Assembly: GCF_032444005.1 (NCBI RefSeq)
Contig: NC_091285.1
Span: 20,026,001-20,090,000 of the forward strand
DNA: 64,000 nucleotides
Source of the DNA: Ranitomeya imitator
Taxonomy: Eukaryota
Direction of reading: 5' to 3'
This document shows positions 1-64,000 of this stretch, in pieces; position 1 is the first letter of the stretch; each line of letters begins with the position of its first letter. Under the pieces are notes generated by a model. The model ran no database searches. It was not told the origin of the DNA and saw nothing but the letters and a program-made list of their open reading frames with translations. A program made the position numbers and the translations under genes.

Positions 1-573
1 TGCACCATTTTAATACTGTTTATATTCCGGACTGTAACCAAAATATGTGATTGAGCTCCAATTGTCAATTTTGAAGTGCCTTTAAATGAAATGTCCAGTC
101 TTAAGTATTTTAAGTTATGGAAAGATTCTTCAAGTGGGAAGAGCAATCTGATATGTGATATTTTCTGAATCACTTCTGGTTGTTGTTTTATGGAGTTACT
201 TTTTGCTTTGTTGGAACAATGTAAGTCCCTGCCATGGCCGTAATCATGGATGGGTGGAGTCGTGACTACTGTCAGTCCATTACAAGAACTTTCTATGGCC
301 TGGTTCAGTAGAACAAATCTTTGAGGGTCATTTTTGTGTAGACCACAAATATATATTCCCTAGTAAGACATATAGATCTGTTAGATGGGGTCTTCCATAA
401 AAAAAACAGAGAATTAGGTGGGGCGTAAAATGCATTACAGGTCTGGCTGCACTAGAGAGGGGGAAGGCTAGGCTCCACACATTTCATTTGGACCTGCCAA
501 CTTGACTATTCCCAAGTTGAGAAGACCAGGAGCTCAACCTTTCTTTTTTCCACGAGTTTATAGGCTGTCTTAA

Positions 574-851
574 AGGGGTATTCTAAAGTTATGTAAGGTA
601 GGAGATAACTTTCTGATTGTTGGAGGTCCAAACGCTGGGTCCCCCACCAATCGCGAGAACTGAATGGAGAGGTGGTCGATAATGTACAACTGCCTCTCTA
701 TTCATTCTCAATGTGACCACCGGCGATGGCTGGTCTTCAGCACTCCCATTAGAACACGCTTTAGAGCCCCGGTTTTCGGGATTCCGAATGGTCGGACCCC
801 CAGCGATCGGGAAATTATCCTGTATCTCATATCAAACTTGAGAATAACCCT
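574..851. mobile_element. TTAA-flanked MITE (T2/Kolobok-like)
   Basis: TTAA|AGGGGTATTCT ... AGAATAACCCT|TTAA: imperfect terminal inverted repeats bounded by TTAA on both sides; no coding capacity. Confidence 0.55.
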
Positions 852-1660
852 TTAAGAGGTTGACAAATTTAGAAAAAAACATTTTCATATGTTTCCTCTA
901 AAGTGTAGAGCATCTCTCTTTGGAGGACCCAACACGGACAGCCTATTGATTTCCATTAATATTGTGTAATACTACAGTTTCCCTGCGGGGGAGCTGTAGG
1001 CAAATGAACGTGCTTTCAGGTTCCCATACAGATCACAGCTGATCACTGGGTCTTCCAGTTTATCATTAGAAGAACCTTGTATCCAAGGTGGACATTAACC
1101 CTCTTAAAGGGGCAGTACCTTTTTTTTTTCTCAATTTACTACATGCTATTTCTGATCTAGACCAAAGGGACTTTCGCGCTTTTGTTAAAAACAAAAAAAA
1201 AACTCCACCCTAACTTTTTGTGAAGTTTTCCTTTTAAAGTTTTGCTTCCAATGTGACTTGTGGGCAATATTCGGAGACATGACACAAAGTTCTGTAAGAA
1301 GCAGCAGATGTCGTGCCTCTTCCCCACTGCCAGTGATTATAACCACATGTGTCTTATTGCTGTATGTGGTCGATGAAGAAGCTGTCGGACTCTTGCATCT
1401 TGTACATGAATGTTTGGCATTAAGGGGGACGGGTAGAGGGGAATGTAATCCCTGCCCACTACAAGCCTTAATGCCTTCAGCTCGCGATGACTGCGCCTTA
1501 GGAAGATACCAAAGATGGAGAATGAAAAAAAAAAGCTTGTAAAAACGTCTTACAAGTCATTGACTGCAGGGCAAAGGCTGATCCCCATGAGTCGGTGGGG
1601 CCGGCGGAATACTGAAACCACTAATCTAAAAGCCTGTGATCAAGTTAGACAAAGCTAGAG

Positions 1661-1674
1661 AGCGCCCTCTGCGG
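1661..1674 (-). promoter_or_regulatory. CTCF-like motif
   Basis: Minus strand reads CCGCAGAGGGCGCT, close to the CTCF core consensus; sequence match only. Confidence 0.35.
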
Positions 1675-1879
1675 GTCACGCTGTGCACAACTGGTAAAAT
1701 ATAATGATATATAAAAAAATGTATAAAATTCCAATAAAATGAGCCTGTGGTTTATATTGAGATTTCTTATCTGTTCCAATTTAATTTTTTTTTTCTATTT
1801 TAGAAATAAATATTTCTTTAATTATTTTATCTGTTTCTGGGTTATTTAATTTTTGCATTTTCCTTTTTTTAGCTTTATT

Positions 1880-4170
1880 TTTTTTGTCCCATGGGTTAAG
1901 AATCGGATTGCTTTATACACTCACAAGGGTCACGTTTTACTCATCTGAACTCTTAACAGTTTATAAGAGAGGAAGGACTTTCTTCTGACTGGTATGAAGT
2001 AAGCCCCTCTATTCTTATTGCTTTAAGCCTCTCCTTATTTGCACCTCCTAGTTTATTCTTTTTGCCCCACGTTTAACAATCGGATTACTTTGTACACTCT
2101 CAAGGGGTTCACATTTTACTTCTCTTTACTCCTAAGAGTTTATGAGAGAGGAAGGACTTTCTTCTGACATGTGAGATGTAAGCTTTTCTGTTCTTATTGC
2201 TTTAAAGGTACCGTCACACTGAACGATATCGCTAGCGATCCGTGACGTTGCAGCGTCCTGGCTAGCGATATCGTCCAGTGTGACACGCAGCAGCGATCAG
2301 GATCCTGCTGTGATGTCGTTGGTCGCTGCAGAAAGTCCAGCACTTTATTTCATCGCTGGACTCCCTGCAGACATCGCTGAATCGACGTGTGTGACGCCGA
2401 TCTAGCGATGTCTTCACTGGTAACCAGGGTAAACATCGGGTTACTAAGCGCAGGGCCGCACTTAGTAACCCGATGTTTACCCTGGTTACCAGTGTAAAAG
2501 TAAAAAAAACAAACACTACATATTTACCTTCAGCTGTCTGTCCTCCGGCGCTCTGCTTCCTGCACTGCGGTGACGTCACCGCTTTGCTTTCCGGCCGCTG
2601 TGCTCACAGCCAGCGCAGAGCACAGCGCCGGAGGACAGACAGCGGTAGGTAAGTATGTAGTGTTTGTTTTTTTTACTTTTACGCTGGTAACCAGGGTAAA
2701 CATCGGGTTACTAAGCGCGGCCCTGCGCTTAGTAACCCGATGTTTACCCTGGTTACCGGCATAGTTGGTCGCTGGAGAGCGGTCTGTGTGACAGCTCTCC
2801 AGCGACCAAACAGCGATGCTGCAGCGATCGACATCGTTGTCGGTATCGCTGCAGCGTCGCTGAGTGTGAAGGTACCTTAAGCCTCTCCTTATTTGTACCT
2901 CCTAGTTTGTTTTTTTTGCCCTATAGTTTAACAATCATTTTACTTTATACACTCTCAAGGGGCTCACATTTTACTTCTCTGTGCTCCTAAAGTTTATAAG
3001 AGAGGAAGGACTTTCTTCTGACTGTTGAGAAGTAAGCCCCTCTATTCTGATTGCTTTAAGCCTCTCCTTATCTGCACCTCCTAGTTCGTTTGATTTTTGT
3101 TTGCTCCATGGTTTAACAATTGGATTACTTTGTACACCCTCAAGGGTCACATTTTACTTCTTTGTACAAGAGTTTAGGAGGGACTTTCTTCTGACATGTG
3201 AGAAGTAAGCTCTTCTATTCTTATTGCTTTAAGCCTCTCCTTACATGTACCTCCTAGTTTTTTTTAGGGTTGTGCCACAGTTTAATAATCAGGTTACTTT
3301 ATACACTCTCAAGGGGTTCACATTTTACTTCTCTGTACTCCTAAAGTTTATAAGGGAGGATGGACTTTCTTCTGACTGGTATGAAGTAAGCCCCTCTATT
3401 CTGATTGCTTTAAGCCTCTCCTTATCTTCACCTCCTAGTTTGTTTGTTTTTTTGTTTGCCCCATAGTTTAACAATTGGATTACTTTGTACACCCTCAAGG
3501 GGGTCACATTTTACTTCTCTGTGCTCCTAAAAGTTTATAAGAGAGGTGGGGCTTTCTTCTCACTGGTGAGAAGTAAGCCCCTCTATTCTTTTTGCTTTAA
3601 GCTTTTCCTTATTTGCATCTCCTAGTTTTTTGTTTTTTTCTTGCCCCATAGATTAACAATCAGGTTACTTTATACACTCTCAAGGGGTTCACAATTTACT
3701 ACTCTGTTCTCCTAAGAGTTTATAAGGGAGGATGGACATTCTTCTGACTGTGGAGAAGTAAACCCCTCTATTCTGATTGACTTAAGCCTCTCCTTATCTG
3801 CACCTCCTAGTTTGTTTGTTTTTTTGTTTGCCCCATTGTTTAATAATCAGACTGCTTTATACACTCTCAAGGGGGTCACATTTTACTTCTCTGTACTCCT
3901 AAAAGTTTATAAGAGAGGAGGAACTTTCTTTTAACTCGTGAGAATTAAGCCCCTCTATTTTTGCTGCTTTAAGCCTCTCCTAATTTGCACCTCCTAGTTT
4001 TGTTTTTTTTGCCCCATAGATTAACAATCAGGTTACTTTATACACTCACAAGAGTCACATTTTACTACTCTGTTCTCCTAAGAGTTTATAAGGGAGGAGG
4101 GACATTCTTCTGACAGGTGAGACATAAGCCCCTCCCTTCTAATTTAAGCCTCTCCTTAATTGCACCTCCT
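1880..4170. repeat. Diverged tandem repeat, ~175-186 bp unit, ~9-10 copies, interrupted by a MITE
   Basis: Recurring TACACTCTCAAGGG..CACATTTTACT..TTTATAAGAGAGGAAGGACTTTCTTCTGAC..TTTAAGCCTCTCC..CACCTCCTAG about every 180 bp. Confidence 0.85.
2206..2877. mobile_element. PIF/Harbinger-type MITE (672 bp)
   Basis: TAA|AGGTACC.TCACACT ... AGTGTGA.GGTACCT|TAA; 3-bp TAA duplication restores the host repeat motif CTTTAAGCC; internal palindromes GGTAACCAGGGTAAACATCGGG; same family as 60285..60966. Confidence 0.9.
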
Positions 4171-4769
4171 AGTTTATTTTTGATAGGATGCCATCAAGAT
4201 GCCCTAATTTTAGAGGTAGAAAGAGGTGTAGGGATATAAATATAGTGGCAGACCTGGTTTGTCATATACCCTTTATTATTTGGTGGTAACAGGACTCTTT
4301 TATATGGACGAACTAGGAGGAAAATTTGTCCACGTGAAATATACAATAAGACCTGGCATCACAGTAGGGAGGGGGTACTCATTTTTATTTATCTTTTTAC
4401 ATAGGTCACTGGAGGGGGGATCATATTACTGATGCTAGCCATTGAGTTAGTTTTCTGCTCCTTATGTCCCATTGTAACAAACCCTGTGCTGTCACTTAGG
4501 CCTTTGAGCCTAGAGGGTCCCAAAAGATATTTTTAGCCAATATGAGAAGGTCAATATTTTTAAAGCCATGTATATGTTTCCATTCACTGACAGCAAGCAC
4601 AATGTCATCTACTGTACTCACCCCGAAGCGGAAATTTTGGAGGTGTAACGTTCTTGCCTATGGGAAAGTACATCCCTCAGCCTTTGGGCACTATCACCCT
4701 CTGGGGCTCGGGTGCCACTGCCGCCCCTTTAAATACGCATCAGATAATACACAATGATCAGATCATCTA

Positions 4770-4785
4770 TTTATTTTTGTTTATT
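4770..4785 (-). terminator. Candidate polyadenylation signals (two AATAAA) of the secreted-protein gene
   Basis: TTTATT at 4770-4775 and 4780-4785 on +, i.e. AATAAA on -, about 90-140 nt past the predicted stop codons. Confidence 0.5.
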
Positions 4786-4912
4786 AAATACATTAATATT
4801 CATTATTATTATTTCAGGAATAAATATATTATTTATATTTCAGGACCACAGACTTCGGGCCACGGGGGGGCTTTAACTTTGCACAACTCCCAGAATCCTT
4901 TGTAGTAAATCC

Positions 4913-4968
4913 TTAAGGCGCGTGTACATCTGACGTCTCGTCCTTCTGTAAACTTTGGTAGAACCTGC
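4913..4968 (-). CDS. Secreted-protein gene, coding exon 3 (last)
   Basis: Acceptor TTTTTTTTCTTTTTTCCAATGGCAG; phase 1 gives (G)RFYQSLQKDETSDVHAP*; a second AG 4 nt downstream gives (G)STKVYRRTRRQMYTRLKDLLQRILGVVQS* ending at 4873. Confidence 0.6.
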
Positions 4969-7900
4969 CTGCCATTGGAAAAAAGAAAAAAAAGTTGGGG
5001 TGTGAAGAAAGGTGCACTGACAGCACACAGATGATTTCTGGCTGCCTACAGTCACCACTAGAGGGAGCACATTACATGCTGTTTTATTAATGCAAAGGCA
5101 GTTAGAGCTCCCTCTAGTGGTGGCAAAGAAAATTGTGCACTAACTTGATATCTATGCAGGGGATTTGGAGCTTTGTGTCAGAAAAGCTTTCTTGACCATG
5201 TGTTTACCTGTCCTTTTGGAGACACTCTTGAAATCACACCTGCCCTGTGGCATCTTGCATGTAAATAAGCCAAGGCAGCCATGACAGTCAGATGGTCTCT
5301 TACAGGGATGGGACATGACTTCTTCACAGGAATGCTAGAAAGATAGTTTTTAAAAAAAATTATAAGAAAGGGTGAAAATTCCATGATTTGGCCACTGGGG
5401 GGCGCTGCTTTTAAACTTGCATAACATGTAGGAGAATGCTGTTCTTAGTAATGTCATTTATATATATAAGAATAAAGAAGTCTAGCACTAAACTTAAGCG
5501 GTGATAGATTTGATCAAATCAAATCAAATTTATCAAATCTATCGCCGCTTAAGTTGAGTGCTAGACTTCTTTATATTTATATTGAAGGTCTGGGAACCTA
5601 GTCTGAGCACCACAGTATAGCTGTACACACGGTGTTTTCTCTCTCATATATATAAGAGGCATCATGATTACTCGCTAATCCCGCCCCCTGCACAGTAGCT
5701 CCGCCCCCCACCACATCACCACACATAATCCCACCCCCACCCCATTACCACACATAATCCCATCCCCCCACATTACCACACGAGGCTCTGTCCCCACACA
5801 TTACCACACGAGGCTCCGTCCCCACACATTACCACACGAGGCTCCGTCCCCACACATTACCACACGAGGCTCCGTCCCCACACATTACCACACGATGCTC
5901 CGTCCTCACACATTACCACACGAGGCTCCATCCCCCCACATTACCACACGATACTCCATCCTCACACATTACCACACGAGGCTCCTTCCCCACACATTAC
6001 CACACGATGCTCCGTCCTCACACATTACCACACGAGGCTCCGTCCCCACACATTACCACACGAGGCTCCGTCCCCACAAATTAGCACACGAGGCTCCGTC
6101 CCCACACATTACCACACGAGGCTCTGTCCCCCCACATTACCACACGAGGCTCCGTCCCCACACATTACCACACGAGGCTCTGTCCCCCCACATTACCACA
6201 CGAGGCTGCGTCCCCACACATTACCACATGAGGTTCCGTCCCCACACATTACCACACGAGGCTCCGTCCACATACATTACCACACTAGGCTCCGTCCCCA
6301 CACATTACCACATGAGGCTCCTCCCCCCACATTACAACACGAGGCTGCGTCCCCACACATTACCACACGAGGTTCGTCCCCACACATTACCACACGCAGC
6401 ACTTTCTATGTAATTCAACCACTTCAGCCAAGGTAAACGTACATTTAATTGCATAATCACCAGCAGCGTTAATTAGATATCAATGAGCGTGCCGAGCGTT
6501 AGCTGGCTGGAAACAGCTAGTCTATTATAAGTGATGTCATAGCAACATCTGTCAAGTGCCAAAATACCATTGAATAGGCCCGATGTGGTGGACCTGGAAT
6601 AGAAGAATAACCCTGAAGCCCCCGGTCTGAGTCGCTGATCCCTGGAATCTACGCATGTGCTTATATTGTACACTGGGGGCAAAGTAAATGTGGAAGGTGT
6701 TATAGCAAACAGTAAGGACTCTGCTGCACTAAACCCACCTCCACCTGTGCACAATGAAATGATATCACTCATGGAACCCAAAGTTCCCGACAAGAAATAA
6801 AAGAAAAAATCCCAACAAATGGATATACAGTAGTTCCTCAGTGAGACTGTTCTCATAAACAAGAACTCATAGAGTGACCCAGTCTGTGAGTCACTCCATA
6901 TACAGTGCCACAGCCAGGGAGTGACCCCATATACAGTGCCAGAGCCAGGGAGTGACCCCATATACAGTGCCAGAGCCAGGGAGTGACCCCATATACAGTG
7001 CCACAGCCAGGGAGTGACCCCATATACAGTGCCACAGCCAGGGAGTGACCCCATATACAGTGCCAGAGCCAGTGAGTGACCCCATATACAGTGCCACAGC
7101 AAGGGAGTGACCCTATATACAGTGCCACAGCCAGTGAATGACTCCATATACAGTGCCACAGCCAGTGAGTGACCCCATATACAGTGCCACAGCCAGGGAG
7201 TGACCCCATATACAGTGCCACAGCCAGGGAGTGACCCCATATACAGTGCCACAGCCAGTGAGTGACCCCATATACAGTGCCACAGCCAGGGAGTGACCCC
7301 ATATACAGTGCCACAGCCAGGGAGTGACCCCATATACAGTGCCACAGTCAGTGAGTGACCCCATATACAGTGCCACAGCCAGGGAGTGACCCCATATACA
7401 GTGCCACAGCCAGTGAGTGACCCCATATACAGTGCCACAGCCAGGGAGTGACCCCATATACATTGCCACAGCCAGGGAGTGACCCCATATACAGTGCCAC
7501 AGTCAGTGAGTGACCCCATATACAGTGCCACAGCCAGTGAGTGACTCCATATACAGTGCCACAGCCAGGGAGTGACCCCATATACAGTGCCACAGCCAGG
7601 GAGTGACCCTATATACAGTGCCACAGCCAGTGAATGACTCCATATACAGTGCCACAGCCAGTGAGTGACCCCATATACAGTGCCACAGCCAGTGAGTGAC
7701 CCCATATACAGTGCCACAGCCAGGGAGTGACCCCATATACAGTGCCACAGCCAGTGAGTGACCCCATATACAGTGCCACAGCCAGGGAGTGACCCCATAA
7801 ACAGTGCCACAGCCAGGGAGTGACCCCATATACAGTGCCACAGCCAGTGAGTGACTCCATATACAGTGCCACAGCCAGGGAGTGACCCCATATACAGTGC

Positions 7901-10900
7901 CACAGCCAGGAAGTGACCCTATATACAGTGCCACAGCCAGTGAGTGACCTCATATACAGTGCCACAGCCAGGGAGTGACCCCATATACAGTGCCACAGCC
8001 AGTGAGTGACCTCATATACAGTGCCACAGCCAGGGAGTGACCCCATATACAGTGCCACAGCTAGTGAGTGACTTCATATACAGTGCCACAGCCAGTGAGT
8101 GACCTCATATACAGTGCCACAGCTAGTGAGTGACCCCATATACAGTGCCACAGTCAGTGAGTGACCCCATATACAGTGCCACAGCCAGGGAGTGACCCCA
8201 TATACAGTGCCACAGTCAGTGAGTGACCCCATATACAGTGCCACAGCCAAGGAGTGACTCCATATACAGTGCCACAGCCAGGGAGTGACCTCATACAGTG
8301 CCACAGCCAGGGAGTGACCCCATATACAGTGCCACAGTCAGTGAGTGACCCCATATACAGTGCCACAGTCAGTGACTCCATATACAGTGCCATAGTCAGT
8401 GAGTGACCCCATATACATTGCCACAGCCAGGGAGTGACCCCATATACAGTGCCAGAGCCAGGGAGTGACCCCATATACAGTGCCACAGCCAGGGAGTGAC
8501 CCCATATACAGTGCCACAGCCAGGGAGTGACCCCATATACAGTGCCACAGCCAGGGAGTGACCCCATATACAGTGCCACAGCCAGGGAGTGACCCCATAT
8601 ACAGTGCCACAGCCAGTGAGTGACCCCATATACAGTGCCACAGCCAGGGAGTGACCCCATATACAGTGCCACAGCCAGGGAGTGACCCCATATACAGTGC
8701 CACAGCCAGGGAGTGACCCCATATACAGTGCCACAGCCAGGGAGTGACCCCATATACAGTGCCAGAGCCAGGGAGTGACCCCATATACAGTGCCACAGCT
8801 AGGGAGTGACCCCATATACAGTGCCAGAGCCAGGGAGTGACCCCATATACAGTGCCACAGCAAGGGAGTGACCCTATATACAGTGCCACAGCCAGTGAAT
8901 GACTCCATATACAGTGCCACAGTCAGTGAGTGACCCCATATACAGTGCCACAGCCAGTGAGTGACCCCATATACAGTGCCACAGCCAGGGAGTGACCCCA
9001 TATACAGTGCCACAGCCAGTGAGTGACCCCATATACAGTGCCACAGTCAGTGAGTGACCCCATATACAGTGCCACAGCCAGTGAGTGACTCCATATACAG
9101 TGCCACAGCCAGGGAGTGACCCCATATACAGTGCCACAGTCAGTGAGTGACCCTCATATACAGTGCCACAGCCAGTGAGTGACTCCATATACAGTGCCAC
9201 AGCCAGGGAGTGACCCCATATACAGTGCCACAGTCAGTGAGTGACCCCATATACAGTGCCACAGCCAGTGAGTGACTCCATATACAGTGCCACAGCCAGG
9301 GAGTGACCCCGTATACAGTGCCAGAGCCAGGGAGTGACCCCATATACAGTGCCACAGCCAGTGAGTGACTCCATATACAGTGCCACAGTCAGTGAGTGAC
9401 CCCCATATACAGTGCCACAGCCAGGGAGTGACCCCATATACAGTGCCACAGCCAGGGAGTGACCCCATATACAGTGCCACAGCCAGTGAGTGACCCCATA
9501 TACAGTGCCACAGCCAGGGAGTGACCCCATATACAGTGCCACAGCCAGGGAGTGACCCCATATACAGTGCCACAGCCAGTGAGTGACTCCATATACAGTG
9601 CCACAGCCAGGGAGTGACCCCATATACAGTGCCACAGCCAGGGAGTGACCCCATATACAGTGCCAGAGCCAGGGAGTGACCCCATATACAGTGCCACAGC
9701 CAGGGAGTGACCCCATATACAGTGCCAGAGCCAGTGAGTGACCCCATGTACAGTGCCACAGCCAGGGAGTGACCCCATATACAGTGCCAGAGCCAGTGAG
9801 TGACCCCATGTACAGTGCCACAGTCAGTGAGTGACCCCATATACAGTGCCACAGCCAGGGGGTGACCCCATATACAGTGCCACAGCCAGGGAGTGACCCC
9901 ATATACAGTGCCACAGCCAGGGAGTGACCCCATATACAGTGCCACAGTCAGTGAGTGACCCCATGTACAGTGCCACAGCCAGGGAGTGACCCCATATACA
10001 GTGCCACAGCCAGGGGGTGACCCCATATACAGTGCCACAGCCAGGGAGTGACCCCATATACAGTGCCACAGCCAGGGAGTGACCCCATATACAGTGCCAC
10101 AGTCAGTGAGTGACCCCATATACAGTGACCCAGCCACAGTACTCCTGCTAGAGTACTCTACTATACAGTGCCCCAATTAGAACCGTCCGAAAATATAGTG
10201 CCCCAGTCAGAGAGTGGCCCATATAGCGTGCAACTGTAAGTGCCCCCAGATAAAGTGCCATTTTCAGTGAGTGACCCATATACAGTGCCACAGCCACTGA
10301 GCATGGGAGTACTCTGGATAGGGCACTGTATACGAGTGCTGTCTGGCTGAGTATGGAGAGATGCTCCGGCTGTGGCGTTGTATATATTGGGTCATATTCA
10401 TCATTTACTCCTTTAACTCAATGCAGTGACCCCACCAGAGAATCCCCCAGAGCACAGTACCCCCACTAGAGTACTCCACTATACAGTGCCACAATTACAG
10501 TATACCAAATACATAGTGCTCTAGACTGTGAGTGCCCCATATACAGTGACCCCGACAGTGCTCTCATATACACTGACCCCGACAGTGCCCCATATACAGT
10601 GACTCCGACAGTACCCCCATGTCAAGTGACCCCGACAGTGCTCAATATACAGTGACCCCGGCAGTGCCCCATATAGTGACCCCGACAGTGCCCCATATAC
10701 AGTGACCCCGACAGTGCTCTCATATACAGTGACCCCGACAGTGCTCAATATACAGTGACCCCGGCAGTGCCCCATATAGTGACCCCGACAGTGCCCCATA
10801 TACAGTGACCCCGACAGTGCTCTCATATACAGTGACCCCGACAGTGCCCCATATACACTGACCCCGACAGTGCCCCATATACAGTGACCCCGACAGTGCT

Positions 10901-11788
10901 CTCATATACAGTGACCCCGACAGTGCCCCATATACACTGACCCCGACAGTGCTCCATATACAGTGACCCCGACAATGCCCCATATACACTGACCCCGACA
11001 GTGCCCCATATACAGTGACTCCGACAGTACCCCCATGTCAAGTGACCCCGACAGTGCTCCATATACAGTGACCCCGGCAGTGCCCCATATAGTGACCCTG
11101 ACAGTGCTCCCATATAGTGACCCCAACAGTGCTCCCATATACAGTGACTTAGTCAATAAGTGTCCCCACATACAGTGCCAGACAGTGAGTGCATCCATAC
11201 AGTCACCCTCTCTCCTTGTTTCCACACAATCTAGGATGTAGATTGTTCCTTTAGAAGATCAGTTGCACCTTAGGCGGCTGCCTATTCTGCCTATCCCTTG
11301 TCTTGGCCGTTAATCATGGCCATGATGTCCTTTCTGACAAGTTGGGACTGACATGTTGTCTAACTTCCAGTGAAAGTGGTTGACAATGGTGGATCTCCAG
11401 AATAACATAGAGGTCTGGAGTGGTCACCGATCACTGGGGAGGTCTTAAAACAATGAGTTTCCCAGTCAGATCTTACCGTGTCCTGGTTGAACTTTCCGTG
11501 TTCACTCAGGTGGTGGAAGAACACGAGACCGGGATCTCCAGACACATCATGGAAGGCTTGACGTTTCCTTCTACCATCGAAGACATTGAATGGAAATCTC
11601 TCATCTAGGGTCTTCTCAGGAGACCTCATCTTGAACGGAGCCAACGGCTTCACCAGTGTACTCATTTCACTGGGACCTTGTCTGGTCTTCTGAACTATCC
11701 GGGTCCTCGTTGTGGTTCCACCAGTGGTACCATAGACCACGGATCCAACCAACAAGATAGCAAGTAAAGTACGAGATAAGAAATTCAT
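4913..11788 (-). CDS. Uncharacterised secreted prepro-protein, 3 coding exons (11788-11477, 5334-5208, 4968-4913), 164 aa; 176 aa if the alternative acceptor is used (exon 3 = 4964-4873)
   Basis: Spliced: MNFLSRTLLAILLVGSVVYG-TTGG...DGRRKR-QAFHDVSGDPGLVFFHHLSEHGKFNQDT/HSCEEVMSHPCKRPSDCHGCLGLFTCKMPQGRCDFKSVSKRT/GRFYQSLQKDETSDVHAP*. GT-AG introns with compatible phases (0, then 1); hydrophobic signal peptide, furin site, 6 Cys, upstream TATA-like box, downstream AATAAA. Confidence 0.75.
5208..5334 (-). CDS. Secreted-protein gene, coding exon 2 (six-Cys domain)
   Basis: CTTTCTAG|CAT...ACAG|GTAAAC; 127 nt; HSCEEVMSHPCKRPSDCHGCLGLFTCKMPQGRCDFKSVSKRT. Confidence 0.75.
5472..5574. repeat. Near-perfect inverted repeat (43-bp arms, 17-nt loop)
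   Basis: 5472-5514 ATAAAGAAGTCTAGCACTAAACTTAAGCGGTGATAGATTTGAT matches the reverse complement of 5532-5574 at 41/43 positions. Confidence 0.9.
5640..6520 (+). mobile_element. Helitron-like non-autonomous element enclosing a 28-bp minisatellite
   Basis: 5' TCTC..ATATATATAAG start; 3' short GC hairpin (GCCGAGCGTTAGCTGGC) followed by CTAG|T at 6517-6521; the expected A before the 5' TC is absent. Confidence 0.45.
5745..6398. repeat. 28-bp minisatellite (CACACATTACCACACGAGGCTCCGTCCC), ~23 copies
   Basis: Directly visible periodicity. Confidence 0.95.
6888..10128. repeat. 31-bp minisatellite (CCCCATATACAGTGCCACAGCCAGGGAGTGA), ~100 copies
   Basis: Directly visible; source of the repetitive ORFs MALYMGSLPGCGTVYGVTPWLWHCIWGHSL. 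Confidence 0.97.
10530..11155. repeat. 26-bp minisatellite (TACAGTGACCCCGACAGTGCCCCATA), ~24 copies
   Basis: Directly visible; shares CCCCATATACAGTG with the 31-bp array. Confidence 0.93.
11477..11788 (-). CDS. Secreted-protein gene, coding exon 1 (signal peptide, propeptide, RRKR)
   Basis: ATG at 11788 (GCAATGA), 104 codons to donor ACG|GTAAGA at 11477; part of track ORF 11360..11857. Confidence 0.75.
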
Positions 11789-11860
11789 TGCTTCCTGTTG
11801 ACCTTCCTCCAGGGGACCTTCTTGAGAACTTACCATCAGCTTCTTGAAGATGCTCAACCC

Positions 11861-11942
11861 TTAAATAACACTTTCCTCCTTGCCCTGCCTTCCTCACCTT
11901 TGACGCCCCTTGGATGGAAACTTTTCTCGTGTCGTGACATCA
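11861..11942 (-). promoter_or_regulatory. Candidate core promoter: TATTTAA box with CRE/ATF-like sites
   Basis: TATTTAA at 11867-11861 about 75 nt upstream of the ATG; TGACG at 11901-11905 and TGACATCA at 11935-11942. Confidence 0.4.
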
Positions 11943-12648
11943 ACTTTCCAAAAAAAAAAAAAAAATCGACATCCCAGGACTTGTCTTCTACCCCCCTCCT
12001 CTACGTCTACGAGGAGATTGTCCCCACCTATTAAGTCTGAAGAACATCTGAGACCTGGTAACAATGTGATGAGATCAGCGGGGGCGGCGGGCTATCATCA
12101 GCGAAGAGACTAATCGGTCTATTTATCCTGGAAACTGTTGCTGGTAAATTTTCATACCTTAAATTCCTGATGTCCACATATCAAATCAAAGGAATTATTC
12201 AGTATTTTTTCTTAATTATTATTTTTATTATTATTATTATTATTATTATTTTTATTATTTTGTTTTTTTTTGTAACGTCAATGGGGTCTATTGGAGAGAT
12301 CGAAAAGGAACGTTGTATCTACCCTACCAGATCTTCAGATACCATCACCAATGAGATTTCCATGTAGGAACCTCTTGGTAGGTGTCTTCAGATGGAGAAG
12401 GATTTATTGCAGTATAGTTATTATGTTGCGCACTGTTCCTTTAAATTGGCCGCCATATTGGCTCAGGTATTTCTTTGACACTAAACAAATGGGTCACAGG
12501 ACAGTACGTTTTTAACATTTGGGGAAGTTTTGTAAAAAAAAAAAGTCAAACAAAACACATTTCACATTATTCAGGGAAATGACAATGATCAGATGTCAGA
12601 GCGATCAATGATTAACATCACGCGACTCTACAGCTGCTAAAAACTATG

Positions 12649-12662
12649 GCGCCATCTGGTGG
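12649..12662 (-). promoter_or_regulatory. CTCF consensus motif between the two minus-strand genes
   Basis: Minus strand CCACCAGATGGCGC matches the canonical CTCF core. Confidence 0.5.
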
Positions 12663-12704
12663 ACAAAAGATGACAATGCACGTTCTGAGTTTAAAGGATG
12701 ATAA

Positions 12705-13112
12705 AGGGGTTGTCCACCTTTGGGTAATATTTTTTTTACACTAATTCTTGTATTTGGTGTTAAAAAAAAAATATTTTTGCAATTGGATTTCAATCAAAAA
12801 AATTTGACCTTTTGGTTTTTAGATGCTCTTTGCTTCCTGGCACTTTCAACTTTGTTGTGGTCTGTGGTTATAAATCAGCTGAGAAGAGCTTAAAAAAATG
12901 ATAGACAAGAGTTCCAAACTCAGAACAAGCTCACTGAAGGATTCTCAGTCAACTCATTTTACAGGCAGCAATAGCCAGTGCAACACAGAGGCAACAGAAT
13001 GCAAAAGATGCAACATTTTTAATAAAAACTGTTTATTGTTGTTAAAATGATATTTAGTCCCAAAAATATGTATATAAATTAAAATAAAGGTTCCAAAAGT
13101 TGGACAACCCCT
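12705..13112. mobile_element. TTAA-flanked MITE (T2/Kolobok-like)
   Basis: AGGGGTTGTCCA ... TGGACAACCCCT|TTAA terminal inverted repeats; left flank ATAA. Confidence 0.65.
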
Positions 13113-13224
13113 TTAATGTTATAAATATATAAAGATTATTGCAGAGATCTTGACAGAGGTGAAGAATAAAAACAATAGGTTGGAACTTTTCGGCACGCGG
13201 TGAATTCTGTTAGTATTCTTCATG

Positions 13225-16200
13225 ATTGGGGTGTTTAGGACACAATCTTCTAGTGTCTGGTCTGGAGGATAGTCTTCCCGTTGGATGGTGAGATGCTCAT
13301 TGGGGCGTTTAGGACACTATCTTCTAGTGTCTGGTCTGGAGGACAGTCATCCCGTTGGATGGTGAGATGCTCATTGGGGTGTTTAGGACACAATTATCTA
13401 GTGTCTGGTCTGGAGGATAGTCTTCTCGTTGGATGGTGAGATGTTCATTGGGGTGTTTAGGACACAATCTTTTAGTGTCTGGTCTGGAAGATAGTCTTCC
13501 CGTTGGATGGTGAGACGCTCATTGGGGTGTTTAGGACACAATTATCTAGTGTCTGGTCTGGAGGATAGTCTTCCCGTTGGATGGTGAGACGCTCATTGGG
13601 GTGTTTAGGACACAATTATCTAGTGTCTGGTCTGGAGGACAGTCTTCTCGTTGGATAGTGAGACGCTCATTGGGGTGTTTAGGACACAATCTTTTAGTGT
13701 CTGGTCTGGAGGACAGTCTTCCCGTTGGATGGTGAGACGCTCATTGGGGTGTTTAGGACACAATTATGTAGTGTCTGGTCTGGAGGATAGTCTTCTCGTT
13801 GGATGGTGAGACGTTCATTGGGGTGTTTAGGACACAATCTTTTAGAGTCTGGTCTGGAGGATAGTCTTCCCGTTGGATGGTGAGACGCTCATTGGGGTGT
13901 TTAGGACACAATCTTTTAGTGTCTTGTCTGGAGGATAGTCTTCCCGTTGGATGGTGAGACGCTCATTGGGGTGTTTAGTACACAATTATCTAGTGTCTGG
14001 TCTGGAGGATAGTCTTCTCGTTGGATGGTGAGATGCTCATTGGGGTGTTTAGGACACAATCTTTTAGTGTCTGGTCTGGAGGATAGTCTTCCCGTTGGAT
14101 GGTGAGACGCTCATTGGGGTGTTTAGGACACAATTATCTAGTGTCTGGTCTGGAGGATAGTCTTCTCGTTGGATGGTGAGACGCTCATTGGGGTATTTAG
14201 GACACAATCTTCTAGTGTCTGGTCTGGAGGACAGTCTTCCCGTTGGAAGGTGAGACGCTCATTGGGGTGTTTAGGACACAATCTTTTAGTGTCTTGTCTG
14301 GAGGATAGTCTCCCCGTTGGATGGTGAGACGCTCATTGGGGTGTTTAGTACACAATTAGCTAGTGTCTGGTCTGGAGGATAGTCTTCCCGTTGGATGGTG
14401 AGATGCTCATTGGGGTGTTTAGGACACAATCTTCTAGTGTCTGGTCTGGAGGATAGTCTTCCCGTTGGATGGTGAGACACTCATTGGGGTGTTTAGGACA
14501 CAATCTTTTAGTGTCTAGTCTGGAGGACAGTCTTCCCGTTGGATGGTGAGACGCTCAATGGGGTGTTTAGGACACAATTATCTAGTGTCTGGTCTGGAGG
14601 ATAGTCTTCCCATTGGATGGTGAGACGCTCATTGGGGTGTTTAGGACACAATCTTCTAGTGTCTGGTCTGGAGGACAGTCTTCCCGTTGGATGGTGAGAC
14701 GCTCATTGGGGTGTTTAGGACACAATTATCTAGTGTCTGGTCTGGAGGATAGTTTTCTCGTTGGATAGTGAGATGCTCATTGGGGTGTTTAGTACACAAT
14801 CTTTTAGTGTCTTGTCTGGAGGATAGTCTTCCCGTTGGATGGTGAGACGCTCATTGGGGTGTTTAGGACACAATTATCTAGTGTCTGGTCTGGAGGATAG
14901 TCTTCTCGTTGGATGGTGAGATGCTCATTGGGGTGTTTAGGACACAATCTTTTAGTGTCTGGTCTGGAGGATAGTCTTCCCGTTGGATGGTGAGACGCTC
15001 ATTGGGGTGTTTAGGACACAATCTTTTAGTGTCTGGTCTGGAGGACAGTCGTGCCGTTGGATGGTGAGACACTCATTGGGGTGTTTAGGACACAATTATC
15101 TAGTGTCTGGTCTGGAGGATAGTCTTCTCGTTGGATGGTGAGACGCTCATTGGGGCGTTTAGGACACAATCTTCTAGTGTCTGATCTGGAGGCTAGTCTT
15201 CCCGTTGGATGGTGAGGCCCTCATTGGGGCATTTAGGACACAATCTTCAAGTGTCTGGTCTGGAGGACAGTCTTCCCGTTGGATTGTGAGATGCTCATTG
15301 GGGTGTTTAGGACACAATTATCTAGTGTCTGGTCTGGAGGATAGTCTTCTCGTTGGGTAGTGAGATGCTCATTGGGGTGTTTAGGACACAATCTTTTAGT
15401 GTCTGGTCTGGAGGATAGTCTTCTCGATGGATGGTGAGATGCTCATTGGGGTGTTTAGGACACAATCTTTTAGTGTCTGGTCTGAAGGATTGTCTTCTCG
15501 TTAGATGGTGAGATGCTCATTGGGGCATTTAGGACGCAATCTCCTAGTGTCTGGTCTGGAGGACAGTCTTCCCGTTTGATGGTCAGACGCTCAATGGGGT
15601 GTTTAGGACACAATTATCTAGTGTCTGGTCTGGAGGATAGTCTTCCCGTTGGATGGTGAGACGCTCAATGGGGTGTTTAGGACACAATTATCTAGTGTCT
15701 GGTCTGGAGGATAGTCTTCTCGTTGGGTAGTGAGATGCTCATTGGGGTGTTTAGGACACAATCTTTTAGTGTCTGGTCTGGAGGATAGTCTTCTCGTTGG
15801 ATGGTGAGATGCTCATTGGGGTGTTTAGGACACAATCTTTTAGTGTCTGGTCTGAAGGATTGTCTTCTCGTTAGATGGTGAGATGCTCATTGGGGCGTTT
15901 AGGACGCAATCTCCTAGTGTCTGGTTTGGAGGACAGTCTTCCCGTTTGATGGTCAGATGCTCAATGGGGTGTTTAGGACACAATTATCTAGTGTCTGGTC
16001 TGGAGGATAGTCTTCCCGTTGGATGGTGAGACGCTCATTGGGGTGTTTAGGACACAATCTTCTAGTGTCTGGTCTGGAGGATAGTCTTCCCGTTGGATGG
16101 TGAGACGCTCATTGGGGTGTTTAGGACACAATCTTTTAGTGTCTGGTCTGGAGGACAGTCGTCCCGTTGGATGGTGAGACACTCATTGGGGTGTTTAGGA

Positions 16201-17443
16201 CACAATTATCTAGTGTCTGGTCTGGAGGATAGTCTTCTCGTTGGATGGTGAGACGCTCATTGGGGCGTTTAGGACACAATCTTCTAGTGTCTGATCTGGA
16301 GGCTAGTCTTCCCGTTGGATGGTGAGGCCCTCATTGGGGCGTTTAGGACACAATCTTCTAGTGTCTGGTCTGGAGGACAGTCTTCCCGTTGGATGGTGAG
16401 ACGCTGATTGGGGTGTTTAGGACACAATCTTCAAGTGTCTGGTCTGGAGGACAGTCTTCCCGTTGGATTGTGAGATGCTCATTGGGGTGTTTAGGACACA
16501 ATCTTCTAGTGTCTGGTCTGGAGGACAGTCTTCCCATTGGATGGTGAGACGCTCATTGGGGTGTTTAGGACACAATTATCTAGTGTCTGGTCTGGAGGAC
16601 AGTCTTCTCGTTGGATAGTGAGATGCTCATTGGGGTGTTTGGGACACAATTATCTAGTGTCTGGCCTGGAGGACAGTCTTCCCGTTGTATGGTGAGACGC
16701 TCATTGGGGTGTTTAGGACACAATTATCTAGTGTCTGTTCTGGAGGATAGTCTTCTCGTTGGATGGTGAGATGCTCATTGGGGTGTTTAGGACACAATCT
16801 TTTAGTGTCTGGTCTGGAGGATAGTCTTCCCGTTGGATGGTGAGACGCTCAATGGGATGTTTAGGACACAATTATCTAGTGTCTGGTCTGGAGGATAGTC
16901 TTCTCGTTGGGTAGTGAGATGCTCATTGGGGTGTTTAGGACACAATCTTTTAGTGTCTGGTCTGGAGGATAGTCTTCTCGTTGGATGGTGAGATGCTCAT
17001 TGGGGTGTTTAGGACACAATCTTTTAGTGTCTGGTCTGAAGGATTGTCTTCTCGTTGGATGGTGAGATGCTCATTGGGGCGTTTAGGACGCAATCTCCTA
17101 GTGTCTGGTCTGGAGGACAGTCTTCCCGTTTGATGGTCAGACGCTCAATGGGGTGTTTAGGACACAATTATCTAGTGTCTGGTCTGGAGGATAGTCTTCC
17201 CGTTGGATGGTGAGACGCTCATTGGGGTGTTTAGGACACAATTATCTAGTGTCTGGTCTGGAGGACAGTCTTCTCGTTGGATAGTGAGACGCTCATTGGG
17301 GTGTTTAGGACACAATTATCTAGTGTCTGGTCTGGAGGACAGTCTTCCTGTTGGATGGTGAGACGCTCATTGGGGTGTTTAGGACACAATGTTCTAGTGT
17401 CTGGTCTGAAGGATTGTCTTCCCGTTGGATGGTGAGACGCTCC
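13225..17443. repeat. 74-bp tandem repeat, ~57 copies, overlapping the stop codon and 3' UTR of the PsuG-PsuK gene
   Basis: Unit ATTGGGGTGTTTAGGACACAATCTTCTAGTGTCTGGTCTGGAGGATAGTCTTCCCGTTGGATGGTGAGACGCTC. Confidence 0.97.
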
Positions 17444-17622
17444 ACACTCTGGGAGGTGGCCACTTCTCCGTTACTTGCTGCAAGCTGACGCTGATGGGTG
17501 AGATGAGCTGAGAGATGGGTCCGCGGGAACGGAGGGAGAGACGGGCGGCCAGGAGACCCATCCTAACACAGGTGTCAGTGTCATATTCGGCTAGGACCCC
17601 TGTAAGGAGACCTGCCATGAGG
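17394..17622 (-). CDS. PsuG-PsuK exon 18 (kinase C-terminus)
   Basis: (S)[32 protein letters not shown]...[16 protein letters not shown]. Confidence 0.9.
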
Positions 17623-20600
17623 CTGCGAGGAAGAAAGAGAACGGGTTACATGTTGCTTCCTACAATCTTACACTCTAAATTCTGAGTGAAAATTATCAAA
17701 AACCCTTTTTTTATGTGAAACTACACGAAAAATAATGTTTTTCCAAGAGGACATAGCTCAGTATTCCTGCTCTCATACTACAGGAAGGGCTTCTGCTGCA
17801 GTCAGTTGCTTTACAGCCAGTCAGAAGGCGGAAGAAAGAGGAGAAGAAAATGTCTGATCTTCCAGGGATACATATATTATATATGCACTCTTTATGAATC
17901 GATTCGATGGGAATTTAATTTACTTTGACTATTTAGGAATTCACCGAACATTACAATATGTGATTTGATTTGTATCAATTGCTAAAAATGGCCACCTCCA
18001 TTTTAAACATAGCAGAAAATTGCATCTGCCATAGAAGGATTACAAGCAGTCTCGGACTGGCCGACAGGAGAACAGGAAAATCCTCTGGTGGGCCCCCCAT
18101 GCAGAAATTGGATCTCCACTCCACCTATATAACAAGTAGTTGGCACAATAAATTTGTTTCACTATGTACAGACAAGGGCATAATCTCCACCTTCATTTAA
18201 CAAACTACCCTGTATATTATTATAGAGAAACATTGGCATATTTATGAATTAAAGTAATGTGATTTGCATGTAGCTGAACAGTGGGCAACCAGAGTCAATG
18301 TTACGGGTGGCACCCCAGTTCTTACACTGATCACAAGACCCTATAACGTCTTGCAGCCATCATATCACATAGTATAACACAGTCAATCAGGAGGGACTAT
18401 TAGAGCCAGTATAAAAGCAGAGGCAAGGAATGCAGCAGCCATGTTGCAGTGAATCTGGATAGTGAGAGAACGTCACAACGCACAGCTTCGCCATAGAGAT
18501 CAGGAGAAATAGCAATAAAATACTGGAGACTGTACAGCAAAGAAGAATATTGGTGTCTGAGTGAAAGAGAATAATGCAGATTTAGAGAGAAAAGAGGCCT
18601 CAGTGTCATACAAGTTTTTTCAGGGCAACTGAAGGCTTCGAAGCACTTTAGATTCACTACAAAATTTATCTGTAGTTTCACTCATCTCTATTCTTTATAT
18701 ATTTCATAAATGGATTCTGTGAAAAAGAAAAGAGTTTTCTATAAAACTGCCGGAATGTCTCAGTATAACAGACCTGTCTCCGGCTCCAGAAACATTGATG
18801 ATTTCCTCTGGAGGAATGGGAGCGGCTGGATAATGTACAGCGCACAGATCATCCCTTAATACCTAATGAAGCAGAGAGAGAGGCAATAATTCCCGAAAGG
18901 AATGAAAAGGCAAAACATTTCTACAAAAAAAATAAAATATAACCACATCCTCCCAATGTAATACAGATTTTGGGTCTCTTTTCTTCCCTCTGATTAGACA
19001 GGCTCTTCCTGTAATGCCAGAGATGTGTCCAGCTAATGACTTGTCTCTTGCTGCAGCTCTTCCTCCCCTCTCACAGCGCACAGTCTCAGAGAGAGAGAAA
19101 CTACAGCTGAATCCCTCTCACAACGCCTACAATTTACTGGTTCACACTAGATAGATATTTTTTGGGGAGTGGGGTAGGGAGTTTGATTTTTTATTTACGT
19201 TTCATATTCATCTCAGGCCGTGAAGACATACACATCACCTTCGTAAAAAATTACCTATTTATTTAAATCAGGTTTTTCTGGTACATGTATTTAAAAAACT
19301 GGCAATGTGTTTATTTATATATCATGATCTTTATTAAAAATTAGAAAGAGTAATTTCTTGCAATATTCACACTGATTACTAGAGCTTTTTTAGACTCTAA
19401 CTTTCTGTCCTTTCAAGAAGAGTTTTCATCACTTTTATCAGCAAAGGCAGAATTACAATACTAAGTAGCAACTCTGTACACACCTGATAACATAGGATCC
19501 ACCAATCATAACAGGTGATGTCACAGCTCACCTCCTCCTCCTGTACAATGACTGATAACACCTCTATATACAGTAGATAACACAGGATCCACCATTCACA
19601 ATAGGTGATGTCACAGCTCACCTCCTCCTCCTCCTCCTGTACAATGACTGATAACACCTCTATATACAGTAGATAACACATGATCCACCATTCACAATAG
19701 GTGATGTCACAGCTCAGCTCACCTCCTCCCCCTCCTGTACAATGACTGATAACACCTCTATATACAGTAGATAACACAGGCTTCACCATTCACAATAGGT
19801 GATGTCACAGCTCACCTCCTCCTCCTATACAATGACTGATAACACCTCTATATACATGAGATAACACAGGATCCACCATTCACAATAGGTGATGTCACAG
19901 CTCACTTCCTCCTCCTGTACAATGACTGATAACACCTCTATATACAGTAGATAACACAGGATCCACCATTCACAATAGGTGATGTCACAGCTCACCTCCT
20001 CCTGTACAATGACTGATAACACCTCTATATACAGTAGACAACACAGGATCCACCATTCACAATAGGTGATGTCACAGCTCACCTCCTCCTCTTGTACAAT
20101 GACTGATAACACCTCTATATACAGTAGATAACACAGGATCCACCATTCACAATAGGTGATGTCACAGATCACCTCCTCCTCCTCCTGTACAATGACTGAT
20201 AACACCTGTATATACAGTAGATAACACAGGATCCACCATTCACAATAGGTGATGACACAGCTCACCTCCTCCTGTACAATGTCTGATAACACCTCTATAC
20301 ACAGCTGATAACACAGGATCCACCATTCACAATAGGTGATATCACAGCTCACCTCCTCCTGTACAATGACTGATAACACCTCTATATACAGTAGATAACA
20401 CAGGATCCAACATTCACAATAGGTGATGTCACAGCTCACCTCCTCCTCCTGTACAATGACTGATAACACCTCTATATACAGTAGATAACACAGGATCCAC
20501 GATTCACAATAGGTGATGTCACAGCTCACCTCCTCCCCTTAACAGAGAGTGGCCTTTGCACATGCTCATTAGATGCTTCAATACAACAGATAGGGGAGGA

Positions 20601-20761
20601 GTCTGTTCATTGCGGCTAATGTACGTGTGCATTCCATTAAACAACAGGAAGTTAGTCGAAAAAAACCCAATGGCCAGTATGAGAACCGCAAGATTTCTAA
20701 TTGCCATTTTTAATACAAATTGTGATATGGGAAAAAATACACTGCAAAATAATATATATAA

Positions 20762-20817
<56 letters not shown>

Positions 20818-23800
20818 TTAACACCAAAAAAAACTATTTAAACAATCGGTAATTTTCTTTGGTTTCCAGTCTTTCAAAAGTTTTTCCATTACTATCAACC
20901 ATTAATTTCGAATTTTCTACTTCATTCCACCGTAAAATGGTGATTGGGATTGGGATTATTTATGGGAGATGCCAAATAAAGAAAAATCTAAATAATTAGG
21001 GGGAGGAATGAAGTATTATAGGCATGGGTCCCTTTAAATGATAATGGGACGACGTGTTCAGACCGACGGGTTGTAGTCGACAAAACTTGGAAAATATTTC
21101 ACTACATCTTGACCTAAGAATGTGGAATCTACCTCAAATCCATACAATCAATGCTTGTCAATTATGGATATTCTATACCTTGTCTTCAGCACGAAGGGAT
21201 ACGGTTCTGTCACGCCTGTGGCCACACAAGAGGACGCCGTGGGCCCCCAGAGTTACTATGACGCAATGTATGTTCTCCAGGAGAGGCAACGAGAGGCTGA
21301 TGGCCATATCTACTATATCTTCTAATTTACACGGAATATCTAGGGAAGGAGACACGAGTCATGGAAAGAAACATACCGCAACGTACGTGTCAGGTAAAGG
21401 ACCGCCACCCTCACCGGTGGTATTACTCTTGTTTTCATTGATGAAGCCGTGATGAGAGATGTTGAGAATTTAGCTTTACACCTGTCAATCATCTGAAAGG
21501 TCAACAGTCGATGTCTGGAAAATGTGTCTCATTATCCTTTAGAATCTGACGTGATCCATCTATTTTATGTCTCTGGATGTAAATCTTCTAGTGAAGTCTC
21601 ATAACATTGCATCTAGTTCCCCAATATGTGCGTACAATCTATGTAAAGTTAATTGAGTCAGTTAAAACCGCTTCTCTAGATGAGGACCTGTTGGCGATCA
21701 ACTGATCGCCACCAGTCCTGCTGCTGTAATCATCAGGAAAAGCTGCAGTGGCCACTGGTGGAGAACAGTGGTACTGCATGGTGACTATTCTAAGAAGTTT
21801 GAGCCTTACATAGCACCAAATGCATTTGCAGAGGTTCTCCACTTTGGATAACATTGGTGCGAGTTATGAATAGAGTTGAGCGAATATGTTCGGAATCGGT
21901 CGCTGAATCTGAATTTGCCATATTCGTGCCATAATGGTACCCTATTCGTGCCAAATTTATGTTTGACGATCGTTCCCGAATATATTCGCTCATTTCTATT
22001 CCCGTTGACTCCAATGACGTTCGTCTGCATTGCAAAAACAATATTTGCCCCCGATCAGAATTGGAACCGAATTTTGAAAAATTTGCGCAATTCTAGATAT
22101 GAATCCCCAACCCCCACCATCGGCACCATTAACCTCAATATTTCCATATAGCACAGACAGACAGGAATCATCCTTGGATCATAATTGCTAGCAGTGATAA
22201 TAGTCTCCCAGCACTTATATCCTGTTTAGGAGGTAGAGTAAATTCAGAAACAACTGGATGAAATATTAAAGGGGACCTGTCACTTCCCATAAATATGAAG
22301 TTATTTTAGCTGATGTAAATACTGCCATTCACCTGAATCTGACAATATTTTTCTTTTGTTCCTACGCTTCTCCGTTCTTAAGATATGGCCTCTTTTTCCC
22401 TGTATATAAATATAGGCTTGCTACCTAGGGGGTGTGGCCTCAGCTCTTCATGGGTGTGGTTATCTTGAGAACCAATCCCAATTGGCTAAACAAGAAAGGG
22501 CCATATCTCAGGAACAGAGAGGCGCAGAAACAAAAAAAAAAAACATCGCCAGAATCAGGAGAACGGCGGCATTTACACCAAGCAAAAAAAATTACATATT
22601 TAAAGGAAGTGATGTTTTCTTTTAAAAAAAATTCACAGGAGTGTAATTTAATTGTAATCTATTGGGGTAATATAACGTTTTCTGTCTAATTTTGTATTTG
22701 TTGTTGTTTGTCAGTCTTGGGTTGTTACTATCCTGTGCATAAAATGCTGTTTTGCCCATTTTGAAAGGGTTTTTTTTATTTCACAAAGGTATTGAGATAT
22801 CAATGGGACATCATAAATCATAATCCCTGATGGCTAACGCTAATCCTCCATAATCCTCAACAGCTAAAACAGTCTCAAATTTGAGATCTCGGATTCCCAA
22901 AAATTGGGAATAATTGAAAGTGAACTACGGTAATTAAGATTCATTATGTCACCCAACTACCTACCCACCATCTTGGCGTTGCTTACCGATGTCTTCTACA
23001 TATCCCAAGGTCCTATTGATGGCTAGGAGCTCTTTTATGTTTGGAGAGAGGTAGGTCAAAGCCGTCCAGCTGTTTGAGGTGAAGGGTTTAGATGCTTTGT
23101 CTATATCTGTGGGTTCGTAGCAAACTGCAAAACATTATACAATAACTTTTACATTTACAGGGGATGTCTGGTACGAAGAAGCAGTGCGAAACGCGCGTCG
23201 GGGCAGAGGGACGCCGGGGCATACATCCACGTGGCAGACCTTAAGGTAATATACCCATTCTAATATAAAACTCTATATCTGCTAGTGACAATCATGTATC
23301 ATATTAGAGGATGGGTTTAGCCCGCCTCCGCATGACATAGATTATATCGGCACATTCCTATGAGGGGATGTTTTACCATATATCATGATGCACATAGAAT
23401 ATAGGTAGCATGGATGTAATTATCATATGTATATGTTAAATTAGTCCACGATTTGGATGTAGCCTATGGCTTTTTTGTGTCCCTCCTTTTAGGTCCAATA
23501 CCTTTCTTCTTTGTAGTATTTATACATTGTTTTTAATGATTTTCAGTAAACTATTAGTTTTTATTAGTACCTCAGTCTATGTCACTTATTTTTCTTACAC
23601 TGGGTGATCAAGTCTTTTTGTGATATATTTAAAGGGGATGTCTGGTTTAGTATATCATTTTCAAATGCTCTTTTATCTGGAAGAGAAACTAGCTACAAAA
23701 ATGTATCTGTCTCACTGGAGGACCCTGTCCATTTATTACACAAAGAAGAGAATGATTTCAATAGAAGCTGTGCAATACCTCATTTCACCTGCGGGAATGC

Positions 23801-26800
23801 TGTAGGTGAAATGAACACTTGTTGATGAGCTGCTTTATAGATTACAGTTCATTGTAGGAATTCCTAACAGTAAGATATCATAATATCGGAAAAAGTTAAG
23901 GGATTCTTATACTAAAAAATGGGATTTTAAGAAACTTGGCCAGATGAAAGGGAACCTGGAGATAACAGCAAGCAGAGATTTCGGGGAAAAAGTGAAACAA
24001 GTATATAAGAAAACTGCAGAACTTGTAACTAAGATGTGACCTTACACCTTCACATCATAATTTAATATTTTGTGACAAGTAAATGTAATAAACAATTTGC
24101 CGCGAGTCTCGGCTCGCGCGGTTTAGAGGTGTTAATTGCACAGATATGTTGGCACACTGACCTGGCACAGCGCTCCGACGCGCGACTTCGCACACATACT
24201 GAATGGTTGACACAGGAACATTCCCGTCTATGCACAATAGGCGAGAACTGCGGAGACGCCCTGCAAACTGAGACACCTGGTGGGGAGAAAAGGTATTACT
24301 AGAGGATACTCAATGTACGCGGCAACTAAGTCTTTCTACTTATCAGATATAAAAATAAACAAAATGCATAATATATTACATAACATAATAAATTATATAT
24401 TCACATTAGTGTTTCTGACCCAATGAGAGTCCCTCAAAGGAGAATATTTGAAAAGCGGGTTGCTGTAAAAAATGGGCATGGTTTGGATTTAAATGGGCGT
24501 GGTCAAATATATTTATATCCGTTAAAATTAATTTGACTGTTCGGAATAAGTTGTCACGTGTGTGTACATGAGGAAAAACACAATATCCGACCATTTTACG
24601 ACCTGTTCTCTCTATTTTTCAGTTGTCTCTGAGCAAGTGGGAGGAGGCTAGCCCCTATTATGTCTCCCATACACAGAACACACAGACATGAGTAGCTCCT
24701 GATATCCCTTGTCTCTATAGAGCACATATACAGAAGTCCAGTACTGAGCGGTGTAGCTGTGAATCCAGCATTGGGGTTTATTCCTGCTTTCTCTCTAATT
24801 TTCAGTTGTCTCCGAGCTAGTGGGAGGAGGCTAGCTCCTGTTATGCACACACAGACACGAGGAGCTCCTGATATCCCCTATCTCTATGTAGCACATATAC
24901 AGAAGCTCAGTACCCAGCAGGGTAGTTGTGAATCCAGCATTGGCATTTACAAGAAAGCTGCAGAACATTCTGCCTTTCTCTGTCCCTCTGCTTCTCCCCT
25001 TCCCCCTGGTTGCTAGGGAATCCCCACATGTACTTATGTTGGCTAACAGATGTAAATCATTCAGCTGCGGTGCTAAAAACTAAAACTCGGAGCACTAAAA
25101 AATACTCGCAGGACCCCCGAGCGTCCTCGGGAAATCTCGAGTAACGAGTATATTCGCTCATCACTAGTAGGCACCTAAAGAATAGCCATTGGAAGCTGTT
25201 ACTCTCTATCTTCTTTTTTTCTCAACTTGCTTTTTTAATCAGATTTTTCAAAGTAAACCCTATTTTGCTGATATTGAATTTTTCATCATTAGGACACATT
25301 TTTACTAGGGACTGTTGGTGGTAACAAGGCACGGGCGGGCCAACCATTTGGTGCTTTGACATGGAACCTAAATTCTCTCTTTCATACCGTTAAGCCCTGT
25401 TTTGATCCTCGCCGATCTCCTGACCTTCCATGATCCCCGTTCTCACTCTTTCCATGTTGTCGGTGTGAGTAACAATAACCCCCGGCATCACCTTGTCATC
25501 GGAAGACTTAGTGAAATCTTCTTAGTAACACGACTATTGTTGAGGGTCTGTGACTATTTATGTTCCTCCATCTGATGTCTGCGCAATCTGCCTAATGTAA
25601 CCGTGGAGGTCAGATAACGATACGGTATCGGCCATCAGGGTCTCGGGGCAAGAAGGTCAACAAGCCCCTGAAAACCTGAGATAGGCTACACCTTTTTTGA
25701 TGAGTATGGAGCTGATGGTTAGTTGGTTCTGCTAGTTTCTTAGAGAATATGTGGTAATTAATGAGGCACTTGTGTTGGGGCTATGTTACTCACATGTCCC
25801 GGCTCCAGCACCAGGCTTTGCGTCCTCTTTTCCCAGTGAATGGTTCTCTCTGTTCTCTCCACCCATGTGTGTTGCTCCATGCGGCGCGCACCTCTGATGT
25901 CACATGCTATGGTCTTATCGGCTGGCTCGCTCACCTGAGCTTTAGATAGTTAGGCATCCACACCACTACTATGTTTCTAAACTCAGTTATCTTCCCTCCT
26001 AACTCAACTACCTCTGCTACACCACTGGGCTCTGCTATCCCAAGGTGTTTGCATATGTGACTCAGCTGTTACCAGACCAGGGAGCCATTCAGCATATCCA
26101 GCCCTGTTCTACGTGTTATGCGCCAACCTCACTGAAGATCTGCTGGAGCCGTGGTTACTCTCAGCTCTGCTGTTCCACACCCTAGGAGCCGTTCTCAATC
26201 TCAGCTCTGCTGTTTCACACCCTAAGAGCCATCCTTACTCTCAGCTCTGCAGTTCCACTTCCTAGGAGTCATCCTCAATCTCAGCTCTGCTGTTCCACAC
26301 CCTAGGAGGCATCCTTACTCTCAGATCTGCTGTTCCACATCCTAGGAGCCATCCTCACTCTCAGCTCTGCTGTTCCACACCCTAGGAGCCGTCCTCAATC
26401 TCAGCTCTGCTGTTCAACATCCTAGGAGCCATGCTCAATCTCAGCTCTGCTGTTCCACATCCTTGGAGCCGTCCTCACTCTCAGCTCTGCTGTTCCACAC
26501 CCTAGAAGCCATCCTCAATCTCAGCTCTGCTGTTCAACATCCTAGGAGCCATCCTCAATCTTAGCTCTGCAGTTCCACATCCTAGGAGCCGTCCTCAGTC
26601 TCAGCCCTGCTGTTCTACATTCTAAGAGCCATCTTTACTCTCAACTCTGCTGATCCACATCCTAGGAGCCGTCCTCACTCTTAGCTCTGCAGTTCCACAT
26701 CCTAGGAGCCGTTCTCAGTCTCAGCCCTGCTGTTCTACATTCTAGGAGCCATCCCCACTCCCAGCTCTGCTGTTCCACATCCTAGGTGCTGTCTTTACTC

Positions 26801-29800
26801 TCAGCTCTACTGTCCCACATCCTAGGAGCCGTTCTCAGTCTCAGCCCTGCTGTTCTACATTCTAGGAGCCATCCCCACTCCCAGCTCTGCTGTTCCACAT
26901 CCTAGGTGCCGTCTTTACTCTCAGCTCTGCTGTTCCACATCCTAGGAGCCATCTTTACTCTCAGCTCTGCTGTTCCACATCCTAGAACCCGTCCTCAGTT
27001 TCAGCTCTACTGTTCCACATCCTAGTTGCCGTCTTTACTCTCAGCTCTGCAGTTCCACATCCTAGGAGCCGTCCTCAGTCTCAGCCCTGCTGTTCTACAT
27101 TCTAGGAGCCATCCCCACTCCCAGCTCTGCTGTTCCACATCCTAGGTGCCGTCTTTACTCTCAGCTCTGCTGTTCCACATCCTAGGAGCCATCTTTACTC
27201 TCAGCTCTGCTGTTCCACATCCTAGGAGCCATCTTTACTCTCAGCTCTGCTGTTCCACATCCTAGAACCCGTCCTCAGTCTCAGCTCTACTGTCCCACAT
27301 CCTAGGTGCCATCTTTACTCTCAGCTCTACTGTTCCACATCCTAGGTGCTGTCTTTACTCTCAGCTCTATGGTCCCACATCCTAGGAGCCGTCTTCGGTC
27401 TCAGCTTTGCTGTTCCACCTCCTTGAAACCGTCCTTTCTTTCAGCTCTACTGTTCCACACCCTAGAAACCGTCCTCAGTCTCAGCTCTGCTGTTCTACAT
27501 CCTTAGAGCCATCCTCATTCCCAGCTCTGCTGTTCCTTCATAGTGCTATCTGCATATTCAGCTCTGCTCTATCACGAGCATGTGTCATCCAGCAAAATCA
27601 ATTCTGCTGTTTCACATCTTTTTTGAATTCCATCACATCCAGCCCTACAGTACTACATCTAAGGAACTATCTGCACCCTCAGCTCTGCTGTTCCACTGTC
27701 ATACCATACAGGTGCTGTCCAGCATATCCAGCTACACATTTCTGTTTGCACCAATGCCTTTTATCCATGCCGCTCATCCAGATCTACAAGGTGTGACTTA
27801 ATATAAAGGGGTGTGGCTTAATATAAGGGGATGTGGCTTATTATAAGGGGTGTGGCTCTATATAAGGTGTGTGGCTTACTATAAGGGGTGTGGCTTTTAT
27901 AAGGGGTGTGGCTTAGAATAAGGGATGTGGCTTAGCATAAGGGTGTGGCTTCGTATAAGGGGTGTGGCTTACTATAAGGCATGTGGCTTAAATTAGCATT
28001 TTTTTTTAGTTTCTGTAGGTCACAAGTATAAGTGGAGCCACAAATTCTCACATGTTTCTCTGTTATCTGTTGGTGAATTTCCATGTCTCCCAGTCCAAGG
28101 ATCAGTTCTCCGCTGCCAGAGATGACTGCACAGTATGTGGCCGTGTTGTGACCCTTAAGATGTGCCACCCCTTTCATATCCTGCAAGACAAGTATACTTC
28201 CACTTAAGAATACACTTGATTAAAGGGCAATATCCATAAAACCTAAAAATCCTATCAGCCATCTCTTCTGGAATAATAGGAGACCTCCCGGAACTCCTAG
28301 AGAACCAGAAAATCTCTCGGGCCCTGCAGAACCTGACCGAAAGCTCCTAGAAACCAATGATTCCAAGATGTTCCTTCATTCATGGAGGTGGGGAATAGAT
28401 GTAAAAGGGGTGTGACGGCAGCAAAGGGGCGCAGCTACGGCCAAAAGATGCCGAACCCTCCTCCCAGATATGAGTCTTCAAAACCTCTGCCCCTCTGATG
28501 TTCCTCCAGAAAATGTACAATTTACCCTTCTCCCTGTCGATAAGAGTCTGGAAGTGTCAGGGCTGATTGGACAGTTCTAGACTATGCAGAGGCACGACCC
28601 ACTGACAAGGGTAAGCGTAATATCCGGACTCACCATGTGTGAACAGTACCGGAAGACTGAGTCAGAGAGGTCATCTTGCCCTACAGCCGAGATGAACAGA
28701 GGTCTGACACCAAGACGGCTCAAACAATCTGAAGGTGAAGAGAATATACTAATATTAAAAGGCCAATTGTCTTAAATTATAGTTTCCCATTCTGGCTGCC
28801 TTTAGCTGCCACTAGGGGGAGCTTGTGAGGTTACTGCATACGGTTTATACATAGAACTCAATACAAAACCTGTATGCAGTCAGCTCCTGAGCTCCCCCTA
28901 GTGATGACTACAGGAAGTAATAAAAAAAATTAACTAACTCGTCCTATTCAGGGAATTTGGAGCTTTGGATCAGGAAACCATGAAAGATCACATACCTGCC
29001 AGGTTCCTGCCAACACCTCCAAAGGACTGGTGGACTTGACCCGGATTTGTTTGTCCCCCAAACTGCAATGGTAAGCCACAAACCAGAATGATAAACTAAA
29101 TGGCTGATAACAGAGAGTAATAGCATTATACCATGATGGAAATAAGACAATTTATAGGATTAATGGCTTTTCAAAGGCGAATTTCTGAGTTCCCATACTG
29201 CCACGTAAATTACCAATGTTCTGGATTTCCCGTTTTAGGGCCCATAAGGCTGACGTCGCAAAGCACATCATAAAAAGCTGAATTCTACGCCATCCGAGTG
29301 TTATAAATAAACGTCTTAGCTGGTCTCTTAGGTTTCCAATCATTTTATATTAGTTTCCTATTTTTATGTAACAGTTTGTGGGAAATTTATGGGATTTTTA
29401 ACTGAGATCAGTGGAGTTGAGTGGATTTTACATTAAAAATAAAAAATAAAACTATTTAGTTACTGCAAGTTATAATTGGAAACATACAGCAGGGTAATAT
29501 AAATGAATTCCCAATACGGAAACTTAAAGTGGACCTTTACCTTTCATCATCATGTTGTTTTTAGGTCCAGCTTTCGTTGCTGATTAATTTAGTAATATAT
29601 CTTTATAGTAGGCGGGATACAGTTTATAATGATACAGAGCTCCTCTGCAAAGATGTAAGTTTAAATAATAAAATTCTCAATTCCTGCAGTCACCACTAGA
29701 GGGAGCTTACTGCATACAGTGTTACTATTGAGTTCTATACATAAGCAGTCTGCAGCAAGCTCCTGAGCTCCCTCTGGTGGTGGCCACTTGAATTATATTA

Positions 29801-32800
29801 TCTAGTTATATCGCTCAGAAGGCAATTGGGGGCTCTGCGTTACAAAAAGATTGCTGTTTTTAAGAAATTAATCAAAACAGAACTGTGCATGGATTTGGAA
29901 AAGGCCGAACATCGGGAAATAGAGACAAAATTGTCTAAATCAGAATTTGTCACTGGTCTATGACCATCTTTAGATATTTGTTGCAGATCACCATTGGGCT
30001 GATGATTAAAAAAATATCATGAAAGTGGAGCTCCCCATAATTGTATGCAGAATGCAAAAGACAAGACTGAAAACACGTAGAAGCTCTTGTTCGCCCCCCT
30101 GTGGCACACTCGGGGAACTGCACCTTTCTAATCTACAGTGTATTTTAAATGCTTGCAGTTTTCAAGATCACCGTATACTGTCAGTGAACAGAAAGATTAT
30201 GTATTTATTTACATCCAGAGACAGATTAGTAACATTCACAGCTGGATGTTTGCTACAGTTGCATCCAGACTACAAAATCGTTCTGCAATCCATGAATGTG
30301 TATTGGAACAAACTTCAACTAAAAGGGATCCTGCCATTTAAAACAACAATGAATCCACACAAACGGTACCTCCATCTTGTCTCGAGCTGCTTTTGCAATG
30401 AAATCAACATTAATACCTCCAATAACAACCTGAAAATCAGAGAAGATAGATAAAATGATAGATAATAGATAGATAATAGATAATATATAGATTTATCTAG
30501 TTTCCATCTATCTAGATAGAAGCAGTTCTGACTGTAGAATTATCTCACCGGCCTGGAATCCGACATCTGTTCCTCCGATTTCGTGCGATGACGTAATTCC
30601 TTCCTTCCGCCTCCTTTAGGTTTCTGGATCTTGCTCAGGGCCACAGCGATGCGACTCCCAACTCCGGCATTATTCTTTATCAGAGCAATATCTTGAGTTC
30701 CATTAAGAAAACTTAACAATAACTTTACCCTTTCTTAAAGCAAAATATTTGCAGTTGATTTTATAGAATTATTACCTTCACCCATTTTAAGTGGCTTAAA
30801 AAAAATGCCCCTCTCTGTAAAGACCCCAAAATGTCATTTCATGGTATGTTTTCTGTAGCTATCATGCAATTAATCATTTCTCCTGCGGAGGCGCTGCAGA
30901 CTGATCAGTGTACGTCAATCTGTAAAGATCAATATGCCAAAAATTGGTACCAATGCAGATAAGGATACTGGAATCTAGGGATTTCCCTCCGGTTTTCTCA
31001 TTTACTCTGCTCAACAGGAACGGGGTCACCTCTTTTCCCACAATGCCTTCCTTTCTGATTTAAATACGGAAAATAAAACCGTGTTACAGTACTACACTGC
31101 GTGCAGAATTATTCGGCAAGTTGTATTTTGATCACATGATAATTTTTATACATGTTGCCCTACTCCAAGCTGTTCAGGCTGAGAGCCAACTATCAATTAA
31201 GTAAATCAGGTGATGTGCATCTCTGTAATGAGGAGGGGTGTTGTCTAATGACATCAGAACCCTATATAATGTGTGCTTAATTATTAGGCAACTTCCTTTC
31301 CTTTGGCAAAATGGGTCAGAAGAGAGATTTGACGGCTCTGAAAAGTCCACAATTGTGAGATGTCTTGCAGAGGGATGCAGCAGTCTTGAAATTGCCAAAC
31401 TTTTGAAGCGTGATCACCGAACAATCAAGCGTTTCATGGCAAATAGCCAACAGGGTCGCAAGAAGCGCGTTGGGCAAAAAAGGCGCAAAATAACTGCCCA
31501 TGAATTGAGGAAAATCAAGCGTGAAGCTGCCAAGATGCCATTTGCCACCAGTTTTGCCGTATTTCAGAGCTGCAACTTTACTGGAGTAACAAAAAGCACA
31601 AGGTGTGTGATACTCAGGGACATGGCCAAGGTAAGGAAGGCTGAAAAACGACCACCTTTGAACAAGAAACATAAGATAAAATGTCAAGACTGGGCTAAGA
31701 AATATCTTAAGACTGACTTTTCGAAAGTTATATGGACTGATGAAATGAGAGTGACTCTTGATGGGCCAGATGGATGGTTGGCCAGAGGCCGGATCAGTAA
31801 AGGGCAGAGAGCTCCACTGCGACTCAGGCGCCAGCAAGGTTGAGGTGGGGTACTGGTATGGGCTTGGTATCATCAAAGATGAACTTGTGGGACTTTTTCG
31901 GGTTGAGGATGGAGTGAAGCTCAACTCCCAGACCTACTGCCAGTTTCTGGAAGACAATTTCTTCAAGCAGTGGTACAGGAAGAAGTCAGTATCGTTCAAG
32001 AAAAACATGATTTTCATGCAGGACAATGCTCCATCACATGCCTCCAACTAAGCTAAGATGTCCACCCTATAAGTTGACCCACATCTCTCCATCCAAAATG
32101 TCATGATGCCTACTCGGCATCAGGGTCAACTTTCCCATGTCCCTGGTCCTCCTTATTACCTGGCCTCCTCTAGTGCTTGGTGAATGGCTTCTTCTATCAT
32201 CCGGCCAGATGAAGCATTCTCTAAAGGAATAGGGACCGAGATCAGGACACCACTGTTCAGTCCGAGCTCCAGAGAACTGGCTGAGGGAGAAGGATGTGAT
32301 ATCATATAGTGACCCAAATACCATTTTGTCTACATTCCACGTCCTTCCAACACACAAGCACGAATTAGATTTTGGTTCTTGAATAGATCTACCATCTTTT
32401 GATTGTCATACTGATCCCCTATGCCCAATAACTGGCACCGGTGATGTCCGACAACTGCTCATTCCAGCCACCTTCTAAGAGGACAGCGCCACACCCATTG
32501 ATAGGCTGTGTCTGGTATTGCTTCAACTCTTAAAGTGAAGGGTGCCACGCTTCTTTACCACATACAACCTGTAGACGGGTGTGGAGCTGTTTGTGGAAGA
32601 AAGCAGCCATCTTGTTTTATTTCAGCATAATCTTTTAAAACCACGTCATAAGTGTTACCATCCTACCAATAAGTCTTGCAGCCTCCTCCTCATTTTGGAC
32701 ATGATATGGGGCCTTGTAGCCGCTGCGTGGGGTGAAGAAAGCTGGGAAGTCTCTGGAATCTCCAAATGTGGAAACGCAGACTCCTTGGGTCTCCTATTAT

Positions 32801-35800
32801 TAGGGCGATAAGGAAGCAGGGCTTAAAGGGGTTGCACACTTTTCTCACAAAATGGTCGTCGATAAAGGAACATGTGACCAGATCAGCCTCCTGTAATAGT
32901 AAAAACTGCTTTTCTATTGGAGGAGACTGATCGGCTGATCTAGTCACATGTTCCTCTATCAACGGCCATTTTATGGACATAACAGCTGGTCAGTTTGTGA
33001 GGAGCGAAACAAGAGAAAGTGGACAATCCCTTCAAGAGGTGGCAAGCTGATGTCTAAGACGTCCATAGACGACTTTGTATCTTGTTCAGATAAAGACTAC
33101 TAGGCCGAAACAGTTTTATGCAGAGCAGTTTGCATCGGACATGTCCGAATTTGCTGGGGTTGTTTCTAAAATATTGGGGCATTGTCGACAAATTCGGGAC
33201 TGTCGGCAACAAGTCATGCTTGAGTTCTGCCCATAAGGCCTGTTAAATGCTGGGGCAGATTTATTAAACCTGTCTAAAAGCTGTCTGTTGCCCATATAAA
33301 CCAATCACAGTGCAGCTTTCATTTTACCAGAGCCGTTTTAAAAATGAAAGCTGAGCTCTGCTTGCTATAAGCAACAAAGGCAGTTTTTCTTTTAGACAGT
33401 TTTTGCCTCACTCACCAGATACTCCAGAGTGCGGCCAATGTCCAGGATGGATTTTATCCCGGCTGAAATAACAGCTACTGGTGTTCTCCCAAGTTCAGTT
33501 AGATCTGCACTGACATCCATAGCTGAAGCCAAAGAGGAAAATATGGAGTTACCCTTTAAATTAACCAAATACTATAAATAGTTCTAGAACGCTATAAAAT
33601 GAAGGAATAAAAAAAATGTACTGCTTTCTCCATCGCGGTGTACTCCTCCGATCCCTCCGGTCACAAAGATAGGGATCCCAGCGTGATGTGCAGCCACCAT
33701 TGTCCCAGAAACGGTGCTGCCTCCTGAAAGACCCTATAACAAGCAGAGATCATAGCACTTTAGAGCCTCATGTATAAAAAATGCCTCCAAGATCGTATCC
33801 TTGCCCCGTATGGACAAACAGGTGCACGACTCCCTACCAGACGCAGCTCTGATCTCTCCTGCGTCCGTCACATGCCCCATAAGGACACACAGGTGTACGA
33901 CTCCCTACCAGACACAGCTCTGAACTCTCCTCTGTCCGTCACATGCCCCATACATGGCGCCCCAAGGTCCTGGTCATCACAGTAACCTTGCTTTCCTCAC
34001 GGGGAGAGTGATGTTACGCTTGAAGGCAAGAAGGGATAACTGCAACCAGGTAACACAAGCATGCAACACATTCACACTCCAGGCCACCAGGGGGAGCTTT
34101 TGATCCTATTTACTAGGTGACTCCCCATATATAAGGTAGTTTAGGAGGGAAAGTAGTCAGTCAGAGCTGCAGATCAGTTCTTGCCAGGAAACAGACTGGA
34201 CCAGTCTGGGCAGCAGAGGGTTTACGGAGCTGTGTAGCCGCAGTGCAGCAGTTCCTGGAAAGCGACATTCAGAAAGCCAAATTGATTGCAGTGAACGTGC
34301 AGGAGAGCAAAGCACAGGAGAGGATATCAGGGGGAGACCAGCCCTGAGCAGGCTGCCTCCTTCTGAGGTGCAGAGACCGGTAGCCAGAACACCGAGGTTG
34401 TAAGGACCTCTATGACTTACCTCAGAGACTGGCAGGACATCTGAACTCCAAGCTACCTGTCCAACCTAATACCCAGGAGGCACGGTGACACCCTTAGAGG
34501 CTGGGGTGTGCTAGAGTCCCTATAAACCGCCTCAAGTCACCAGTCATACGGGTTATGTCCTATCCTATCCGGGGGACAGAGTGAGAGATAACATCTGTGA
34601 GGACCTTATGTGAAGCCATAGGCAGTAAGGGACTACACCACCACGGCGCTAGAGGAAGGCTTTGATTTCCACCTGGATAAGGGGACTCCTAACTTGCCTC
34701 CAAGCCTGCCGGACCCTGTCTGCCCTGTGATCTGGTGCCCTGGACTGTGGCTGCCTGAAGTCAACAGTAAAAGTAAAGAGACTGCAACCCTGTGTCCTCA
34801 TTCTTTACTGCGCCTTTCACCATCTACCATCTAAACACCGGGAGCCCTGGGGACATACTTCACCTGTGGGAAGTTATACCATCTAGCTGCCATAACATCA
34901 CCCCAGCGGACCCCTTAAATCAGCGTCAGTCCCCACTGACCGAATACCACAGGTGGCGTCACAAACATAAACTTTATTCCCTTTAAAGACCTTTCCATTT
35001 TACATGGGCGCCCAGGGCCATGGACCGGGTCGCCACCGTGACATCCCCCTGTGAAACTCAGGACCCGGTACCGAGTACCCCAAGGCCATGGCGGGCGACT
35101 CAAACACAGGTGCACGACTCCCTACCAGACACAGCTCTGATCTCTCCTGTGTCCATCACATGCCCCATACGGACACATAGGTGCATGACTCTCTACCGGA
35201 CACAGCTCTGATCTCTCCTGTGTCCATCACATGTCCCATACGGACACACAGGTGCACGACTCCCTACCAAACACAGCTCTGATCTCTCCTGTGTCCGTCA
35301 CATGACCAGGTTCATATGGGATAACAACAAGCAAAAATCATAAAAATGGTGATAAATCAATACAGAAAGTATATTGACAAATTGTATAAGTTAGCATTTT
35401 ACTAAAAAATAACCATTATTTACCGACACAAAAGAACCCCTTTAAATATGCCGTGTGGTCTAACGTCAGACTATAACTATACAAGTATTGTATAATATAT
35501 TATGATGTAATCTAATACTTAATGACAAACCTGGCTGATCACATAGGGCAGATCTCTCCTCGACACCTTCACACAGTCTTTGCTGGTGGCAAGAAACTTG
35601 ATTTCTTCTTCGCGGAGGCCAATGTGCACTTTGCCCTCTATGATGCCCACTGTCGCTGGTACTGAGCCGTTGGCTCGGACTATTTCCTCCACTTGACTGG
35701 CCATGCTGTCATTATACATATATATGAATTCACTTAAACAGTCACATACAAACTTCAGAAAAACGTTTGAGGCGGATCAGTTTGTCTCCGTGGTTACAGA

Positions 35801-36567
35801 CCATAAACAAGCATAAAGAAGAGATGACGCAAGGTATAAGTCCTCACCTGATATTTTGTGGATAGGGCATCCCATGTGTAATAATGGTGCTCTCCAGAGC
35901 CACAACCGGCCGACCCTCTGTCAGTGCCTCCTCCACACTGGGATGTATTCTGAATGTGGAACCTAGACCCGGAATTTAAGTGTAATCTCTTCTGTCAAGG
36001 CTTAAAAATACAATCCTGTTACATAAGTTTACGATTGGAAAAATTATCATACAGAAGAATACAACTGGGCCAGAGTAGCACCGCAGAGGTCGGACATATG
36101 TGGGTCAAACAAGACCCCAACAAAACTCCTCTTACCTGTCGACATCACGGCTCCTCTTTTGACTAGTTGGCCTGAGATACCTGTGATTATGTTGCGTTGG
36201 GCCAACTTATCAAAAGAGGACCAGGAGATGTCAGAAGGTCCGAAGAGATTCACAAGGCTCTGGCCTGGTGACCATGAACTACCGACTTGGTTCTTGTGAA
36301 TCTTTTTACTCAGCATGAGTTCATTATGTTCCGGGTGTAGAGCGCATAATAATGTTCATTCAAATAACATTTAATATATTTGATGAGAATTTAATTCTCT
36401 GGTAACATTTTTGCAAATTTGCTCATAATTTACACCCAAGTAACCTAAATAACTTAAAGTGGGAACTTACTTTGGCTATCCAACCGTCTGTGGACCACGG
36501 CACTCCCCACCCGGACCATTGTATTTTGCACTCCGGTAGAACATCTTCTCACAGCAGAAACCAGCAT
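17394..36567 (-). CDS. Bifunctional pseudouridine-5'-phosphate glycosidase / pseudouridine kinase (PsuG-PfkB fusion), 18 coding exons, 2166 nt, 721 aa
   Basis: Exons: 36567-36471, 35962-35848, 35705-35531, 33733-33622, 33522-33416, 32793-32667, 32280-32160, 31054-30969, 30691-30549, 30429-30370, 29062-28996, 28728-28634, 28180-28052, 24276-24162, 23124-22987, 21339-21179, 18862-18774, 17622-17394. All GT-AG with consistent phases. PsuG motifs [70 protein letters not shown]; PfkB motifs [32 protein letters not shown]. Confidence 0.95.
18774..18862 (-). CDS. PsuG-PsuK exon 17
   Basis: [29 protein letters not shown] (PfkB GAGD anion-hole motif). Confidence 0.92.
19490..20535. repeat. ~87-93 bp tandem repeat with variable (CCT)n, ~12 copies
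   Basis: GATAACACAGGATCCACCATTCACAATAGGTGATGTCACAGCTCACCTCCTCCTGTACAATGACTGATAACACCTCTATATACAGTA. Confidence 0.95.
20766..20814. repeat. (TA)n microsatellite
   Basis: Directly visible. Confidence 0.95.
21179..21339 (-). CDS. PsuG-PsuK exon 16
   Basis: (D)[53 protein letters not shown]. Confidence 0.92.
21871..21998. mobile_element. Short MITE-like element
   Basis: TAGAGTTGAGCGAATAT ... ATATTCGCTCATTTCTA inverted termini; related ends near 25140-25165 and 59361-59665. Confidence 0.5.
22987..23124 (-). CDS. PsuG-PsuK exon 15
   Basis: (V)[45 protein letters not shown]. Confidence 0.92.
24162..24276 (-). CDS. PsuG-PsuK exon 14
   Basis: [38 protein letters not shown]. Confidence 0.92.
24605..24945. 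repeat. Two-copy local tandem duplication (~180 bp)
   Basis: TTTTCAGTTGTCTC.GAGC.AGTGGGAGGAGGCTAGC ... TGTGAATCCAGCATTGG occurs twice, about 180 bp apart. Confidence 0.75.
26150..27545. repeat. 40-bp minisatellite (TCAGCTCTGCTGTTCCACATCCTAGGAGCCGTCCTCACTC), ~35 copies
   Basis: Directly visible. Confidence 0.95.
27790..27990. repeat. ~19-20 bp G-rich minisatellite (ATAAGGGGTGTGGCTTA)
   Basis: About 10 copies visible, ending ~60 bp from the exon 13 donor. Confidence 0.85.
28052..28180 (-). CDS. PsuG-PsuK exon 13
   Basis: [43 protein letters not shown]. Confidence 0.92.
28634..28728 (-). CDS. PsuG-PsuK exon 12
   Basis: (D)[31 protein letters not shown]. Confidence 0.92.
28996..29062 (-). CDS. 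PsuG-PsuK exon 11
   Basis: [22 protein letters not shown] (PfkB signature 1). Confidence 0.93.
30370..30429 (-). CDS. PsuG-PsuK exon 10 (kinase domain start)
   Basis: [20 protein letters not shown]. Confidence 0.92.
30549..30691 (-). CDS. PsuG-PsuK exon 9 (glycosidase end and basic linker)
   Basis: (N)[47 protein letters not shown]. Confidence 0.9.
30969..31054 (-). CDS. PsuG-PsuK exon 8
   Basis: (R)[28 protein letters not shown]. Confidence 0.92.
31095..32049 (+). mobile_element. Tc1-family DNA transposon, 3'-truncated, with pseudogenised transposase (ATG 31311) in intron 7
   Basis: TA|CACTGCGTGCAGAATTATT left end; HTH region [29 protein letters not shown]; catalytic WTDE and MQDNAPSH; premature TGA at 31841-31843 plus frameshift; third catalytic residue and right TIR missing. 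Confidence 0.9.
32160..32280 (-). CDS. PsuG-PsuK exon 7
   Basis: (A)[39 protein letters not shown]. Confidence 0.92.
32667..32793 (-). CDS. PsuG-PsuK exon 6
   Basis: [42 protein letters not shown]. Confidence 0.93.
32827..33031. mobile_element. Degenerate TTAA-flanked MITE
   Basis: TTAA|AGGGGTTGCACACT ... AGTGGACAATCCCT|TCAA. Confidence 0.5.
33416..33522 (-). CDS. PsuG-PsuK exon 5
   Basis: (T)[35 protein letters not shown]; includes the KSILD Schiff-base lysine motif. Confidence 0.94.
33622..33733 (-). CDS. PsuG-PsuK exon 4
   Basis: [37 protein letters not shown]. Confidence 0.94.
33818..35305. repeat. 71-bp minisatellite (2 copies left, ~3 copies right) split by an LTR-like insertion
   Basis: ACAGGTGCACGACTCCCTACCAGACACAGCTCTGATCTCTCCTGTGTCC.TCACATGCCCCATA at 33818, 33889, 35106, 35177, 35248. 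Confidence 0.85.
33955..35100 (+). mobile_element. LTR-like element (about 1-kb LTR ending GTGGCGTCACA at 34963, plus a short internal stub)
   Basis: TG start and CA end, non-coding GC-richer block interrupting a tandem array; assignment to an LTR retrotransposon is from recalled resemblance to anuran LTRs, not verified. Confidence 0.5.
35531..35705 (-). CDS. PsuG-PsuK exon 3
   Basis: (S)[58 protein letters not shown]. Confidence 0.94.
35848..35962 (-). CDS. PsuG-PsuK exon 2
   Basis: (S)[37 protein letters not shown]. Confidence 0.95.
36471..36567 (-). CDS. PsuG-PsuK first coding exon (presequence-like N-terminus)
   Basis: GCCATGC start; [32 protein letters not shown] then A|GTAAGT; phase 1 fits exon 2. 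Confidence 0.8.
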
Positions 36568-38359
36568 GGCAGTTCATCTGATCTAATAGAAAAACATTGA
36601 TCATTATACTTTAGGTGGTACAACTCCAAGAACCCTATGATGGAAAAACTGTACTCAGAAGCATAGTTATAGGGGGGTACAGAGGTAGCAGCTGCAGTTT
36701 AGGCCTTGGTGCCAAAAGGGGCTCATTTGCCATATATAAAAACTCAGATATTATAAATAGAATGTGATATTTTGGAGAAAAATGGGGGTCTTCTACAAAT
36801 TTTGCACTCGTGTTAGAACTAGTGACCGATTTTGCAGAACACCTTGTAGTTTTCATAAGTGGTATTCAACTTCATTGAACCTGTGATCGGCTAAATTCTC
36901 ATATAACACTGCTAGTATTGCAGAGTGTTGTGTCTGCCTGTAGAAAGGCATGCCCTTTAGGCTTCTGTACATGGTAAACCTGGAGGCTAGTGTTAGACCC
37001 CAGGTTGCCAGAGAAATTCATCGGTTCTCCACAATTGCGCCAGTCCTGGGCTCTCTTCTTCTGCCTAACCACTTAAATGCTACGGTTCAAATTGGCAATA
37101 GCATCTAAAGGGCTAAAATGTCAGGATTGGACTCTGTTGAAGCAGGGTGTCAACATTATAATACAGTTGGCACTTTTAGAAGTTATGGTGCTGGTACAGC
37201 TCTCGTGCCTGCGCCATAATAGTATGTCTGATTGTTGGGACTGCATAAATTAGAGAAATAGGATTACTCGAGGGCGCAAGAGCAGCTGCTGGGTCTGCAT
37301 CTACAATGCAGATGTCCTCCGGTGACTATATGGACGAGTCGTGTCTCTTCCGACATCCACCTAGAGTCTATAAGTTCGCTTCTCACATTAAAATCTGATA
37401 CAGCGTTCACCTATAGGCTGAGACTCTATGGGTCTCCATATGTAAATTATAGCACTCAAATCTTATCTTAAAAAAGCCGTACTTTCAGTCCTAAGTTTGC
37501 TCGTCCTATATAAAGTATAAAGCCTTTATAAAATAATCATCAAAAGTTACAAACACCAAAAAGTGAATCATTAACAAACCTGCTGATAGAACAATCTACG
37601 ACCACAACTGTAAGAAGTGCGCAAGATGTGATCTCCTTCCGGAAAGCATAAAGCAGGAAATAGAAGCACAGAACTAGACAAGCCGCATAAAAATCCACCA
37701 TATTTCTTGCTCTCACAATGTAAAGTGACAGAGAACTGGGACAGATGACACTGCCACTGGCGCCTAATGGACAAAATATCGTGAGAAACGTAAAAGTGTC
37801 TTTATGAACCTGCGTCCCTTTAGACTTTATCCAGATGTTGCCGTCATGCTGTGGTTTATGCTAGAAAAATTCAGAAAAGTGTGATACGGAGGGATCCCGG
37901 ATGATAACGAGGGATCCTCATGGGAATATACACCAGAAAGAATGAACATGACCACGAGAGATTGGCCCTTTCTTCTGGCGGTTTCTTCTTGAAAGTCGCC
38001 ACTATGTTATATATGGAATTTAAATAAAAAGCCGCAAAAGACGTTCGAAAAGACTCTTCAGGGAAAATACCACCGATGTGTCTTTCGAAGCGTCTTCTGC
38101 TTGAAAAATTATGGGAGTACGCTGTTGTGTGCACTTAACCTAAAACAGCCTCCTGTCTACGAGCTGGAGGAAAAAATTAATGCTAACATAGTTTGCCCTA
38201 AAGAACCCGGCATTAAAAAGTTATTCCCATATTTTACTTTTACGGCATGTCCACAAGACCCATATCTGGACCAGATATCATCACATATCTCAAAACCGGT
38301 GAGTCAATGTCAGAAAGAAGGTGACTGAGCATTAACGGCTTCTTCTGTTCATTTTTATG

Positions 38360-38760
38360 GGACAACCACAGAGCCCCATAATATACTACCACAAGAACCC
38401 ATAAATACAACCACAGTGCCCCATAATCTACTGCCACAAGACACCATAAATACAACCACAGAGCCCCATAATATACTGCCACAAGACACCATAAAAAACA
38501 AACACAGTGCCCCATAATTTACTGCCACAAGAACCCATAAAATACAACCGCAGTGCCCCATAATTTACTGCCACAAGAACTCATAAAAGACAACCGCAGT
38601 GCCCCATAATTTACTGCCACAAGAACCCATAAAAGACAACCACAGTGCCCCATAATATACTGCCACAAAACGCCATAAAAGACAACCACAGGACCCCATG
38701 ATATACTGCCACAAGACCCCATAATATACTGCCAGTAGACCCCATAAAAGACAACTAAAG
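38360..38760. repeat. ~45-bp minisatellite (CCCCATAATATACTGCCACAAGACACCATAAATACAACCACAG), ~9 copies
   Basis: Directly visible. Confidence 0.85.
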
Positions 38761-39659
38761 GACGCCACAATAGAGTGCCACAATTTCCAATAATAAAGGC
38801 TAACATCGTGCTCCCATAATAAACAACCCCATTAATCCATAATGGATGGCCATAACGCCCCCATAATAGATACCTACCTGTAAGAACGATCCATATTGCC
38901 ACGATAGACAGTGCCCCGGACCCTATCATATAAATCCATCCTACCCCCATAATAGATATTGAGCGTCCCCCCTTCTACCAGTCACATGTCCAGTTTCTGG
39001 TGCGCTTGATCCTAAAAGTGCCAACAATAATCCCAGTGTAAGTGTCATCTACAGGGTTCACCGATGATTAGGTACAACGTAGAAAGTGGTAAAACTGGTC
39101 AACAGATTGGGCAAAAATGGCATCACACTTTCTGGTTTACAATGGTGAAACCTTTACTTCCAGTAAATGCAAAAAGTTTTCGACGCGAAGTTCCCCATAT
39201 AGCGGAGGAGGACAATGAATGAAGGCAATATGGCAGGTCTCTTATGGGGCTGATTTGGGGCTAATCTTACCTGCAGGAACCCAGGATACTTCTTACAGTG
39301 CAGGGGGGAGGTCACAGGTCCCTCCTCCATACTGTCCTGTATTCCAAACACAGATACTCTCTAGCTTATCATTAACCAATAGAGCAGTGGGTGAGGGAAG
39401 GGGATGGGTCAGGGGGCACCATGTCAGCTTCCTAACAAGGACACACGGGAGGAGGGCTGGAGGCCTGTAAGGGATCACAAACCTCAGCTGAATCATAAGA
39501 TCTTTGAGTAACAAAACCTTGTTTTTGGACTGAGATGAACGCCTTATTTTTGGTCCCAGCAAATTTTTATAGAAATACGGTAATCGGCTGATTTCAGCAA
39601 CCAGTTTAGGTCAGTGGTCTGCTGTTGTGAAGCAACAATAGCCCCCCCCCCAGCATTGG

Positions 39660-42200
39660 TTATTATTATTATTATTTATTTATATAGCACCATTGATTCC
39701 ATGGTGCTGTACATGAGAAGGGGTTACATACAAATTACAGATATCGTTTACAGCAAGCAAACTAACAATGACAGACTGATACAGAGGGGCGAGGACCCTG
39801 CCCTTGCGGGCTTACATTCTACAGGATGGAAGGGATGGAGACAGTAGGTTGAGGGTTGTAGGAGCTCCGACGTTGGTGAGGCGGTAGCTTCGGTAGTGAT
39901 GAGGCAGCAGCGGGGTCAGTGCAGGCTTTAGGCTTTCCTGAAGAGGTGGATTTTCAGGTTCCGTCTGAAGGATCCGAATGTGGTTGATAGTCAGATGTGT
40001 TGGGGCAAGGAATTCCAGAGGATGGGGGATATTCTGGAGAAATCCTGGAGGCGGTTGGGTGAGGAGCGAATAAGTGTGGAGGAGAGAAGGAGGTCTTGGG
40101 AGGACTGGAGATTACGTGAGGGAAGATATCGGGAGATTAGTTCAGAGATTTATGGAGGAGACAGGTTATGGATGGCTTTGTAGGTCAGTATTAGTAGTTT
40201 GAACTGGATACGCTGAGGGAATGGGAGCCAGTGAAGAGATTTGCAGAGGGGGGAGAGGAGGAGTAGCAAGGAGAGAGATGAATTAGTTGGGCAGCAGAGT
40301 TAAGGATGGACTGGAGAGATGAAAGGGTGTTAGCAGTGAGGCCACAGAAAAGGATGTTGCAGTAGTCAAGGGGGGAGATGATGAGGGCATGCAGAAGCAT
40401 TTTAGTAGATTGACAGTTGAGGAAATGACGGATTCTGGAGATATTTTTGAGCAGGAGGAGACAGGAGGTGGAAAGAGCTTGGATGTGCGGTTTGAAGGAC
40501 AGGGCAGAGTCAAGGGTCACTCCGAGGCAGCAGACTTCCAGTACGGGGGAAAGCGTGATGTCGTTAATTGCGATAGATAGGTTAGGTATGGAAGATCTAT
40601 GAGATGGAGGAAAGATGATGAGCTCAGATTTGTTCACATTGAGTTTGAGGAAGCGAGAGGAGAAAACGGAGGATATGGCTGATAGACACTCCGGGATTCT
40701 GAACAGCAGAGAGGTGACGTCTGGGCCAGAAAGGTAAATCTGAGTGTCATCAGCATAAAGGTGGTACTGGAATCCATGGGACTTTATGAGTTGTCCCAGG
40801 CCAAGTGTATAGATTGAGAAGAGTAGGGGTCCTAGAACAGAGCCATGGGGGACTCCAAGAGAGAGATGGTGGGATGAGGAGGTAGTGTGGGAGTGGGATA
40901 CACTGAATGGGCAGTTGGAAAGGTATGAGGAGATCCAGGATAGGGCGAGGTCTTTGATGCCAAAAGAAGGAGAGGATCTGTAGTTGGAAGCAGTGGTCAA
41001 CTGTGTCAAAAGCAGAGGACAGGTCTAGAAGGAGGAGTACAGAGTATTGTTCGTTAGCTTTGGCTGTAAGTAGGTGTCGTTAGTGATTTTGGTCAGGGCT
41101 GTCTCAGTTGAGTGATGGGGGCAGAAACCAGATTGTAGATTGTCAAAGAGCAAGTTAGATGAGAGGTGGGAGGAAAGTTCAGTGTGGACGTGCTGCTCTA
41201 GGAGTTTGGAAGCGAATGGGAGCAGCGATATTGGGCAATAGCTGGACATAGCAGTTGGATCGAGGGTTTGCTTTTTAAGGATAAGCGTGATTGTGGCATG
41301 TTTGAAAGCAGAAGGGAAGGTGCCATAAGTTAGTGATAGGTTGAAGAGGTGGCTTAGGGATGGGATAAGAATGGTGGCGAGCTTGGGGAGGAGGTGGGAT
41401 GTGATGGGGTCGAGTGCAGGTGGTGAGGTGCGATTTGGAGAGGAGACAATTAAGCCCCCCTTCAGTGATCTTGGAGAGGGAGGTTTTGGGGTTTGGGCAT
41501 TGGTCTGGTATACAAATGGGTTGTGGTGGTTGAACAATGAAGACTTGCCTTGTTTGGTCGATCTTAGTTTTAAAGTGTGTGGCAAAGTCCTCAGCAGAGA
41601 TGAGGGAGGTTGGGGGGGGGCAGTGGGGGCGGAGGAGGGAGTTAAAGGTTTTGAATAACTGTTTGGGGTTGGAGGATAGGGAGGATACAAGGGATGTGAA
41701 GTAGGCCTGTTTAGCAGAGGTGAGAGCTAATTTAAAAGCGAGTGTTGTCTGTTTGAATACAGTGAAGTCGTCTTGCGAATGTGTTTTCTTCCAATGCCGC
41801 TCTGCAACCCTGGACAGTTGCTGGAGCCTTTTAGTGGTGTTATTGTGCCAGGGTTGTCTATTGATACGTCGCACTCTGCCATGAACGAGAGGGGCGACCG
41901 TGTCAATAGCTGATGCGAGAGTGGCATTGTAGAAAGCAGTGGCGCTGTCTGTGTCATGGAGTGAGGATATGGATGCCAGTGGTAGGATAGAGTCAGAGAG
42001 CATTTGGGAGTCTAGGTGTGCAAGGTTTCTGCAGGGGTGCGCATTTTGTTGGACATGGGTGATCGGTGAGGAGGACAGGGATGAGAAAGTGAGCATATGG
42101 TGGTCGGATAGAGGAAGAGGGGAGGTGGTGAAGTTAGATAGAGAGCAGAGACGGGTGAAGACCATGTCTAGTGTATGTCCATCTGTGTGGGTGGCTGAGG
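39660..42200 (-). mobile_element. L2-clade LINE, 5'-truncated, frameshifted reverse transcriptase
   Basis: RT motifs [56 protein letters not shown]; 3' end at an (AAT)n tail near 39660. Confidence 0.92.
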
Positions 42201-42813
42201 AGGACCAAAAGATGAAGTAAGGGACAGAAGATTAGTTTTAGAATCTTGCTGTATGTTCACACTTTGAAAATTTGCTACAGATTTTGTTGTGGATTTAGCT
42301 CAATTTCATCTCCTTGGGTCTGTTCACATTATGTGTTTGAGCTGTGTATGTTTTTTGTCATGATTTTCCATAATGTAGTGTGACATACCCTTAAATTTGT
42401 CACAAAAAAATGGAATATATTTCAGTGTAGATGTTTTCCCGCAACAAGTACATGAGATTAGTTGCAATCTCATCTATTTAGCTGGTACCGTGTTAAGGCT
42501 TGTTTAGATGTCCGATTTTTCGCACACAAAAATCGAAAGCATGAGAAAAAAATTTTGATCAGAGTTTGATCAATTTTTCTCGAACATGGAGAAATAAAAA
42601 AATGGTTTCTCCACTTTCTCCTTTATGACAGTCAGTGATAATCGGACAGTACTCGGATGTTATCTGCATGTGGTCCGATTTTTCCACAGATCCATAGACT
42701 TGCATTGACTATTTTGATTTGACCCTAAGATCAACATCGGACATGTCTCCGTGATTTTTTTGTGGACCACCCGATTCGCGAAAAATCACGGATATGTGAA
42801 TATCCCCATAGAC

Positions 42814-42973
42814 GAGTGATTCCCAAACTCTTGTTTTCAGTATTTCCTTAGTATTGCACAGGTGAGAGCATTCCTGATACCTTGGTGATACTTCCATCGC
42901 CTGTGCAATACTAAGGAAATCCTGAAAACAAGACATGTTGGGGGCCGTGACGACTGGAATTTGGCAAATATTG
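42814..42973. mobile_element. Palindromic hAT-type MITE nested in an older element
   Basis: Flanks CCATAGAC / CTATAGAC (7/8 target duplication); ends GAGTGATTCCCAAACT ... AATTTGGCAAATATTG; related copy near 58304-58472. Confidence 0.55.
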
Positions 42974-43288
42974 CTATAGACTTTCAAAGGTACGTGTGCT
43001 ATCCGTGAAGACCATGTAAATGTTTTTTTTTGGTCCCGACAATGATAGTCTATGTGCCAGTTCATGTGAATTATTTTTCACATGGACTCTGGATCCATGT
43101 GAAAATGCAAAATAGTCTAGTAAATCGGACAAGACTAATGCATATGAATGGCAGAAGGGAAGACAAAGCTGCCACCGTCTGATAATTTTAGCGTCCTCTG
43201 TGAACGTAACCTTAGAAGTTATAGGTAGGTTTACAGCAGCAAGGAACGAATATATTAATTTTACACGTTACAAACAATTATGGACATA

Positions 43289-43847
43289 CAGTACAGACCA
43301 AAAGTTTGGACACATCTTCTCATTTAAAGATTTTTCTCTATTTTCATGACTATGAAAATTGTACATTCACACTGAAGGCATTAAAACTATGAATTAACAC
43401 ATGTGGAATTATATACTTAACAAAAAAGTGTGAAACAACTAAAATTATGTCTTATATTCTAGGTTCTTCAAAGTAGCCACCTTTTGCTTTGATGACTGCT
43501 TTGTACACTCTTGGCATTCTCTTGATAAGCTTCAAGAAGTAGTCATTGGGAATGGTTTTCACTTCACAGGTGTGCCCTGTCAGGTTCAATAAGTGGGATT
43601 TCTTGCCTTATAAATGGGGTTGGGACCATCAGTTGTGTTGTGCAGAAATCTGGTGGATACACTGCTGATAGTCCTACTGAATAGACTGTTAGAATTTGTA
43701 TTATGGCAAGAAAAAAGCACCTAAGTAAAGAAAAACGAGTGGCCATCATTACTTTAAGAAATGAAGGTCAGTCAGTTCGAAAAATTGGGAAAACTTTGAA
43801 AGTGTCCCCAAGTGCAGTTGCAAAAACCATGAAGTGCTACAAAGAAA
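43289..43847 (+). mobile_element. Tc1-family fragment (left TIR plus N-terminal transposase HTH)
   Basis: TA|CAGTACAGACCAAAAGTTTGGACAC; from 43703 MARKKHLSKEKRVAIITLRNEGQSVRKIGKTLKVSPSAVAKT. Confidence 0.88.
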
Positions 43848-44374
43848 AGGCAAAAAAATTGTAAAAAATAAATAGGGATAAAACAATGATTAAATGCCTC
43901 TTCCTAAGTCGAGCGATGTGAGGTCCTGTTTTCCTGTGGAGGAGAACTAAAATTTGGAAAATTCTATAAGCTTGGTTGCATCTAGTAGGTCTGACCTGAT
44001 GCTTCTTTGCATGAGAGATTTTAAAGGGTCCCCACCAGACCAGGAGAGAGGAGAATGGCTAATTACATGCAAAAGAGGACGGTAGTAGGACATAATTATA
44101 GTTTTTGTTATATACTCCCAATGGAATCTCCTCTGGACATAATATAATATTTTTACCAACTTATTTAGACAAGATATAACTATGATATCTCCGTAATTTA
44201 AGTTGAGACAGATGGTCCACATTAGGGGTAGTCATCTTTACCTACTTGTTAGCACCTGAAAGATTAAAAAGCACTCAGATAAAAGATTGAATTTCCTGTG
44301 GGCTGTGATCTCTAGACTAATGTAATTATCTCCATTTTACAGGACTTTACTGATGGTTAGAAGCTCTCATCTAA

Positions 44375-44789
44375 GGGTACCGTCACACAGTGACATTTTG
44401 ATCGCTACGACGGCACGATCCGTGACGCTCCAGCGTCGTAACAATATCGCTCCAGCGTCGTAGACTGCTGTCACACTTTGCAATGTACGACGCTGGAGCG
44501 ATAATTTCATGACGTATGTGCGATGTAGAAGCCGTTGGTTACTATGCGCACATCATGTACAATATCGTGCACACCTTTGTTACACCATGCAATCATGCCG
44601 CCACAGCGGGACACTAGACGACGAAAGAAAGTTTCAAACGATCTGCTACGACGTACGATTCTCAGCGGGGTCCCTGATCGCAGGAGCATGTCAGACACAG
44701 CTAGATCGCTGGAACGTCACGGATATATCGCTCGAACGTCACAAATCGTGCCGTCGTAGCGATCAAAATGCCACTGTGTGACGGTACCC
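44375..44789. mobile_element. PIF/Harbinger-type MITE (415 bp)
   Basis: TAA|GGGTACCGTCACACAGTG ... CACTGTGTGACGGTACCC|TAA. Confidence 0.9.
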
Positions 44790-47700
44790 TAACTCACATA
44801 ACACATCTATTGCAAGATTTCCTAGCACCAAATTGTCCAGAGTTTACATTTCGCCAAGTCTCTTGGTGTTGTCAGGAGGCCAACTGAAGAAGCCATAAAT
44901 TCCTAAATCTATAGTATTGATGGAAGCTCTTCTTCAGTTTTAAAGAGCCAAGTTATTAGAGTGGTCTAATCCTGTTTAGTGTATGCTGGGTGTGAAGTCA
45001 CCTCCATGACCAAGACCGTTTTTGAAGAACATATCCTGGGTATACCTTATAACAGCAAACATCCTGCTTGTGGTTATAGTGGGAGCTTCAAGGCCCTATA
45101 TTGAAATGTTCACTTACGTCACACAAGTGGTTGTTTCAATATAGAGCCGTGAACTAAGAACAAAAGTTTTGTCTGAAACCATCCCATCTGGTCCTTCAGT
45201 GCCAAATATCGAAGGTGCTATTGGACCTACCAAGGCATGCAGGATGTGCGGAGGTACCCACCCCCATTAAATACCATTAGGACATGAAGTGCTAGTGCCA
45301 GAACCATGAGCCCTAGTAAGGAATTGCAATGAGCCACTAGACCAGCATTGCAACGAGAAGGGATATTTGTGGTTCAAATCCTGAATACTGTACAGGCTGG
45401 ACAAGTATGGAGGACGTATTAAGGATTAAATGTAGGATTAAGGAGGTATTAAGTATGGTGAATTTCCAGTGAATTGATAGCAAAAATATTTATAGGGCAA
45501 GAAGACCAGGTCTTGCAGAAACCATGATGCTGTTGAAGTGGACGCTGAAAATCACCATCATCAGTCAAAGATACATCCGAGGTGCATCTCCCACCATTTT
45601 GGTGAAAATTTTGGAAGCCTGCTGTGATGTCTGGATAATTAAGATAAAATGATGTATCATCACACCTGCACATCCAATGCCTTTGATAGATGACTTCCTG
45701 TCAGTGATGGGAATTGCATAACATACTAATAGCAGATGTCTGTGGTTGAAAAAGATTGAGATAAGACCACCATAATTACACCTGTGATTGCTCCAGCCGT
45801 GCTTGGAGGAGCTCATCTTGAGCAGGAGGTTGAACACGATGACCTTCGAGCTCCCTTCCAACTCTAACATTCTATGATTCTATGAACTGAAAGTGTCGGC
45901 ATGAATCTTTTTGCTCAACGTTAGTGAACAACCCACAAACCAAACCACAAAAAGAGTAGTATTGAAGTCCCCCTAAAAAAGGTAAAATAATACAAGTAAT
46001 TCAAATGTAAATTTAATTGTTAGATATAACAAATAAAAGTCTTCCTAAAAAAGGCTCTCTTACGGCTGCAGCATGGATTAAAACTAAATCGGTTATGACT
46101 TTTGGAATGCACAAAAAATTCTGTGATTTTAAGGGCTTATGTAAATAGGTGAAGGTTGAAGGTTTAATGCTCAGACTGCTGTGCACATGGTACATAGCGC
46201 GATAGGATGGGCCCTGGCATGAGTCCCAGATGGAGATAGGACTGTGGAAAGCAGAGAGGGCGAGTCTGCAGGAAGAAACTGTGGAGAGATCCGGGAGAGA
46301 GTTAACAGAGAGAGTGGTGGTGTAAACGTCTCCCCAGGTGACTACTAAATATCTGGGCAACATCTTGCAGAAAGAGGCTTATGTGGAGGAAGCATTTACT
46401 GCGTTTTGGAGAATCCATCTTTCTGAGAAGTTGTCGTGAGGCCAAGGAGGAAGTAGCATAAAACAAAAAATATTGAGACGCTTGCAGCCAGCTAAGGAAA
46501 GAAAACTTGGAGTCCATCATAGAAGAAGGTACAGGACTTGTCGTCAGTACTTGTTGAGGACTTGTGGGTGTACCACACTGTGGATAGAAACCTTGATACT
46601 GAGTGGGGGGGGGGGGGGATTGTAGGGACCATGATACTCTGTTGGAAGTTTTGGGTGCCATGATACTGTCTGTGGGGAATATGGGTGATATCATACCATG
46701 TATGGGGTAATCATACTGTGCAAGGCCTCCTTCACAGTAGTGGTGCTTCCTGTACACGAAAAAACAGTACTGGTGTCCGTGTGTCATCCGTATGTACATA
46801 TGTGATATCCGTGTGAAATCCGTGTGTCCATGTGCCATACGTGTGTCCGTGAGACACGTACCGGCGCCTAGGAAAAGCAGTACAGTTCACGCTGATCCCA
46901 GTCACCGGGTGCTGAATGCAGCTCTCGTCATTGCTTTCCCTCTGCTGGTTATGAATCGTAGGCGGGATTCCATGGCATTTTTAAAATGTAATTATTTATT
47001 TTACACAGGATGTACACATCGGGTGCTAAATACAACTCCCAACATTGTCTCCTGCTTGCGCTGATCTCAGCGCAACCAGGGGACAATGACGAGAGCTGCA
47101 TTCGGTAGCCGGCACCTGGGATCAGTACGAACTGTATCACTTTTTCCCAGGCGCCGGTACGTGTTATGCTGATGACACACAGATGTCATCCGTATGTCAT
47201 CAGTGTCCACGTGTGCAGCACATATTTTGTCCGTGCTGTGCAAAAACAACTGACATGTCCGCTGGTTTTTCATACGGATACATGTCCGAGTGAAAAACCT
47301 ACCATGTGTGCACCATCATTGAATACAATGGTTGTGTGTATGTCCTTAAAAAATGGACAGTATACGGACATAAAAAAATGGACATGTAAAGAAGGCCTAA
47401 GGGCTATTGGGGCCATTACATTATCTGAGGGGATTGTGGAGACCATCCAACTATGTGTATTGGAGGCAGCGTACTGTCTGGGGGCCATGATACTGTGTTT
47501 GTGGGGTTTTGGAGGTTATGTACTGTCTGTGGGAGCCATAATGCTGCGTGAGGGACATCATATTCTGTGGGAAGCTGTAGGGGTATCAAACTGTTTAGCG
47601 GGCAAAGTGCACATCATCCTGATGGGGTTATTATACTAAGTGGCTCATCATACTGGGGGGAGTTATCATACTGTGTGAGGGGCTAGGGGCTGTGTAAGGA

Positions 47701-47804
47701 AATGTAGGGGCATCATACTGGATAAGGAATGACTGTGGGAGCCATTATGAAAGATGGTGGGGGAATGTTGTTGACATCATACTGAGTTGTGAATCACTGT
47801 AGGG

Positions 47805-49498
47805 CAGGGGTGGGCAATTAATTTTCCCGAGGGCCCATACGAGAAACCGTGACTGTTGTGTAGGCCAAACCAATAGGTTGAAATTACTTCTGCTCACTAT
47901 TAATATTAACATATTAATAATTATTATATTAATAATTATATTAATTGTATCACTTAATATTGTGCAGAATTAAGTTACAGCCCTTTCTATATATCGTATG
48001 AGCCCAACCAGACAGCCCCTTATATACCGTTTAAGCCCCCACACAGCCTCCCTATATACAGCATGAGCCCCACACAGCCTCCCTATATACAGCATGAGCC
48101 CCACACAGCCTCCCCATATACAGCATGAGCCTCACACAGCCTCCCTATATACAGCATAAGCCCCACACAGCCTCCTATCTACAGCATGAGCCCCACACAG
48201 CCTCCCCATATATGGCATGAGCCCCACACAACCTCCTATCTACAGCATAAGCCCCACACAGCCTCCTATCTACAGCATAAGCCCCACACAGCCTCCTATC
48301 TACAGCATAAGCCCCACACAGCCTCCTATCTACAGCATTAGCCCCACACAGCCTCCTCATATACAGCATGAGCCCCACACAGCCTTCTATCTACAGCATG
48401 AGCCCCACACAGCCTCCTATCTACAGCATAAGCCCCACACAGCCTCCTATCTACAGCATAAGCCCCACACAGCCTCCTATCTACAGCATTAGCCCCACAC
48501 AGCCTCCCCATATACAGCATGAGCCCCACACAGCCTTCTATCTACAGCATGAGCCCCACACAGCCTCCTATCTACAGCATGAGCCCCACACAGCCTCCCC
48601 ATATATAGCATGAGCCCCGCACAGCCTCCTATCTACAGCATAAGCCCCACACAGCCTCCTATCTACAGCATGAGCCCCACACAGCCTTCCCATACAGCCT
48701 GAGCCCCACACAGCCTCCTATCTAAAGCATGAGCCCCACACAGCCTCCCCATATACAGCATGAGCACCACACAGCCTCCTATCTACAGCATGAGCCCCAC
48801 ACAGCCTCCTATGTACAGGATGAGCCCCACACAACCTCTCCATATACAACATGAGCCCCTAACAGCCTCCCCATATCCAGCATGAGATCCACACAGTCTA
48901 CCCATGTCCATCATGAGAGCCCCATAGCCTCCCCATATCCAGCATGAAAGCACCATAGCTTCCCCTTATCCAGCATGAGAGCCCCATAGCTTTTCCACGT
49001 GCAGCAAGAGACTCCCATAACCTCCCCATGTCCAGCAAGAGACCCCCAAAGCCTCCCCATGTTTCGCATGAGAGCCCCACAACCTCATGTCCAGCATGAG
49101 AGTCCCACAGCCTCCCCATATCCAGCATGAGAGCCCCATAGCTTCCCAATGTCCAGCATGAAAGACCCACAGTCTCCCCATGTCCAGCATGAGAGCCCCA
49201 TAGCATCCACATGTCCAGAAAGAGACTCCCATAGCTTTCCCATGTCTAGAAAGAGCCCCCCATAGCCTCCTCATTTGCAGCAAGAGACCCACATAACCTC
49301 CCCATATCCAGCAAGAGAGCACCATAGCCTCCCCATGTCCAGAATGAGAACCCTCCTCCACCAATACAGTCAGTGTGGATGAGACAGCAGAGACAGGGTG
49401 CGGATGGGCCACTAATTTTAGCCCTTTGGCTGTCTTCTCAATCCTGGCAGGACTGGAAAAGCCAGAGGACCAGATATGGCCGCACTTTCCCCGATCTG
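47805..49498. mobile_element. Non-autonomous hAT element carrying an internal minisatellite
   Basis: Perfect 8-bp target duplication CTGTAGGG at 47797-47804 and 49499-49506; imperfect TIRs CAGGGGTGGGCAA / reverse complement CAGATCGGGGAAA. Confidence 0.8.
48000..49330. repeat. 30/31-bp minisatellite (CAGCATGAGCCCCACACAGCCTCCTATCTA / ..CCTCCCCATATA), degenerating to the right
   Basis: Directly visible. Confidence 0.92.
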
Positions 49499-50737
49499 CT
49501 GTAGGGACATCATACTGTGTTGGGGGCACTGTCGGGACACTGTGGGGCGAGGGATACTGTGAGGGTAAATTGTGGGTAGGAATTCAATTTTTTACTTATC
49601 ATGCTGTGCGTGGAGAGTTTTTTTTTCAGGAACTGCTTCAAATACTCTCCAACTGCTTCACATGCTCTTTTTCTTCCATCAGGTAGTTTTTTCAGGAAAA
49701 AAAGCTTTAAAAAAATTCTCCTTATATGAACAGTTAATTGGTTTTCTGTTGTAGCGAATAGGGAGAGTTTTTCAACTGATTTTTCAATGGGTTTTGAAGA
49801 TTTTGGAGAGGATTTCCCCCAAAAAGAATTCCTCAAAAAATTTTAATGTGAACATAGCTTTAAGTAACATTCAGACATCAGTGAAAAACAGTTTTGAGTT
49901 TGGACCGTGGATGCACAGACTAGCTGCATGTCTCCCGACCTGAAATTAATACTCTCATATACATATATGAGGCTATCAAGATGGAGTCAGGAGACCAGCG
50001 ACTACTCCATGCATTGTGGTCCAGACAAAGTTATCCAGTTGACCACCCTGGTTTGGGTTATCCAGCAGCAAATCCGAGGGTATTAATAGTTAAAACAAAG
50101 ATTTATTCAGTACATTTAAAATTCAAAAACTAAAAAATAAAAACTATTCCCAAGAATATACCTAACCTTACGTGTTTTGAACGGTCATGTTCTTAGCCAT
50201 AGTACGATATGATCCCTTAACTTAGAAGGCTCCAATAATATTGGATGAATTCATTTTAATCACAGCGACACCAAACATGCTTTTTTTAATTCCTTTTTTT
50301 GGATTAGTCAGAATTTTTATAGACTTTTTTTATATTATGCAAACTTTTTTTTGATTGTTTACTTTTTAGTTCTCTCAAGGGAACTTAATTCTGCGATAGC
50401 CTGTTCTATATAGTGTAATCCTAAAAGAACGCAGGATATAGAGAAAAATCATGTTCTCTTATGAAGCATGATTTGGAAAGGGATACTATGAGGGTAAATT
50501 CTCTTGAAGCCAGAACAGTGAAACAGGTGGTCGGTTGGATGACAGATAATGCTCCCAGTATGTTTCCCAGCACTATCTTGTCATGACATTAATTGAGTAC
50601 ATTAGTGCCTATGAAACACTATGCAGATTCAGATATTACTACGGTCACAAAAATACAATAAAACCATATACTTGGTACAAACACTATTTATTTAGAGAGG
50701 AAGAGGCATATGAGATCCCCTTTCACAACTTTACATA

Positions 50738-50876
50738 CAGTACAGAGCAAAAGTTTGGACACACCTCATTTAAAGATTTTTCTGTATTTTCATGACTATG
50801 AAAATTGTACATTCACACTGAAGGCATCAAAACTATGAAGTAACACATGTGGAAATATATACTTAACAAAAAAGTG
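50738..50876 (+). mobile_element. Tc1 left-TIR fragment, same family as 43289
   Basis: CAGTACAGAGCAAAAGTTTGGACACAC..ATTTAAAGATTTTTCTGTATTTTCATGACTATG. Confidence 0.85.
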
Positions 50877-51149
50877 TTTTATTTTTTTATCCTTTTATTC
50901 AATATGGCCTATCGGCCTACAACGGGAGTTAGATGTGTCGAGGTGCAGTTCTGTCAAAGCAATTTCACTGCTTACAGTTTTCCAGAGAGTTTCTTATCAT
51001 TCCCATAAAAACTCTTCCATCCGGTAGGGGAAAGTGATCTTTTCCACTTCCAGGGCTGGTCTGGGTACCTCATCTGCATTGACTCGTCTGTGGCCTTAGT
51101 TGGACCAACGAGGTTCACCATGGAACACTCATATATTCTGATTAACTAA

Positions 51150-52345
51150 CTTTCCGCCCTACTCTCAAGATCACATCTCACTACCTGTGCACTTGACCGA
51201 TCCCATTCCACTTCTTCCCAAACCTTACCACAGTCTTCATCCCAACTCTAACCCATCTCTTCAACCTATCAATAACAACTGGTGTTTTCCCCTCATGCTT
51301 CAAACATGCCTGAATCACACCTATCCTCAAAAGTCCTCCCTTGACCGATCCTCTGTATCTAGCTATCACCCAATATCCCCTATGCCTCAAAACTACTGGA
51401 ACAACACATCCATCTTGAACTGTCCTCCCACCACTCCTCCTGCTCCCTCTTCGACCGCTTACAATCTGGCTTCCGGCCGTATCACTCTACTGAAACTGCC
51501 CTAACTAAAGTCACCAATTACCTGCTGACTGCCAATGCCAAGCGACACTACTCTGTCCTCCTTCTCCTAGACCTGTCCTCTGCCTTTGACACAGTGGACC
51601 ACTCCCTATTACTACAGACCCTTTCATCTATTGGCATCACAGACTTGGCCCTATCTTGGATCGCATCATACCTAAAAGACTGGACATTCAGCGTCTCCCA
51701 CTCACACACCACTTCCTCACCTCGCCCCTATTTGTCTGAGTCCCGCAAGGTTCAGTCCTAGGACCCCTGCTCTTCTCCATTTACACCTTCAGACTGGGAC
51801 AGCTCATAGAATCTCATGGCTTGCAGTATCACCATTATGCTGATGACACACAGATCTACCTCTCTGGACCAGATATCACTGCCTACTAACCAGAATTCCA
51901 CAATGTCTGTCCGCTATTTCATCCTTCTTCTCTGCTAGATTTCTAAAACTTAACATGGACAAAACAGAATTCATCATCTTTCCCCCATCTCACTCGACTG
52001 TCCCAACAAACCAATCCATTAAAGTAAATGGCTACTCACTCTCTCCAGTCTCTCCAGTACCACAAGCTCGCTGCCTCGGTGTAATCCTTGACTCTGATCT
52101 CTCCTTCAAACCACATATCCAAGCCCTTTCCACCTCCTGCCGACTTCAACTCAAAAACATCTCCTGGATCCGAACATTCCTCAACCTAGAATCTGCAAAA
52201 TCTATTGCATGTCCTCATCATCTCCCATTTTGACTATTGCAAACTCCTGCTCTATGGCCTCCCCTCCAATGTATCTTAAACTCTGCTGCCCAACTAGTCC
52301 ACCTATCCCCCCGCTATTCCCCAGCCTCTTCTCTCTGTCAATCCC
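51150..52345 (+). mobile_element. L2-clade LINE RT fragment (decayed)
   Basis: Homologous to 39660-42200: [53 protein letters not shown]; multiple frameshifts. Confidence 0.88.
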
Positions 52346-54379
52346 TTCACTGTATTAAGATACAGATGCATATGAGCTGGTCTAACTACTGTAACCCCTT
52401 TAAGCATCCAGATGGGGTGCTTCCCACATCCGGGGGGGAAGCGGAGCTACTTTGGCCCTGATGGGGAACCCCGACTGCTTGCCTTGATACCTCTCATGTT
52501 GTTCCTTGGCCCTCGCAGTTTCGTGTACGCATTCCTCGTCATCGGCTACTGTAACTGGACTGGTCACTTTTGGCTGCATACTACCCTTCCAGCACCACAT
52601 CTTCAGGAAGGATATCAATTCTCCCACATACAGGTTATGGAGACAGGGAGGTAGATACTTCTTCGTTACTTCACTTCTTCACTACATTTCAGCTGATATA
52701 TACCTCGTCTCCGGTCCCAAACTCCTAGAGGATGCTGAACCCATGGGCCACATCAAACCGTGTTATGCGGCCCATAGAACACTGGTCCTCAATCTCAAAA
52801 TTTTGTTGCCCCGACACCTACCCCAACCCAGAATTTAGCCCCTCTTTTGGTCTTTCAACACATTCTGCTTCCAACACTTCATCCTAACTTCAAAGATGTG
52901 CATGTCTTTCCCAGGCAGTAGCAGGAACCGAGACATTTTGTACAGATCTATGTCTTCCTCCAACGGATGCTGCTTTGGAGAGTTCATCTTACTTATCACT
53001 TCACTATCCCCCTTTTCTTGTGTTCCCTTTTCCATGTGGTTCTAGGTCATGGGCATCAGAGGGTTGTGGGGCTGTGGTGGCAGCTAGAGCAGTGGTAGCT
53101 GGAGTGGCAGTAGTGTAGCAGTGATGGTCTTCGGTGCTCCTCTGCCCTCAGTCATCTAGCTCGAGCACCACGCCCGAACCTCATGCAGCAGTAGGCCTAC
53201 CTCTGGATGGGAAATGGTCGACCACTGCAGAGGAAGTTGATTGTGTGTTGCGCACTTCTTGTCATCCTCTTCGGACTTCATTCCCGCCACAGCTCCAGGA
53301 GTCATTATGTGTCGGAGCTCTTCCACCTCATCTGCACTAGGTGGATTACTGCAGTTCCTCGTTGTTGCTGCTTAATGCATCAGATGCCATCTCTGTGCTA
53401 GAACGTACATGCTTTTCCCTTCTCACGCAGTAGTATAATGGCGCAGCTTTATTCAGTCCCTTACATTTCTTCCCTAGGCTCCACCCTTCCATCACACCCT
53501 CTTCTGCTACGCTCCTCCCACCTCTGGCCTTCGTGTCGATTCAGGGCAATTCCTCATCAGGGCTGGTCTTCCAGTGGACTGGGTATTCTTTCGTGCTCCC
53601 TGGTGTCTTCCACTCCTACTAAAAGGCCATAATTTACCATCTTAAGACACACGTATCCGGGCACCATCTTAGGACACATAGCTTGCTTGCACCACATGTC
53701 TTCTCCCAAAAAAATGTTCCTGCAGGGAAACCACATACTGCCGACTACATTAATTGAGGTGCAATGGCCGAGACTGGCTGATATTTAGTTTTGCACCCCA
53801 AAGCACCCTATCTGGGGTCCCTGGATGTGTACACATATTGCTGATACATCTCATAACACCTTCGGATTATGTTCTGCCACATTTTGTAAAATACTAAGAC
53901 TAACTCCATGATGAAGGAAATTGGCATGGTTAAGAAAATAAACTCTTGTTTACTTGGTCTTTAACATATAAAAATAGCAAGAAAATTGCTTAACATTTTC
54001 ATCTGTATTGCATGACAGAGGTACACACTTAGCGGTTGCGGACAGCGGCACGTTACTTGTGTATAACGTTGCAAACAAACACCAGACTATGCTGAGGACC
54101 TCCATCTTCCCAATAGAGGGCCACACGGATTGTTGTGTTTTGCTGTGACCAATGCACCTCCTAGAGTATACTCTGTGGAATACGTAAACAAGATTTTCCA
54201 GCTGCCGAACCTTACGGATGTTCCAAGCTTGGCTGATCCCATATTTCTTCACTAAAACCTCCAGATCTGACAAACACTAGAAACTTGCTTTAAAATTCTC
54301 TTGCATTAGGTGCCACTTGTCTGTAGTATGTAGGACTGCTGCCATTGTTACTTGAATGCTGAAACGTACTACCATGTAA

Positions 54380-54677
54380 GGCTACGTTCACATTTGCGTT
54401 GCGTCGGGTGCAGGTTCGGCGACGCATGCGTCATGCGCCCCTATATTTAACATGGGGGCGCATGGACATGCGTTTTCTTGCGTTTTGTGATGCATGCGTC
54501 ATTTTTGGCGCAAGTGTCAGGGTGCAGAGAACGCAGCAAGTTGCATTTTTTTGCATCCAAAATCAAGCCAAAAATGGACGCATGCGTCACAAAACAATGC
54601 GTTTTTGCATGCGTTTTGCATGCGTTGTGCATTGCGTTGCCGACGCAACGCCCAACAATGCAAATGTGAACGTAGCC
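54380..54677. mobile_element. PIF/Harbinger-type MITE (298 bp)
   Basis: TAA|GGCTACGTTCACATTTGC ... GCAAATGTGAACGTAGCC|TAA. Confidence 0.9.
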
Positions 54678-55006
54678 TAAGTCTGCTCTTCGCATACACA
54701 AATATGGCTAGAACCGACTAAGGGTGTCATTTTTTCACTGTAGCCGAACTTAAACTGCTATAAAACAGGAACTAACTCCAAGTGCCCACTTACTCCTCCC
54801 CAAATTATGGGCTATCCATACAGTTAACCCTGTCCACCCTTGCACACAAGAAACTTGCAGCCTACATAAGGATAAAACACACAAAACCACAGTTCACATT
54901 AACTATACAGTCAGGAGTTTTCAAGGAGCACCACCTATGTCCCTCCTACCACCACTGAATGGCAATTTTCTGTCTATGCACAGTGTAGGTATAAATCTGC
55001 CAGTTA

Positions 55007-56065
55007 GGCTGGTTTCACATTTGCGTTTTTTTTTTTTTGCGTTTTTGCGCAAAAAAAGCATGCGTTTTTTTCCCTATACTTAACATTAAAAACGCATGCG
55101 TTTTTTGCATGCGTTTTGACGATGCATGCGTTTTTTCTCTGCATGCGTTGTGTTGCAGAAATGCAACATGTAGTATTTTAGCGGCTTTTTTTGCCGCAAA
55201 AAAAACGCATGCTTTTTTTTACAGCAAAAAAACGTATTGATGTCTATGTAAATGCATTCGTTTTAAAGCACATGTGTTTGCATGCGTTTTTAAATGCATG
55301 CGTTTTTATAGAAAAACACAAGAATACACACTGATAAGCCACCCCCCAACCCTAACCCTAAGGGATCCTAACCCTTAGGGATCCTAACCCTAAGGGGTTA
55401 GGGTTAGGATCCCTAGGGTTAGGGTTAGGATCCCTAGGGTTAGGGTTAGAGTTTGTGTTAGGGTTAGAGTTTGTGTTAGAGTTTGTGTTAGAGTTTGTGT
55501 TAGGGTTAGAGTTTGTGTTAGAGTTTGTGTTAGAGTTTGTGTTAGAGTTTGTGTTAGGGTTAGAGTTTGGGTTAAGGTTAGAGTTTGTGTTAGAGTTTGT
55601 GTTAGGGTTAGGGTTAGAGTTTGTGTTAGGGTTAGAGTTTGTGTTAGGGTTAGAGTTTGTGTTAGGGTTAGAGTTTGTGTTAGAGTTTGTGTTAGAGTTT
55701 GTGTTAGAGTTTGTGTTAGGGTTAGGGTTAGAGTTTGGGTTAGAGTTTGTGTTTTAGGGTTAGGGTTAGGATCCCTAGGGTTACTAGGGATCCTAACCCT
55801 AACCCTAGGTATTTCTGTTTCTAGTGGGTTTTCTAATTGATTTTGATGATTGGCAGCTGTCACACACTTCTCATCATGCGTTTCAAAAACGCAAACGCAG
55901 GAAAAAACACTTGTAAACGCGTCAAAACGCCGCGTTTGTGTTAAAACATGCAAAAACGCATGCGCCTAAAAAAACGCAGCGTTTAAACGCGTTTAAACGC
56001 GTTTTTTCACCAAATGCGTTTGCGTTTAAAGCGCTGCGTTTTTAAACGCAAATGTGAAACCAGCC
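55007..56065. mobile_element. PIF/Harbinger-type MITE (1059 bp) containing telomere-type repeats
   Basis: TTA|GGCTGGTTTCACATTTGCGTTT ... AAACGCAAATGTGAAACCAGCC|TTA. Confidence 0.9.
55348..55807. repeat. Interstitial telomere-like array: TTAGGG/CCCTAA hexamers mixed with TTAGAGTTTGTG 12-mers
   Basis: Directly visible; orientation switches around GGATCC-centred palindromes. Confidence 0.92.
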
Positions 56066-56434
56066 TTAGTGTTGTGTGGGGATAAATAGATAGAGGTCAC
56101 CAGTGAGAAGACTAGCAAAGTTGCAGCAGATAACACAGTAATTTTATCAAAACTACAGCAAGTAAGTATTGGAATCATGGTTCTCATCTATACTTTATGC
56201 TGTTCTTATACGTGGAAGTAAAAACCTGGTGGAATATACACTTAAAATTTCACACAAACAATGTCTAATTTTTTTAATTGTCCATTTTCAACACCCTTGG
56301 CCTGATGTGTTTAGGCACCTTAAGATCCAGTGTCGACATCTGCTTGTTCCTTATATAGTGTAACTACAACTTTACTATTTATACAATGTCATGCACATTC
56401 AGTTTCATTTCTTTCTTTTTACAGTAGATCAGCC

Positions 56435-58033
56435 ATGGCGTCTGCTGATTTGAGAGACGAGCTGGACTGCTCCATCTGTCTGAGCACTTATACAGATCCT
56501 GTAATGCTGAGATGTGGATACAATTTCTGCCGGGTTTGTATTGATCAGGCGCTGGATACACAGGACAAGTCTAGAGTTTATTCCTGTCCTGAATGTAGAG
56601 AAATCTTTTATCAGCGGCCGGCACTGATGAGGAACTTAGCTCTGCGTAAAATAATGGAGAATTTCCTGTTTACTCCACCAAAACAGCTAAAAAACAGGAT
56701 TTTCTGCACTCACTGTGTGGACTCTCCTGTTCGTGCTGTTAAATCCTGTCTACACTGTGAAGTTTCTCTGTGTAATAAACACCTGAGAGCTCACAGTAAA
56801 TCACCAGAACACGTCATGTCTGATCCCAGTACTTCTCTAGAGAAAAGGAAATGTTCTGTCCATAAGAAGATCCTGGAGTATTACTGTTTCGAGGACGCTG
56901 CTTGTATCTGTGTGTATTGTTCGGCAGGAGAACATCGGGGACACGAGGTGGAGATACTTGGTGAAGCCTTAGAGAAGAAGAAGAAGAAACTGAAAAATCT
57001 TATGCAAAAACTGACCACAAAGAGAGAAGAGACTGAGGAAAGAGTCCAGAGTCTGGAGGAACGCAAGAGAAAAGCTCAAGAAAAAGCAGCTGGAGAAGCT
57101 GAGAGAGTCACTGCCCTGTGTACAGACATCAGGAGACGACTGGATGAACTAGAGAAGAGGTTTCTGAGTGAGATCTCCAGGCAGGAGAAGGAAGAGTCAC
57201 TGCCACTGTCTGCTCTGATCCATCAGCTGGAAATAAAGAAGGACGAGCTGTCCAGGAAGATGAGACACATTGAGGAGTTGTGTAACATGACGGATCCACT
57301 GACTGTCTTACAGGAACCAGACACCGGTGACTTGTGTGATCCTGAGGAGGAGGGAGGTGATGAGGACACAGGGGGACATGATAAACAGCTCCATGATGGA
57401 GATGACCTGGATGTGGCTGTGATCTCACACACATTATACACATTATGTGACGTAGTAACAGGTATAAGGAGCGGGATCTATGTGGAGGGTCCTGCAGACA
57501 TATTACTGGATGTAAACACAGCTGCTAATTATATCCTTATATCAGATGACCTGAAAACTGCAATATGGTCAGAAAAAAAGCAGAATCGTCCAGAAACAGA
57601 AGGGAGATTCCAGGATTATCAGGTGATGAGTAGGAGGGGATTTACCTCAGGGCGACATCACTGGGATGTTGAGAGCAAACGATCGGGGAGGTGGATGGTG
57701 GGGATGTGTTATCCCAGTATAGATAGGAAGGGAGATGAATCATACATTGGCGATAATAACAAGTCCTGGTGTTTGAGGAGATGTAACAATCAGTATTCAG
57801 TGATATATGACAGGACGGAGATCCGGTTACCTGACAATATCTCCAGTGATAGAGTCAGGATAAGTCTGGATTATGAGGCCGGGCAGTTGTCCTTTTATGA
57901 GCTGTGTGACCCCATCAGACACTTACACACCTTCACTGCTACCTTCTCCGAGCCCATTCATGCTGCAGTATGTGTAGGTGATCCATTATCTGGGTTTCTT
58001 CAAGTAGGTAGCTGGTTAAAAATCTGCAGCTAA
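56435..58033 (+). CDS. Tripartite-motif protein (RING, two B-boxes, coiled coil, PRY-SPRY), TRIM25/TRIM39-like, single coding exon, 532 aa
   Basis: GCCATGG Kozak ATG at 56435 after acceptor CTTTCTTTTTACAG (56423-24); CSIC..CGYNFCRVC..CPEC; CTHC..CLHCEVSLCNKHLRAH; CSVH..YYCFED..CVYC..EH; LLDVNTAANYI, HHWDVE, W.VGMCY, VRISLDYEAGQLSFY. Confidence 0.95.
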   Translation: MASADLRDELDCSICLSTYTDPVMLRCGYNFCRVCIDQALDTQDKSRVYSCPECREIFYQRPALMRNLALRKIMENFLFTPPKQLKNRIFCTHCVDSPVRAVKSCLHCEVSLCNKHLRAHSKSPEHVMSDPSTSLEKRKCSVHKKILEYYCFEDAACICVYCSAGEHRGHEVEILGEALEKKKKKLKNLMQKLTTKREETEERVQSLEERKRKAQEKAAGEAERVTALCTDIRRRLDELEKRFLSEISRQEKEESLPLSALIHQLEIKKDELSRKMRHIEELCNMTDPLTVLQEPDTGDLCDPEEEGGDEDTGGHDKQLHDGDDLDVAVISHTLYTLCDVVTGIRSGIYVEGPADILLDVNTAANYILISDDLKTAIWSEKKQNRPETEGRFQDYQVMSRRGFTSGRHHWDVESKRSGRWMVGMCYPSIDRKGDESYIGDNNKSWCLRRCNNQYSVIYDRTEIRLPDNISSDRVRISLDYEAGQLSFYELCDPIRHLHTFTATFSEPIHAAVCVGDPLSGFLQVGSWLKICS

Positions 58034-58592
58034 AAACATCTCTTGTAAAAACAAGTTTCTCATGAGCTTTCCATAGTGTATGTTAAGCATTAGTGGGGCA
58101 TAAAAATGAAATACATAAGTACTTATTACCTCTTCATTATTCTCTTCTTCTGGCTTCTTCACTTCTCTTTTGGCTTCCAGTTGTCAGAAGGAGACAAGTA
58201 GGCAGATACACAAACAATTTACAAATGTCTAATTACAGACACCAGCACAGTGTAGAGAACATATTTTTCGATATTGTCATTTGGTCAATCGGTAGTCTGA
58301 GTGGTGTTTCCCAAACTCCAGTCCTATAGGCCCCAAACGTGTCATGTTCTTAGGCTTTGCTTAGTTTTGCACAGGTGATGGAAGTATTAAGGTATCAGGA
58401 ATTCTCTCACTATTGAAATCCTGAAAACATGGCATGTTGGGGGCCGTGAGGACTGGAGTTTGGGAAAAACTGCTATAGAGTAAAGAACCTAAAAAAAGAC
58501 AATACACAGCCTGGACTTCAAATGTTTTCAAGAGCTACTATTATCCTCAGTCACTTCATGTATCAGCTACTAAAAGCCTTTCTCAAGCAGAA

Positions 58593-58788
58593 GGCCGGGA
58601 TCACACATACGCGAGATATGGCCGAGTCTCGCAGGTGAAAACCCAGCTCTGGTGCCGGCACTCCGGAGCGGAGCGTGCAGCCGCACAGCAATACATGGAA
58701 CTGCATGCTCCGCTCCGGAGTACCGGTGCCAGAGCTGGGTTTTCACCTGCGAGACTCAGCCGTATCTCGCGTATGTGTGATCCCGGCC
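58593..58788. mobile_element. Near-perfect palindromic MITE (196 bp), Harbinger-like
   Basis: GGCCGGGATCACACATACGCGAGAT ... ATCTCGCGTATGTGTGATCCCGGCC; flanks GAA / TAA. Confidence 0.85.
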
Positions 58789-60284
58789 TAAGTAAAACAA
58801 AGGGCCCAATTAATACCAGCATTGTGAATGACAGTCCTAATGTTCATGACCAAATAGTGAGATGAGCCTAAATGACTAAGAGGCGCACTCCACTTAATGA
58901 ATTAGGCGCATCGTACAACTGGCGTGCACCTCAGGCAAAAATGTTATTCTAATCAGGAACTGGAGCACATTTCTGGCAAAATTGATGTCACTAAAGAGGC
59001 AGAACAATGTCTTAACTAGACAGTCAGGCTTAGCCTTTCTCCATCCCACCCATATTTCTCCCACTTTGGCAAAGCTTGCGTAAAAGTGCCAAAAGTTGTA
59101 AAATGTTTGTGCAACTTCAAATGCCAAATGTTGGACACTCACTTACTGAACTGATACTGACCTTAATTATTTTATTCTGTATAATAATTTTTTTTTAATT
59201 AAAACATGAATCTTCCCTTAAAATCAAGAAAAAAAAATAATTCAATAAAAATCTAGTATTATGTTCTCTTGTCAAGCTATTACAAATTGTCTGCTTAGTT
59301 ATATCTTTTTCTCAAAAAAACCTAATGACTGCTTATATTGACAAATTGACGTGTACAAACTAGAGTTGAGCAAATGCATTTGTAGGACCCTGGTCCAATG
59401 ACCATGTTGGTAGTACATGGACCAGGTCCCGACCCTGCGTATCTCCTCCTATCTGCTGAAATGTCTAATTCCTCTACTGAATAGTAAGTCTGGTGCAACA
59501 TACGGTAATTTTGGAGACTCATGACATTGCACTAGGCCTACTAATCAAGAAAGGCACAGGGATCCGATCAGGTAGGAATAGGTTTACAGGAATTGGGTCC
59601 AACAACCACAGACTACTGATGTGGCTCTTGGACCAGGGTCCAGCAAATTTTTTTGCTCAACCCTAGCACAAAGAATTCAGAATTACTACTTTGTCATGTG
59701 TCTACTTGAGTATATTGTGTTTCAGTAGAGGCCAGTGGCGTGAAGGGTATGAAGAGGTATGGCACAGTCACACATGGGCCCCGGAAGGCCCAATGGCCAC
59801 TCTGCCACATAATAAAACTCTAGTATTATAAATGTTGTGTTTAATGTGTGGGCTGTTACATATTTTGCTTAGGAGTCCAAGAGTGCCGAGGTTTAATGGT
59901 ACAACTTAGGTTACTTTCACACTTGCGTCGTGTGGCATCCGTTGCAATCCGTCGTTTTGGACAAAAAACGCATCCTGAAATGTGCCCGCAGGATGCGTTT
60001 TTACGCAAAAAATTGTTCATTTACAGTTTGTACAAAATGGGGGCGCACTGTTAGATAATTTGAGCAACTGAACTGTCTCACATAATATTTGCTACAATAA
60101 AGAGGAATTTCAGATGATATATATTAGCCGCTGTACACACTCTTTATTATACTGACAAATGAAAATAGTGAGGCTGGTTCTAAATGTTACAGTTAGAGGG
60201 TTAATCTTACAAAAACAAATATCAACTCTCTGCAGGATAGGTGTTAAACATATAATTGCTGGGGGTCCCAACGTTGTAGCGTAA

Positions 60285-60966
60285 AGGTACCTTCACACTG
60301 AGCAACTTTAGAACGATAACGATAGCGATCCGTGACGTTGCAGCGTCTTGGATAGCGATATCGTTGTGTTTGACACGCAGCAGCGATCAGGATCCTGCTG
60401 TGACATCGCTGGTCGGAGCTGAAAGTCTGGAACTTTATTTCGTCGCTGGATCACCTGCTGACATCGCTGAATCGGCGTGTGTGACGCCGATCCAGCGATG
60501 TGTTCACTTGTAACCAGGGTAAACATCGGGTTACTAAGCGCAGTGCAGCGCTTAGTAACCCGATGTTTACCCTGGTTAGCATTGTAAATGTAAAAAAAAA
60601 AAACACTACATACTTACATTCCGGTGTCTGTCGCGTCCCCTGGCATCAGCTTCCCTGCACTGTGTCAGCGCCGGCCGGCCGTAAAGCAGAGCACAGCGGT
60701 GACGCCGGGGGACGCGACAGACACCGGAATGTAAGTATGTAGTGTTTTTTTTTAAATTTACAATGGTAACCAGGGTAAACATTGGGTTACCAAGTGCGGC
60801 CCTGGCGATGTTTACCCTGGTTACCCGGGGACTTCGGCATCGTTGGTCGCTGGAGAGCTGTCTGTGTGACAGCTCTCGAGCGACCACACAACGACTAAAC
60901 AGCGACGCTGCAGCGATCGGCATTGTTGTCTATATCGCTGCAGCGTCGCTTAATGTGACGGTACCT
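60285..60966. mobile_element. PIF/Harbinger-type MITE (682 bp), same family as 2206..2877
   Basis: TAA|AGGTACCTTCACACTG ... GTGACGGTACCT|TAA; long shared internal sequence with 2206..2877. Confidence 0.9.
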
Positions 60967-61719
60967 TAAGCCCTTTATAGACTGCCCTTGGAGATCTACA
61001 CAGGTACTTTTTAAAGCCTGCTCTTTACCATTTTGTGCGCAAATTTATCATACATGCAGGGTTGGTGTCACCACCTGGGCAAGTGTCGGGGCCATGAGCA
61101 AGTGGTCAGGGACACTGGCACACTATCGACCTCATGAGTCAGGGGGGGATGGGAGGGGGCAGTGCCAGCCCAGGCGTTGGCATCAGGCCGTCATTTTGCT
61201 TTAAACTGTCTGAAATAGTTACCTCTCCATTTCTCCGGTCTTTTCCGTATTTTCTGACGTCTCAGGGCAGTGGGCGCGCTGATGTCACTACAGTGCGCCC
61301 TCTGCTAAGCAGTGCAGAGTCAGAAGATGCTGAGGAGACTGGAGCAGCAGCCAGCGGGGAACGAGGAGGCAAGTATTTGATTATTTATGTATGGAGCATT
61401 ATATGGGGCTCATTCTGTATGAAGTATTACATGCGGCCCATTATTCTATATGGAGTATTATATGAGCCCCATTCTGTATGGAGCATTACATGGGCCCCAT
61501 TCTGTATGGAGGATTATATGAGGCCCATTCTGTATGGAGCATTATATGTGGCCCATTATTCACACACTCCCCACAGTCACCATCACACCGTGACTATGAG
61601 AAGCTGCAGACATCACATGTGGGGTATAATACTATCACTATATGAGATGTCAGCTATGTCTGCAGTGTGAATACGGGGCAATGTGTGAGGCAGTTACATG
61701 AGGAAAGATAACAGAGGAA

Positions 61720-63090
61720 AACAATGAAGTAAAATTTCCCTCTGTATGTGATGTAGATGACACTACACTAGTACATGGGCTAAGATAATGGAGGAACACA
61801 ATGTCTGAGGTAAAAATTCCCACTGTACATGATGTAGATGACAGTACACTAGTACATGAGGTAGATAATGGAGGAGCACAATGTCTGAGGTAAAACTTTC
61901 CTCTGTATGTGATGTAGATGACACTACACTAGTACATGAGGTAGATAATGGAGGAACACAATGTCTGAGGTAAAACTTCCCTCTGTATGTGATGTAGATG
62001 ACACTACACTAGTACATGAGGTAGATAATGGAGGAGCACAAAGTCTGAGGTAAAACTTCCCTCTGTGTGTGATGTAGATGACACTACACTAGTACATGAG
62101 GTAGATAATGGAGGAGCACAAAGTCTGAGGTAAAACTTCCCTCTGTATGTGATGTAGATGACACTACACTAGTACATGAGGTAGATAATGGAGGAACACA
62201 ATATCTGAGGTAAAACTTCCCTTTGTATGTGATGTAGATGACACTACACTAGTACATGAGGTAGATAATGGAGGAGCACAATGTCTGAGGTAAAACTTCC
62301 CTCTGTGTGATGTAGATGACAGTACACTAGTACATGAGGTAGATAATGGTGGAGCACAAAGTCTGAGGTAAAACTTCCCTCTGTGTGTGATGTAGATGAC
62401 ACTACACTAGTACATGAGGTAGATAATGGAGGAGCACAATGTCTGAGGTAAAACTTCCCTCTGTATGTGATGTAGATGACACTACACTAGTACATGAGGT
62501 AGATAATGGAGGAGCACAAAGTCTGAGGTAAAACTTCCCTCTGTGTGTGATGTAGATGACACTACACTAGTACATGAGGTAGATAATGGAGGAGCACAAA
62601 GTCTGAGGTAAAACTTCCCTCTGTATGTGATGTAGATGACAGTACACTAGTACATGAGGTAGATAATGGAGGAACACAATGTCTGAGGTAAAACTTCCCT
62701 CTGTATGTGATGTAGATGACAGTACACTAGTACATGAGGTAGATAATGGAGGAACACAATGTCTGAGGTAAAACTTCCCTCTGTATGTGATGTAGATGAC
62801 ATTACACTAGTACATGAAGTAGATAATGGAGGAGCACAATGTCTGAGGTAAAACTTCCCTCTGTATGTGATGTAGATGACAGTACACTAGCACATGAGGT
62901 AGATAATGGAGGAACACAATGTCTAAGGTAAAACTTCCCTTTGTATGTGATGTAGATGACACTACACTAGTACATGAGGTAGATAATGGAGGAGCACAAT
63001 GTCTGAGGTAAAACTTCCCTCTGTATGTGATGTAGATGACATTACACTAGTACATGAGGTAGATAATGGAGGAGCACAATGTCTGAGGTA
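61720..63090. repeat. 80-bp tandem repeat, ~17 copies
   Basis: ATGTCTGAGGTAAAACTTCCCTCTGTATGTGATGTAGATGACACTACACTAGTACATGAGGTAGATAATGGAGGAGCACA, e.g. at 61801, 61881, 61961. Confidence 0.96.
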
Positions 63091-63232
63091 ATAGAGTATA
63101 TCGTGGCACAGCTGTGTCGGTGCTCAAGAGAGGTTTCCCACACCAGTAATCAAATAGTAAGTAAATGACTTGGCACTCAACCAAGTGGATAGTGATAATA
63201 AAGAAAATATTTTTATTACTTGAGTAGCAGTC

Positions 63233-63284
63233 CAGCAAAATAAACGTTTCGGTCAAATAATCAGACCTTCTTCAGTAAGGCTGC
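63233..63284 (-). ncRNA. Minimal hammerhead-ribozyme-like motif (Penelope-like element terminal repeat)
   Basis: Minus strand: CTGAAGA-A-GGTC-TGATTATTT-GACC-GAAA-CGTT: intact CUGANGA and GAAA core, 4-bp stem II, palindromic stem III; stem I pairing is weak. Confidence 0.5.
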
Positions 63285-64000
63285 ATAAATAACATAACAT
63301 GACAATTACAATGTCGAAAAGATATTAACAAAAAATTAGCAAAAATTAAATCTCACAATATGGATATGTGATGGGTGGGAAGGAAGGGAAGAGAGGTGGG
63401 AAAAAGGTACATTTTTACATACCCGACTGCTGATGTGTGGATGCTTAAGGCACTGATATATGTAAAGAGGCTCCTTATGTTGGAAGCTATTTGGAACCTC
63501 AAAGGAAGAGCCAATGTCCTAAAATAGCGAGAAGGATATAAGAAAAGGATGTGCCATATATATGGGAGAAGGAATATATTTATATACTAACCGAATAGAT
63601 GAAAATAGAGGTATATATACCATCCACACTAGATATGTAGAAAAATTAACTGAAAAATATGCAAAGGAATGTAGATAATGAGATCCTGGTACTAGACCCT
63701 TGAAAAAAGAAAAAGAAAAAGAAAATGGTCTCTCACCTATAATGTATAAAGGAAAGAAACACTAGGGTAGTTCTGGTATATGTAGAGATAGGATGTAATC
63801 CAATCAATAGACTATAAAAAGAAGAGGAGAAAATAATTCTAAAGCGGTCATAGCAATGGGGAATTCTATAAAACATAGTGATTCTAACCTTGGAGTAAAG
63901 TGGTCTAAGCCACAGTATAGAATAGGAGCAGCGATGACCTGAGTAGTGAAAATAATATAAGTAAAAATATAATAGACAGGTGAGAGATCTAATCAGAGGA

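Follow-up and report, generated by a model that had tools for sequence, protein, structure and literature searches.

The minus strand of the window, meaning the whole 64,000-nucleotide stretch of Ranitomeya imitator DNA analysed here, carries a three-exon gene that is intact, is maintained by selection and encodes a six-cysteine precursor. Comparison with other genomes and proteins indicates that it is the frog copy of an unnamed gene, single-copy, whose orthologues occur across the jawed vertebrates. Taken as a whole, we consider it likely that the gene encodes a secreted 164-aa precursor of this unnamed family, that the precursor contains a knottin core, and that its product is probably an extracellular ligand. 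The original prediction, that of a hidden gene whose three exons encode a secreted six-cysteine protein with a furin site, is borne out by the anatomy of the locus and by orthologues that keep all six cysteines.

Architecture of the gene

All coordinates refer to the window and all features of the gene lie on the minus strand. When spliced, exons 1, 2 and 3 read in frame to give the 164-aa precursor, with an intact ORF and four canonical splice sites, and tblastn with the Leptodactylus fuscus orthologue finds one copy of the gene within the window. The coding part of exon 1 (11477..11788; 104 codons) begins with MNFLSRTLLAILLVGSVVYG and encodes a putative signal peptide (residues 1-20; 11788-11729), a fast-evolving pro-region between signal peptide and mature chain, RRKR (residues 73-76; 11572-11561) and the conserved motif HHLSEHGKFNQDT. 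Its final codons spell HGKFNQDT, followed by the phase 0 donor ACG/GTAAGA. Exon 2 (5208..5334; 127 nt), which is preceded by a polypyrimidine tract and TAG, encodes the six-cysteine module HSCEEVMSHPCKRPSDCHGCLGLFTCKMPQGRCDFKSVSKRT with the spacing C-x7-C-x5-C-x2-C-x5-C-x6-C. Intron 2 (4969..5207; 239 nt, GT..AG) contains a dispersed inverted-repeat element. The coding part of exon 3 (4913..4968) completes a Gly codon, continues with RFYQSLQKDETSDVHAP and ends on a TAA stop at 4915-4913, so that the precursor terminates in GRFYQSLQKDETSDVHAP in the frame of acceptor 4968. RNA contigs cover the 3'UTR (4812..4912) down to at least 4812, this region can be aligned with the L. fuscus 3'UTR, and AATAAA signals lie on the 3' side of the gene at 4785-4780 and 4775-4770. 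Re-reading of translations and donor thus upholds the 104-codon exon with its signal peptide, propeptide and RRKR, the 127-nt cysteine exon and the terminal exon followed by AATAAA, as first proposed. Two of the proposed measures are corrected: the coding sequence ends at 4913 rather than at 4873, which is the stop of an unused frame, and the chain past RRKR is 88 aa long instead of about 70.

That unused frame belongs to the second AG of a tandem acceptor, CAG/GCAG/ (4961..4964; exon start at 4964), which had been put forward beside 4968 as a possible partner of donor 5208. The runs behind the contigs were taken as RNA by guess (RNA-type), and one stretch was examined in four runs. The joint from 5208 to 4968, with 239 nt skipped, is present in contigs of two runs, X6 and X15, which come from two studies, and in X4 a divergent contig reads GIFYQSLQRD in the frame of the 4968 product. 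Acceptor 4964 is used by no contig examined, only one acceptor is present in L. fuscus, and the tail of the family, G.F.QS.Q, agrees with the 4968 frame instead. The C-terminus with a 'second furin site plus amphipathic peptide' that acceptor 4964 would have produced is therefore rejected; this alternative frame is 3'UTR.

Intron 1 (5335..11476) is 6142 nt long and filled with minisatellites, in agreement with the 6.1 kb originally described. TRF recognises three arrays, of 28 bp x 23 copies (5763-6396), 31 bp x 105 copies (6888-10136) and 26 bp x 24 copies (10531-11148), and a palindromic MITE-like element of 119 nt forms an inverted repeat at 5464-5582. An apparent skip in contigs from 5462 to ~6525, covering the MITE and the 28-bp minisatellite, was considered as a splice and discarded; it lacks GT..AG and lies between CTTATA repeats, and we read it as an indel between individuals. 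Upstream of the gene, a conserved proximal promoter (11861..12183) was delimited by blastn of window 12183-11464 against the L. fuscus locus L001 (9626-10322), with 82% identity in the pairwise alignment. The expected TATA-like box is present as TATTTAA (11867-11861); of the CRE-like sites proposed, one, TGATGTCA at 11942-11935, was recovered. Both fall in blocks that are invariant in the L. fuscus alignment.

Orthologues and selection

The gene lies far beyond chance because phmmer with the 42-aa product of exon 2 gave 18 matches at E<=1e-3 among 1.84 billion proteins (best 9.4e-17). A homology search with the cysteine exon had been proposed at the outset, and this one recovered orthologues that conserve the six cysteines from frogs and a salamander, from lizards, turtles and birds, and from a shark and a teleost; no mammalian orthologue was found in this exhaustive search, and the family is apparently absent from mammals. 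The best match is a 159-aa L. fuscus protein (KAM3926647.1, P0001), 76% identical with its cysteine module at residues 104-145, and it shares the precursor architecture of the window protein. A profile search gathered 17 proteins (E 1e-37 to 1e-61), drawn from amphibians, lizards, turtles and birds as well as a teleost and a shark, every one of them unnamed ("uncharacterized") and without Pfam. Orthologues also include Lithobates pipiens XP_077325401.1, Xenopus laevis OCT86080.1 / A0A1L8GQH5 (gene XELAEV_18019774mg), Vidua chalybeata LOC128788449, Chiloscyllium punctatum A0A401RM89 and Etheostoma spectabile KAA8580413.1. The UniRef name of the teleost entry, 'Myelin basic protein', is unsupported by its sequence. 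Exon 1 alone had zero matches in a 5.8-billion-protein word index, which is taken as a limit of sensitivity, as the L. fuscus orthologue later matched window exon 1 by tblastn (E 7e-22).

Exon 2 of the window has the exact six-cysteine spacing of the unnamed family. Around Cys III and IV, where the family pattern is SDC-x-GC-LGL with columns invariant or nearly so in 19-20 members, the window has PSDCHGCLGLFTC. Directly ahead of the cysteine module stands H-G-x-F-N-x-D-T, the motif that ends exon 1 and is kept from shark to bird; its G, F and N are invariant in the family together with all six cysteines, which ties exon 1 to exon 2. The unnamed orthologues follow the same precursor plan, with G.FN.DT, the identically spaced module and a G.F.QS.Q tail that recurs across the family (L. 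fuscus GIFYQSLQQDE matches the window frame), whereas their pro-regions can be aligned only among close relatives.

Gene structure is similarly preserved. In the window, a phase-0 intron follows ..DT, the middle exon measures 127 nt and the next intron is in phase 1; L. fuscus has three exons with equal phases and an exon 2 of 127 nt (splice sites checked), and its exon 1 donor, GACACG/GTAAGA, is identical. Blocks of tblastn alignment place the introns of X. laevis, Vidua and Etheostoma at the same positions, and exon 2 of Xenopus and the teleost, at 126 coding nt plus one split-codon base, has the same size. Intron 1 of the window differs from those of the unnamed orthologues in having been expanded to 6.1 kb by minisatellites; in L. 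fuscus it spans 1.5 kb, with related repeat units. The order Indigoidine_A/PfkB gene, this gene, DENN gene is found in L. fuscus and a bird. Window and L001 are collinear; the upstream gene has exons at 17.4-21.6 kb, and the coding part of the DENN gene falls outside the window edge. The family tree groups by taxon, as expected of orthologues.

In comparison with L. fuscus, dN/dS is 0.36 overall, 0.75 in the pro-region, 0.16 in the mature part and 0.11 in the cysteine core, values that point to strong purifying selection on the mature part. The RRKR of the window conforms to the R-X-K/R-R pattern and lies after the signal peptide within the fast-evolving pro-region. L. fuscus has RRRR at the aligned place, followed by a conserved QAFHD, and Lithobates has RRERR. 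Among the species compared, the furin site occurs only in these three neobatrachian frogs, with RRPR in the salamander, and Xenopus, lizards, turtle and shark show no canonical site at the corresponding position. The furin site is a trait of some amphibians and not of the whole family.

Predicted fold and competing readings

The AlphaFold model of the core (pLDDT 76.5; five concordant models) contains the six cysteines and a C-terminal beta-hairpin bearing Cys V and VI. In a wide VIA-align search, 15 of the 17 matches at Z>=2 (Z 2.0-3.4, rmsd 1.6-2.3 Å) were knottins or cystine-knot-type miniproteins, and the remaining two were the Cys-rich domains of draxin and Dickkopf; EETI-II superposed at 1.6 Å over 29 residues, and the PCI-type 6jic and the CKP 8se8 reached Z 3.4 and 3.2. 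Nearly all of the best 50 Foldseek matches were knottins as well (TM 0.5-0.76). The proposed structure search therefore returned almost nothing else, although with weak statistics throughout (Foldseek E 0.65 or higher for each match; Z <=3.4), as expected for a domain of ~30 residues. Within these weak statistics, the core superposes on whole knottins at 1.1-2.3 Å over 29-36 residues with the cysteines aligned. The closest ESM Atlas clusters were spider knottin precursors and LEAP2, all scoring below 0.9, and a longer first model (83 aa, pLDDT 62) found no useful Foldseek match in PDB or Atlas and only its own family among AFDB clusters. The cysteine module is thus predicted to adopt the inhibitor-cystine-knot (knottin) fold, and knottin superposition with aligned cysteines would pair the three disulfides I-IV, II-V and III-VI, the third of them passing through the ring.

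No named family emerged from sequence searches or the literature, which agrees with the original view of the family as uncharacterised. Pfam gave nothing above threshold on the exons, ten homologues and 19 core segments; the window protein had no match to the curated knottin families (Toxin_9, Toxin_12, squash, D_CNTX and others), and D_CNTX appeared in two homologues at only E 0.06-0.31. The sole match of the family profile among PDB sequences was a factor X EGF chain (E 1.9), and the literature yielded nothing of relevance for the motif CLGLYTC, for twelve identifiers of genes or proteins, or for vertebrate knottins. Known knottins include squash trypsin inhibitors (EETI-II, MCoTI-II), potato-type carboxypeptidase inhibitors and the channel toxins of spiders, cone snails and sea anemones. 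In contrast to these plant or venom multigene families, the window protein comes from a conserved vertebrate single-copy gene, has a loop spacing (7-5-2-5-6) of its own, and carries its core within an 88-aa chain with conserved flanks.

It is conceivable that the knottin core blocks an extracellular serine protease or carboxypeptidase, as squash and potato inhibitors do. The best superpositions are on EETI-II, engineered CKP binders of HTRA1 and carboxypeptidase inhibitors (6jic, 7eqz, 4cpa), and the segment CKRPSDC.GC is similar to CKQDSDC..GC in EETI-II. However, channel toxins from spiders, cone snails and sea anemones superpose just as well, and the fold therefore does not single out a function; conservation peaks in inter-cysteine loops 2 to 4 and in the flanks rather than in one exposed reactive loop, and neither Pfam nor PDB sequences offer a match to inhibitor families. 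We regard inhibition as an unlikely function.

The original prediction had named a toxin-like or defence peptide, such as might be made in frog skin or glands, as an alternative to a ligand. A signal peptide, pro-region, dibasic site and disulfide-rich peptide are indeed the design of toxin and host-defence precursors, and the nearest ESM Atlas clusters, spider toxin precursors and LEAP2, lean the same way at their scores below 0.9. Defence and toxin genes are typically multi-copy, with a fast-evolving mature peptide. The present gene, instead, occurs once in the window, has kept its syntenic position between frogs and a bird, is found also in lizards, turtles, shark and teleost, and has a dN/dS of 0.11-0.16 in its mature part. 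Its single-copy status, synteny and purifying selection from shark to bird make a toxin or defence role improbable, and a conserved endogenous ligand is more likely.

A further reading holds that the locus yields no secreted protein in this frog and that its transcripts, which would begin in or retain intron 1, are non-coding. The junction from 11477 to 5334 was seen in none of the contigs examined: all three exon-2 contigs (X6, X4 and X15) continue past acceptor 5334 into intron 1, X1 carries an unspliced piece, and in the read-through form the cysteine frame is closed by TAG at 5337-5335. Exon 1 words occur in the same small transcriptome-like runs, yet X15, with exons 2-3 at a depth of 51, is not among the runs that contain exon 1. 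Against this stand the intact ORF with its four canonical splice sites, a mature dN/dS of 0.16, a promoter 82% conserved with a frog of another genus, and the invariance of the exon 1 end motif from shark to bird. Moreover, such read-through into exon 2 recurs in two Logan-derived proteins of birds, P0005 and P0012; this suggests that the first intron is spliced slowly and not that the gene is decaying. The RNA check of this junction proposed at the outset was thus negative while comparative evidence favours the junction, and it is on comparison, not reads, that joining exon 1 to exon 2 in this frog would rest. We consider a non-coding locus very unlikely. An intracellular zinc-binding Cys/His module in place of a disulfide knot is hardly tenable, since the Pfam zf-CCCH_PARP12 matches in 11 of 19 members all stay under the gathering score (best E 2.8e-4, 19 bits against a cutoff of 27), the window protein gives none, most full-length members begin with a signal-peptide-like hydrophobic N-terminus, and the six cysteines are conserved but His is not.

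A possible endogenous knottin ligand

To return to the secreted ligand, the signal peptide would be removed after Gly20, and a furin-type convertase probably cuts after RRKR76 in this frog. The freed 88-aa chain would comprise the conserved N-terminal motif HL..HGKFN.DT, a knottin core of ~31 residues for which three disulfides are predicted, and a short helix (G.FYQSLQ) at the C-terminal end. The rigid core would then engage a receptor or channel, in the style of a hormone or neuropeptide such as AgRP/ASIP or CART; architecture and conservation make such an extracellular binding role the most likely function. ASIP and AgRP are secreted endogenous ligands of vertebrates with an ICK core, encoded by few coding exons, in which the C-terminal cystine-knot module is the receptor-binding part. 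The predicted window protein resembles them in secretion, in its C-terminal cystine-knot module and in its few coding exons. However, ASIP and AgRP have ten cysteines including a CC pair, against six with a different spacing here; Agouti has no Pfam or PDB sequence match, ASIP and AgRP are absent among the sequence and fold matches listed, and there is no evidence for homology. CART (CARTPT) is a small precursor from a three-exon gene, conserved across vertebrates, from which convertases cutting at basic sites free a six-cysteine C-terminal peptide. In exon number, precursor size and six-cysteine C-terminal part it is like the window gene; its cysteine spacing is unlike that of the window protein in the first half, and the CART chain in PDB was unmatched by the family profile even at E<=10.

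More broadly, we tentatively propose an undescribed prohormone-like family of jawed-vertebrate age, an endogenous knottin ligand that has persisted from sharks to birds and that mammals have apparently lost. The family has been conserved for ~450 million years, its synteny is strict and its promoter is conserved from one frog genus to another, yet no name, Pfam entry or paper was found for it; that mammals apparently lack it would account for this neglect. As an annotation lesson, a 6-kb minisatellite-filled intron is able to conceal a short conserved gene. Secreted, strongly conserved orphan proteins are raw material for new hormones and receptor ligands; the predicted knottin-type core is rigid and can be synthesised, and orthologues exist in tractable models (Xenopus, birds and at least one teleost). 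The apparent mammalian absence also prompts the question of what physiological axis this family serves in vertebrates other than mammals; if the ligand reading is true, the protein would join agouti/AgRP among the very few ICK ligands of vertebrates.

Gene structure and transcripts

As originally predicted, the gene consists of three exons on the minus strand, and its exons, signal peptide, RRKR site, cysteine spacing and splice sites are all present in the sequence. Exon 1 begins with the ATG at 11788, contains 104 codons and ends at 11477 on the boundary ACG/GTAAGA. It opens with MNFLSRTLLAILLVGSVVYG, in which a basic n-region and a hydrophobic core are followed by V-Y-G at positions -3 to -1, and a Thr/Gly-rich pro-region then leads to RRKR (residues 73-76) and QAFHDVSGDPGLVFFHHLSEHGKFNQDT. 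Intron 1 (6142 nt, between 11477 and 5334) carries a polypyrimidine tract and TAG before the 127-nt exon 2 (5334-5208, ending ACAG/GTAAAC), whose product HSCEEVMSHPCKRPSDCHGCLGLFTCKMPQGRCDFKSVSKRT has the spacing C-x7-C-x5-C-x2-C-x5-C-x6-C. Upon joining of these two exons, the sequence past 11477 would continue CATTCCTGTGAAG. With the exon 3 acceptor at 4968, the spliced reading frame comprises 164 codons and stops at 4915-4913; the gene is therefore confirmed except for its predicted 3' end, which should be revised to this stop.

Contigs from four sequencing runs, whose type was guessed to be RNA, were aligned on positions 4600-5600. Contigs of X6 and X15, two runs from different studies, join 5208 to 4968 with 239 nt skipped and GT..AG ends; splicing of intron 2 thus uses the upstream AG of the tandem acceptor. 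Use of the second predicted acceptor, 4964, was seen in no contig of the four runs in this interval. A contig of a further run, X4, contains a diverged exon 3 that reads GIFYQSLQRD from the junction in the same frame. All three exon 2 contigs pass the acceptor at 5334 up to 5461 and then match from ~6525 onward, while run X1 supplied a wholly unspliced piece (5159-5379). Where the acceptor is read through, a TAG at 5337-5335 closes the Cys frame. Because the exon 2 contigs run through 5334, the predicted 11477->5334 junction was not observed in the contigs of the four runs on 4600-5600. Exon 1 words were found in the same small runs (X21 0.60, X33 0.63, X6 0.37, and X4 0.24).

In three predicted bird proteins from Logan/JGI/ENA contigs (P0005, P0011, and P0012), the sequence starts with a translated polypyrimidine tract (..LLPLPPQ) that adjoins HSC; P0012 runs on into exon 3. 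Birds, like this frog, therefore also yield contigs in which intron 2 has been spliced but intron 1 sequence still precedes exon 2. It is possible that intron 1 is slowly spliced, or that an internal start exists.

Family members, synteny and selection

Exon 1 alone gave no match in a word-indexed protein search. An exhaustive phmmer search of 1.84 billion representatives with the 42-aa exon 2 peptide returned 18 matches. The best of them, a Leptodactylus fuscus protein of 159 aa with 76% identity, carries the module at residues 104-145 and has the precursor architecture originally predicted. An eleven-member profile recovered 17 proteins with E-values of 1e-37 to 1e-61. By their source names, members occur in frogs (Leptodactylus, Lithobates, Xenopus, and Pelobates), a salamander, six lizards, two turtles, seven birds, a shark, and a teleost. 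The X. laevis gene is XELAEV_18019774mg. The entries are all labelled 'uncharacterized', 'hypothetical' or 'unnamed', with the exception of the teleost UniRef label 'Myelin basic protein', which is unsupported by that entry's sequence. No mammalian member was found in the two protein searches (phmmer and profile), a result that falls short of proving loss. The absence of a characterised family had been anticipated: Pfam holds no family for the window protein or any relative, the PDB holds no sequence relative, and our literature search found no paper with the motif or twelve of the family identifiers. The gene clearly belongs to this unnamed family, which is known solely from automatic predictions.

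Family alignments support the linkage of exons 1 and 2. The G, F, and N of H-G-x-F-N-x-D-T are invariant directly before the six cysteines, which are themselves invariant across the aligned members, and this motif forms the last codons of exon 1 in both the window and L. fuscus. The L. fuscus gene, with exons of 309, 127, and 44 nt, is identical to that of the window in phases and in the donor GACACG/GTAAGA, and its exon 3 has a single acceptor that yields GIFYQSLQ. Xenopus laevis, Vidua (a bird), and Etheostoma (a teleost) share these intron positions.

The window is collinear with the L. fuscus locus. The order of an Indigoidine_A/PfkB gene, the orthologue, and a convergent DENN-domain gene is found in L. 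fuscus and Vidua, and the DENN neighbour is kept in Xenopus. In the window, the upstream neighbour lies at 17381-21586 on the minus strand in blocks 82-85% identical to the L. fuscus exons; its L. fuscus product, a pseudouridine glycosidase/kinase-type fusion, carries Indigoidine_A and PfkB domains, and the neighbour is also present in a bird. Birds, neobatrachian frogs (window included), and fishes group separately in the family tree, as expected for orthologues.

In the comparison with L. fuscus (dS 0.65-1.0), overall dN/dS is 0.36, falling from 0.75 in residues 1-76 to 0.16 in the mature part and 0.11 in the core. Upstream of the TATA-like box, the two frogs share 82% identity over 330 bp, a higher conservation than in the coding sequence of the pro-region, and the invariant promoter blocks include TTATTTAAGGGTT and GGAAAGTTGATGTCAC. 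At the sequence level, these values and the upstream conservation speak against gene decay and in favour of a functional promoter at exon 1.

Repeats within and around the gene

Three minisatellites lie in intron 1, with units of 28, 31, and 26 bp in 23, 105, and 24 copies, respectively, together with a 119-nt palindromic MITE-like element at 5464-5582. Units related to the 31-bp minisatellite (6888-10136) occur in the orthologous L. fuscus intron (L001:11218-11400, in the stretch carrying that locus); the minisatellite is therefore older than the split of the two frogs and has expanded here to ~105 copies. A 1.06-kb segment (5462-6525) comprising the MITE and the 28-bp minisatellite is missing from RNA-type contigs of three runs. 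We rejected splicing as its cause, as the gap has no splice signals and its breakpoints lie within CTTATA repeats; it is probably an insertion/deletion between individuals inside intron 1. In intron 2 (5036-5185), segments 5045-5082 and 5149-5185 form an inverted repeat around CCACTAGAGGGAGC. Numerous unrelated contigs, up to 2.3 kb long, match these two segments, which belong to a repeat family, probably a MITE, that is both dispersed and transcribed.

Outside the gene, a 74-bp unit repeated 57 times (91% matching) makes up a 4.2-kb satellite at 13225-17442. Since this unit shares ~80% identity with L001:7579-7645, which forms the 3' end of the L. fuscus Indigoidine_A/PfkB gene, the terminal sequence of that gene seems to be the source of the array. 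Long repeat-derived open reading frames at 19397-20529 (minus strand) represent another minisatellite in the neighbouring gene's intron region. A 734-nt block (1198-1904, also 1-56) shows 74% identity to L001:13931-14593, a stretch with no called gene; its position is that expected for the 3'UTR of the convergent DENN-domain gene.

Predicted fold, processing and function

The 83-aa mature chain of L. fuscus gave a mediocre model (pLDDT 62) that, among AFDB clusters, matched its own family alone (shark and Xenopus entries). For the window exon 2 peptide, modelling with 18 homologues produced five concordant models (pLDDT 76.5) with a beta-hairpin bearing Cys V and VI, and the result was used for two fold searches. 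The Foldseek-independent search of 48,161 PDB representatives gave 17 matches at Z>=2, 15 of them knottin or cystine-knot-type miniproteins and the remaining two the Cys-rich domains of draxin and Dickkopf. Among the matches are carboxypeptidase inhibitor 6jic (Z 3.4, 36/36 residues), the EETI-derived cystine-knot peptide 8se8 (Z 3.2) and EETI-II, which superposes at rmsd 1.6 A over 29 residues, together with toxins of spiders, cone snails, scorpions, and sea anemones. The best 50 Foldseek matches were almost all knottins (TM 0.5-0.76, rmsd 1.1-2 A). Knottins thus dominate the structural comparison proposed earlier, although the matches are individually weak (E 0.65 or higher, Z 3.4 or lower), which is common for ~30 residues. 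Because both lists are uniform, the core probably has a knottin fold, for which the predicted disulfide pairing would be I-IV, II-V, and III-VI. The nearest ESM Atlas neighbours, spider knottin precursors, agree with the fold searches; their scores (0.77-0.85) make them leads only.

The precursor is conserved and of secretory type, with a fast-evolving pro-region and a slow 88-aa C-terminal part. The signal peptide would be removed, a convertase would cut at RRKR in this frog, with pyroGlu-77 as the predicted new N-terminus, and the released knottin protein would probably bind an extracellular target. Counterparts of RRKR are RRRR followed by conserved QAFHD in L. fuscus, RRERR in Lithobates, and RRPR in the salamander. 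Family alignments reveal no canonical cleavage site in Xenopus, lizards, turtle, or shark, so cleavage is not a whole-family property.

In design the gene resembles AgRP/ASIP and CART, small precursors whose disulfide-rich ligand lies at the C-terminus, as well as the precursors of spider toxins; it passes no sequence-level test of membership in these families. We favour an endogenous regulatory ligand on sequence grounds. A protease-inhibitor role would be inseparable from a ligand role on the modelled fold alone. The toxin-like or defence peptide of the original prediction, including an antimicrobial one, is disfavoured because the gene is single-copy, syntenic, and under strong purifying selection.

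The endogenous ligand thus preferred would belong to a vertebrate family without earlier description, represented until now by automatic predictions alone, for which the models make a knottin fold probable.
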